This document shows, piece after piece, positions 1-64,000 of a DNA stretch of 64,000 nucleotides. The translations under genes and the position numbers were made by a program. Each line of letters starts with the position of its first letter. Position 1 is the first letter of the stretch. The notes beneath the pieces were generated by a model. That model was not told where the DNA came from and searched no databases. It saw nothing but the letters and a program-made list of their open reading frames with translations. Origin of the DNA: the human T2T-CHM13v2.0 reference genome, Homo sapiens; assembly GCF_009914755.1 (NCBI RefSeq), contig NC_060933.1, one strand, 5' to 3'.

Positions 1-10
1 ATTGATTTCT

Positions 11-384
<374 letters not shown>

Positions 385-854
385 TTATTCAATGCACTGT
401 CTCCTGCAGGCTAGTGAGGCCCGAAATCAGAAAAGGAGCAGTTTGCTCCAAAGGTTGCTGTCTTTACCCTTGTGAGCTGGGCATCATCAGCCACAATCTC
501 TGACCTTTGTGCTTTTTCCAGACAAGTCTCAGAAACCAGGTCTCATGGCTCTCAAGTTCCAGGAGGGATAGCCAGTGTCTCTCAGTGGTGTCTGGAAGCC
601 CCCTTGCTTGATGGGAAGGGTGAATGCAAGCGCCCTCCTCATCCTGATGGAGAGTGCATAGTGGCACAGTGACAGCTTCTGAAGAATTATGCTTTACTAT
701 GCCAGCCTTTTTCATCATTTAGACCCTGCAAGTGGGTGACTGGCCAATCCTGACTATCTTAGTTTCAAATTCACAAACCTTAGCTGGTTGTCCACAGTTG
801 ATGTAACTCCTTGCTTTAGTGTTTGGCATTGATTTCAATGTTCTAGACTGTGAT

Positions 855-1167
855 GACTACTGTGGTACCACTAGCCACATGTGGCTTTTCAAAACTTAAC
901 ATGCAGTTAGTCCTAACTGAGCTGTGCTGTCATTTAGAAACTACCAATTGTGATAATTTGGTAAGATAAAAATGTAAAAAATATCATCAATGCATTTTAG
1001 ATTGGTTTTGTGTTAAAATAATAACACTTTGCATATATTAGGTTAAATAAAATATAGCATTAAGATTACTTTCACCAGTTTCTGTCTATATTTTTAAAAT
1101 ATGACCACTAGGAAATTTGAAACTACCTATGTGGTGTGTTTATACTTGTATTGTGTGGGCAACTGCT
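855..1167. mobile_element. hAT-Charlie DNA transposon relic (MER33-like)
   Basis: ccactagccacatgtggct, gttaaataaaatata and ccactaggaaatttgaaactac motifs resemble MER33. Confidence 0.75.
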
Positions 1168-1273
1168 TTATCAGATCCAGCCAGAGTCCCATTTAAACAG
1201 GAAATTTTATCACCCAACCACCTTGAGGATCAGGGGATTAGTTCAGCCTATCTGATTAAAATATCTGTTAGTA

Positions 1274-1646
<373 letters not shown>

Positions 1647-1989
1647 CTATAGATGCTCACAGGTTTCAGGAACTTGCAACCAGGAAGAGCCTTGGTAAAC
1701 ACCCTAGGCTTTGGTTGGAACTCAGAAGTCTCCACCTTAGGAGTGAGAATGCCCTGGAAACAGCCCTCTCCAAAGGTTCAGGTTCCTGAATTCCTGGTTC
1801 TCTAATTGGATGAAGGTGATGCAGGAGTGCTAATGCTTCTTTTCCTAGCTTCCTGACAGAAGCAATATCTTCCTGCAGGAAGATTTTATCCTCTAGAGAC
1901 CAGAATGAGCACTACAATTTTCTATCACCGTGTTTCTCACTCAATCAAAAATAATTGGGCATTCAAGGAGAGAAAACCTGACCCGACTA

Positions 1990-2250
1990 GAAAAGAAAAG
2001 AAACAATGAAAAGAGATCCACAGAACATTCAGATGATGAAGTTATCAAGCAGGGACATTAAAACAAATATAATTAATATGTTGGAGGCATTAAAAGACAG
2101 GATTGAATGCTTTAGTAGAGGACAAACATATAAAAAAATAGAATACACATACTGGAAATAAAAAAATACAGCAGCTGAAACTGAGAGAAATTAGTGGGTG
2201 AGTTTAACAGCCATTAGAGAGAGAGAAAGCGTGAACTAATGAAGTAGAAG
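1990..2250 (+). mobile_element. Old L1M fragment (ORF1 region)
   Basis: A-rich, resembles degenerate L1M ORF1 (attcagatgatgaagttatca ... gagtttaacagc). Confidence 0.5.
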
Positions 2251-2399
2251 GGAGATTTTTTTTTCTCTGACATTTTATCAGAAAACGAAGTCATTACTGG
2301 AGATTTCTTTTTTTAAACTGGAAGCTTTATAACAAAATATGCTTTATACCGAAATATACCGAAAGGATACACTTTCTCCCCTCTGCTGTGTCAAAAAAG

Positions 2400-3360
2400 T
2401 TCTATTTTTTCTCATAATAGGTCCTCATACATGTGCTATTGTGTTCTTACTAAGTATTTGATAGGATTTTTGCTATTTGCTATCATGAATGGGACATTCT
2501 TAGTAAATTATTCTAAGATGTATTCAATTGATTCTCTTGAACTGTTAAAGTATAATCTTGGCTGCAAATCAGGATACGTAGTCTTGTTCTTTCCAACACA
2601 CATGGCTGTTTCTTAATTTACAGATATGATCCCATTTCTAGATTAAACACTTGTGGTGAATATTTTTTAAATAATTATTAAATTTGATGTCTGCTGCAGA
2701 TTTTGGTATATACATTTTATTGGGTTCAGAGGTTGTATTTTATCCTGGATTTCCTTGTTTGATTGTATAACAATGAGAATCGATGTCAAATTTTACCTAT
2801 TGCTTTCTTTTCAGGAGATTTATTAAGATGTTCTAATTGCTTAATATAGTGGATTTTATCAATACACTTTCTAATAATCAGCCATTTTCTATTCCCAAGA
2901 TAGTCCTTTAGGTCATGAGATATGATTGTTTCACTATGCTGCTGTTTTTTTCTTGTAGTTGCATCTATGGCAGTATTATTGCATCTATTTTAAGAAGTAG
3001 AGTTTGTCTACAGGTTTTGTTTTGTGTGCTATTCTCATCTACTTTTGATATCCAAATTATGATAGCCTCATAGAATAATGAACTTGAAATCTTTCCTCTC
3101 TCTGGAGAAAATCTGGAAGAAACAGAAGCCAACATTAAAATCATGTGTGCTGGATCTCGTAAAAAGCAGAATTTTCACATGACTCTCTTCTTCTTTTTCA
3201 TTTTTCTATCTTAAAAATCCTCCCTACCTTTCTATAACTTCTTAATGCTAATGTTGCCAATTTAACCATCTTTAGGAAATAACTCATTTCATTTCAGTTT
3301 TCAAATGCATTGGCAAACACTTCAATATCCTTCCCCAAATTTGTAAACATTATATATCTG
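2400..3360 (-). mobile_element. Old L1M/L1ME ORF2 fragments
   Basis: T-rich antisense L1 motifs (tgctatcatgaatggga; ttttgatatccaaattatgatagcctcatagaat). Confidence 0.6.
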
Positions 3361-4167
3361 TAATATAATGTGTGCATGTGTTGAGAGAGAGATTAGATTT
3401 ACTGAAATCTAAGTTGCTCTTGCTTAAAAGACATATAATTATTTTACAAATTACAAAGAAATAATAAAAGCTGCTGGCTGCCAGTTTACCTATAACAAAT
3501 GCATTTTTGATCATTTAGAATATTTACTTTAAAATATTTGATAGAGATCTTTTACTTAGTCTTCTTTAGATGTGTAGAGTTCTGGTGCAGTGGTATGGTT
3601 ATACACACATAAAAGGGAAAATATGCTGGTTAAAATGTCCCTAATGCACCCTTACAGCAGGGCCCTCTGCTCTGAATTACTTCTGGAGCTGCCTCCTCCA
3701 TTATCTCCCCAGCTCTTCTCTTGGCTCCATCCCTCCCCTCCTCTGGAACTTCTCTCCGCCACTGGGCTTTTCTCAGAAGGACATCTGGTGCTGAGGTCCA
3801 GAGTCCCACAGGCACTGTGTCCCAGGGCAGATGTGCCAAGTCCCAGGAGGAAAACTTCAAAGCTCCATTTTTTATGTTTCTCTCCTATGAGGGTCTGGCT
3901 GCCAAAGTCACCAGCCCTACGCAAGCAAGCTGAAGACAGAACCTGTCACCTCAAGGGATTCTCACAGTGTCCTTTCAGATTTGGTGTTTTCCCTGATAGG
4001 GAGGGAACCACGAGTCAGGGTCCTTTAGAGGCTTTTCACAAAGCCTCTCCTATGATAACCTTTGGTTTTATAGAAGCAACATCGAATTGTAAAATGGTGG
4101 AGTTAAAGTAACAAGCAACTTTAAAAGGCAATAAAATACCAAGATTATACCCTTAATGGAAGTGGCA

Positions 4168-4350
4168 GACCTAATGTTGAGGACTACTTTAAAGAAGGGT
4201 TATTTTGTTCTTAACAGATAACATGGAGACAGTGTAATACTTTCTTAATGTGCAATGAGGACCTAATTTTGAGGACTACTTTAAAGAAGGGTTATTTCGT
4301 TCTTAACAGATAACATGGAGACAGTGTAATACTTTCTTAATGTGCAATGA
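4168..4350. repeat. Tandem duplication, period 92 bp, 2 copies
   Basis: 4168-4258 and 4260-4350 are identical at 89/91 positions. Confidence 0.97.
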
Positions 4351-4569
4351 CTCGAATTTATTGCTGGAGAAAAAGCACCATCTTAAACATTGATCTGAAG
4401 CATCTTATCTCACATGCTGGAGGTCTTGGAGTTGTGTGACTTCTGCTGTTCTATGTAATTACTGACGTGGCTTGAGGGGAAAGTGGGACTGCTCTAGTGG
4501 GGAGAACAGATGCAGAACCTGTTCTGGAGAACCTCACATACATTGAAGGTGCTGCTTTAAGAAAGTCCT

Positions 4570-4876
<307 letters not shown>

Positions 4877-5635
4877 GAAAGTCCTATGCTGAATGCCAGG
4901 AAAAGGAACCAGCACTGAGAAGTGCTAGCATGAGCCGTAGGAGGGAGTCAATGCCTAATGTTTGACTGCCAGTGAGGATAACAGCAGTACTGATTTTAGA
5001 GGATAATTTGGAGCATTAAATTAGGCTAATGTAAAATTGTCAGCTTGTCTGTTTCAATATTTTCATGCTCTTCTCATGTTTTGTTTTGTCTTGGCTTATG
5101 CACTGATCACCACCCCCCCATGACGGGGGTGGGGATACACTACTGTCAGTTTATAAAGATGAAGGAAAGCCAAATACCATCTGTGTGAATCCTACCAAGC
5201 TGAAAGGTTGCAGGATGGGGTGGTTGTGCCTACAGAGGAAAGCCTTGGGCATCAAGAAATCATAACCAATCACTTCTCCCCACACTATGAAGTGCTTAGC
5301 TATGGGAGAGGCATTGGGTAACAGTCCAATACATGTTAGCTGCATTGCTGTGTTGTTATTGTCATGAATGTTTGCTAATGTATAACAACTACATCCCTTT
5401 GATATCAGCTTATATTAAACCCACAATTACCCTAACAAGTTCTCATGTAATTTTGGGAAGAGTGTTAGACATCTGGTTCCAGGGACCTAAATAATGTGAT
5501 TATCTCCTCATCTTTATAAATGGAGACCAACAGTTTCTAAAGATTTTGTGTCCCTCAAAGCAAATTCTTTGTTTTCTTAATGCAGAGGAGTAAAGAAAAC
5601 AATCTCTTAGGAGTTTAGAAACAGGGAGCTTATGT

Positions 5636-5957
5636 TTATTTATGTATTTATTTACTTATTTATTTTTTTGAGACAAGGTCTCATTCTGTTGCCTTGGCTG
5701 GAATGTAAGGACATAATCATGACTCACTGTAGCCTTGAACTCCTGGGCTCAACAGATTTTCCCATCTCAGCCTCAGAGTAACTGGGATTACAAGTGCACA
5801 CCACCATGCCCAGTTAATTTGTAAACATTTTTCTTTTTGTAGAGACGAGGTCTCACTATATCAATCAGGCTAGTTTCGAACTCCTGTCCTCAAGTGATCC
5901 TCCCACCTCAGCCTCCCAAAGTGCTGGGATGACAGATGTGAGCCATCTCACCCAGCC
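5636..5957 (-). mobile_element. Alu SINE (AluJ)
   Basis: AluJ-type motifs (cactgtagccttgaactcctgggctca, gtgatcctcccacctcagcc), (TTTA)n tail. Confidence 0.9.
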
Positions 5958-7901
5958 AATCTTTATTTTTCATTTTGCTTTAAAAAAAACAGCTCACACT
6001 TGCTTGAATTTTGTTAACTTGATAAGTTGCCTCAAGCAGCAACAGAGTCTAAAATGTACAGACAAACCCAGCAATGAAAATCACTGCTTGAGGAAGATTG
6101 TAACAGCTTGAACCTGGCAAACAGTAAATAAGACTGGGTCATTTTCATCCTTTTATACCCATCTGGTGGTGGTGGTTAGTTTTCTAAAAGGGTAGAGTAC
6201 TCCGAAGTTTCTGTGGTCTGGTAAATTTTGGGTCTGTGGTTACGCGACTGATTTTAATCACATCTCTACTCTGGGATACCCCAATACCTGAGGGTTAACT
6301 GTCTGGGTACCCAGTAATATCACTGAATCTTCAAATCCTGGACAGAAAACTCAGATGAAGTGGTTAGTCACCGTGTCATGGCTGGACAGTTAATGGGTGC
6401 TTCATTCTAGCTGAGCTGAATCCAAGTCAAAGACCTAACCAAAAGGGGAGGGCACAGAAGTAAGGGCTTTTTTTTTTTTTTAATGAACTTCCCCTTTGAC
6501 AGCTGAGGGCTCACAGATTTCAGGGGGGTGAATTTCTAGGACCCTGTCTGGTAGAAGGGGAAGACTTCTCAGCACTAGGACAGGGAGTGGGACACTCTTC
6601 CTTCATAACCACCTTGGGGAGTTCACAACTGCTTTTCCCCTAGAGAAGAGGCAGACTATAAATACAGAATGAAACTAGAATATTTCTCTAATAGGGAAAA
6701 TTATTTTTTCTCCTCCTCCTTTTTCACTTGACTTGCTTTTGGGCTAAACAAGATTCCTCTGCTTCCCCCACCAAGTTATTTCTATACTGACACAGTGAAT
6801 ACTGGATCTTCCACCTTCCCAAGAGAAAGATGAAGGAAATTGGTGGTCTTTTAAAAAGGCAAATCAAAATGCATTCTTGCCAGGTTCTTTTATTTTTCCA
6901 CATCATTTTCCCTAATACTAGAATATCTTCCCTAGCTACTCCGGTTCAGTTGAAAACAAAGCTGAAGTACAGCAGTTTTGATCTCAGTGTTGGTGGAAGC
7001 CCTCCCTACTGCCAGCTCTCCTTTGGGGAAGGTGGGAGACAGAGAACATTGATTTTCAGAGGCTGGGGTCCCTCTCAGCTTCCCTACTACAGGCGGTCCA
7101 TGAAGACCCTGTCCCCTATTCTCCTCCTTCCTCTGCTTCTCTCCTCCTGAAGTCCTGAAACCCAAAGCCAATATATTTGCTTCTTCTGTATTCAGCAAAT
7201 GCCTAGGATTATCATTTACATTTAGCAAAATGCTAATGAGGACCTAATTATAATTCCATATTTAAAACCATTAGACCCCGAGATACTGTATTATTCACTC
7301 ACCCACCCCCCAGTTGTTTTTTAAGTGTGGGGAAGAAAGGCAGAAAGAGGTTCTTCTCTGGTCTAGGTGGTTTAAGTAAAAGCCATCCTCAGGCCCAGAA
7401 AAACAGAATTGCAAAGGCACTTAGGTTTCAGAATTTGAGCTGGAAGATGTAACCGCACAGGGGGCCAGGAGCAAGGTGACTGAGGGAGGCTTTGGCTGGA
7501 AATGCATCCCACCTGCCCAATGGTGCAGCTTGTGTACAAGTGTTGGGGGTGGGCAGCCAGCAGCTTCTTCACACAGAGGCCCCCGCTCCCAGCTGCCTGG
7601 CTCTGCCTGCCTGAGTGTCCAACAGCGTGTTGATACAACTCTCTTCATGGTGGCCTGAGCTCACTCTAACCCTCTTGAACAGGGCATTTGGGAAAGCAGG
7701 TTTAAAAACTCAACCACTTCTTCCTTCTGAATGGCTGCAGCAGCCTGATTTTCATGTGGCCTAGAACATTCTGCCAGGCTCTTCCACAACAGTGAAGCCG
7801 AAGGCCCCATGCTCTGAGATGAGCTGGTAGGGCAGTGAGAGGCAGCTTCTGCTGAGCCTGTTTGCACTCTGTCATCCACATGGTGCAGCATGCCTGACAC
7901 C

Positions 7902-8367
7902 TGTGAAAGGAAAATAAGAGCTCAGGACCCCAGTTCACAGTGCCAAAAGGAAAAACATGAGCAGAAAGCTGAGGCATGCAAGAAGCTGCCTTTCCTTTTG
8001 TTCCTCAGCAGACAGCTACAGATCAAGGTGAAACATCTCCACAGTTAGCTGCTCTATGTTCACCATATCTTATGTAAAGTGCTGACTTACTGAGCCCAAG
8101 ATTAATATGTCATGGACTATTCCTCTGCCTGCTCCTTTTCTCTTGCCACATGTGAATTCTGTTATGTGACCATAACCTCCCTCTTTCTCCTCCAGCCTGC
8201 TTGTCCCCTTTAAATACTCAAAAGCCCTCAAAAGCATCTTTGGAAAAAGACATAGACCAAACTGTTTCTATGATTCCGTGTTTGTTTCTTCCAGGCATGT
8301 TCTTAACATTGGCAAAATACACTTTTAAACTGATTGGGAGCTGTCTCAGATACTTTTTTGGTTTACG
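7902..8367 (+). mobile_element. ERV1 solo LTR, MER4C-like, inserted in the pseudogene 3'UTR
   Basis: Begins TGTGAAAGGAAAATAA, ends ttggtttacg (terminal CA mutated to CG), 466 bp, 4-bp TSD cacc at 7898-7901 and 8368-8371. Confidence 0.88.
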
Positions 8368-8397
8368 CACCCAACCTGCCAGGTGCCACCTGGCCTG

Positions 8398-9670
8398 CTA
8401 TATGGGGAAGAAGTAATCTCTATTGCTGATGTCATAAGGCCTCCACGGGTCCCTGGCATCTGGTCAGCCGTGGCTGGGGGTGGTGTCCATTCCAAGGCTG
8501 CTGGGGGACACTGAAGGGAGATGAGAGGAACAAGCACTGGGGTGGTTCTAGGTCTCTCTAGGACCAGCCACCCCAAAGAACACAACCAGTGCATCCTGAT
8601 CTTATCTTCTTTCAGACCCTGCAACTTCCACGTCTTCTTTAACCCAGAAAGCTTGTTGCATTTGCAGAATCTCTGGGGAGAATATTATCATCATCTTTAT
8701 TAGTAGTAGGTGTTTGCATGGAGGTGGTCTCAGCTGGAGGACTCCTGGAGTCTGCCCAAAGGGTTCCCATGACCTCTGGGCTCCACTTACTTCACAAGCC
8801 TTGCCCCAGCTCCTCCTGGGCCTGAAGCTGTGTCTGGTGCCTCATGCCTTTCCAGGTGTTGTGAATGACACACTGATGTTGGAGATCCTTGGCCATCCAT
8901 GTTATGAACATTTTTGACTATTTAGCCAGGTATCAAAGCTCAAACCATAGTCTGTAGAAATATAAGTTCCAGGAGTGGGGGTCTTGCTAGGTGACGTTGA
9001 GCCAGCAGGGCTTTCTGGCCACAGCAATGACTGTGATGTTGACAGGTGGGTCGGACTGCAGGATTCCATAACCCTCTAATATTTGGGTTTTGCTGAACTT
9101 GCTCCCAATACTGTTGGTGACACACAGGGACACTGTATAGAAAGAGTAATCTCCCTCTGGCACTGCCAACTGGCAGAACTTCTGGGACTCCTGAGAATAC
9201 TGACACGGCTCCTGGAAGAGTTCTGCCTGACAGTTCTGAAACTTTCTCACCAATAGCACAGCTTTGACTCAGAACCTTGACTCCAAGGACTCTATTCACA
9301 ACCAATGTCACTGAGGGGGCTCTTCCAGAAGCAGGAGAGCTGAGGCTCCTCAGGAGAAACATCCACCAACAAAGCACAGACCTGCTGGGCAGCCAGCCCG
9401 GCAGCAAGAATAGTTTCCAGAGTCGCAGAGCTGCACCAACCTCAGAAGCAGCCTCCTTCCCACACCAGCCCATCTGCTGGGGCGTGAGCCTGCGCTGGGA
9501 GTCCTGTGCAACCAGTGGACAGTGGCATGATTTTCAGGTTCTCCCTCTGGACAGGTCAGGGGAATGCAGTATCCTGGTCAGCACATCACTCACTGCCTCC
9601 AGCGTAGGGCAGCCTCTTGGGCCAGCACTGCCCGCAGTGTGGCCAGCAGCACTCAGCTGATGGCCAGCAT
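8398..9670 (-). pseudogene. IL6RP1: Disabled IL6R CDS homology within the pseudogene
   Basis: GGAAGC-ATG at 9670 reads ATG CTG GCC ATC AGC TGA (stop at codon 6); further stop TAG at 8989-8987 replacing Trp of VTWQDP; frameshifts; parental-position TAG at 8400-8398. Confidence 0.92.
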
Positions 9671-9905
9671 GCTTCCTTCTTGGCTAATGCCCAGTGGTCC
9701 CAGAGAGGTGGATGGACTGGTGGGAACCAGGAGGCAGAGGCAGGGTGACAGGTGGGCAGGTGGGCTCAGGACAGGGGGCAGCCCCCATTCGGTTCCCTCT
9801 GGCCCCGCCCAGCCTGGCTCAGTAGGGGTCAGTGCGATTTCCCACTCCCATAACTTGGAGCAGTGACGGGTACTGACAATGCAGGAAAACATCTTGAAAT
9901 TCACT

Positions 9906-10330
9906 TTGTAAAGTGACTTGGCTAGACCAATTTATTTTCCCATCAATAGTGAAAAAGAGGACCTGTTTCTTCCCAGTCTTGACCTATTAGTGAGATACGA
10001 AATGTTGATTTTTTGCCAGTCTAACAGGTATAATTTTAATTTGCATTATTTTATAATGATATTCTAGTATTTTCTGAACAATCTAAGTTCTTCATTTAAT
10101 GAAGTAGAACATTTTAAATATTTTTATGAGTTTGTAAAATTTGAGTCTTGTTTAAAGAGCTTTCTCATCCCCAAGCTGATACAGATAACTTCCATCATCA
10201 TCTAATAGTTTATAATTTTGCCTGTTATAATTGCTTATAATACTTTTATACTTTTTTACCTTGCTTTTTAGTTAACGTTCGAGGCTCCTTTCAATGTTCT
10301 CAACTCTTCAAACAAGTGTTCTTTCTGGAA
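9906..10330 (-). mobile_element. Old L1ME ORF2 3' fragment
   Basis: tttttgccagtctaacaggt..ttttaatttgcatt antisense L1 motifs. Confidence 0.6.
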
Positions 10331-10679
10331 AAGGTATTATTCTATTTTAAATTTTATCAGTTTTCTGCCTGCAGTTGGGAATACCATGCTAAGTGCTCTG
10401 CCTGGTAAAGTCAGTGTATATTATACTCTTTAGCACAGCTATAAGATCATTGCATAACAAAGACATGCTTTGCCTTCTAATCTCATAACAAAATGATCTA
10501 CACTCCACTCTGGCTTGAAAGTGTGACTTTTGGAGTCCGCTTTTCTCCTCTTCTCTTGGCAAACGTAAGAAGATGCATTGAAATTAAATGACTAAAATGC
10601 CATAGGATGGCATCGCAAGCAGCGCTGGAAGGCCGTCACTGCAATTTGTAGTGCACCAGAGTGCAAGGCAAGGAGAACG

Positions 10680-10951
10680 CACATCTGGTCTTGGCCGCAG
10701 CTGCTCAGCCCTGTTGTTAGCGTTGCCCTGGGCGAGCAGCCATGAACAGTACACAAGTGAATGAACAAGACTGTGTGCCAATAAAACTTTACTTATCGAC
10801 ACCAAATTTGAATTCCACGTAATTCTCACATGTCATAAAATGTTACTCTCATTTTGATTTTTTAAAAAAAAAACCATTTGAAAATGCACAAATGGTTCTT
10901 CTCTGGAGAGGATACAAAAGCAGCAATTGCGCTATAGTTTGCCAACCTCTG
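10680..10951. mobile_element. MER58B-like hAT-Charlie element
   Basis: ctgtgtgccaataaaactttac; terminus tagtttgccaacctctg. Confidence 0.75.
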
Positions 10952-11037
10952 CTGTAGGATAGCTTTTCCTACAAGAGATTTGTGCAATTATGCCTGCATC
11001 AATTATAAAGTATATTATGCTTTTCATACTAAGTGCA

Positions 11038-11470
11038 ACTTCATTAATTCATTGGATAAAAATGTGTTCAGTGTCTGGCAAACGACAAGGAATAGACCAG
11101 GCGTAGGGATATGGCAGGAGTGAGCCGCTCAGCATGGCTGCCTTTACGAGGCTTTCAGTCCAAGCTCAGTACTATTTATGCATAAAGTTCCAGAAATAAA
11201 TGATTTATCTTTGGACTTCCACTGAAATTAGTGGGTAAAATCAACAAATAGCCATTTCCAAAATGATACGTTAAGTACTGAGATAGAGGTAAGCACCACA
11301 CCTTATATAAGCACATGAGAAAAATTCTAACTTAGAATGAGATAATAGAACCGTGAACATTTTTCCTAGAACTGAATATTGAGCTGCCTCTTGAAGTACA
11401 AGAAATATGTGTCAAATAATGGAGGAAGGAGCATGGTGGGAAGTAGCATTTGTAAAGAGAGATCAAACAG
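11038..11470 (-). mobile_element. L2 3'-end fragments
   Basis: ttcattaattcatt tail motif followed by degenerate L2 3' sequence. Confidence 0.5.
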
Positions 11471-11703
11471 ATAACAACATCAACCTAAATGTGGGATTGT
11501 AACATCCATTTTCTTAAGGGATTCCTCAGGATCAAGTGCAAGTTCAATCAGAACCCCAGTCTCTGGTTACATTTCTTTTCCAAGGAGATGGGGCAGCTCT
11601 GAGGACGGATGATTTTAGACCATACAGTAGGATAAATATCTAAGACTTATTAGGAAGAATAGAAATAAAATAATGTATTTTGGGTGTGGGGTTGGAGGTT
11701 CTG

Positions 11704-11992
<289 letters not shown>

Positions 11993-13861
11993 TAGGTTCT
12001 GATTATCTTAAGCACTGTCCTGCCTCCTGCTGCTTTATAACCTCAACAAGCCACCTCCTTGCTGACAGATGGTGACAGAGCAGTTTGGATTACAGAACAA
12101 GTGGTAACGAGGGCAGTTTGTAGCAAGTAGAGTTGAGTATAGCAAGTACAGTGAGTTGTATGTAGCTCATTTTCAAAATAGCTCTCAGACTATTGATGAG
12201 AAAATGTACATCAATTTTGATACCTAAGTTTATTTTTGTTGCAGGAAAACAGTCACAAAATAATCAAATTATCTACAACTTTAAGCCACCATATTATTTT
12301 AGTTAATCTGGAATGTCAAATGGTTTGCTGAGGGTAAATATTAGCATTCCTACTGACTGTATGTTTGGAGTTTTTTCACTATAAAATTTGAGACATTCTT
12401 CCAAAGTGAATCCATGCATTTGTTATTATTTAGGATTAAAACGATGAAGGGCAATGATTTCTTGGTGTAATTACTCTGAGTAAATAATTGATAAAATAGC
12501 ATATATCTTGAAGGATATTAAGGAAAATGCCCTCCAGACTCTATTTTCATAATGGCTAAAATATTGGTAAATGCAAGGACCTCCCAATAAGCGAGTTGTA
12601 AAGTTGAGACTCAAATGTTAAAACATTGCCCAATGCTTAAGAATACCACAAATATTTTGAAAGAGATATATTTGAAGAATGGTCTCCAAATCTAGCAATT
12701 CTCATAACTGTTTTACATGACTCTCTTTTCAGACTGAAATTTATTAGACCCTCCTCTGGTCTAGTTATAAACGCCATAAGTTGATAGGAATACAGTGGAC
12801 ACAAATGAGTGGCAGGCATGGTGGGCTGGAAACAGCCGTCCCTTGCATACTGGAAGTACCTTGTGTGCATGCACTGTGCTTCTGAAGGGTCTTCCTGCCC
12901 CACAGTGGCCCACATCCTAGGCTTTCCTTTATTGAATGGGCAATGCACCCTGCCTTACGTGGGATTTGCACTGCCATTGGCTGTTCGTGGAGGAGATAAG
13001 AGGTTTAACAACAGGGCTGGGTGATCTGACCCTAGTCTTTTTGTTCCCAGTGTCTCAAACAGTTTTTGCATGTGCTGTGTTTACTAACTCCAATTGTATT
13101 TTGCCCAGATTATTTTCCTCTTAGTCTTTTCAATCCATCTGTGTTTTATGAGCAAATGGTTTTGGTTTGTTTCTCCTTAACACTTGTCAAAGTGTGGGTT
13201 TGGTATCTGTGCAGTGTTTGATGTTTGAGAGCACCCTGGAACCCTTTGCTAACAATAAGAATTCACATGTTGATGAGGGTAAGCCAGGTCACTAAGGAAG
13301 TGTTTTTGCATTTTGCGCTGATTTCAGCCAAGCTTCCTCTTGCCTTGCTGCTTTGCACACACAGCAAGCACAATATTGCTCAACGGCCCAGCAGGGCCCA
13401 GCCATGCATTCTGTGATGGGCTCCTGTGCTTCATGTCTCTTTACCCCATAAGTCATTCTAGCCCATATGGTACTGGGGTGGCAGCCTGGCCCAGTGGGGG
13501 TGTGCCTCCTCATCCTGTCCCTAGAGCCCTCAGTCAGGGTGGGAGGGGTGGTCTTTTGAGAGCAAAGCCTTTCGCTCCCTGTCCTGGGTACAGAAAGGTA
13601 ATTAATTTTCAACTAAATTAATTAGGCTGATTTTCTTATTGTGGTATGCTATAATTAGAGGGCTGTCTCTTGTCTTAGAAAAGAAAGGAGGCCAAAACCA
13701 ATCATTCAGATTTAGAATCATGCTTTTTGAACCCAAAGGATTCAACATTGCTTATGTAAGAGTCAGTTCTAGGAGGTTGTCAGACAGCAATAAACTGACC
13801 TACTTGATTAACACACTCACACACACATACCACATATTTGCTTGTTAGGAAAGGAAAGACT

Positions 13862-14150
13862 GGCTGGGCACGATGGCTCACGCCTGTAATCCCAGCACTT
13901 TGGGAGGTGGAGGCAGGTAGACCACATGAAACCAGGAGATCGAGACCAGCCTGGGCAACATGATGAAACCCCGTTTCTACTAAAAATGCAAAAATTAGTG
14001 GGACATGGTGGGGCAAGCCTGCAATCCTAGCTACTCAAGAGGCCGAGGCACGAGAATTGTTTGAACTCAGGAGGCAGAGGTTGCAGTGAGGCAAGATTGA
14101 GCCACTGCCCTCCATCCTGGGCAACAGAGCAAGACTGCATCTCAAAAAAA
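13862..14150 (+). mobile_element. Alu SINE (old S/J)
   Basis: Full dimer; tail runs into a GA-rich array. Confidence 0.93.
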
Positions 14151-14179
14151 AAAGAAAGAGAAAAGGAAAGAAAGAAAAA

Positions 14180-14223
<44 letters not shown>

Positions 14224-14432
14224 AAAAGGAAGGAAGGAAAAGGGAGAGAGAAAGAAAGAGAAAGAGAGAGGGAGAGAGGGAGGGAGGGAGAGAGGGAGGG
14301 AGAGATGGAAGGAGGAAGGAAGGAAGGCAAGAAGGAAGGAGAGAGAAAGAGAAGGAGGGAAGGAAGGAAGGAAGGAGAGAGAAAAGGAGGGAAGGAAGGA
14401 AAAAGAAAAGGAGGGAAGGAAGGAAGGAAGGG
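14144..14432. repeat. Polypurine compound microsatellite (AAAG/AGGG/AAGG)n
   Basis: ~290 nt containing only two pyrimidines. Confidence 0.97.
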
Positions 14433-14689
14433 CTGTTGACATCATACGGAAAAATTTTATAAATGTTCTGCCAACTTTCATCTTGGGCTTACTGAGAAAT
14501 TCTAAAGAAAGTGCTTGCATTAACTCACCTCTATTTTTGTGTGTAGTGTACAGTGTGCATTAATCACTTTAGATAGAATGGGCTAGATAGAATCTGTAAT
14601 ACTCATTAATTTTCTGCTTATAACTCCACTGAGTCCCATCACGGGTTCCTAAAATTATACCTGAGATACCAGGAGAAAGGCCCCAGAAG

Positions 14690-14830
14690 TTACCATTATT
14701 CAACCCTGCTGGCTAATAGGTGAGAAAATGACACCTAGAAAAGTTGAGGTCTTTATCCAGAGACACAGGTTGCCGTAAAGCTCAAACTAGAGCCAGGTCT
14801 CCTGTGTTCCTGTATCCTTTCCATTACAGA
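14690..14830 (-). mobile_element. MIR fragment
   Basis: taggtgagaaaatgacacctagaaaagttgag..agccaggtctcctg core. Confidence 0.55.
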
Positions 14831-14917
14831 TATGATGTCAATGACTGTCTACACTCAGTAATCTTTTGGGAGGAAGAGGAAAGATGGTATCTTGATAAAT
14901 CCTAGAATCACCAATGA

Positions 14918-15228
<311 letters not shown>

Positions 15229-15979
15229 TACCAATGAATCTTTTTCCAGGTCATCAGAGCTGTCTCTTCCCTCCCCCAACCCTGACTGCCCTCCTCTGCC
15301 CCTGTAGTCTTCTACAAGGTTATGTCTACATGAAATTCATGTAGATGAAACTGATGGTCAAACTTAAAGCAATGCTTATGTCAAGATGGCAGCAGTCCTC
15401 TCCTGCAGTTTGGTTTTTATCTTGTTGAGTGAGGGCGTCTCTCTACTAGCCAGCAGGGTGCATCTGCTCCTTGCTGTGGATGGATTACTTTGCCCGAGAT
15501 GTAGAGATGAAATCAGAAGGAAAAAAACGTGAAGACACCAAGACTAAACTGAAAACCCCAACAGCAGTTTCAGGAGTCCACAACCATCCCGTTTTGATCT
15601 GTAATCAGCTCAAGTTGACAGGTGCCTCCAGTTGGACCTGATTCTTTTCCAGCCAAGAAAATGTCTACAGATTGCATTTGTGCTGTTGGAACTCACTGCT
15701 GTGGAAGGGGCCGTGGTCCAGCCCTGATTCAGCTTTGTGGTGGAAAGAAACCTGTCCCTCCGCCTTCATTTTCTCTCACCCATCACCAGAGGCACAGTTG
15801 TCAGCCTTTGCCACAGAGCCACACAAAAGGGGTCAGGCCAGCCTGGTCTCACAGAGGAGCATCTGGAACCAGCCTTTGGGCTTTCTCATGCGGAAGTCTG
15901 GCCTCATCATGCAGGCAATTATTTTTTATTACTTGTCAAAATCTCCGTAAGGCCAGTGGTTCCTTCTCTTTTTATGTAG

Positions 15980-17650
15980 CTTTTTTGTTTTGAAGTAATT
16001 TCAAATTTACAAAAGGGTTACAAGATAGTGCTGAGAATTTCTGGTCCTTCCCAAGCTCCCTCTAATGTCAACATCTCACAAAACCACGGTGCACTCATCA
16101 TTGATACAACACAATTCACTAAACTACAGACTATTCAGATTTCACCAGCTTTTTGCTCTGGCCTTTTCCTCTTCCGGAGTCCCATCCAGAATATTACACC
16201 ACATTTAGTAGTCATGTCTCTTTAGTCACTTGGAATTGGTGACAGTTCCTCAGGGTTTTTTGTGACCTTGATACTTTTGAATAATACTCATCAAGTATTT
16301 TGCAGACTTTCCCTCATACTGGGGTTGTCTGTTGTTTTCTCGTGGTGCCACAGAAGTCGTGAATCTTGAGGGAGAATTCCATAGGGGGGCTGTGTCTGTC
16401 TGCCTTTTATCATCATACATGAAGGGGTGAATGATATCAACCACCTGTGATGTTAATGTCATGTTCACCCCTTCACTTGTTTGCCTGTTCACCCGCATCA
16501 CTTGGTTAAGGTGGTGTCAGCCACTGAAAAGTCACTATTCTCCACTGAAAAGTCACTATTTTTCCCTTACCATGCTTTGTTCCTTAGGGGAGGGCAACTA
16601 AGTTTCAGTTCCAGAAAAGAAGAATGCTAAAGTATTTGTGGAGATATTTTTAAACTACCACAGTAATTAGGAAATATTTGGGGGTAAATACTCTGAGATT
16701 GTGGAAATATCAAGCATTCATCAGTGGGTCTTCCCTGCTGCAATTATGGCTGTGGGATTCTCGTGGTGATTTCCATTTCTCTCAATCCTCTTGCATTTAT
16801 TAATTGGAATTATTCAATAGGAAAAATGTGTTTCTTCTCTCCCATCTTACTTATGTAGTCATTTATTTATATCAACATGAACTCATGGCTATTTATTTTA
16901 TTCTTTGGGTTACAATCAAATACAATAATCATTTCTTTTTCTTGCTAAAATTGTTGCAGCTATGACCATTGGTAGCTCCTTCAGGTTTGTTCCTTTTGAA
17001 ATACTCCTATGACCACCTCCAACCTCCAATTGTTTTCAATCACTTGCTCACTTTCTGGCACAATAAGATGCTCCAAGCTCACCTTCTATTTTCCCTTCCC
17101 CAGCCCTAGCATCAGACATTGTCTGTGGAGTCCTGGTTCTTTTTATTGGAGAATGATTTTAGACACCAAATTCTAGGTGCTGGTGTGTGCTTATTGCTAC
17201 TAGGATGTCACAGTTTCTAAGTCCTCTCAGCAGGCAGAAATAGAAAAAAAAAAAGTGTATGTATATTAACCCATGTGTAAACATACATATGTATTTATTT
17301 CTGTATATTCATTTGTAGACACATTAAAATAAACAGAATTCATATTAATATCTCCAACTGCAAACCAGAAGAATAGAGTTTATCCTAGCATTTCTTCCCC
17401 TCTTGCTTACTTGTAACTTCTTTCTCTGTGGGTAAGAATCCTGGGTCTCATGATCTATAATTTATTTACTCACCTGTTTAATTCTAGTACACAGGTAAAG
17501 TTGTTTCAGAATCGCTAATCTCTACTCCTGTGAGAAACAAATGTATTCACTAGAGTACAGTCCTATGTAATTAACTCTACATAAACCCTGTAGAGTACTG
17601 GTTTTACGTAATTAAAACCTCTTGTCTTTAGCCTTACAGTATCCAGTCAA
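15980..17650 (-). mobile_element. L1MC-type 3' region (L1MC3/L1MC4-like)
   Basis: ttttgaagtaatttcaaatttacaaaa, aaactacagactattcagatttcacca, tttctggcacaataagatgctccaagctca motifs. Confidence 0.75.
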
Positions 17651-17699
17651 AATTTCCCCTTTAAAAATAATAACCTCCAAATAACTGCCTCATTCTACC

Positions 17700-17885
17700 A
17701 CCTTATCTTCCCATTCCTAATTCCCTTTAACTTGCTCAATGTTTTTCATTAAAGTTACCACCTTTTAGTGTACTGTGTAAATTTGCATAGATATTAAACT
17801 CTGTCTGTCTCCCTGACGAGGATGCAGGCAGGGGTCTTTGTGGGAGCATCATGGTCCTCAACACACATTCATTAAATCAAGTGAC
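17700..17885 (+). mobile_element. L2 3' end
   Basis: tgtctgtctccc..gcaggggtctttg..ctcaacacacatt. Confidence 0.5.
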
Positions 17886-18190
17886 CATAGGTAACTGAGG
17901 GTGAATATCCATGTAAATTCAGAAGTGGACCCCCACAGAAGACCTTAATACTTCCACAAGTAATCCAGAGATCTGGTCGGAATTCCTCTGTTTTACCTAT
18001 TTGCAGCATATCAGCTTCTTCAAGGCAAGCCTCCTCAACTCCACTGCAGCCCCATGGAAACCCGCTGACCTCTCATAGCCGTGAAATCACCTGAGGCACG
18101 AGCTCCCCATCTAGGCTGTACATTGGAGCCTGGTACCTGGGATCTGTTTCCAGGAATCAAATTAATCAGGGGTAGGGACTAAACATTAGG

Positions 18191-19071
<881 letters not shown>

Positions 19072-20696
19072 CTAAACATTGGGAATTTTAGGTGGCTTTC
19101 TAGGTGGTTCTGATGTACCACCAAGATTGTAAGCCGATGTCCTAATGTTTTCATCACACTGCTAATGAGGGAGGTTGCTGGAATTACAAGGGTTAACACC
19201 ACTCCATTCATATTATTGAATGGATGGATTCATAATGAAGTGTTCTTGGGTGCCATGCAAAAAAATTCAGATTCATTTTTTAAGAAAAAAGTGGAGTTGG
19301 ATATTAAAACTGAAGGGATTTTTACAATGGGGTTTCAGAAAGTAGTCGTAATATCAGTGTGTCATCTGCAGCCCTGAAAGCAAAGTCTGGTTTTAGCTTA
19401 ACTCCCATCTCAAAGTCTAAGTCAATTGCCAGTTTAGCTAACATACACTCTGATGGGATGAGAAGAGGAAAATGCAAGTTCTAAGATGTGACTTTAACTT
19501 ATTCAGATCATTTTTAAAATGCTTAATGTAAGTCCATCACAGTTTCGTAAGTTTCTCCCCAAAATGTTTCTCAGAATGCCTTTGCAATGAAAATGTATTG
19601 GGTAAGATCTTTTGTCTTCAGATATATATCAATTTATTTCTTTTGAACTCCAACTGCCAAAAGAAAGAAAAAGAATAAAAAGGAAATAAAAAAGAATAAA
19701 AGGAAAACAAGATATGTATTTCCCCCTCTGTCTAGACATCCTGCTTCCCCCAGGCTTCTAGTAGAAACCACAAAGGGAGAAACCTCAAACCCCTGAAAAG
19801 CATCGCCCCGGAGTGGGGAGGAACATCTTACCAGGTCTCCTGCCACCATCTTCAAGGTGCTAGGTTTCCGCAGCAGTCATAAAACACAGCTTGCCCTGAG
19901 CTGTGAGAAAGGGGCTACAGAAGCAGCTGTTCAGCTGCTCACCTGGATGCTGTCCTGCCCCGCAGCCCAGCCTAGGGGAGCTGGACAAGGTCAGGCACCA
20001 GCTGCATTCTCTGGAAAGCAGGCTTCCCTTCTGGCATCTCAGGCCAGATAGATGGTCGTAGTTCTTAGGAATAAGGCCTGGGGAGTTGCACCATGGACCA
20101 GCAGCAGAGGAGGAGGGAGGAAGCTTCTGCCCAAATGACCATGGTCTGTTCCATGGCTCCAGGCCCAGCTGACTCCACTGTACCAACAGGAGAGGGACGA
20201 CTTCCCTGGAAGTGAAGGGAAGGGAGTGGCAGAGCGGCAGCTCCGGCAGTATGTCCACGCTGGAAGGTTGCCGGCCCACCAAGAGGAGAGTGGGACATGT
20301 ATTAAATCTTTGTGGCTCCTGCTCCCAGGAGTCAAGGTCATTGTTCAGTGGAATGAAGGCCAGTGTGCTGTGACAGCTGGGCCTGTGTCCCCAGCTGTGC
20401 AGGGCTGGGGTAGGGGGAGGGGCTGAAGCCACCATCCAGGGGCAGTCACTATTTCTGAGAGTGTTGGCAACACAGGGTCTTTAGTTAATTAGATGGGCTC
20501 GTGCCCCTGCAGCCCAGTGACCCTTCATCTCGGGCTGTCACCCATCCATCCATTCCATTTTTTGTCTGTTCAGGCCACTCATATTTGCTTTTTCTTCAAA
20601 CACTAAGACAGGTGATGCAGCACTAGTTGGAATTCCCCATGCAGCCCTAGCTAAGAATTCCCTGGCCTCCTTCACGTACACTCACACCTCTCACAT

Positions 20697-20697
20697 G

Positions 20698-20732
<35 letters not shown>

Positions 20733-20750
20733 GACACTCTCTCTCATACA
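20697..20750. repeat. (CT)n(CA)n compound microsatellite
   Basis: Seen directly. Confidence 0.9.
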
Positions 20751-21187
20751 ACATTACCTCCTGATGTCCTCTGAGTTTTGGACTCTTTTCTAACTACCTG
20801 CATGGTAGGATGCTATGGCAAGAAAGTAAGTAAGGCGGGTACCCCATTCCTTCTTCTTTATCCATAAGCTGCCCACTAGCACTCCCAGTTCCTCGCTCTG
20901 GGGCCCCCTGTGGTCCCACCGGCCCTTCAGGGGCTGGCTGGGTACATGTGGTGTGCTGGCCCACGACTTCCCTTCCGTAGAGCCGAGAAACAGCCATGCT
21001 GCATGCCGAGGTAATGATCTACACCCTGACCCAGTGAAGATGACTCCTCCCTCCGTTTCACTGCATCCACCATTAACACTGATGCCAGAGGGACAGAGGT
21101 GGTCACGCTGACTTTCTGAGGGACAGATGAAAGGACGAAGAAGGAAGGAGGAAAGAGACAAATATTTATTGTCCACCTAATACAATA

Positions 21188-21460
21188 TTTTTCCATTTTT
21201 GGGATCTACAGCCCCAAGTAAGAAATACATTTGTGTATGAGATACAATGGAAACAAAAGTGTCATGAAAAGCTTACCCTCACTATGTATGATAAAGAAAA
21301 ACTATAACAAAGTTAACATCAAATATGACACAGAATATTTAAATACAAACCCCCAGTAAATCATTTAGAATCAACAACAACAAATCAATTCGAACAATGA
21401 CCTACTGGATTGATTTTCCTTTCCACTAATGGGTGGCAACCCACATTCTCAAAACCGCGG
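21188..21460. mobile_element. hAT-Charlie relic (Charlie15a-like)
   Basis: agtaagaaatacattt, gaaacaaaagtgtcatgaaa, ccactaatgggtggcaacccaca motifs. Confidence 0.55.
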
Positions 21461-21489
21461 CATCAGTCTGGGCCAGATGCTACCTGCAG

Positions 21490-21590
21490 CACGTCTCATT
21501 TAACGCCCGCAAAATGTATTTGAAAGCGGTATTAATAGCTCCATTTTACAGATGAAGAACCTAAAAGCTCAGTCAGTATAACTGACTAGG
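21490..21590 (-). mobile_element. MIR fragment
   Basis: ccattttacagatgaagaacct core. Confidence 0.75.
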
Positions 21591-21687
21591 GGAAACACTT
21601 CACCTAATAAAAGCCAATTTGGCATATAGCGCCATATCATTCTTGTCCCTCTCTCGACTTCCAAGGCAGTGGGCATGTCCCCTGCTT

Positions 21688-21733
21688 GGGGTGGGGTTGT
21701 GGGGCGGCGGGACCGGGGTGGGCGGGGGGCGGG
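21688..21733 (+). promoter_or_regulatory. G-run/GC-box cluster (G-quadruplex-forming, Sp/KLF-type motifs)
   Basis: Eight runs of three or more G with GGGCGG motifs and retained CpGs; function not demonstrated. Confidence 0.4.
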
Positions 21734-21786
21734 TAGCAGGAGCTTCCTGACCCTGGGTCGGCTCAGGGTCTCCACCAGACCCTTAC

Positions 21787-21920
21787 ATAAGTAAGGAAAA
21801 AGGTCAGGTTCACTTGACAGCAGCCAAGAAACATTGCAGAGTAAGACAGTCCCCTCTTTTAAGGCTTGGTTTTGTGTCCAGCTAATGGGCACATGCTGCG
21901 TCCCCAGGGCTAAACCAAAG
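21787..21920 (+). repeat. Dispersed 134-bp direct repeat, copy 1
   Basis: 123/134 identical, ungapped, to 24266-24399. Confidence 0.97.
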
Positions 21921-22515
21921 CCTGTGCCTGAGAACGGCCTGCAGCCTCTGCAGCAGCCTCTGCAGGACTCCGATGCTGCAGGGTTAGTGATGAAAGTCTC
22001 ACCAATCCAACCTAGAGCACTGATTCTGCAACAATTTCTTCAGTAACTATTTGGGTTTTTTGTTTGCTTGTTTTCTGATGTTTTTTTTCTTTGCTCCGAT
22101 TTTCTAATTAGCAAGATCCATAGCACTGTAGGTTTAATCTTGTTTTATTAATAAAAGGAGTATTCCCAAATTCAAGACTGAGCTGAAGTTAGTCCTTTAT
22201 TTCTTTCCAGAGTTTGCTTTTCTAGGGGTCTTGCAGGGGCAGGTGCTGGTCCTGCTGCTGAGTGTGGAAAATAACCTCCCCTACCAGATGTTCTCTTTCT
22301 GGGATTTAATACAATGTTTGAGGATTTAATACAATCTGAAATAAGTTTGAGGAGTGAAGCTGAAATTATTTCACAGAGTCCCTTTCCTTCTACAGCCCCT
22401 CTAAAAATTCCACTTGGATCACATTTTGTGTCCAACAATACACTGGGCTTAAGAAATCAGGGTGGAAAGGAGGAGATCACACACTTCTGGGCCTTATGTG
22501 GATAATGAGCTTGTT

Positions 22516-22689
22516 CAGTGCTTCTCAAACCTCAGCTCATCTGGGAATCCTCTGAGAGGTTTGTTCCAACACAGATTGAGGGACCTACCCGAGTTTCCCA
22601 CCCACCAGGTGTGGAGTGGCTGGAATTCACATATCTGACAGGTTTACTGGGGCTGCTCCCCATCTGGGGACCCACTTGGAGAACCATAG
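22516..22689. mobile_element. MER5A
   Basis: cagtgcttctcaaac ... ttggagaaccatag termini. Confidence 0.8.
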
Positions 22690-24265
22690 ATCTAGTGAAG
22701 AGTTTTCCCCTCATGAAATGACTTAGGACTGATCTGAAGCTGAGCCCAGGGCTCCAGGCGCTCCTGCAAGGTGAGGGGATCACTGTGGGCCATGGCCAGC
22801 CTGTGTGAAACTGTGCTTCTGCAGCTAACTTTGCCTTCTCCCGGGCTTGTTCCCTCCCGGAAGCTGGAAGCCAGTGATTGACAGGTCCAAGTGCACCCCC
22901 ACCCTTGCTGAGGCCAGCCCATCTGTTGAAGCATATGCTCTGAAACCCACAGGCTTCTACCAGGAGCTCATTATCTACAAATTACTAAGCTAGCAGCCGT
23001 GAACAGCTCCTCTCTGCCCGCGACAGTAAACCGCGCCGGCTGCCGCTCTGTCGCTGCTGAGACACAAGTCTGACAGGTGCTACCCAGCACCTGCCCCGAG
23101 GTCCTCTTCCTCCCTAGCTCTGTCCCACTGCCTGTGGACACTCGCAGAGAAGTGTTGCACAAAGACACTTCTGATCTTAATATAACTCTCAGGAAATTTG
23201 GCACTGACACCTTTCTCTGTTTTGGTAGCAATTATTAGTGACAATGAGGACTACATCCTGCACACTGTTGGTTTTCTTATGTAGAGCCTATTTAACATTG
23301 AACAGGGATGTCTCAGAAAAAGTCAAACCTGCAGATGCCCTCCAAGCCCTGGATAGGTGCGAGGCCCCCAGGGGGGCTGTGACTCAGGACCCTGCCCCCT
23401 CACGGAATCAGAAGACGTCCTGGAGCAGCCCTGGGGAAGACAGCAGTTGCTCGGCTGGCGAGCTTGGGGTACACCTGTCCACCTTTCTCCCCTTTGCTTG
23501 AGTTTCTTTGCTGGATTTAGGTCACACAAACACCATTACTATTAATGTATTATTATTGTTTGAATGTGTGGGAAAAAAGCTGAATAAGAGGGGAAGAAAA
23601 CTATCTTTTTCTGTTCAATATGCAAATAAGTTCAGTGTGAGTTGTCCGAAAGAGCTCACACAGTTTGCAAACTGGCCTGTGTGTGCACTGGGGCCACACA
23701 GTTACCTACACCCCAGGCAAGACACCTCAGAGGAGTGAAATTCTCCTGTACCTCATTTTATATCAACCATGGCTCCAAGCAGGTCCAGTGCCTTCCAGAT
23801 GATTGCTTTTCCCTGGTTGAGCAGGGAAGAGGGCATGGTCTGCGCTTGAGAGTTGTATGGTTGAAGATAGCACCTTGAAGGAGATGTGAATCCCTCCAAT
23901 GATGCATACCCAGGTAGTTTTTCTAGATGCCCTGTTGGTCTCCGGAACTTGAAGTTATGGGAACTGCTCTTTGGCGCCTGATGGGGTGGAGAAGTTGAGT
24001 AACCACAGCTCTGTAGACAGGTGTCTGTCTTGAAAAGAAACCTTGGCGGCAGACCTGAATGTCTTGGCATGCTTGGCAGCCCCTCAGAGGGCAGCGAGAA
24101 GTCAGGAGCTGCCTTTCTGGGAGAACAAGTTCCCTTCCATGATAAATAGTGTCTAGAGTCTAACAAACGTGTTCAGTGTATCTATATGTGTCCAAGCCAG
24201 GGCATCTCACCTGCGGCCTGACCCTGGAGTAAGAGGAAACCGGATATGTATAGACTGTGACACAA

Positions 24266-24399
24266 ATAAGTAAGGAAAAAGGTCAGGTTCACTTGGGAGC
24301 AGCCAAGAAGCATTGCAGAGTAAGGAGGTCCCTTCTTTCAAGCCTTGGTTTTGTGTCCAGCTAATGGGGACATGCTGCGTCCCCAGGGCTAAACGAAAG
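24266..24399 (+). repeat. Dispersed 134-bp direct repeat, copy 2
   Basis: 123/134 identical to 21787-21920. Confidence 0.97.
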
Positions 24400-24944
24400 G
24401 AACAATGGCACCAGCAGGCTTGTTCCGAGGTAAGGGGTAACATTGGCACAATGCGCCCAGGCCCAGAATGTGGGTGAACGAGCACAGTGCTTGCTGTCTC
24501 CCAGGCTCCAAAATAAACAAATGCACACTAGGGATGGAACCGAGAGGCCACTCAGGGGCAAGTTTCTCAGTGTTCCTATTAGAACAGTTAAGTGTTGACA
24601 CCCCAGCTCTGCAGAGCTGCTGTGGCTTATGCTGTCTCACTTTCCACAAGACCAAGGGGCCATGCCAGCAGCCAGGAGCCTGCAGAATAACTCCTGCAAG
24701 ACTGGACGATGGACTGGGGGGCCATTGGCATAGGGAGCTGGCGGGGGGTGGATGCTCATGCACTGTGCCCTCCAACTGGCAGAAATGCCAGATTCCCTGG
24801 GTTGCAGGCTGAGCTCCGAGAGGCTATTGGAAGGTGAGGAGGAAAGAGCAGGCATCAGCCCGGATGAGGGGATGCCAGAGCAACAGCGGTTCCCAGAAAA
24901 CACTGTCCATGCCGGCAGCATCAGCAGACGCTGCTTTAGCTTAG

Positions 24945-25045
24945 AAAGCCTTCCCAGGCACATGATCTCACTTAATTCTCCTAATGCTCTTGGGGTAGGT
25001 AAGGCAATGTGTCCATTTTATAGAGGAGGAAGTGGGGCTCCCAGA
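24945..25045 (-). mobile_element. MIR fragment
   Basis: atctcacttaattctcc..ccattttatagaggaggaagtggggct. Confidence 0.7.
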
Positions 25046-25854
25046 GACCCATACAGCAGCAAGCAAAGTGTGCTCTTGGGCATTGTAACCCCTCCAGGCC
25101 ACAAAGGCACCTAGGTGTTTGTGGGTGTATCCTTCCTTTCTTCCAACGCCTTGCTTGTCTGTAAACCAGCTCGCATTTATATCTGGAAGAACTTCATTAT
25201 CAACCTGTCCCAGAACCTTCTTATCAGATGCCCCAGGCTAAAGGATTGGGGCCAGATTTTTCCATTGTCCTTTCCAAAGAAGATCAGCTCAGTAATAATT
25301 ACCCCCCACCACCAGCAGAGAGGTTACATCAGGGCAGCTGGCAGTGGAACCCTGAAAGAGTGCGGCTGCACATTCACCTGTCCACAGGTGAGAGCGGAGA
25401 GTGGTGCCACATACTCAGCTAGCTTTCCCCAATCAATGGGAGTTCATAAAAACAGACTTAAAGGCAAGACACATTGCTTTCTCGCTGGCCAGTGACAATG
25501 ACAGAAAGCACAGGAGCTTAGAGGAGAAAGGCCCTCCAGCCCTGCGAGGAGCCTCCATAGAAACACACACCAGCCCAGCTCCTCTCCATGTGACGGTGAC
25601 CCAGATGGGAAGGTTGGGAGTGAAAGGCTGGGCGGCAATGATGCCCGGCAACTGTCGCTGCCCAGGGTTCGGGCCTCTCTGTGCTGTTGCTGAGAAGCAT
25701 GGGCCCTGGTCTCCAGGGGCTGGACTCACTGAGGGCTGAGTCTGCTGTTCTCACTTGAGTGCCGAGACCCGGCAGGCACTGCTTCCTAATCCAGCCGCTC
25801 CTCTCCTCCCTGTGGTGTCTGTGAGGCAAGGGCTCCCCAGAACACCTGTGCTTC

Positions 25855-26600
25855 ACGCACACACACCACATCACACACAGCACACATCACATTACACCAC
25901 ACAGCACACACACCTCACATCACACCACATACCCCACATCACACCATACACCACACATCCCACATCACACCACACACCACACTCACACATCACATCACAC
26001 ACCCCACATACATGCAGCACACATGCCACATCACACCACACACCCAACATACACGAACCACACACACATCACACATATCATATCACACCACACACCCCCC
26101 ATATATATGTGCACCACACACACATCACACCACCCACCACGCACACATCACAGCACACATCACATACACACCCCATACCCCACACACCACATACACATCA
26201 CATACCATCATACACCACACCATACCACACACACAAACCACACCCCACACACACACACAACACACCAAACATAACACACCACACACTGTTGTGTGCAAGT
26301 ATGTGTATGTATATACCACATACATACTTGGCATACACACATACACTTGTATGTGGTATATACATACTTGCACACAACACACGCCAAGCACATCACATCA
26401 CACAGATGTACCACAGACATACGCCACATACATACACCATATACCACACAAACAACACACACCACACACATCAAACACATCACACCATACATATAGGTAC
26501 CACACACACACCAAAACACACAGCATGCACACGCACACATGACATACTGCACTACACACACCACACGCATACACACACAACACAGCACACACCACAAACC
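25855..26600. repeat. Degenerate CA-rich low-complexity array
   Basis: CAC/ACA/CACAT units; explains the His/Thr-rich and Cys/Val-rich ORFs. Confidence 0.95.
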
Positions 26601-26694
26601 ACTCATTTAAAGAGAAGCATTTCAACTGTGAGTTTCCACTGCCACCTAAGGGTTCAAATGTGAGAGAGCCAGTTCAAAGGAAAACAACCTCAGA

Positions 26695-26877
26695 CCGAGC
26701 TTGTCTGACTTTGAATGTGGCCCAACACAAATTCATACACTTTCTTTAAACTTTATGAAATTCTTTTGCGATTTTTTTGTAACTCATCAGCTGTCATTAG
26801 TGTTAGTGTATTTTATGTGTGGCCCAAGACAATTCTTCAAATGTGGTCCAGGGACGCCAAAAGATTGCACACCCCTG
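26695..26877. mobile_element. MER30 hAT-Charlie element
   Basis: tttgaatgtggcccaacacaaattc..gtgttagtgtattttatgtgtggcccaagacaattctt..attgcacacccctg. Confidence 0.88.
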
Positions 26878-27343
26878 CTTTGGATCTTAAAATAAGTATG
26901 ATCTGGGTCAAGGAACAGCTGCTTATTTTTTAAGCTCAAGGGCCCAGGAGGATTCCATGAGGGGAAGGAGATGTGCGTAATTTGGATAAGAAACTCACAA
27001 TCTTAATTTAATAGAATCCTCTTTCCACTTTTTTGAGCTCCAGAGATCACACAAGCGGTGTGTGTGTAAATATATATGCATGTGTGTTTGCAGGTTTATA
27101 TGTGCACGTGTGCACACGTGCATGTTTGAGAGATGGTGTGTTTTGAGTGTGCACATCTTTGCACATCTGTCGGAGGAGGGTAGGCAGCAAAGGATGTTCC
27201 CTGGGAAGGCATTGTTGTAGAAAGAATCTCACAAAGGAAATATTCAGAAGCCAAGGGTGGTGGGAAGAGGGCCAAGGGGAGGGCTGGGCAACTTGAAATT
27301 ACACTTACTCATCTGGTTCTCTCGACAAGTAGCCTGTTCTGCT

Positions 27344-27410
27344 GGGCTACTTAGATCCATCTGCAGGCCAGTGCTGTCCTCCACAGGGCAACCGATCAAC
27401 TTTCATGGGC
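27344..27410 (+). repeat. Dispersed 67-bp direct repeat, copy 1 (partner 29567-29633)
   Basis: 61/67 identical; all differences are transitions. Confidence 0.93.
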
Positions 27411-27531
27411 TTCCAGATCAAAACTGACCAATTAGTATAAAGCTTTCTCTGAAGGGCCTGCCCATCAGTTCTTTTAAATACTCTCAGAATGATTGCATTG
27501 TCCAGCCAGGGTTGAAGCCCATGGTCTATAA

Positions 27532-27866
27532 CAGGGGTCAACCAATGTTTTTCCATAAAAGCTCAGATAGCAAGTATCTTCAGGTTTGTAGGCCATATGG
27601 TCTCTGTCACAACTACGCTACTCTGCCCTTATAGCCTGAAACCAGCCATAGATAATCTCCAAAGATATAAACGTGACTGAGTCCCAACAAAACTTTAAGG
27701 ATACTGAAATTTGAATGTCATTTGTTTTTCATTGGTCATAAAGTGTATTTGTTCTTTTCATGTGTTTTCATTCACTGAAAATCCAGAGAGCATCTCGGCT
27801 CACAGGCTGTATACACAAGTAGGCTGTGTTGGATTTGGATGTGGGGGCTAGAGCTTGCCTCCCTTG
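27532..27866. mobile_element. MER58B
   Basis: caggggtcaacc terminus; ggccatatggtctctgtcacaactac core. Confidence 0.85.
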
Positions 27867-28567
27867 ATCTTGATCACTGACTGGCATGTAGCTCAATGTC
27901 TACTGTAAGGTCAGGCTGGATTTTTAACCACCACTGGACATGAGTGTCCTGTAATATTGTCAATAAGTTTATTGATATCTTATTATTGATATTTTACATG
28001 TACGCAGGATTCATTCTTATTCTTGATAGCATGTCTAATGGGTAACTATTTACGTATTTATTTTCTCACCAAGGAGCATAGTGAAGCCAGCAATCTGAAG
28101 TTTGAATTTAAGCTTTTTTGATGATCTCATCTCTAATTTGAAGCCACAGACCTCCAGACAGCAGCAACCTTTAATCTGACAGTCAGAGAAAGGATTAGAG
28201 TGACAGTTTGAAGATGGGTTACTCGTGGTCTTGGTTTTTTTTTCCTTTTGTAGTAGAGCATTGTTGCTTTGAAGATTTATAGGTCAAGAATGTTGTAGAG
28301 ACAGTCATATGCTGCTATTTGCCTGTAGGTAAAGTAAGAATCAAATTTAGCGGCGTTCAGACATGGCTGATATGCCAGGCTGCCAGAGACAAATATGTGA
28401 GTGCTTGCTTAAGTTTGGGGCTTAAGAACCATGTTAGTTTCATTTATTTCTGTAGGTATTTTAGGATTTTCAGTTTTGAGTATCTTAGTCAACTTTTTAT
28501 GTTGATAGTTAATTGCACATTTCATATATCCAACTAAAAAATGTGGAAATAAGCAGATGATCTTTAA

Positions 28568-28909
<342 letters not shown>

Positions 28910-29566
28910 AATCCTAACTTTTTAAATGACAGACACATTGTTTGCCCTTTGCTTGTAATACTTTGAATGGTTAATTTGTATATCCCTTATTGATCTTCAC
29001 TACACCTCAATATGAGTACACTGGACAAGGAGCCATGTTTCCATTTTCAGATAGAATAAGAGAAGTTTGAGAAGCTACCATGTAGCTTTATGAGGCAGGT
29101 TATCTGTTTTACAAGATGTCTTCAGAGTTTTTTCTATCTCTAATTTTTAAATAATTTTTACATTTTTTTCTACTGTGATTCTGAATTTAAAAAAATGGAA
29201 CTAACTTCACACTCTAAATTTGCATTTTTGTCATGCTAAGATATATTCCCCTTCATGTAACTTTTCCTTTAATAGCACAAATTACAGCAACACTAGATGG
29301 TATTATTTTGAAATAGTTTAGAGAGGATCTTTGTGATTCTTCAACAATTAAGTCCTGCAGACACATCTCCATCTTTGGAGGCTCCCTATCTTTTACCAAG
29401 GGTCAAGTATATGGTGACCTTTTCAAACTGTTCCCTGCTAGGTGTCTGAGTTTGGCTCTGAAAGAAATCATTTCCTTTAAGAGCTCGCTCCAAAGCAAAG
29501 CCTTTACACGTGTAACATCTCCTTGGCCACATGCGTCACTCTGCATATAAACAGCCTGATTGGCTG

Positions 29567-29633
29567 GGGCTGCTTAGATCCATCTGTAGGCCAGTGCTGC
29601 CCTCCACAGGACAACCGGTCAACCTTCATGGGC
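29567..29633 (+). repeat. Dispersed 67-bp direct repeat, copy 2
   Basis: 61/67 identical to 27344-27410; runs into the start of a MER5-like element. Confidence 0.93.
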
Positions 29634-29809
29634 ATCAGAATTACCTGAGAAGTTCTGCCAAAAAGACACGCCTGAAGGAGCAGGTGCAGGTCTACCTGGA
29701 ACCCTGGCCTCTGAATGTCACCAAGTGTCCAGGGATTCTTGAAACTTCTCAGGGGACTTTACTCTGTGGTGTGTTGGGCTGTATGGACTGCTGATGTCTC
29801 CTCTGAGAG

Positions 29810-29930
29810 GATTTACAACCCTGGGCACATAAGAATCACGTGGGAGAACTTTAAAAAGTGACAGTCCCAGACTGCACCCCCAGAGATCCTGATTCTGGAA
29901 GTCTGGAGTGGGTGTGGGTCAGGCTAATGA
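29810..29930. mobile_element. MER5-family relic
   Basis: agaatcacgtgggagaactttaaaaa..cccccagagatcctgattc. Confidence 0.7.
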
Positions 29931-30118
29931 AGCTCCTGGAGGCTTGAAGGCTCTGTTAGGTGTGAGCATCCCAGACTCTGCCTGGGTAATTCTAAACCCT
30001 GGTTGCACTTCAGCATCGCACAGGGAGACTTATAGACCACTTGTGTCTCATGTGGTGAGCTGAATAAAGTCCGCGAAGATGTCCACTTCTGCATGCCTGG
30101 AGCCTATGAATATGTTAC

Positions 30119-30845
<727 letters not shown>

Positions 30846-31329
30846 ATTACATGGTAAAAAGAACTTTGCAGATGTGATTTGGTTAAGGATCTTGTGATGG
30901 GGAGGTTATCCTGATCACCTGGTGGGTACTAAATGAAATCACAAGGATTGCTTATAAGAGGGAGGCAGGCAGTTAAGAGCCAGAGAAAATGTGAAGATGG
31001 AAGCAGAGATCAGAGTCATGTGAGGTCTGAGTCAAGGAATGTAGATGACCTCTAAAAACTGAGAAAAGCAAAGACATTGATTCTCCTCTAGATCCTTCAG
31101 AAGTAATGCAGCCTGCCAACACTTTGATTTTAGTCCACTGAAACTAATTTTGAACTTCTGACCTTCAGAACTGCAAGATCATAAATCTGTTATTTTAAAC
31201 CACTAAGTTTATGGTAATTTGTTACAGTGGCAACAGGAAATGAATACAACTGAGACCTCAGCACAGACCATGTAGACCAGAATCTCTGGTGCTCTTTCCT
31301 CCCTGCTTCTCCCGTTAAGAAACATCTTA

Positions 31330-32215
31330 GTTTATGACAGTCTAGTTTGAGTTAACGCCAAATTAATTTCACAGGTATACAAAAACTTTGCTTCTATGAT
31401 CTTTGATCCTCCCTCCCACCTTCATGCTGCTATTGTTACAGATTACATCTTTATACATTGTGTGCCCATCACTCAAGATTTAGAATTACTGTTTTATGTA
31501 GTGGTCTTTTAAATCAGACAGAAAAAAAGAAAGAAATGGCTGGGTGCGGTGGCTTATGCCTATAATCCCAGCACTTTCGGGGGCCAAGGCGGGTGGATCA
31601 CCTGAGGCCAGGAGTTCAAGGCCAGCCTGGCTAACATGGCGAAACCCTGTCTCTACTAAAAATACAAAAACTACCTGGGCACACTGGTGTGTGCCTGTAA
31701 TCCCAGCTACTCAGGAGGCTGAGGCCAGAAGAATCGCTTGAACCCAGGAGGCAGAGGTTGCAGTGAGCCAAGATCACACCACTGCACTCCAGCCTGGGTA
31801 ACAGAGTAAGATTCCATCTAAAAAAAAAAAAGGAAAAAAGAAAGAAGTTATGAACCAAAAGTACCTTTATACTGTTTTTTACTTTTACCTATGTTGTCAC
31901 ATTAACAGGGCCTTTTATTTGTTAGTGTGGATTTGAGTTACTACCTAATTTCCTTCCATTTCAACATGACGTGTTCCCTTTAGCATTTCTTGGGAGAAGG
32001 TCAGCTAGTGACAAATTCTCTCAGCTCACCTTTTCTTTTTAAAATTATAGCATGTCTTAATTTCTCCTTTGAAGGATGGATTTGCTGGATGTAGAATTCG
32101 CCATTGACAGATTTTTCTTTCTTTCCACACTTTGAGTATGCCAGCTCACCTCCACAATTATGAGTAGTCAGCCATTAGGCTTACTGAAGTTCCTTTGTGC
32201 GTGGGGACTCACCTG
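31330..32215 (-). mobile_element. Old L1M (L1MC/MD-type) inter-ORF/ORF1 fragment
   Basis: ttagcatttcttg..ctagtgacaaattctctcagc..gctggatgtagaattc. Confidence 0.7.
31538..31846 (+). mobile_element. Alu SINE (AluS)
   Basis: Dimer with A-rich tail. Confidence 0.95.
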
Positions 32216-32229
32216 TCAGTGAGGTGTGA

Positions 32230-32592
32230 AATTGCCAGCATTTCTTTATTTCTCACTCTTGAGTTTGCAGGTGGGCCGTGGCAGTTCTACTGAAGTCCGC
32301 AGGTGGGAAGGGCAGAGATCTGATTCTCCTGCATTTCCAGGCAGAAGGCACAACCACTCTCTGGGACGCATGGCTCTGATGCGATAAGAGCACACAGAGT
32401 GAGCCCAATGCACCATGTGTGTTTGGCTCTTAGCTTGGACAGGCAAATCCACATCCACTCACATTCCAACAAGCCAAAGCAAGTCACCCAGCCCATTGCT
32501 TCTGGGACAAGGATGTACATTCCTCCTGGGCGTGGGGGTGCGGGTACCGCAAGGGGAATAAATTTTTCCTGAGCTACGATACAATCTCCCAC
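32230..32592 (-). mobile_element. Old MaLR LTR (MLT1I/J/K-like)
   Basis: catccactcacattcca..gccaaagcaagtcac motif. Confidence 0.55.
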
Positions 32593-33688
32593 CAAAAGTC
32601 ATACAGCCATTTAGTTAACAACTTTTCTTGAATAGTTCAGTTATCATCAATGATCCACATATTGATAAACATGACTTGACAATAATAACAATGTTAGCAT
32701 TTTACACTATTTTCTAGAAGCTTCACTATGCTTCATTTATTCTCAGAAATTCTCTCTAGGATAAGCTTCATGGGCAGAAAGAAGAATGAATGAAAGCCAC
32801 GTAAAAAGGACTGTAAAAGCCAGTAAAAAGGGCTGGAATAAATGGGACAAATCATCATCCTTTTCTATACCCTTATTTCATCTGTGTGAACACATTTGCT
32901 TGCTGATTTGTAATCAGAACCTGTGGCCAAAGAAAAAACTGTCTGTCATCTTAGCTCCAGAAAGCTACTGTCATCTTACTGCATCCCAGGTGGCTTCTTT
33001 TGCAGGATTCCTGGAAGGATGATGTTAGCTCTGCTGTTTCACTGGAAGAGTGACTTCACTGGGCCAGCCCTGTGTCCTTCCCACAAATGTGGTTCAGGAT
33101 TTCATCCAACATAGCTCTTTACCGTGGTGCTGCCTCTAATTTGGGTTTACCATTACCCCACTGGAAGCCAAGAAATATTTACCCTATTTATATTTAGCAC
33201 TTGAATCAGAGTGTTATGATATCAAAGTCCATGTAAACTGCTGAACAGAACTTTAAAACAGCATCCTGAATCAGAATGCATGCCCTATTTTGTTGTTGTA
33301 TGAGTTTGTTTTCATTTATGAAAAGGTGATTTGAAAAAGGACTGCAAATTCCTCCTTCTCTTCTAGGCCTGCTACTGCAGCATCTCTGTTTTCACTGTCT
33401 AGATTTTGTGTCTAAACATTCCTTTGTAATTTATAAGATTGTTGAACGTGGGCTCAGATCTTCACTTCTGTGACCTTAGTCCCAGACACTGCTGTCATCC
33501 ATAAAGGTACTATAAGACCCCCTTACATCACTCTTTTAAGACAGACACCTTCAACTGAAATGCATTGCATGTGACTTCCTCATTTCAATGACTAATTAAA
33601 TTGTGAGTAAATTTATGTAGAATAAAGTGAAAGGTTCTTAATGTAGTTATATTTAATATGTTACTTCTTCATTAAAGAGCTTCCTCTG

Positions 33689-34010
<322 letters not shown>

Positions 34011-34789
34011 CTACTTTTGGTAAAGTGGGTATTTTGAGTGGCATAACTAGCATGAGCAGCATATCAGTGCAAATGCAGTAACACTATGAATTAAAAAGGG
34101 AATAAGAAAGGTCTTGTGTTTGATCAAATATTTATCTATTAATGTAGAAATTCTCCTTGGAACCCTGGTTGGTGCTATTGCTTTTAACAGTAATGAAAAG
34201 AAAGAAGCAAACCTATCAGAGACTCTCCAAATTCCAAGCAACGGTGATCCCAGAAGCCTTGTTCTCTTCCCAGCTTGCTTTTATTCCGTTAAGTGCCTTT
34301 GTGGCCAAGTCACAGTCCTGGCAGCTAATGGCATGACTCATGCAGTGAACACACCTGCTCAGGCTGGATTCGAATCAGGAAATATTGGACACTGTCCTTG
34401 GAACTATATTTATAGCAAATGGAAGCTGTCAAAACAAAACTGTTTATTAGCAACATAGCATGGGTCTCCTAGAAAACAAATTTAAAAGTAGTGCTCCTCA
34501 GGCCTCTGTTTCTCTTGAAGTAAGAATAACTTCATTCTCAACCAACATGACAAAGATTTCCGTGATAGCACTGGCTAGTCTGATACACCATACTTATTTT
34601 TTCCAGTTAACATGTTATTTTTTTTCCAGTTAACATGAACATCTCTATACTCAGCCAAGGAGCTGTAATAACAGAGTTCCATTTGACAACAGAGCTGTCA
34701 GTGTGAATACCTTTTGCTTTCTTCTTTTCTCATTTCAGACTCTGGGACTTTGTACACAGCCAGGATTTCAGTTACCATGGGATATTTCC

Positions 34790-35290
34790 AAATTTAATCT
34801 CCAGCCAAAGTGTGGATATTTATGCATATTTCATAATTCAGATAGCTTACTAGACATAACCATTTGGTTTTAACACAGATACCTACGTCCAAAACTTAAT
34901 TTTTTTTTTATTTCTTTAAACTTGCTTCTTTCTCCATAGTCTCTAGTTTGGTTAGAAACAGCACTACCTAATTAAGCAAGACTTTTAGTAATCATCCTTT
35001 CTTCCTCTTCCTCCTTGTCGTTCTCATTTCCACGTGCCCACTAGTTGCACTCTTCCATGCAGACACCTCCTAAACCCTTTGGCATTGGTTTCCCTGCCTC
35101 TCTTTCCTAGGCCTGCCATTCCACTAGAGGCTACGCTCTCTCTCACTGGACAATTACAACAACCTACTGCAGTGACTCAGCCCTTGGAACATGGACTCTG
35201 GGTTGGTTGGTTTGTGTATAAAAAACCCACTCCCAGGAGAGTCTTTGCCTGTCCTTCTTCCAACTGATCTTCTACTCAGGAAAACTGTTA
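34790..35290 (+). mobile_element. L2 fragment carrying a 60-bp LTR-derived insert
   Basis: cactggacaattacaacaacctact resembles L2; insert at 35185-35244. Confidence 0.5.
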
Positions 35291-35797
35291 TGTGTATATG
35301 ACTACTTTGCTGATTTTTATTGTTGTTATTGATGATGACCCGTTTTTGCTCAGGCAGGAAGTCCATCTAGGGAAGCCACTGTCTTTGTGAAAACTTCACA
35401 CTGCAGCATATGGGACCAGGATCCTGGACACAGCAAATGTCAGCCCCAACCCCCATGTCCCCCAGATCTGTATTTCCAGCATAAACACAGGCTGGTTGGA
35501 GGAAACAGGCTGCATTTAGACACATCAAAGCAACTTGAATGCCAGAAAGAAAATAGAGTCCTATGGCTATTAGAGAGGGAAGACATCCAAGAAAATTGTC
35601 ATCAGAGACTGTATCCAGTTGAGCAAACTCGTCTTTCAACTTAGTAAGGGTAATTACTATGCAAGTGTGTGTACTTACCAAGAATAAAATCTCCAGGGAC
35701 ACAGAGGAGACATTCCGGGTCTTTTGCCCTGGCCCCCTATGGCTGTTTGCACTGTGTCTTCTGTGTTAAAATGTACCTGAAATTTGTCTTCAGCAGG

Positions 35798-36690
35798 TGT
35801 GGTAGGGCAAACAACACAGAAATGACTGATATGGAGGAAGAAGTTTTTGCTCATAGTTCCCTAGAAACAGGAAGCACTCTATGCTGGGCCACATGGGGAG
35901 GCACAAGGCTTGGCCAGGAGGCAGAGAGGATAGAGGGAAAAACATGGGAAAGTGCTTTTATTGTGGTTTTCAAAGGAAGAAATGGGCAAGGCAGAGTAAG
36001 CAGCCTAGAATTTTCTAGTTTAATTCCCATGAACTCTGAGCATAAGGGATGTCTCTAGTTGTCTGCTGCTGGCCCTGGGATGACTAGGGCAGAGGAACAT
36101 TGCCTCCTGTAGTATAACAGTCAGACAGAGGAGGATGTATGGAACATGGGCTCTGGGTTCATTGGTTTGTGTATAAAAAGCCCATTCCCAGGAGAGTCTG
36201 CTGTCTGTGAGAACTGGTTGGCCCTGGGAGCAGCAGTCTCTCCCCAGTCATGAGCCCCTATCTTAGTCCATTTTGTGTTGCTATAACAGAATACCACACA
36301 CAGGGGAATTTATAAAGAATAGAATTTCACTTAGCTAATAATTCTGGTGGCTGGGAAGTCCAAGATCGGGCAGCTGCATCTGCTGAGGGCCTTCTTGCTG
36401 CATTATCCCATGGTATCCCATGGTGGAAGGGTGGATGGGCAACTGAGCACTTGCAAAAGAGAACCAGGCCAGACTCACTTGATAACAACCACTCTTGACT
36501 AACCACTCCAAAGATTAACCATTCATGAGGGCAGAGCCCTCATAACCCAATCACCTCTGATTAGGCCCCATCTCCCAACACTGTTGCATTGTGAATTAAA
36601 TTTCCAACACATGAGCTTTTGGGGAACACATTCAAACCATAGCAGTTCCCACCTGTCGAAGTATGATAAAGAAGGAAATAAACAACAGCA
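35798..36690 (-). mobile_element. ERVL-type LTR (LTR53/MER54 group), split by an MST LTR
   Basis: tgtggtagggcaa terminus; ccaggaggcagag, ctttattgtggttt and ggccctgggatgactagggcag motifs. Confidence 0.65.
36259..36644 (-). mobile_element. MST-family MaLR LTR
   Basis: tcttagtccattttgtgttgctataacagaatacc .. cacattcaaaccatagca. Confidence 0.88.
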
Positions 36691-36780
36691 TTTCCAGGTT
36701 TATCTTGGGCTGCTCTGACCAACCCCAGAGAATGATCTGTGAACACACTTGCTTTGTTTGCATCTCAGTGGCTCATGTTT

Positions 36781-37212
36781 TGTAGCAGAATCTGCTCTTG
36801 CCCTGCCGAAATTTTTCAGGCATTATTATTTAGAATGCTCCAGTGACTTCTGACTGCCAGTATCTGTGTATTTGGGCCTTTAGGAATTCTCCAAAGCCAA
36901 GTCAAAACTACACTGCCCTTCTAATGAAAGGCCAGGTATGACCATCGCCAATGGGCTGCAGTATATGACTGTATAAATACCCCAGCTCCCTCTCCTCTAG
37001 GTGTGTGCTCTTCACCATTTCCCAGTTTCCCTGTGAAATTAGGTTCCAAACGCTCACTTTGCTTGCTAACTTTATGCTGTATGTTTTCTCCAGTTGCCCT
37101 TCTTTTCTTCAACATTTTCTCATTTACCTACCTGTGTTCCCTACAGTCCCATATAAACTACTTGCACATCCTTGTACTGGGATCTGCTTCTAGGGGAGTA
37201 CAAACTCAATCA
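36781..37212 (+). mobile_element. LTR16-family ERVL LTR
   Basis: tataaataccccagctccc; ataaactacttgcac..tctgcttctagggga. Confidence 0.7.
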
Positions 37213-37540
37213 TGCCCTCCTTTCCCTCTGCCTAGAATGTTGCTCCTTTCTTCTTGACCTGAAGAACTGCTAGAGAGCTTTCAAACTGTATCCAAAAGTG
37301 TGACATCTTCAGGAAGTCTTATCTGTTACTTGATGCTGGCTTTCCCACTCTTTTGTCTGTATTCTCACAGCATTTTCTGTATACCATCACTTAATATGTT
37401 GTGATTTATTAAATACATTTTTCTCCTTTCTAGGACTGGAAGTTCCATGAAGGACAGCGATTGTCTAATTCTTTTCCTTTGCACCCAAAAGAGCCTGGCA
37501 CCATGGTAAGTGATGTATAAATTCTGGGCAAATGACAGAA
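37213..37540 (+). mobile_element. L2 3' end
   Basis: ccctctgcctagaatg; gactggaagttccatgaaggacag; gcctggcaccatggtaagtg. Confidence 0.7.
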
Positions 37541-37853
37541 TCTCTAAAATCAAATATACATTTTTTTACACTTTTTGGAGATTCACTTCTGTCTTAAAAT
37601 CTGCAATAATTTGCCTCTCTCTGCACCTTACTCTGATTATTTTTATTATAAAAAGATATAAGTTTGGGCACCAAGAGACAAAAATCACCATTATATATTT
37701 TTAAATATTGTCTCTTTATTGCTCGCAAACATTGCCAGATGATATGCAAATATTGCCTGATTTTTGGTTACAACCCCTGCCAAAAGGTGAGGATTTTCAA
37801 TTGTCCAATGGCCCCAGGCCCTTGATCTGGCTGTCTTTACTACTTTGGGGATA

Positions 37854-38223
37854 TGCTATGGCTTGAATGCATGTATCACTCCAAAATTCATATGTTGGAA
37901 CTTAATTCCCAAGGTGACAATATTAATAGGTGGGGCCCTTGGAGGTGATAAGACCCTGAGGGCTCCACCCCTGTGGATGGGATTAGTGCCCTTATAAAAC
38001 GGCTTGAGAGAGAGTATTTGTCCCTTTTCTTGATCTGTCCTTCCACCAGGGAAGGACACAGCAACTAGGCACCATCTTGAAGTAATATCCCTCAGCAGAT
38101 ATCAAACTGCCAGCATCTTGATCTTGGACTTCCCAGCCTCCAGAACTGAGAAATCAATCTATTGTTTATAAATCATCCCATCTAATGTGTTTTTGTTATA
38201 ACAGCAAGAAGGGACCAAAGGTA
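37854..38223 (+). mobile_element. MLT1A-like MaLR LTR
   Basis: tgctatggcttgaatg..cttgatcttggacttcccagcctccagaactg. Confidence 0.85.
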
Positions 38224-39189
38224 GATGACAGAGCCTATGCTAAAAGTCTTAACACTCCAACCTCATTGAGGACTCTAAGAATTGGCTTTATGAAAACATA
38301 TAAAAGCAAGCAAGCATCATTTCAAGAGAAAGCAGAGCTTCTAGCAAAGAATTTGCAAATATTCCATGTTCTTATCATCTGCTGTTTATACAAGAACCAG
38401 ACTTTTGATGTTCCTTTTTCATTCCCAGCAGCTGGTCAATGTGCTGAAGAGAAGGAAAGATAGTCTTTCAGGACTATACGGAGAATTTCATCAAGGGTCA
38501 TCCAGGAATGAAAGGCTTCCGGCTTCAGGAAAGAATTTTCTATGGTAGTTTCATCACACACTTTTTACTACCAAATCCTCAGATACTCATAAACAGTAAA
38601 CATTAAAGCTCACTCTATTTTTTTTTATTTTTCTAAAATTAAAAACACTATGCAGTGCCCTTAATTCTCTCCTTGTGTCTGGAGGGACCACTGGTTTACT
38701 AGGACTTGAGACTGGGCCACATGTGATGCAATGGCCACAAGGCTGAGACGGGGCTGGGAGAACAGGGATGTGGCCTCCTCTCTGCTGAAGCTGAAATCAC
38801 ACATCAGGCTGAGGATTCTTTGTTTGGGGCCAGGTGCAGGGGTCTCAACTATGCCTAGAAGAGCTCAATGAGAATCTAAATGGCCACCCCAGAACTACAC
38901 AGGGCTGCTGTGTGGACACACAGGTGTTTCCAGGTGACTTTTACAAGGCTGATACAGACTTGCCTTAGAATGTCAATATTTTAATCCATCCATTTAAAAA
39001 GTATAACACATGTCCCATGTTTTTGCCCTTGTTTCATGAGTAACATCTTTTAAAATGCTTGTATCTTAGCTATTTCAAGAAGTCGATTCTGACAGCTCTT
39101 TTGCTTCCACAAACAGTAAGTGCTTCTTTCCTTATCTTGGCTGTGTTTGTTGGGCAGGCTGTTAGTATCAGAGTCTTGAGAAAATTCAG

Positions 39190-39460
39190 ATTTGTGTTTT
39201 TCAAACCATGTTTTAGGGATCCTTATTCTCTTCTAGAAGCTTCATTTAAAAATTAAATAAAAAGTCTCCATAGCTAAGTGAATTTGGATAATTTCGTATG
39301 TACCATGTCAATCTATTGGAGATTCACAAAGTTCTCAATGAAGCAATCTATTTTAACTTCATGGAACTTAACATTTCTCAACCTGTCTAACCATTGCACA
39401 CTTTTCTTGGTAACATCTACTGACATCACTCAGGGGAGAGGAACATAGTTTGAGTATTGC
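39190..39460. mobile_element. hAT-Charlie relic (MER103-like)
   Basis: ttggagattcacaa; ggaacatagtttgagtattgct terminus. Confidence 0.45.
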
Positions 39461-40369
39461 TCCTCTTGATTCTGCCAGAACGACCCTCCCAAGGTCTGCA
39501 TCTTCTCCCCATTCTCTGGCAGGAAACGCAGTAAAGCTGTCTTAGGAGAATAAATGACCTAAGAGAAGGTTCCCCATCTCCTCGTTGTGCTTCCAGACCT
39601 GGGTGCAGCTAGGACATTTTTGTCCTCGGTAGCTTTTGCTGTTTTGATCCAAAGTGAGATCTAAATGTATTGACAACAGATACTTTTTTTTTTTTTTGCA
39701 GAAAATAAAAACAACAAGCAAACAAACAAAACTCCTATGTATATATCATCCATTAAATTTAATGCAAAATTTGTTCTAGGAATTCCGTATTTGTTTAGTT
39801 ACAAAGAGAGACATTACTTTCAGGGTCTTCTCAGGTTTGGACTAATTTCCAAATGCAGAATGCAGAAGAGGTGGCTTTCCAGACACTATATTTCTCTATA
39901 AAGCTGAGGTAGAGCTTTGGCATGTGCTCAGTGTTTCTCCAATCATTGTAAAGTGTCCGGCCCTCTAAGTCTTAGTCATCATGGAAATAACATAAGTGAT
40001 GAGACCCTGAGTGTGTGTGTGCTAGCATCCAGATGAGATGCCTTTGTGCTAAGCAATACAGTTAGAAACAAGAGAATGCTACGTTGGAGATATCATTTCT
40101 ATCCTGAGTTTTGACATCCCAGATGCTTGGCCAAGAAATTAACACCCTTTGTTGGCTATTAGGATTTTTATGCTGTTGAGTCATCTTGTTATTACTAACA
40201 GATCCGACCTCCTGAGTATAGCAAAAGGAGTCAGGAATTCTCTTTTCTTAACTTGCTGTTGCAGATGAGAGTGATCCCACGTGTTATCTTATCTGAATGC
40301 CCCAGTCCTGCATAGTTTTGAAGCCATCTCAGAGTAATACAGCAAGTAACTAACCAGTCTTACAGAATA

Positions 40370-40812
40370 CCATCCCGGAGCAGAGAAACACATGTTGAAC
40401 ATCCCCTCCATCACTGTAGACCCTTTTCCACTCTCTCTGAGTACCAGGCTCTCCTCCATCTTCTGGCTCCAGTCAGCTGTGGCCATGGGGATTTGCTCTG
40501 AGAAACTCCAATGGCTGGAGCTGAGTTTTTCACTGCTGGGTTGCTGCAGGCTGGCAATTCCCACTCCTGGAGGCCACAAGCCCTGTCTGACAGTCTTCTC
40601 CAAACAGCCACCGTCATTGGGGTACCAGGTGATGGTAGCTACTCCCTCCTGTTGACTCTTCGGGCTGGAGCTGATAGCCCAAGGGTGCTCCACTCTCCTG
40701 TGCTAATTTTTCAAAATCAAGCCCGTGTATTTGTTGAAAGCACTTAATCAAATTTTTAAAAATTACTGCTTGAGAATGCCACCTCTTTTCAGCCTAGACC
40801 CTAACAGATACA
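40370..40812 (+). mobile_element. LTR33-like ERVL LTR
   Basis: 3' end ttgagaatgccacctct..gaccctaacagataca. Confidence 0.6.
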
Positions 40813-41751
40813 GACAGCAACATCCCTTTCTCTGACACATTCTCAATTGTTTCGTTTGTCACCTGGTGCCAAAAGAGGCTTGCACAGTTTCTGGTATAAC
40901 CATCGGTCACCAAGAATACACCCATGCTTATGTTAGTCTGCATGCATGACGTGTGCATGCATGTGGGTATGTTAAAAGAAAGAAAGAGAGAGGGAGAAGA
41001 AATTTCTATATACTTATTCCTTGAATACCACCCACTGAAGCTGACATCAAGATCGGAGAGACTGATGCTAACAGATTAAAGAGAAATTTTAACACCTCAT
41101 GAATCTACATCATCCAAGATAATTATTAGCATTTCCACTAAATAAATGACACCTCCCTAAATCCAGTGAAAGCATTAGACAAGAAAGCGTAAACACTGTA
41201 AGATATTTGTGGCAGAACAAAGAATAAGAAGGTTGGCATACGTCTTTCTAAATAAAGATGCCAACTGGAAGCAAGATAAATCCAGCAAATGTTCAGCAAC
41301 CCCATTGATTTGTTATGCATTTGCAGTGTTTTCAGGGAATGAGCAAAATAACAGCTAACAATCACTGGCCATAAGTTTTGCTTGCCATCCCACTGTTAAG
41401 AGAATCACGAGCACTTCCACTAGGCCAGCAGACATGCCTGGAACACTCTCAATGGTTGGACCTGCTCTCTGTATGTGCAGGTCTCGGAAAGGACAGCTTC
41501 TAAGTGACCTTTGACATCATTAATAAGCACAGAGAAAGTAGAAAGTAGTAGAGACGTTCCCTGTTAGCTGACTCAACTGGGAATGGGGAATGAGGCCTTT
41601 AAAATGGATAATTAACATTGACGTATTGCCTTTGGCCAAGCAGTCTTGGAACAATTAGCACTTTGTTTTCAGAGATCACTGCAAAGGCCCTGATTGATTG
41701 ATTGATTGTTTGATTGATTGATTGATTTTAGCAGTGGAAAAGATATTGGAT

Positions 41752-42027
41752 GACTGGTCTTCCCTTGTCCATGGTTTCGCTTTCTGTGGTTTCAGTTACC
41801 AGCAGTCAACCAAAGTCCAGAAACATGAAATAGAAAATTCCAGAAGTGAACAATTTATAAGTTTTAAATTGAATGTTGTTCTGAGCAGCATGATGAATTT
41901 CACATCAACCTGCTCCATCCTGCCTGGGACATGAATCATCCCTTTGTGAAGTGTTCCAATGCTGTCTATATAATACACCCATTAGTCACTTTGTAGCTAT
42001 CTCAGTTATCAGATCAAAGAAACATTT

Positions 42028-42069
<42 letters not shown>

Positions 42070-42160
42070 TACACACATACATGGACCAGCACTATCCTAG
42101 GTTTCAGGCACTTACTGAGTATCTTGGAACAGATCCCTCGTGTATAAAGGGGGACTACTG
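41752..42160. mobile_element. MER44/Tigger7 DNA transposon with internal (CA)n
   Basis: ggtttcgctttctgtggtttcagttacc; terminus ataaagggggactactg. Confidence 0.85.
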
Positions 42161-44180
42161 TGTTATATTTTTTGACTTACCAGTTTCCTGGAACAGAAAA
42201 TACATGTTTAGAGAAGGCTGAATTGATAAATGTGTGCATGATTTCTTGTGCATAAGTAGTTTAGATCAGTGGTTCAAAATGTAGTCTGAAGTACAATAGT
42301 ACTGAGTGTTCCACCAGCAAGTGTCCCTTAGCTTGGCTATTTGAAACTTGGCCAAACCTACCCTCTTATTCATTCCCTGAATTGTTCATTTGTTGGCCTT
42401 GAGTTTAATTTAAAGTCCAGACATTGCAGACATTGCATGCCTATGGGTTCAGCCAGGATTATCTTGGGGTTCCCCTTCATTCTGGTCATCCGTCATGTCC
42501 TAAGAGTGATTGAGAGGGGTCTTGGCTTAAGAGAGAGCCACTGGCATTAAGATGACTTTGGGGTGGCCGGAGCATGATTCTGGCCTCTGATGATACACTT
42601 TAAAGGAGAGCAGAGGACAGAAGACCCCAGGGCTAGTTGTGTCTCCCAGGGGGAAGAAGGATTGCCCCAATGCAAATTCCAAACATTTGACACTCGGAGA
42701 CTTTACATTAGACTCTGAGGAAGATATATCATAGAGAATGCACCAAGCAAATGCATGCTTCATATCACAAGCCGGGAATTTCTACTCACTGAGTCAGCCG
42801 AACTGGAGTTTCTGTGGACCCCAGGCCACTCTTGGTCCCTTTAGCTTAGGACCCAGTCTAGAGCCATAGGACCCAGTTTAGAAACATTGCCAAATGTTCT
42901 CTCTTTACCTCCCCAACATAGCCTCCACCTTGGTTGTCGTTCACTTCCAGTTCCTCCTCTGGCCACAATACTGCCCACCATATGGTCTAATTTCACAAAA
43001 GAAGCCACAGTTAGAACTGCTGGTCCACATACACCCAACAGATTAGTCTTATTAGTTCTGTGATGCTCTGCAGCCCTGGACACCTCAGCCACCCTCCCTA
43101 GACCAACATTGCAATGATCAGGGGCCTTGCTCATTCCCCAGACTCTTCCATGTCTGCAGAAACCACAGAAATGAAGCCTCAACCTCTGCTCTAAATGGGT
43201 CTCTCACTACCTAACTAACTAACTGAAAACTGTTTCTTCTTTACGGGCTTTGCTTTTCCTGTGGTCATCTCAAGTGGTGTTTATTTCCCTCACTCTCCTT
43301 CCCTGGGCCCAGAAGTGGAAAATGTGTCTATTCTTCTTTATTAAGACTTCATGACTATCATCACTCCTCCCTCACTACCCAGCCTCTGACTTTGAAGCCC
43401 ATGCCATAGGAGTCCAGAGCCTTCTGGCCCTTATTTTGGTAATTATTAGCATATTGCTCCCTGTTACTCCTTAAAGAGCTTAGTATCTGGCTTTCTGTCT
43501 TCTCTCAATCATGCTGTCATTATAATTGGCGACTTCAGCAGTCATGTAGACAAAAGTGTCTTACACTCACATCCCTTCATTTCTGCATCTTCTCCCTTGT
43601 GATGCTCTTTCCTGCCACCTCATCTCAGAAACACAGTCCCATGGTTAAATTCTAGACCTGATTGTCAATAGCAGCATTTCCTCCAAACTATTAAATGTGA
43701 GCTTCTTACTCTTTGACCACAACCTCTCAGTTTTCCAGACCACTTTCTCTAGTTCAACAACTAGAGAAACAACAACTGCAAACAATTTTTCCCCATGGAA
43801 CCCACCAAGCCATTGACCATTATTGATCTATTATCTTGCTCATGTATACACTTTCCTGGCTAAATGTTCTGGTGCCACACAATAATCATTCCTTTGAAAA
43901 TAATCTGAATGCTCTTGCCTCTTTCTCCCTGTGGTATACTTGCCCATGAAATCCCCAGCACTGGTTAAACAATCTGCTTAATCTGTGACAGGATCCCATG
44001 AGATGAACATGATAGCAGCCAGCACACAGCCATGACATTTAGCCACATTTTAACTTCGTGTTCACCAACATCAAGTGGATTTCTCAGCACTACCTGGCTA
44101 GGCTGCCTGAAATTCTTTATCTGTCTTCTCTCTCTCTCAGACAACTCATCCTTCTTACTCCCCAAATCTGCAAAACTCTC

Positions 44181-44513
44181 TGGTATGGTTTCAATGTGTC
44201 CCCTCCAAAACTCCGGTATTGACAATGTGATAGTATTAAGAGAAAGGGCCTTTAAGAGATGATTACACCATGAGGGCTCCTCCCTTATAATGGATTAGGT
44301 GCCCTCATAAAGGGCTTCAGTGAGGGATTTTGTCTGCTCTTGGGCCTTGCCACCTTCTGCTATGTAAGAATGCAGCAAGAAGGCCCACACAAGATGCCAG
44401 CACCTTGACTGTGGACTTCTCACCCTCCAGAACTGTGAGAAAATAGATTTCTGTTCTTTTTAAATTATTCAATCTTAGGTATTTTGTTAAAGAGCACAAA
44501 ACAGATGAGAACA
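44181..44513 (+). mobile_element. MSTD-like MaLR LTR
   Basis: tggtatggtttcaatgtgtcccctccaaaa .. gagaaca; TSD ctctc/ctccc. Confidence 0.8.
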
Positions 44514-45260
44514 CTCCCCTTCCTGCTCTCTCTAAGTTTCCTTACTTTATCTCTAAAAAATGGAGTAAAATCATATCTACTTTTGGACACAGAAACATGT
44601 TGTAATATATCCTATCAAATTAATTAATAAATATAGACCCCCAGAAAGCCCAATGTCCTTTCTACTCTCCTAACTACTTCTCCAGTTACCAAATCTTGAT
44701 TATAAAAATGAAGTAGAAAAAGTCATTCTTTTTTTAACCCAATACAATCAGACTTGTTTGTTATATCACCATTCCATAAGAATTGCTTTTGTTAAGTTCA
44801 CAAACAATCTAGTTCCCACATTATGAATTCAAAAGGTTATTGTTCAGTATTCACCTGATGATCTCTTAGCAACATTTGGCTCATCTGGTCAATCCCTCCT
44901 TTATGAAATGCTGCAGTCTGAGGTCCTCACCCTCCTGGATTTGCTCCTGCCTTCCTGAAAAAGCCTTTCCAGTCTCTTGTGCTAGTTTCTCCTTTTGGAA
45001 TCTTCCAAATTTTGGAGTTCCCTGAGCTTGGATTTTAGCCTTTTTCTCATCTCTATTTTCACTCATTCTCTAGAATATTTGTTTTCCAACTTTTTGTAAC
45101 ACAACACTTACATAAAGTAATGGTACGTTTATGACACACTGTGAAAAAATGGTCAAAGATGCATTCAGTGGAGTCAACTGGCCAAGGGTCTCCTGCAGTC
45201 ATAGGCTTCATCTAGCAGCCACAGAGGTTAAAGTCATCAATATTTCTCAAACTTATTATG

Positions 45261-45358
45261 TAGGCAATTATAGGAATGTATCATTTAATATGGGGACATT
45301 TTTGAAGTTGAAAGAGATGAGTTCAATGGTAAACAAGATGGGAGATGTGGTCACCCTA
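45261..45358. mobile_element. MER94-like hAT-Blackjack relic
   Basis: gggacatttttgaagttgaaag; terminus tggtcacccta. Confidence 0.5.
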
Positions 45359-45889
45359 CCTATCATCTTTTTGTGGTTCTTGATATCTTGTCCTTTACCC
45401 AGCTCTTCTTAAATTTCTATCTTGAGTCCTAGCTTTTCCTGGAACTCTTTTGTGAGTTCCAGACACACACATAGATCTGCCTATTTGACGAATCCACCTG
45501 GATGTCTGTTAGACACTAACAGATATGTCAAACTTAACATGTTAAAAGCAGATCTCTTGACCCTTCCCACTCTTAATTCACTCCTTCTCCATCTCAGTAA
45601 ATGACTCCACCATTTATTGCATTGTCCAGACTAAAACATAGGATTAATTTTGATTCTTCTCTCTTCCACACCTTAAAATCTACTATCAGAATATTCTACT
45701 GACTTTACTTTCAGAATATATGAAAAAAATCTACCCATTTCTTATCATCTTTTGCACCCATCCTAGTCGATATCATTTCTTAGCTAGATAGTTATTTTGT
45801 TACTTTCTAACAGGTTCCAGCTCTGATTATTGCTCTAGTATAATCTGTTTTCTACCTAGTAGAGTGATCTTTAAAAATATACATTCCCT

Positions 45890-47057
45890 ACAACGTCATT
45901 TCTAGGTCATAAGGTAGGCAAAAGTTTCGCTTGATAGCTATTGACAGTGTCTCAAAGTGTTTGTAACAGTTTCCTCTGCCGCAAGCAATTCTTGAGATTT
46001 CCAGTTGTTGGACAGTTTTTTTTCTTTTTAAAAATTTTGGCCATTCTGCTGAGTGGATAATAGTATCTTATTGTGGTTTTAATTTGCATTTGTCTAATAA
46101 CTATGGTTTTCTTTTGCTTAACTATTTTTTTTTTTTTTTTTGAGACGGAGTCTCGCTCTGTCACCGAGGCTGGAGTGCAGTGGTGCCATCTTGGCTCACT
46201 GCAAGCTCCGCCTCACTGGTTCACATCATTCTCCTGCCTCAGCCTCCTGAGTAGCTGGGACTACAGGCGCCCGCCACCACGCCCGGCTAATTTTTTGTAT
46301 TTTTAGTAGAGACAGGGTTTCACCACCTTAGCCAGGGTTGTCTCGATCTCCTGACCTCGTGATCTGCCCACCTCGGCCTCCCAAAGTGCTGGGATTACAG
46401 GTGTGAGCCACCGCGCCTGGCCAACTATTTAAATATTCTCTTTTAAAAGTGTCTTTTTAAGCTTTTGCCAGTTTTGGAGGGTAGCTTGTCTTTTGTGTAT
46501 TGATTTTTGAGAGTTTAAAAATATATTCTGTATAAATTATTTGTCAGATACATGTATCCTTAATATCCTCTCCCACTCTGTAGCTTGCCTTTTTTACTCA
46601 CTTAATTCCTCTTAATTCCAGCAATGCTACTTCTAGGTAATCAAGAGAAATTAGTGCATATCTTCATACACACAAAATGTCCAAATCTGTTCATAGCAGT
46701 TTTATTTATGATAGCTGAAAACCAGAAACAATATGAATGTCTATTTATATTAGAATGGATAAATTAGTTGTGGCATATTACAATGTAATACTACAGAGTA
46801 ATAAAAGGATTGCACTGTTGATATGTACAATAGAATGAATGAGCCTCACAGACATAATGAGGAGTGGGAAATCAAAGTCACATATTTATGGCTCCATTTC
46901 TATGAAGTTCCAGAACAAGCAGAATTCATTGATGGTGACAAAGGTCTAAATTGTAGTTGCCTCCTTGAGTTGTAGTTGCTCAGGGAATACTGGAGATGTT
47001 AGGGACATCTTATATGTTGACTTGAGATGTGTGCATAGGTAAAAATCCACTGAAATA
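45890..47057. mobile_element. L1ME 3' insertion with inverted 5' part (antisense 45890-46606, sense 46613-47057)
   Basis: Antisense ORF2-end motifs, then sense ccagcaatgctacttctagg..gaatggataaa..aaaatccactga. Confidence 0.7.
46125..46422 (-). mobile_element. AluY
   Basis: AluY motifs; TSD aactattt. Confidence 0.95.
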
Positions 47058-47589
47058 CCATCCAAAATACCATCCACACTTCCTCCAGAGCCTGCAAGGC
47101 CCCACATCTAACCTCTGCCTCTCTGTCTGACCTCATTTACTATCAATTTCTGGCTTACCTTGCTGGGATGCTGGTGACTAACTGTTGCTGTATGAACATT
47201 GCAAACCTGCTCCTTCCTCAAAGCCTTTATCCTTGCTGTTTTCTGCACCCAAACTGTTCTTCTTCCAGACACCCACTTGGTTTACAGCTTTGTGTCATCT
47301 ATGCCTGTTCAAGTGTCACCTCCAAAGCTTCCCCTAACTGCCTTGTCCAAAATTTGCACAACCTTCACCTACCATCTTCTTACTCTGCTTCCCTCACCAT
47401 GTAACATTTATCACCATTAGAAATTATAATAAATATTTACTTATTTATCGTTTATCAGCTGACTTTCAAATATGTGAGAATATAAACTCCATGAAAACAA
47501 TCTTTGATTTGTTTACACCAGTATGCACTGTGCCTAGCTGACAGTAGATACTCAATAAATATTTTTTGAGAAAATAAATGAGCAAGTAT

Positions 47590-48830
47590 AGGAAGCTCAA
47601 TTTTGATATCATTTGTTTCTAAATACTCTATAATTTCTGTTGCAATTTCCTTTTTATTTCCTTATTTCCTTAAAAACTTATCTTATTATCTAAATATAGA
47701 TTTTTAAAAGGCTATTTTTGTATTGTTAGTTTCTGATGTAATTGCATTATAATCTGAAAGATAGCAATTCTTTGAAATTTAGTGAAATTTCCTTTGTAAA
47801 CTAGTACATGGCCACTTTTGGCAAATATTTCATGTTGAAAAGATAAGTATTCTCCATGAGATAAGGGCAGGTTTCTACATGTTTATATATTCTCCATGAA
47901 TACATATCAGATTTATTATTTGCATTGATATAGCTTACCTCTTTATAAAATGTAGCGTATTTGATCTATCAGCTTATGATTTATTTGAACTAACTTCTCC
48001 TTTGATGACTGTGGATTTATTAAATTCTCCTTGCAGTTCTATTTTTCTTTTTGTATTTTGAAACTTTGATGCATACCAGTTCTTCTTTGTATATTTTGAT
48101 GAATTTATTTTTGTTTGCTTTTGTATACTGTCCCTTTTTAATAATTTAGGCCTTTAATTTTGTATTGTCTGATATAAATATACACACAACAGCTTTATTT
48201 CTATAAGAATTTGCTGACATTTTGCTTTTTTTAAAAATATTCAATTATCTGGGCCGGGTGCAATGGCTCACGCCTGTAATCCCAGCCCTTTGGGAGGCCA
48301 AGGCAGGCAGATCACGAGGTCAGGAGATTGAGACCACCCTGGATAACGTGGTGAAACCCCATCTCTAATTAAAAAATACAGAAAAATCAGTTGGGTGTGT
48401 TCGCGTGTGCCTGTAGTCCCAGCTACTCAGGAGGCTGAGGCAGGAGAATGGCGTGAACCTGGGGCTTGCAGTGAGCCAAGATCACGCCGCTGCACTCCAG
48501 CCTGGGTGACAGAGCCAGACTCCATCTCAAAAAAAAAAAAAAAAAAAAAAAATTCAATTATCTGTGTCACTATATCCAGTCTAAGAGTAACTGTCCTGTC
48601 TTAAAGTAGATTAATCTAATCTTCTTAGCTTTATTGTGATCACTGATAATATTTTTATATTTTAAAACTTTTTCACTTTTGTTTTGCTTTTCTTCATTTT
48701 CTTCCTTGCCTTCCATTGGATATTTAAAGTCTTCTTTATTCTGCTTTTTTTTTTCATTCTGGTTTGGAAGTTATCAAATATACTTCTTGTGTATGTGTGA
48801 TTATCTTTAAAATTTTAACTTGTACTCCAA
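47590..48830 (-). mobile_element. Old L1ME ORF2 5' fragment
   Basis: ttctttgaaatttagtgaa; ttgtctgatataaatat; ttattgtgatcactgata. Confidence 0.65.
48251..48552 (+). mobile_element. Alu SINE (AluY-like)
   Basis: Dimer; TSD attcaattatct. Confidence 0.93.
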
Positions 48831-48933
48831 CACCCAGGCTGGAGTTCAGTGGTGCGATCTCAGCTCACCGCAACTTCCCCCTCCCAGGTTCAAGTGATTC
48901 TCATGGCTCAGCCTCCCAAGTAGCTGAGACTAC
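48831..48933 (-). repeat. Isolated 103-bp internal Alu fragment, copy of 50268-50370
   Basis: No head, tail or TSD; 95/103 identical; shares four non-consensus bases with the neighbouring Alu. Confidence 0.85.
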
Positions 48934-49040
48934 TTTGTATGGGCATTTCCCACTCATATTAGTAAGCCAAAAACCAAATGTACGTCATGAAAATGCTGAC
49001 TATGAACCTAGTTCCATTATTTTTCTGAACGTTGACACAT

Positions 49041-49280
49041 TATACTCGTTTTCTATTTGCTTTTGTAACAGATTATTACAAACTCGGTGGCTTAAATAAT
49101 ATAAACTTACCGTCTTACAGTCTGGAATGCAGCAGTATAAAATGAGTTTCAGTGGATTAAATCCAAGGTGTTGACAGGACTGTATTTCCTTCTAGAGGCC
49201 CTGGAAGAAAACGTTTTCTTGACTTTTCCAGCTTCTAGAGGCCACCACGTGCCCTGGCTCATGGCTTCTTCATCCTTCAT
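49041..49280 (-). mobile_element. MLT1C/D-like LTR fragment
   Basis: acaaactcggtggcttaaa; ttttccagcttctagaggcc. Confidence 0.75.
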
Positions 49281-49712
49281 TTCCTGCACTACTGTCTTCT
49301 TTGGTGTTTAGCTACATTTTTTCTTGTAGTGAATTAAATTTACTTCTTGTTTGCTTTTGTGTATATTCTTCAAACAATTTTTCGGTTATCATGTGACTAC
49401 ATTTAACATCCTAAAGTTATAATACTCTCATTTGAACGTATACTATCTTAAGTTAAATAATGTACAAAAATATGTTCTTTTAACAGCTTTGTCTACACTC
49501 TTTTCAGTTGTTAATGTCACAAAATTATTACTTTGTACATTGTCCAAAAACATAAATTAATAATTTTTATGCATCAGTTTCTGAAATTATTTAGAAAACA
49601 ATGTGAAGTTACAAATCAAGGTGACCATAATACTATCTTTTAGGCTAATAATTACTTTTTAAATGTATTAGTCTTCTAAATCATGTAGAAAACAAAAAGT
49701 GGAGTTAAATAA

Positions 49713-50055
<343 letters not shown>

Positions 50056-50221
50056 AGGAACTTTATTTCTTTATATGGCTTTGAGCTACTATTCAGTGTC
50101 CTTTCATTTCAGCCTCTGGGACTCCCTCTATCATTTCTTTTAGAGGTGGTATAGTCATAACAAACTCTCTCAGCTTTTGGTTTTTTTGCAACTTCTTAGT
50201 TTTTCCATTATTCTTATTCTT

Positions 50222-50528
50222 ATTGTTTTATTTTGTTTTTATTTTTTGTGTAAGAGTCTCGCCATGTCACCCAGGCTGGAGTTCAGTGGTGCAATCTTGG
50301 CTCACTGCAACTTCCACCTCCCAGGTTCAAGTGATTCTCATGCCTCAGCCTCCTGAGTAGCTGAGACTACAGGTGCACACCACCACACCCGGCTAATTTT
50401 TGTATTTTTAGTAGAGACAGAGTTTCACCATGTTGACCAGGCTGATCTTGAACTCCTGGCCTCAGGTGATCCACCTGCCTCTGCCTCCCCAGATGCTGGA
50501 ATTACAGGCATGAACCACTGCACCCGAC
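50222..50528 (-). mobile_element. AluSx-like
   Basis: cctcaggtgatccacc motif; dimer. Confidence 0.92.
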
Positions 50529-51110
50529 TAGTTTTTCCTTGATTTTTGAAGGACAGTTTTGCTGGATATACAATTCCTAGTTGACAGCTTTCTTGGGGGG
50601 GGGGTTGTTGCCATTGTTCATTTCAGCACTTTAAATATACTAGCCCATTGTTTTCTGTCTATCAAAGTTTCTGATGTAAAATATGATGGTGTTATTGAGG
50701 GCCCCTTATATATAATGAGCCACCTTTCTTGCCACTTTCAAAATTCTCTTTGTCTTTTGATGATTTGATTACAATGTGCCTTGGTGTGGGTTCTTTGAGT
50801 TCATCCAATTTGTGTTTTCTGAGCTTCTTAGATATTTATATTAATGTCTTTCATCAAATTTAGAAAGCTGTGGACCATTATTTTTTCAAATATTCTCTCT
50901 GATTCTTTCTCTGTCTTTTCCCCTTCTAGGCTTCCCACAATGCATATGTGGTCCGCTTGATGGTATCCTACAGGGTCTTTAGGCTTCATTCACTTCTTGA
51001 ATATTCTCTTTCTGTTCCTCAGACTGGATAATTTCCATTGTTCTGTCTTTATGTTCACAGATTCTTTCCCTACCTGCTCAAATCTGCCCTCTAGTAAATT
51101 TTTTATTTGA

Positions 51111-51456
<346 letters not shown>

Positions 51457-53219
51457 GCTCCGAATTTCTTTTTGGCTTCTTTTTAGGTTTTCAATCTCTG
51501 TATTAATATTTCCATTTTGCTCATACATTGTTTTCTTGACCATTGTATGTCCTACTTTAGTTCTTTGAGACTCTCTAGTACAAATGTTTTGAAGTTTTTC
51601 TTGTAGCTCTGCCATCAGGTCTTTTTCAGGGACAATTTCTGTTGGCTCACTTTTTTTTAATCTTTGAGTGGACCATATTATCCTGCTTCTTTGTATACTT
51701 TGTGATTTTTTTGTCAAAATTGCATATTTGAATCTAATAATGTGTTAACTCTGAAAATCAGATTCACTCCCTTCCCCAGGCTTTGCTACTTTAAAAAGTT
51801 GGTGTAGCTTGTGTCTTTGCTAAGGATTATCTTGACATATAAACTTAAGGTCATCTTGGGTCTTTTCTGAGCCTTCATCTTCCTCTGGAGATTTGTGGTT
51901 ATTCCCTAATTTCCCTCATGTAAGTGGAGACTTTTGAATCTCCTAATCTTCAGTATCTGTCTACCAAAAGAGGAAATAAAGAGGTACAAGGGGACTTGGT
52001 CTTTTAAACTCCCAGAAAGTCACTTCAGCCATAGAAAAAAGTGACCCAAACCATGAAGGTGCAACAACCATGGCCACTGGACTCTTTGTCTGCACTTTGG
52101 TAATCAGAAGCAGCAACTAGTGATCAGACCATAGATTCTTAAATTAACATTTGGAGGACAGGGTCCTTTTTGACCACACTGGCTTCTGCAAGCTGTGTGC
52201 AAATTGGCAGAGAAACACTTGGACAGCTGTGGGGTGGAGGATGGGTTGCTGCTACAGTGCTAAGAGCTACAGTTGACATAAATTAACTGCAAATTACCAT
52301 CCAAGCCTTCCCCTGGAAGCTGCAAGCCTCTAATTGATTCCAGAGTTGCAAGATAGTTACATCAGACAGATTCTGCCAGTGAAATTGTTGTCTAGTGAGA
52401 AGACAGATTTCTGGCACTTCCTACTCTTACATCTTCTCCAAATTTTCCTTTTCATTATTTCCATTCGGTAAAAGTATAAGATGTTACACATCAACTAAAA
52501 CCACTAGTGAATGTCCTAAAGCAAAGTGCACACACACACACACACACATCCAATAAATAATGAAGTTGGTGTTAAGATGCAAAATTGTTAAAGTATTGCT
52601 TTTGGATTACTAATTAACATGATAATTAGCAAACAGTTGCTTTGAATTCAGCATTATGTCTTTGCTTGGCATTTGCAACATCTCTAGTGCACATTGAAGG
52701 GTTTTTAAAATGGCTAAAGATGACTATCATGTTAGACCAATTGTATTTGGAAGGGAACCCAAGGCTTTTGCTATATATCATTTTGGTTAATATACTATGT
52801 TGAATTTAGGGAATCTAAATACAAGTTTTATTCATATAAACATTAACCAAAGTATGAGATATATATCTATATAGATACAGATAGATATTCATTCTATGAA
52901 ATTTAAATGTTCTACCTAGAAAACAGTCGCTGATGAGATTTTAAGGCATGCCTAAATGGGGAAACATATTTTTATTTTAGATCCTTGATCCTTCTTCTGA
53001 GCAAACAAGGAACTTTATGTGCTTTTACTATCCACTAAATCTTCTGTTCTCATCTTTCTTATTACTTCAAAAAATTTTAATTTTACTGTTTCTTCGAAAC
53101 AAAATTGCTGTTATTACTATTTTTTAAACTATGATGAGCTCATTAGATGTTACAAAAAGGTTTACAAAATCTTTTCTTTCTTGTGTTACCTGTATTTCAC
53201 TCATTTCTCTGGAACTCTC

Positions 53220-54336
53220 TACCCTCTCTTTAGGAAGGTTTTCTGGATGTTAATCTACTTTGTATCTTTCTATGTTTGAAAATGTTTCTACTTCATCCTC
53301 ATTCTTGAAAGATAGTTTAAGTAGGTACAGGGTTAACAATGACGCTCTCTACTTCTGTATTTCTTGACAAACCCTGACCCTAGAATGCAATTCAAACAAC
53401 AGGCTACTTGCATTGCTCTGAATCCTCCACAAAGCCCCAGGAGAGAAGCAGCTGAATTTTCCTGTCCCTGAGCCCTGAAGTTTCTGTCTAAACATGAAGC
53501 AGGTGAGCAAGCACTGAGAATTAATTACCCCTTTTGCCACATACATTATATCATTTCCTTATGATCTCCTTCTGGGTCTACGATATGAACGTCTTCCAAA
53601 TTAGACCTTTCTCCAGAGTGCTGCTTAATTCCCAAATATTGTTTGGTTCATTTTCATGTGGACATATTATTATTATAATGCTTTTATAGTAAGGTGCAGG
53701 GTCAAGTTACAAGGTCAAAAAGAGCGTGAATATGTAATAAAGCTTCATGAGACGCTATATGCTGTTGGGGACCATCTCTATAGTGATGAAAAGAATGAGA
53801 GGCACTCTCCAGTTTCGCCTATTTTCCCTCCTTGCTTTTTCTCTCCCTTTCCAAGATTAGATTCTCTTGAATTTATGTATTTTAATTCTCAGTTTCTCTT
53901 CTCTAATCCTGATGCATTTTTCCCTTCTCCTGTTCAACAGATTTTTCTCTGGTTAATGCTTTCTATTCAACATACAGAATTCTAGATTGGAAGTGGTGAT
54001 TTTAAGACTGAAATGATTTTATTGTCTTCTGGTATCTATTGCCACTAATGACAAATCTGCTAATTGCCAGTCCTTTGTGGGTCTTTTTTCTCTGGTAGTT
54101 TTAAAAACTTTTTTTTCTTTAATAGCCTTTTGCTTTACCCCAATATGACTAGGCTAATTTTTCTTTACCTTGTTATTCATTTCTTCCTCCAGTCTGAAAA
54201 ATTCTCAGTGAGTTTTTCAAACATGAGTTTATATCTTCAACTGTTTTCTCTTTCTGTGCTGTGTAGGCAGATATTATTTAGTTTATCTTCTTATTTACTG
54301 AATATTCCCTCCCTTCCCTCCCTCCCTCCCTTCCTT

Positions 54337-54375
<39 letters not shown>

Positions 54376-55565
54376 CTTTCCCTCAGATGGAGTCTCGCTC
54401 TGTTGCCCAGGCTGGAGTGCAGTGGTGCGATCTTGGCTCACTATAAGCTCCGCCTCCCAGATTCATGCCATTCTCCTGCATCAGCCTTCTGAGTACCTGG
54501 GACTACAGGCGCCCACCACCATGCCCAGCTAATTATTTTGAATTTTTAGTAGAGATGGGGTTTCACCATGTTAGCCAGGATGGTCTCGATCTCCTGACCT
54601 CGTGATCCACCCACCTCGGCCTCCCAAAGTGCTGGGATTACAGGAGTGAGCCAACACACCTGGCCTGAATATTCTTTCTTTTAAAGAGAAAAATGATAGA
54701 TAATGTTTATACTGTCTTTCAAGAGTTTTTTAAATTTCAATGACTATATTTGCCATTTCTAACATTTCTAATTGATTACTTTTTAGGTACACATGTTCCC
54801 TGTGCTTTCCTTCATAATATTTTTCAATGCAGCTATATCCCTCTTTTGTCTTTCAGAAGATATGAAAAAATTATATTACAGCTGTAATATACAGCTGTGT
54901 TGGGCTACTTTGCTAGTCTTGAGTGAATACTCTGCTGTATTTGCTGCCTGGTTAGTGTTGGTTTCTGCTGTGTGGTCAGAATTTTATTTTGCAAATGCAT
55001 CTTGAAGAAGAAATTTTAGTTTTTTCTCTGTAATCACCCCAGATGTTTTAGAAGCTTCATTATTGCTCTCATCACCTTATCCCTATGGCTTCATAAAGGC
55101 CACAGTTCCTGTATGGACAGCCTGAGCTTCCTGTCCTGGAGTGACACTCAGTATATCTGAGATCAAGTTCTCGAGGTAGCAGTGGCTTGGCCAGGTCCTG
55201 GCACTATGCATGTGTCTGCTGAGCAGCCTGTGCCCTCCGCTCCCCGGGTATGGCCTGTGTCACCAGCGCTAGCTTCAGCAGCCTTATGCAGTACACCTAG
55301 TTCTCATCCTCCACACAAACAGCGTGCTTTCAGTGTGGTTGTCTCTCAGGAGTGTAAGAGATCACACCTCTGTCTCTTTCCACTTCTGAAGGCTATGAGG
55401 CTGCAGCTTGCTGTCTCAGGCCTCAAGCTTCCCTCTATGTTTCTGACCCATTTCTGATCCATGAAACTATGTGTGCCTGTTTTTACCTTATTTTTTGTGT
55501 TACCTATGATTTCTATGTGGGCGAAGGAGGTAGGATTAAATGCTTGATCTCACAGTGCCATTCTG
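53220..55565 (-). mobile_element. Old L1ME 5'/ORF1 fragments
   Basis: cctcattcttgaaagatagttt..gaattctagattgg; ttgtcttctggtatctattgcc. Confidence 0.55.
54308..54665 (-). mobile_element. AluY with CT-rich microsatellite tail
   Basis: AluY motifs; TSD ctgaatattc. Confidence 0.93.
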
Positions 55566-57559
55566 AGAGGTTTTCAGCCTCTCTATTCTGAATGAGTTTA
55601 GCAGCCTCCCCACCCCCCAGCACACATGAAAGGAGGGGGCTCAGAGGGTCTCTTAGGTCCCCAGTGCCAAGGGTTTGGGTGTGATGAAGGACATGATTCC
55701 GGTCAGTGCCTCAATCACAAACAGGGCAGGGCAAGAGGGTGCACAAAGTTTGGTGTGACCTGTCCCCATAAATGGAGAAGCAACTCAAATCCCACATCCT
55801 GCCCCAAGGCATGAAGAGATAGGTGGGAAAGCAGCCCTTCTCCTCTCCTGGAGGAGGCTCCTCAGTGCCAGCGACAGGATGCTCTGTCCCTGGTATGGAC
55901 TACTGTTCCCACTGCCCATGTACATAGTAAGCCGTGTGCTATAAAAAGCAACCCATATAAACAGTCACTGAATCGCCTGTTGAATTGGGAACATTCCTGC
56001 TGATTAACCTGAAAGCTTTTTCCAATTGAAGATTGGCATAGGGGTTGAAAATATAGAATGTATTCAGTTTTACATTGTTTAGAGTACTCTAAAAAAAATC
56101 CCTTTAAAAATGTCTTCAGGCGAGCGTTTTGGAGCACACAATAAACAGCAGATAAAAAGGACAGTATTTCCCAGGAAATCGAAGTTGACATATTTGTTTT
56201 CAGTTGCTATTTATGACATGTTGGGAATTGTTCCTCTTTATTTGTGGTTGTATAACAACCCACAATCTAGTTCTCTCACTCTGACCTAATTCCAGAGGTC
56301 TGCATGTCCTTCCCCAAGAAGGGCTGGGCTCCTCCTGTCTGACCACTACCTGGCCTTGATTAGTGTGACCTTCTTTTGTAGCTAGGCGCCAGCCATGTGG
56401 GGTTGACCCTTATTAGTGGCCATCTCAGGCCATAGAGGGCATGTATTTGTTCATTCCTCAGGACTGATTGTCTGGGAATATGAAGGTCTTTCAAAATTAT
56501 GCTCCAGATGGAATAGAACCTGGACCAAGTTCTTTCTGCAGTGATAACTAGTAATGGAGTGGTAAACTGTGTGCAAATGGATGGAATCTAGCATCATGGA
56601 GGTCCTTATGCATGAACAGCTTGATAACACAGATTAGCAAACACAGAGACCACTCGTCTTATGGTCAGCAGTAAAGTGGACATTGTGCCGATGGAAGTGA
56701 TCTTCTGGCTTCCATATCTGAAGGACAGATGGCTCGGCTCTGGAAACAGAAGAGCAGAGGGCATGTTTGCTGAGAGAAAACAGGCTGGCATTGCTGCGGA
56801 GTGGCCCATTCAATGCAAGGTAGATTCATGGAGAGGAGGGTATATGAGCTGGTGGCACTCTGGCACATCCAGATGATTAAACCAACAGGAAAGTTCTGGC
56901 TGGGTGCTCAGGAGTGAAATCCAGGGAAAGGCAGGGATTTGGCAGGATTCCATTAGAGAATATTCAGGAAATGAGGGAAAGAGGCTTTGGGGACCATGCA
57001 ATAAGAAGACCAAAAGAGGCAGCAGGTCAAGAAAGGAGGCAGAAAGAATGGAGGAGAACCCACGAAACAGAGATCCATGGAGGCTGCGTGTGTGCCTAGT
57101 CACCAGAGGAGGAAAGGAGCAGGAGGGCTGGGGAAAGTTCTGCCCTTGTTGAGGTTTCTGTCCAATTCTGGAAGAAGAATTTCAATCAAACTGCAGAGCT
57201 GGAGGACAGATTGGGAGGAAGCTGAAATGAATGCAGATAACTACTTTAATATTTGGACAGGAAGGAGAAGCTATCAGGAGACAGGCATCAGGACGTGAAA
57301 AATGTTCACTTTAGAACTGCTTTCATGGCCTTTTAGAACAGTCCTGAGCATAATTTACACAGGAGACACCATGCACAACGGGGAAGGAGAAACCCAACAT
57401 GAAGATAACATATGAAGGAGGAGAGGGAAGGGAGGCAGCCTGGCCTAACTGACACATTAGCACCCAGGATTGAGAGGTCAGAAATAAGTAGCATGAGCAT
57501 GCATGCCAACCTTGGAAAAGCGAGGGGGGATGAAAAACAAATCAATGAGTGCAAAGTAG

Positions 57560-57939
57560 TTTTATTATTATTATTATTATTATACTTTAAGTTCTGGGGT
57601 ACATGTGCAGAACGTGCAGGTTTGTTACATAGGTATACACGTGCCATGGTGGTTTGCTGCACCCATCAACCAGTCATCTACATTAGGTATTTCTCCTAAT
57701 GCTATCCCTCCTCTAGCACCCCCAACCCCCGACAGGCCCTGGTGTGTGATGTTCCCCTCCCTGTTTCCATGTGTTCTCATTGTTCAACTCCCACTTATGC
57801 GTGAGAACATGTGGTATTTGGTTTTCTGTTCCTGTGTTACTTTGCTGAGAAGGATGGTTTCCAGCTTCATCCATGTCCCTACAAAGGACATGAACTCATC
57901 CTTTTTATGGCTGTATAGTATTCCACAGTGTACATATGC
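57560..57939 (-). mobile_element. L1PA (L1PA7-like) 5'-truncated 3' end
   Basis: ttatactttaagttctggggtacatgtgcagaacgtgcaggtttgttacatagg canonical L1PA 3'UTR. Confidence 0.93.
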
Positions 57940-58024
57940 AATTTTAAATTAGAAAAGAGAAATGAGGACAGCTAGGTGACTTCTGAACATCCCTGGAATG
58001 ATAAAGAAGCCCATAGATTTACAG

Positions 58025-58510
58025 CAGTGCTATCCAGTGTAACTTTGTGGGGTGATGGAAATGTCCCTTCTGCACTGCCCAGCGTGGTAACCACTAGCAC
58101 CGTGTGCCACTAGTGAGTGCTCAAAATGAGGCTAGTGAGACAGAGGATTGAAATTATTTTAAATGTGAGGTGGTTTATGCCTGCAATCCCAGTGTTTTGG
58201 GAGGCCGAGGCGGAAAGATTGCTTGAATCCAGAAGTTCAAGCCCAGCTTGGGCAGCATAGTGAGACCCTGTCTCTACAAAAATGAACAAAATTAGCCGAC
58301 TGTGGTGGCATGTACCTATAGTCCCAGTTACCCAGGAGGCTGAGGTGGGAGGATTTCTTGAGTCTGGGAGGTCAAGGCTGCAGTGAGCCGAGATTGTGTC
58401 ACTTCACTCCTGCCTGGATGACAGAGCTAGACCGTGTCTCAAAAAAAAGAAAAGGAAAAAAAAAGTAAAAAGACAAATGTGGTGAGTGGCTGTCACGTTG
58501 TACAATGTAG
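58025..58510. mobile_element. MER3 split by an AluJ
   Basis: cagtgctatccagtgtaacttt..gtgatggaaatgt; resumes after the Alu with atgtggtgagtggct. Confidence 0.75.
58166..58472 (+). mobile_element. AluJ
   Basis: gattgcttga, gaggctgaggtgggagga and ggtcaaggctgcagtgagc AluJ motifs. Confidence 0.9.
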
Positions 58511-59099
58511 GTGAGATATCAAAATCACCTCGTTCCAGGGTGGTGGCTCTCGAGAGCCACTAACTCTTCTCTGCAGGATGCAAGTGTCCGCAGCAGCCCT
58601 CCTGCTCCATCCTGCCTCCCTGGTCTGCCTAGAGGAGGAGAGGAGGGCCATCCCAGTGAGGAGACCTCGCTGCCCCAAACTTAGACTTTCACCTTCTCAA
58701 AATAAGACTTCTGAGACTAATTGCATCTTTGGTCTGTGTTCACCTCAGTCCCCACCACAAATCTAAACCTTGGGGGTCACCTTTATCGCAATTAAGAGCT
58801 TTACCTACTCTATTCTGAAATACGGTCATCAGACGTCATGCCCCACCCTTCCCTGCCACGTGCTATGCTGCTGTACAGCCTGGAATTCCACATGGTCCAC
58901 AACGGCTATCTGGTATCCTCAGTTTCTTTTCAGATTTTCCTTTTCATGTCAGCTGAAACTGTAGCGTCCCCTCATGCAAGTGGAGATATTTTTGCTCTTC
59001 CACCCCACATCCCTCCAGTCACAGACACAGGTAAGTGTCCACAATTTCCTCCTCCGCACCCCTTCATGTGACAGCTTCCTTGACACACACATCCCCTTC

Positions 59100-60350
59100 C
59101 ACTCTCTTTCCTCACTGCCCACACAGCCCGGTCACTGCTCATCACACAAGGACGATGTTGGAATCAGCGTCTTCCTCTCTGTTCAGCTCTGGCCACCATG
59201 CTTCATAACCTCAGTGTCCCCAGGCTTCAGTCACCCACACAATAATTTCCCAGTGCCTCTTCCCCGGCCCACATCAGCTCCTCACTCCAGTATGACAACT
59301 CACACCATCACATCACCACTCCTGAGAACAGAGCTCCAATCCCCTTCCATTACCTTTTCCCCTAGTCTCCAGCTCACATTCCCTCATACTTCCACCGGCA
59401 GTTCCCAGACCTCATTTCCATCTCCAGCCCTTGGAGATGGAGATCTAAGTGGGATGATGTCTAGGCTTTATTATTGCTAGCCTCACCAAGATATTCACTT
59501 CTTCCTTACTCAGATCAGTCTATGGTACTGTCCTTAACCTACTCCTGAAAAACTCCTTTAACTTCCTCCCTCCACTCTCCTTCTGTCATACTTGTTGACT
59601 GTCTAACTATTGCAGATATACACCAAATGACCTGGACTTGTTGGGAAAAAATAAGTCAGTAGTCAATGGTTTTATTTTCAAACTTTTTACTTCAAATTTA
59701 AGTAAGTTCTCCGACTGCCAAGCCATTCTGCTACAAACCCTAGGGTGCTCATTCACCCAGTTTCCAAAACAACTTTCCACACCTCTCTGTTCCTCCATCC
59801 TTCAACACCACCTTCCTTCCGCTGCTGATTCTGGGCTGATAACTTTGCCTTATTTATGTAGGATAAATATGAAGCAATAAGATAAAACTCCTTCTACTTG
59901 CACTGTTCATCCACCAACCTATCTGCATCAGTGCCTGCTATGCCTTCTCACTTATTTCCTGTGATGATGGATCCATCTCTGCTCCTTTCTGAATGCACAC
60001 TTACATCTTGGCTGCCCTACATCCTCAGCTTCTCAAGTGAGACTCTACAAACAATTATCTGCTCTTTGCCCTACATCATCATTTCTGCTCCTCTACTGGG
60101 TTAAGTATTGTTCATTGTAACAACAAATCTTCCTTGACCCCTTCTTCCTCCACAGCTGCTTCCAACAGCCTATCCTGCATCTCATGTGTCTGCCTGGGGG
60201 CATCTAGACAAAATAGAACTCTTGATGTCCAGCCTTCTCACCTTTTCCTTTCTCAGCTTTCCCATTTCAGCTCAATTCTGGCTCCATGTTTGCTCAATCA
60301 CCCCAATAACAAGCTAAGTCTAATGGTCTCCTTTCCCCATGTTCTTGCTA
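59100..60350 (+). mobile_element. Degenerate L2 body
   Basis: C/T-rich with L2 motifs (aaactcctttaacttcct; ccaccaacctatctgcatc). Confidence 0.5.
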
Positions 60351-60369
60351 ATACAATAGTTAGCTTTCT

Positions 60370-60590
60370 TGTGGTGTAATATCAAGCAGATAAGCTTTGA
60401 AACTGCAAAGAATAGAATCCAAGTCTCACTCTCACTTTATCATCCATGTTATCTTGGGCATGTTTCTTAATCCCTCCCAGACTTGTTTCTTATTTGTAAC
60501 TATTTAATGATAATTTTCATCCTGCAGAGTTTTTAGGTGCAAAAGAACAAAGATTCTGGTAATAATTCCATCAGCACAGTGGTCAATGTT
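60370..60590 (+). mobile_element. MIR
   Basis: tgttatcttgggcatgtttcttaatccctc core. Confidence 0.7.
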
Positions 60591-60924
60591 CTCTCTCTTT
60601 TCCTTTGGAGTTTTACATTTTAACAGATAAAGGCATTAACTCTTCCAGAAGTATCACATTAAAAACAAAAGTTTCTTAGTCATGTAATTCCAAACACAGA
60701 GGTGTTCTGACTTTATACCCTGGAATAGAGGAGTTTTAAGAGAATGATGCTTTAGTGGTTGAAATGCTGAGCCCTCACTTTCTTTTCTAAAAAAGAAAGA
60801 ATCACTGCTTTTCTATGAATTATATATCGAGGTTTTGCTTACATTTTTTGAAAGGTGTATGTTACTTTAAAAAACTTTAAAAACTACTTGTTTAAGGGCA
60901 ACATCATACCTTTACTTTTTCGTG

Positions 60925-61246
60925 TTTTCTTCTCTTTTCTTTCTTTCTTTTTTTTTTTTTTTTTTTGAGACGGAGTCTTGCTCTGTCACCCAGGCTGGAG
61001 TTCAGTGGTGCGATCTTGGCTCATTGCAACCTCCGACTCCCTAATTCAAGCGATTCTCCTGCCTCAGCCTCCTGAGTAGCTGGGATTACAGGCATGCACC
61101 ACCATGCCCAACTAATTTTTGTATTTTTAGTAGCGATGTGGTTTCACCAGGTTGGCCAGGATGGTCTCAATCTCCTGAGCTCGTGATCCACCTGCCCTGG
61201 CCTCCCAAAGTGCTGGGATTACAGGTGTGAGCCATGGTGCCCGGCC
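60925..61246 (-). mobile_element. Alu SINE (AluSc-like)
   Basis: Dimer; TSD caacatcatac. Confidence 0.94.
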
Positions 61247-61461
61247 AACATCATACATTTTCGTAGAAATTTTAGGCATGTTGACAAACTTCTGGAGGAG
61301 ATATTACAGGAACAAAGGGTGATAATTCACAGATTACTCTTATTCCTTCAATGTATAATGAGTAATGTGGTCTTGATATCTATTAATATAAAATGGTGTG
61401 CAGCATTTTAAAATACTTAACGTGTTAATCTAAAGAGTTGGTTACTATCCTTAAGTCAGAT

Positions 61462-62170
<709 letters not shown>

Positions 62171-62229
62171 ATAACATATTAAGAAAATGCTCGTTTCATA
62201 TAATTAAATTCACACATGTAGCGAATGCA

Positions 62230-62420
62230 GGGTAATGCTTGAGCTTTGAAGTTGGACAGATTTAAGTTGGAATTTCCCTCCTATTGGTACTAGCAGTATG
62301 ACATTCAACCAGCTATTTAGCTGCTTCATACATGGTAAAGCTTTCTTAGGATGTATAAATGAGTATACATTTATGAAACTCTAACTGAATTTCTGGCATA
62401 TATTAGGTATTCAATTAGCA
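62230..62420 (+). mobile_element. MIR
   Basis: gagctttgaagttggacaga..tctggcatatattaggtattcaat. Confidence 0.55.
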
Positions 62421-62444
62421 TTAAGGTATATTACAAGCAATAAA

Positions 62445-64000
62445 ATTGCTGTGGCTTAAGGTATGTTACTCTTCAAATTTACAAGGTAATTCCAATTTTT
62501 TCCAACAATTCCAGTCGTTAAACAGATTTACATTACCACCAGAGGTTTATGGGAGTTTCGGTTGCTTTACATCCTTGACAATTTTCAGTCTTTATAATTT
62601 TAAACTTTGCCTTAGGTATGTAGCAGTATCTCATTGCGGTTTTAGTTTTCATTTCCTTACAGATTAACAAGATTTGTTGGGGTCATTTGAATATTCACTT
62701 TTGTCATGTGCCTGTTCAAATTTCTTGCCTATTTATCTATTTAGTTGTATTTTTATTGATTTATAAACAATTTATGTAGTTTGGATACCAGTCTTTTTTG
62801 GTATTATATGTTGCTAATACCTTTTCCCACTTGGTGACCTGCCTTTTCATTCTCTTAATTGATGAACAGAACTTTTTAATCTTGAAAGTAATCCAATTTA
62901 TCGATCTTTTCCTTTATGTTCACTGCTTCCTGTCAGGTTAAAACATTTCCTCATAACAATATTGTGAAGATATTTCTCCATGTTGTGTTTCAGAACTTTC
63001 ATATTTTTTACGTTTTACATTTAGACCTGCAAATAAACTGGAGTTGATTTTTGATTTTTGAATGGTATGAGGTGGGTTATGTTTTCTTTTTTTTTCTGTG
63101 CAGATAACCATTTGACTCATCAAATTTACTGAAAGCATATCATCCCTTTACTGAATTGCAGTTTCATTTTTTTATAAGTAAATTTACATATGTGCAGTTG
63201 TGTTTTTATACTCCCTGGTCTCTTGCATTCATCTATTTGGTTTTCCTGGTGCCAATTTCTATACTTTATTAACTAAGGTAAATTTATCATACATTTTGAT
63301 ATTTGAAGAAGCTTTCCAACTTTATTATTTTTCAATATTTCCTTGGCTATTCTTGACACTTTATACACATACAAATTTTAGAATCAGCTAGATAATAACT
63401 ATAAAAACTACTTGCTGATATTATAATTTGGATGGTGTTGAATCTATAAATAATTTGGGGGGACCATTGGCCTCTATATACAATTGAATCATCAAATCCA
63501 TTAATACAGTATAGCCTGCCATTTACTTAAGTAAGGTATTACAAGTAATACCTTATAGCTTGTTGTGAGGCAATCTTGCTTCACTGGATCTATTTGCAAG
63601 TTTAGGATGGTTTATAAGTAATAGCTTACGTTAATTTCTAATGTTCTTGTTAGTATATAGTAATGCAATTGGTATTTGCTAATTATTCTTGTATTCAGCA
63701 TCCTTGCTAAATATACTTCTAAATTCTAATAATTTGCTTGTAGAGTCACTTTTATTTTCTACATACCCAAACATATTGTCTGCAAATAATGACAGTTGTG
63801 TTTCTTCTTTTCTAATTCTTGCAATTTTAATTTCTTTTCCTGGCCATATTGCACCAGTTAAAGCCTCAAAGATGATGTCAAATTGAAGTAATCTTTGTCT
63901 CCTCTTTATTTCAAATGAGCAAGCTTTCAACTTTTTATACTTAAGTGTGATGTTTGTTGTAGGTTTATGTAGATACCATTTATCAGATTATGGGCATTCT
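62445..64000 (-). mobile_element. Old L1M ORF2 (3' end into RT region), continues beyond the window
   Basis: ORF 63679-63930 gives LQFDIIFEAL..KEETQLSLFADNM, matching the L1 RT FADD motif; many stops and indels. Confidence 0.88.

What the first reader, a model, noticed from the sequence alone, without database searches (positions are those of the whole stretch)
8610..8690. IL6R retrocopy lacks exactly the 94-nt transmembrane exon: a fossil of the spliced soluble IL-6R isoform
Seen: the minus strand reads ...gattctgcaaatgcaacaagctttctgg|gttaaagaagacgtggaagttgcagggtctga, junction between 8644 and 8643. Known (from memory): human IL6R has ...ACAAGCCTCCCAG, then the 94-nt TM exon ([27 protein letters not shown]), then GTTCAAGAAGACGTGG. 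Skipping that exon gives the soluble isoform ending GSRRRGSCGL*. The pseudogene is short by exactly that length and in that frame reads G*RRRGSCRV*. Inference: the retrotransposed mRNA was the exon-skipped isoform, so this splice event existed in germline or early embryo before the MER4C LTR inserted. That would give a minimum age for splice-generated IL-6 trans-signalling. Caveat: the junction bases tttctgg also resemble the exon's own 3' end (TTCTGAG).
Basis: partly seen in the sequence, partly recalled or inferred. Interest (0 to 1): 0.8.

Follow-up and report, generated by a model that had tools for sequence, protein, structure and literature searches.

The report
IL6R retrocopy lacking the transmembrane exon
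The old, dead chromosome 9 copy of the interleukin-6 receptor gene was made from a messenger RNA that had skipped the membrane-anchor exon, so it preserves an early record of the splice form that today encodes a soluble receptor.

Summary
I rebuilt IL6R exons 1-10 from the same genome (chr1) and checked their splice sites. Exon 9 is 94 nt and encodes residues 357-386 of the 468-aa receptor, including the transmembrane helix. The chr9 retrocopy (IL6RP1, minus strand) is colinear with exons 1-8 and exon 10. It has one 94-nt gap exactly where exon 9 belongs, with the junction at window 8644|8643. That gap is the largest of 33 deletions; the next largest is 45 nt. Exon 9 has no match elsewhere in the window and occurs only once in the genome, in the parent gene.

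Skipping exon 9 in the parent gives a 365-aa ORF ending GSRRRGSCGL, the published tail of the spliced soluble receptor. The retrocopy reads G*RRRGSCRV* at that position.

The 7 junction bases match the exon 8 end at only 3 of 7 positions. They fit the exon 9 end better, but only with a second 1-nt gap.

The retrocopy is longer than annotated, about 9922 to 5990, and is split by a nested solo LTR. It is dead: 8 stop codons and 7 frameshifts. Divergence (K about 0.24) suggests roughly 55-95 Myr by recalled rates.

Orthologues could not be checked. The fossil dates the mRNA, not trans-signalling function. It is a modest result and was not found in print.

The parts
8374..9922 (-). 5' part of the IL6R processed pseudogene. 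It holds about 316 nt of 5'UTR, exons 1-8, and exon 10 up to about 20 nt past the stop codon. The annotated IL6RP1 span (8371-9787) begins about 135 nt too late at the 5' end.
   Evidence: Exon-by-exon matches to chr1. A local alignment extends the 5' end to window 9922, equivalent to chr1:153542398.
8644..8713 (-). Exon 8-derived segment of 70 nt. Its last 7 nt (8650-8644, TTTCTGG) differ from the parent CTCCCAG at 4 of 7 positions, all transitions.
   Evidence: Such dense mismatch is not rare in this copy: 214 of 3372 seven-nt windows have 4 or more mismatches.
8643..8644 (-). Exon 8 | exon 10 junction. The 94-nt exon 9 (transmembrane exon) is absent here.
8374..8643 (-). Start of the exon 10-derived sequence. 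In the skipped frame it reads G*RRRGSCRV*, against the parent's skipped tail GSRRRGSCGL*.
   Evidence: translations; 81% identity to chr1:153602285-153602548.
7904..8373 (.). Nested solo LTR of about 470 bp. Read on the minus strand it starts TG and ends CA. A possible 5-bp target duplication, CAGGT, lies at 8378-8374 and 7903-7899.
   Evidence: Most of the 72 matches are to this stretch (78-84% identity, many chromosomes). Boundaries were read. Pairwise K to 5 other copies is 0.20-0.23. The family name was not testable.
5990..7903 (-). Continuation of the retrocopy: about 1.9 kb of IL6R 3'UTR, equivalent to chr1:153602555 to about 153604765. It is not included in the IL6RP1 annotation.
   Evidence: 78% and 72% identity blocks. 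No homology was found further 3'.
5650..5955 (-). Full-length Alu inserted at or next to the A-rich 3' end of the retrocopy.
   Evidence: Alu-type matches to many loci; sequence read.

Best explanation
IL6RP1 is an L1-type processed pseudogene. It was made by reverse transcription of an IL6R mRNA in which exon 8 was spliced directly to exon 10, skipping the 94-nt transmembrane exon 9. This is the same splice event that today yields the differentially spliced soluble IL-6 receptor (DS-sIL-6R).

The copy landed on chromosome 9 without a promoter and has decayed neutrally since. It was later hit by a solo LTR just after the stop codon and by an Alu at its 3' end.

Shown here: the exon structure, the exact 94-nt absence, the nesting order and the decay. 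Inferred: that the absence arose by splicing before retrotransposition, that the source cell belonged to the germline or early embryo, and the age (about 55-95 Myr). The data do not say whether the skipped mRNA was then a regular isoform or a rare mis-splice.
For: 1. The parent exon 9 is defined independently from the genome. It is 94 nt with ag/gt flanks and encodes residues 357-386 of the IL-6R alpha chain.

2. The global alignment shows one 94-nt gap coincident with exon 9. It is the largest of 33 deletions; the others are 45, 25, 15, 14, 13 nt and smaller.

3. Under one scoring scheme the skipped reference aligns better: score 144.6, one optimum, no gap at the junction. The full-length reference scores 140.0, has 8 co-optima, and needs a 93-nt gap plus a 1-nt gap.

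4. The genome-derived skipped mRNA encodes 365 aa ending GSRRRGSCGL. This is the unique C-terminus reported for DS-sIL-6R (passages in PMC5218472 and PMC2192917).

5. All other exon-exon joins (1/2 through 7/8) are intron-free and colinear. That marks it as a processed copy.

6. No exon 9 sequence occurs elsewhere in the window or the genome apart from the parent. One search found no second IL6R retrocopy.

7. Decay looks neutral: 8 parent-frame stops and 7 frameshifting indels out of 9 CDS indels. K2P is 0.29 at third codon positions against 0.18-0.19 at first and second positions. That pattern fits a neutral copy paired with a constrained parent (inference).

8. My own rough odds (inference): a random large deletion hitting one internal exon exactly has a probability of about 1e-5 to 1e-4. 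A minor splice isoform has a prior of at least 1%.
Against: The 7 nt at the junction (TTTCTGG) match the exon 8 end (CTCCCAG) at only 3 of 7 positions. They match the exon 9 end (TTCTGAG) at 6 positions if a 1-nt gap is allowed, so a deletion that kept the tail of exon 9 is not formally excluded.

Both exons end in AG followed by G. A microhomology-mediated deletion or a reverse-transcriptase jump would therefore leave the same product as splicing.

No orthologous locus in another species could be inspected.

The usual retrocopy hallmarks at the ends are weak. The only poly(A) trace is a short A-rich stretch next to an Alu. The best candidate target-site duplication is no better than chance: 86 of 500 shuffles reach its score.
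Confidence: 0.9

Rival explanations
1. The retrocopy was made from the full-length (membrane-form) mRNA. Exon 9 was lost afterwards through a genomic deletion of about 94 nt, either one 94-nt event or 93+1 nt retaining the last 7 nt of exon 9.
For: The local alignment to the full-length reference aligns the junction heptamer to the 3' end of exon 9 with 6 matches and a 1-nt gap. Other deletions of 13-45 nt have occurred in this copy. The AG/G microhomology at both exon ends could favour such a deletion.
Against: It needs a deletion whose net length equals the exon length exactly and whose ends fall within 0-7 nt of both exon boundaries. It would be the largest deletion in 3.4 kb, about twice the next largest. 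The 93+1 version needs two events and scores lower than the skipped model (140.0 against 144.6). Mismatch density at the junction under the skip model is ordinary: 6.3% of 7-nt windows are as bad or worse.
Confidence: 0.06
2. The L1 reverse transcriptase switched template position on a full-length mRNA, jumping from the exon 10 start to the exon 8 end at the AG/G microhomology. This would create the deletion during retrotransposition rather than by splicing.
For: Only the 2-3 nt microhomology at the two exon ends. It rests on general knowledge that retrocopies can carry internal deletions from template jumps (recalled, not tested).
Against: The coincidence argument is the same as for a genomic deletion: 2-3 nt microhomologies occur throughout the mRNA, so nothing favours this pair. 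Meanwhile the identical exon 8-exon 10 join is a documented natural splice product.
Confidence: 0.02

Closest known systems
DS-sIL-6R mRNA, the differentially spliced soluble IL-6 receptor isoform of human IL6R
   Same: It has the same exon 8 to exon 10 join and the same 94-nt loss. It has the same frameshift into a 10-codon tail with the stop at the same place. The parent's skipped ORF is 365 aa ending GSRRRGSCGL, as in the passages of PMC5218472 and PMC2192917.
   Different: The chr9 sequence is a dead genomic copy, not a transcript of IL6R. Its tail reads G*RRRGSCRV* (7 of 10 residues kept, with a stop at the second codon). The upstream frame is broken by 7 further stops and by frameshifts.
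Processed pseudogenes as fossils of ancient splice variants (Shemesh et al. [quoted passage not shown]
   Same: The logic is the same: a retrocopy records the exon composition of the mRNA it came from, including exon-skipped isoforms.
   Different: I saw only this paper's entry in the reference list of PMC5470649. The paper itself is not held, so its content is recalled. I could not check whether IL6R is among its cases or in its supplements.
IL6RP1 / IL6RL1 as annotated (RefSeq pseudogene, 9q22)
   Same: Same locus and same parent gene.
   Different: The annotation spans 8371-9787 only. The copy actually runs from about 9922 to about 5990, with the LTR nested inside. In the searched literature IL6RP1 appears only in gene lists and in one review that gives its map position. 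That review contains no occurrence of 'spliced' or 'alternative splicing'.

Membership tests
Processed pseudogene (L1-mediated retrocopy) | All introns precisely absent, with exons joined at the parent's splice junctions | tested here: met
   Exons 1-8 and 10 are colinear with no intron sequence. The parent boundaries carry ag/gt: 8 of 8 internal exons, with the exon 1 donor read.
Processed pseudogene (L1-mediated retrocopy) | Located away from the parent gene | tested here: met
   The copy is on contig C9 and the parent on C1.
Processed pseudogene (L1-mediated retrocopy) | 3' poly(A) tract | tested here: inconclusive
   There is only a short degenerate A-rich stretch at about 5985-5960, directly beside an inserted Alu. 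Homology to the parent 3'UTR ends near chr1:153604765-153604790.
Processed pseudogene (L1-mediated retrocopy) | Flanking target-site duplication | tested here: inconclusive
   The best flank match (9938-9927 against 5969-5956) is reached by 86 of 500 shuffles.
Processed pseudogene (L1-mediated retrocopy) | Disabled reading frame with neutral decay | tested here: met
   There are 8 parent-frame stops, and 7 of 9 CDS indels shift the frame. K2P is 0.18-0.19 at codon positions 1 and 2, against 0.29 at position 3.
Copy of the exon-9-skipped (DS-sIL-6R) isoform | Absence of exactly exon 9 (94 nt), with exon 8 abutting exon 10 | tested here: met
   A single 94-nt gap at the exon 8/9 boundary, with three equivalent placements because of the shared AG. 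The alignment to the skipped reference is gap-free.
Copy of the exon-9-skipped (DS-sIL-6R) isoform | Absence predates insertion, meaning it is shared by every orthologue of the pseudogene | not testable with these tools
   No primate or other mammalian genome is held. Only the window's own genome could be searched.
   No repeat library is available. What is shown: a repeat of about 470 bp running TG...CA, with many dispersed copies at 78-84% identity, nested in the retrocopy.

The most novel reading that the evidence does not exclude
Exon 9 skipping of IL6R was already a regular, germline-expressed isoform in stem or early primates, roughly 55-95 Myr ago. [quoted passage not shown] The genome's only IL6R retrocopy derives from what is now the minor isoform, which hints that the isoform was not rare in the ancestral germline.
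Probability: 0.3. Interest if true: 0.5.

Novelty: new member of a known kind. Interest (0 to 1): 0.35.

Why it matters
[quoted passage not shown] This splice form contributes about 1-20% of serum sIL-6R (PMC5218472).

A dated retrocopy of the skipped mRNA is a physical record that this splice choice was being made tens of millions of years ago. It turns the question 'when did splice-generated sIL-6R arise?' into a simple presence/absence survey of one locus across primate genomes.

It does not show that the protein was made or that it acted in trans-signalling.

Tried and rejected
1. Extending the retrocopy beyond window 5990. A sensitive blastn of window 6100-3000 against chr1:153604600-153609000 found only Alu-to-Alu matches.

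2. Target-site duplication. The best candidate is not better than shuffled sequence.

3. Exon 9 displaced elsewhere. There are no hits in the window and only the parent in the genome.

4. A junction too diverged to be the exon 8 end. Rejected, because 214 of 3372 seven-nt windows have 4 or more mismatches.

5. Literature on the origin of IL6RP1. Searches for 'IL6RP1', 'IL6RL1', 'IL6R'+'processed pseudogene'+'chromosome 9', and 'interleukin 6 receptor pseudogene' returned 1, 2, 0 and 1 papers. I saw only the search listings. For PMC8057292 I read passages. None links the pseudogene to the spliced isoform.

6. Other literature steps. One search failed on a too-short term. One phrase search found nothing. 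Shemesh et al. 2006 is not held.

7. Ortholog inspection and repeat-family naming were not possible with the tools at hand.

Full report
**What is in the window.** The bases tttctgg lie at 8650-8644 and gtt at 8643-8641. Searching the annotated pseudogene span against the window's own genome returned the locus itself plus seven separate pieces on contig C1, in exon order. A more sensitive blastn against the fetched parent stretches placed exons 1-6, 8 and 10 at 70-92% identity. The parent is the IL-6 receptor alpha gene. The translation of one parent exon matches PDB chains named 'Interleukin-6 receptor subunit alpha' at E about 1e-34.

**Defining the parent exons without recalled sequence.** I scanned the 15-kb interval between the exon 8 and exon 10 matches for open, hydrophobic stretches flanked by ag and gt. 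The only non-repeat candidate is chr1:153591640-153591733. It is 94 nt and encodes [30 protein letters not shown]. This peptide matches residues 357-386 of the 468-aa chain 8qy5_C (E 5e-12). Exon 7 (47 nt) was found by short-word blast.

- All eight internal exons are flanked by ag...gt, and exon 10 is preceded by ag.
- I first set the exon 1 donor one base short, then corrected it to 153542798 from the sequence printed.
- The exons joined in a script give a 468-aa ORF.
- Leaving out exon 9 gives a 365-aa ORF ending GSRRRGSCGL.
- That tail is the one given for the differentially spliced soluble receptor in passages of PMC5218472 and PMC2192917.

**The gap.** A global MAFFT alignment of the retrocopy (LTR removed) against the full-length exon concatenate has 47 gaps: 33 deletions and 14 insertions in the retrocopy. 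One gap is exactly 94 nt and sits at the exon 8/exon 9 boundary. It is the largest; the next are 45, 25, 15, 14 and 13 nt. The aligner places it 2 nt to the left of the boundary because exons 8 and 9 both end in AG. The three placements are equivalent, and one of them is the exact removal of exon 9.

A focused alignment used one scoring scheme for both references:

| Reference | Score | Optima | Gaps at the junction |
|---|---|---|---|
| Exon 9 skipped | 144.6 | 1 | none |
| Full length | 140.0 | 8 co-optima | 93 nt plus 1 nt |

Exon 9 has no match elsewhere in the window (14 chance hits of 10-16 nt, best E 0.26). It has a single match in the whole genome, the parent itself. One search found no second IL6R retrocopy.

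The seven bases before the junction (TTTCTGG) agree with the parent exon 8 end (CTCCCAG) at only 3 of 7 positions, and the four differences are all transitions. With a 1-nt gap they agree with the exon 9 end (TTCTGAG) at six positions. A deletion that retained the tail of exon 9 therefore cannot be excluded from this locus alone.

It is much less likely, for three reasons:
- It needs two events.
- Its net length would have to equal the exon length by coincidence.
- Mismatch density at the junction under the splice model is ordinary for this copy. Of 3372 seven-nt windows, 214 (6.3%) have four or more mismatches.

My own rough estimate (inference) is about 1e-5 to 1e-4 for a random large deletion that removes one internal exon exactly. 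The prior for a minor isoform is at least 1%.

**Extent and history of the copy.** The retrocopy is larger than the annotated 8371-9787.

- At the 5' end, homology reaches window 9922, equivalent to chr1:153542398, which is 316 nt upstream of the ATG.
- At 8373-7904 it is interrupted by a repeat of about 470 bp that runs TG...CA and has many dispersed copies at 78-84% identity. A possible CAGGT duplication flanks it. This is a solo LTR. I could not verify the name MER4C.
- Beyond the LTR, the IL6R 3'UTR continues from window 7903 to about 5990, equivalent to chr1:153602555 to about 153604765.
- It ends in a short A-rich stretch next to a full-length Alu at about 5955-5650.
- No further homology follows, and no significant target-site duplication was found (86 of 500 shuffles).
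- The parent 3'UTR carries a full Alu (chr1:153603746-153604021) and a left-arm-only Alu with its own flanking repeat (about 153604771-153604900). The retrocopy lacks both and reads through both insertion sites. Both therefore entered the parent after the copy was made.

**Decay and age.** The copy has 8 stop codons in the parent frame. It has 9 indels within the coding part, of which 7 shift the frame. K2P distances to the parent:

| Region | K2P |
|---|---|
| 3'UTR (1853 sites) | 0.238 +/- 0.013 |
| Third codon positions | 0.286 +/- 0.032 |
| First and second codon positions | 0.19 and 0.17 |

This pattern is what a neutrally decaying copy paired with a constrained parent should show (inference). 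Half the neutral distance is about 0.12-0.14 substitutions per site. With recalled neutral rates for the human lineage of about 1.5-2.2e-9 per site per year, this gives roughly 55-95 Myr. That places the event around the origin of primates. The calibration is from memory and is loose.

The nested LTR fits this age. Its K2P to five other copies is 0.20-0.23, and all 15 pairs among the six copies average 0.197. Those five were the best-scoring copies, so the values are biased low.

**Meaning.** The best reading is that an exon 8-exon 10 spliced IL6R mRNA existed in germline-lineage cells of an early primate ancestor and was retrotransposed. [quoted passage not shown] It makes up 1-20% of serum sIL-6R (PMC5218472).

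The fossil pushes the splice event itself far back in the primate lineage. It does not show that the protein was made or used, and one retrocopy cannot separate a regular isoform from noise.

The general idea that processed pseudogenes record old splice variants is established (Shemesh et al. 2006). I saw only its reference listing. Its content is recalled, and the paper and its supplements were not available.

In the searched library, nothing connects IL6RP1 to the spliced isoform. Pseudogene databases may still record it.

**Verdict.** The functional extension is unproven. This is a new example of a known kind of fossil and is of moderate interest.

Noticed in passing
L009:5141-5234 (parent exon 9, chr1:153591640-153591733): This genome's IL6R encodes VQASSS where the PDB chain 8qy5_C has VQDSSS, so it carries Ala instead of Asp at residue 358. 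From memory this is the common Asp358Ala shedding variant.
   Followed up: partly
window 9788-9922 and 5990-7903: The RefSeq IL6RP1 span (8371-9787) omits about 135 nt of 5'UTR-derived sequence. It also omits about 1.9 kb of 3'UTR-derived sequence lying beyond the nested LTR.
   Followed up: yes
L010/L013, chr1:153603746-153604021 and about 153604771-153604900: The parent IL6R 3'UTR holds a full Alu and a left-arm-only Alu with a flanking AAAAAGGCAGG repeat. Both are absent from the retrocopy, so both are younger than it. Subfamilies could not be assigned.
   Followed up: partly
window 4568-4875: A further Alu lies downstream of the retrocopy. It matches other Alus at up to 87% identity.
   Followed up: no
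L009, chr1:153587239-153587300 (IL6R intron 8): A (GT)n microsatellite lies just downstream of exon 8. It appeared as CVCVCV false candidates in the exon scan.
   Followed up: no
window 9792 / chr1:153542533-153542577: A 45-nt deletion in the GC-rich 5'UTR part of the retrocopy is the second largest gap. Alignment there is ambiguous: one search splits it differently.
   Followed up: partly
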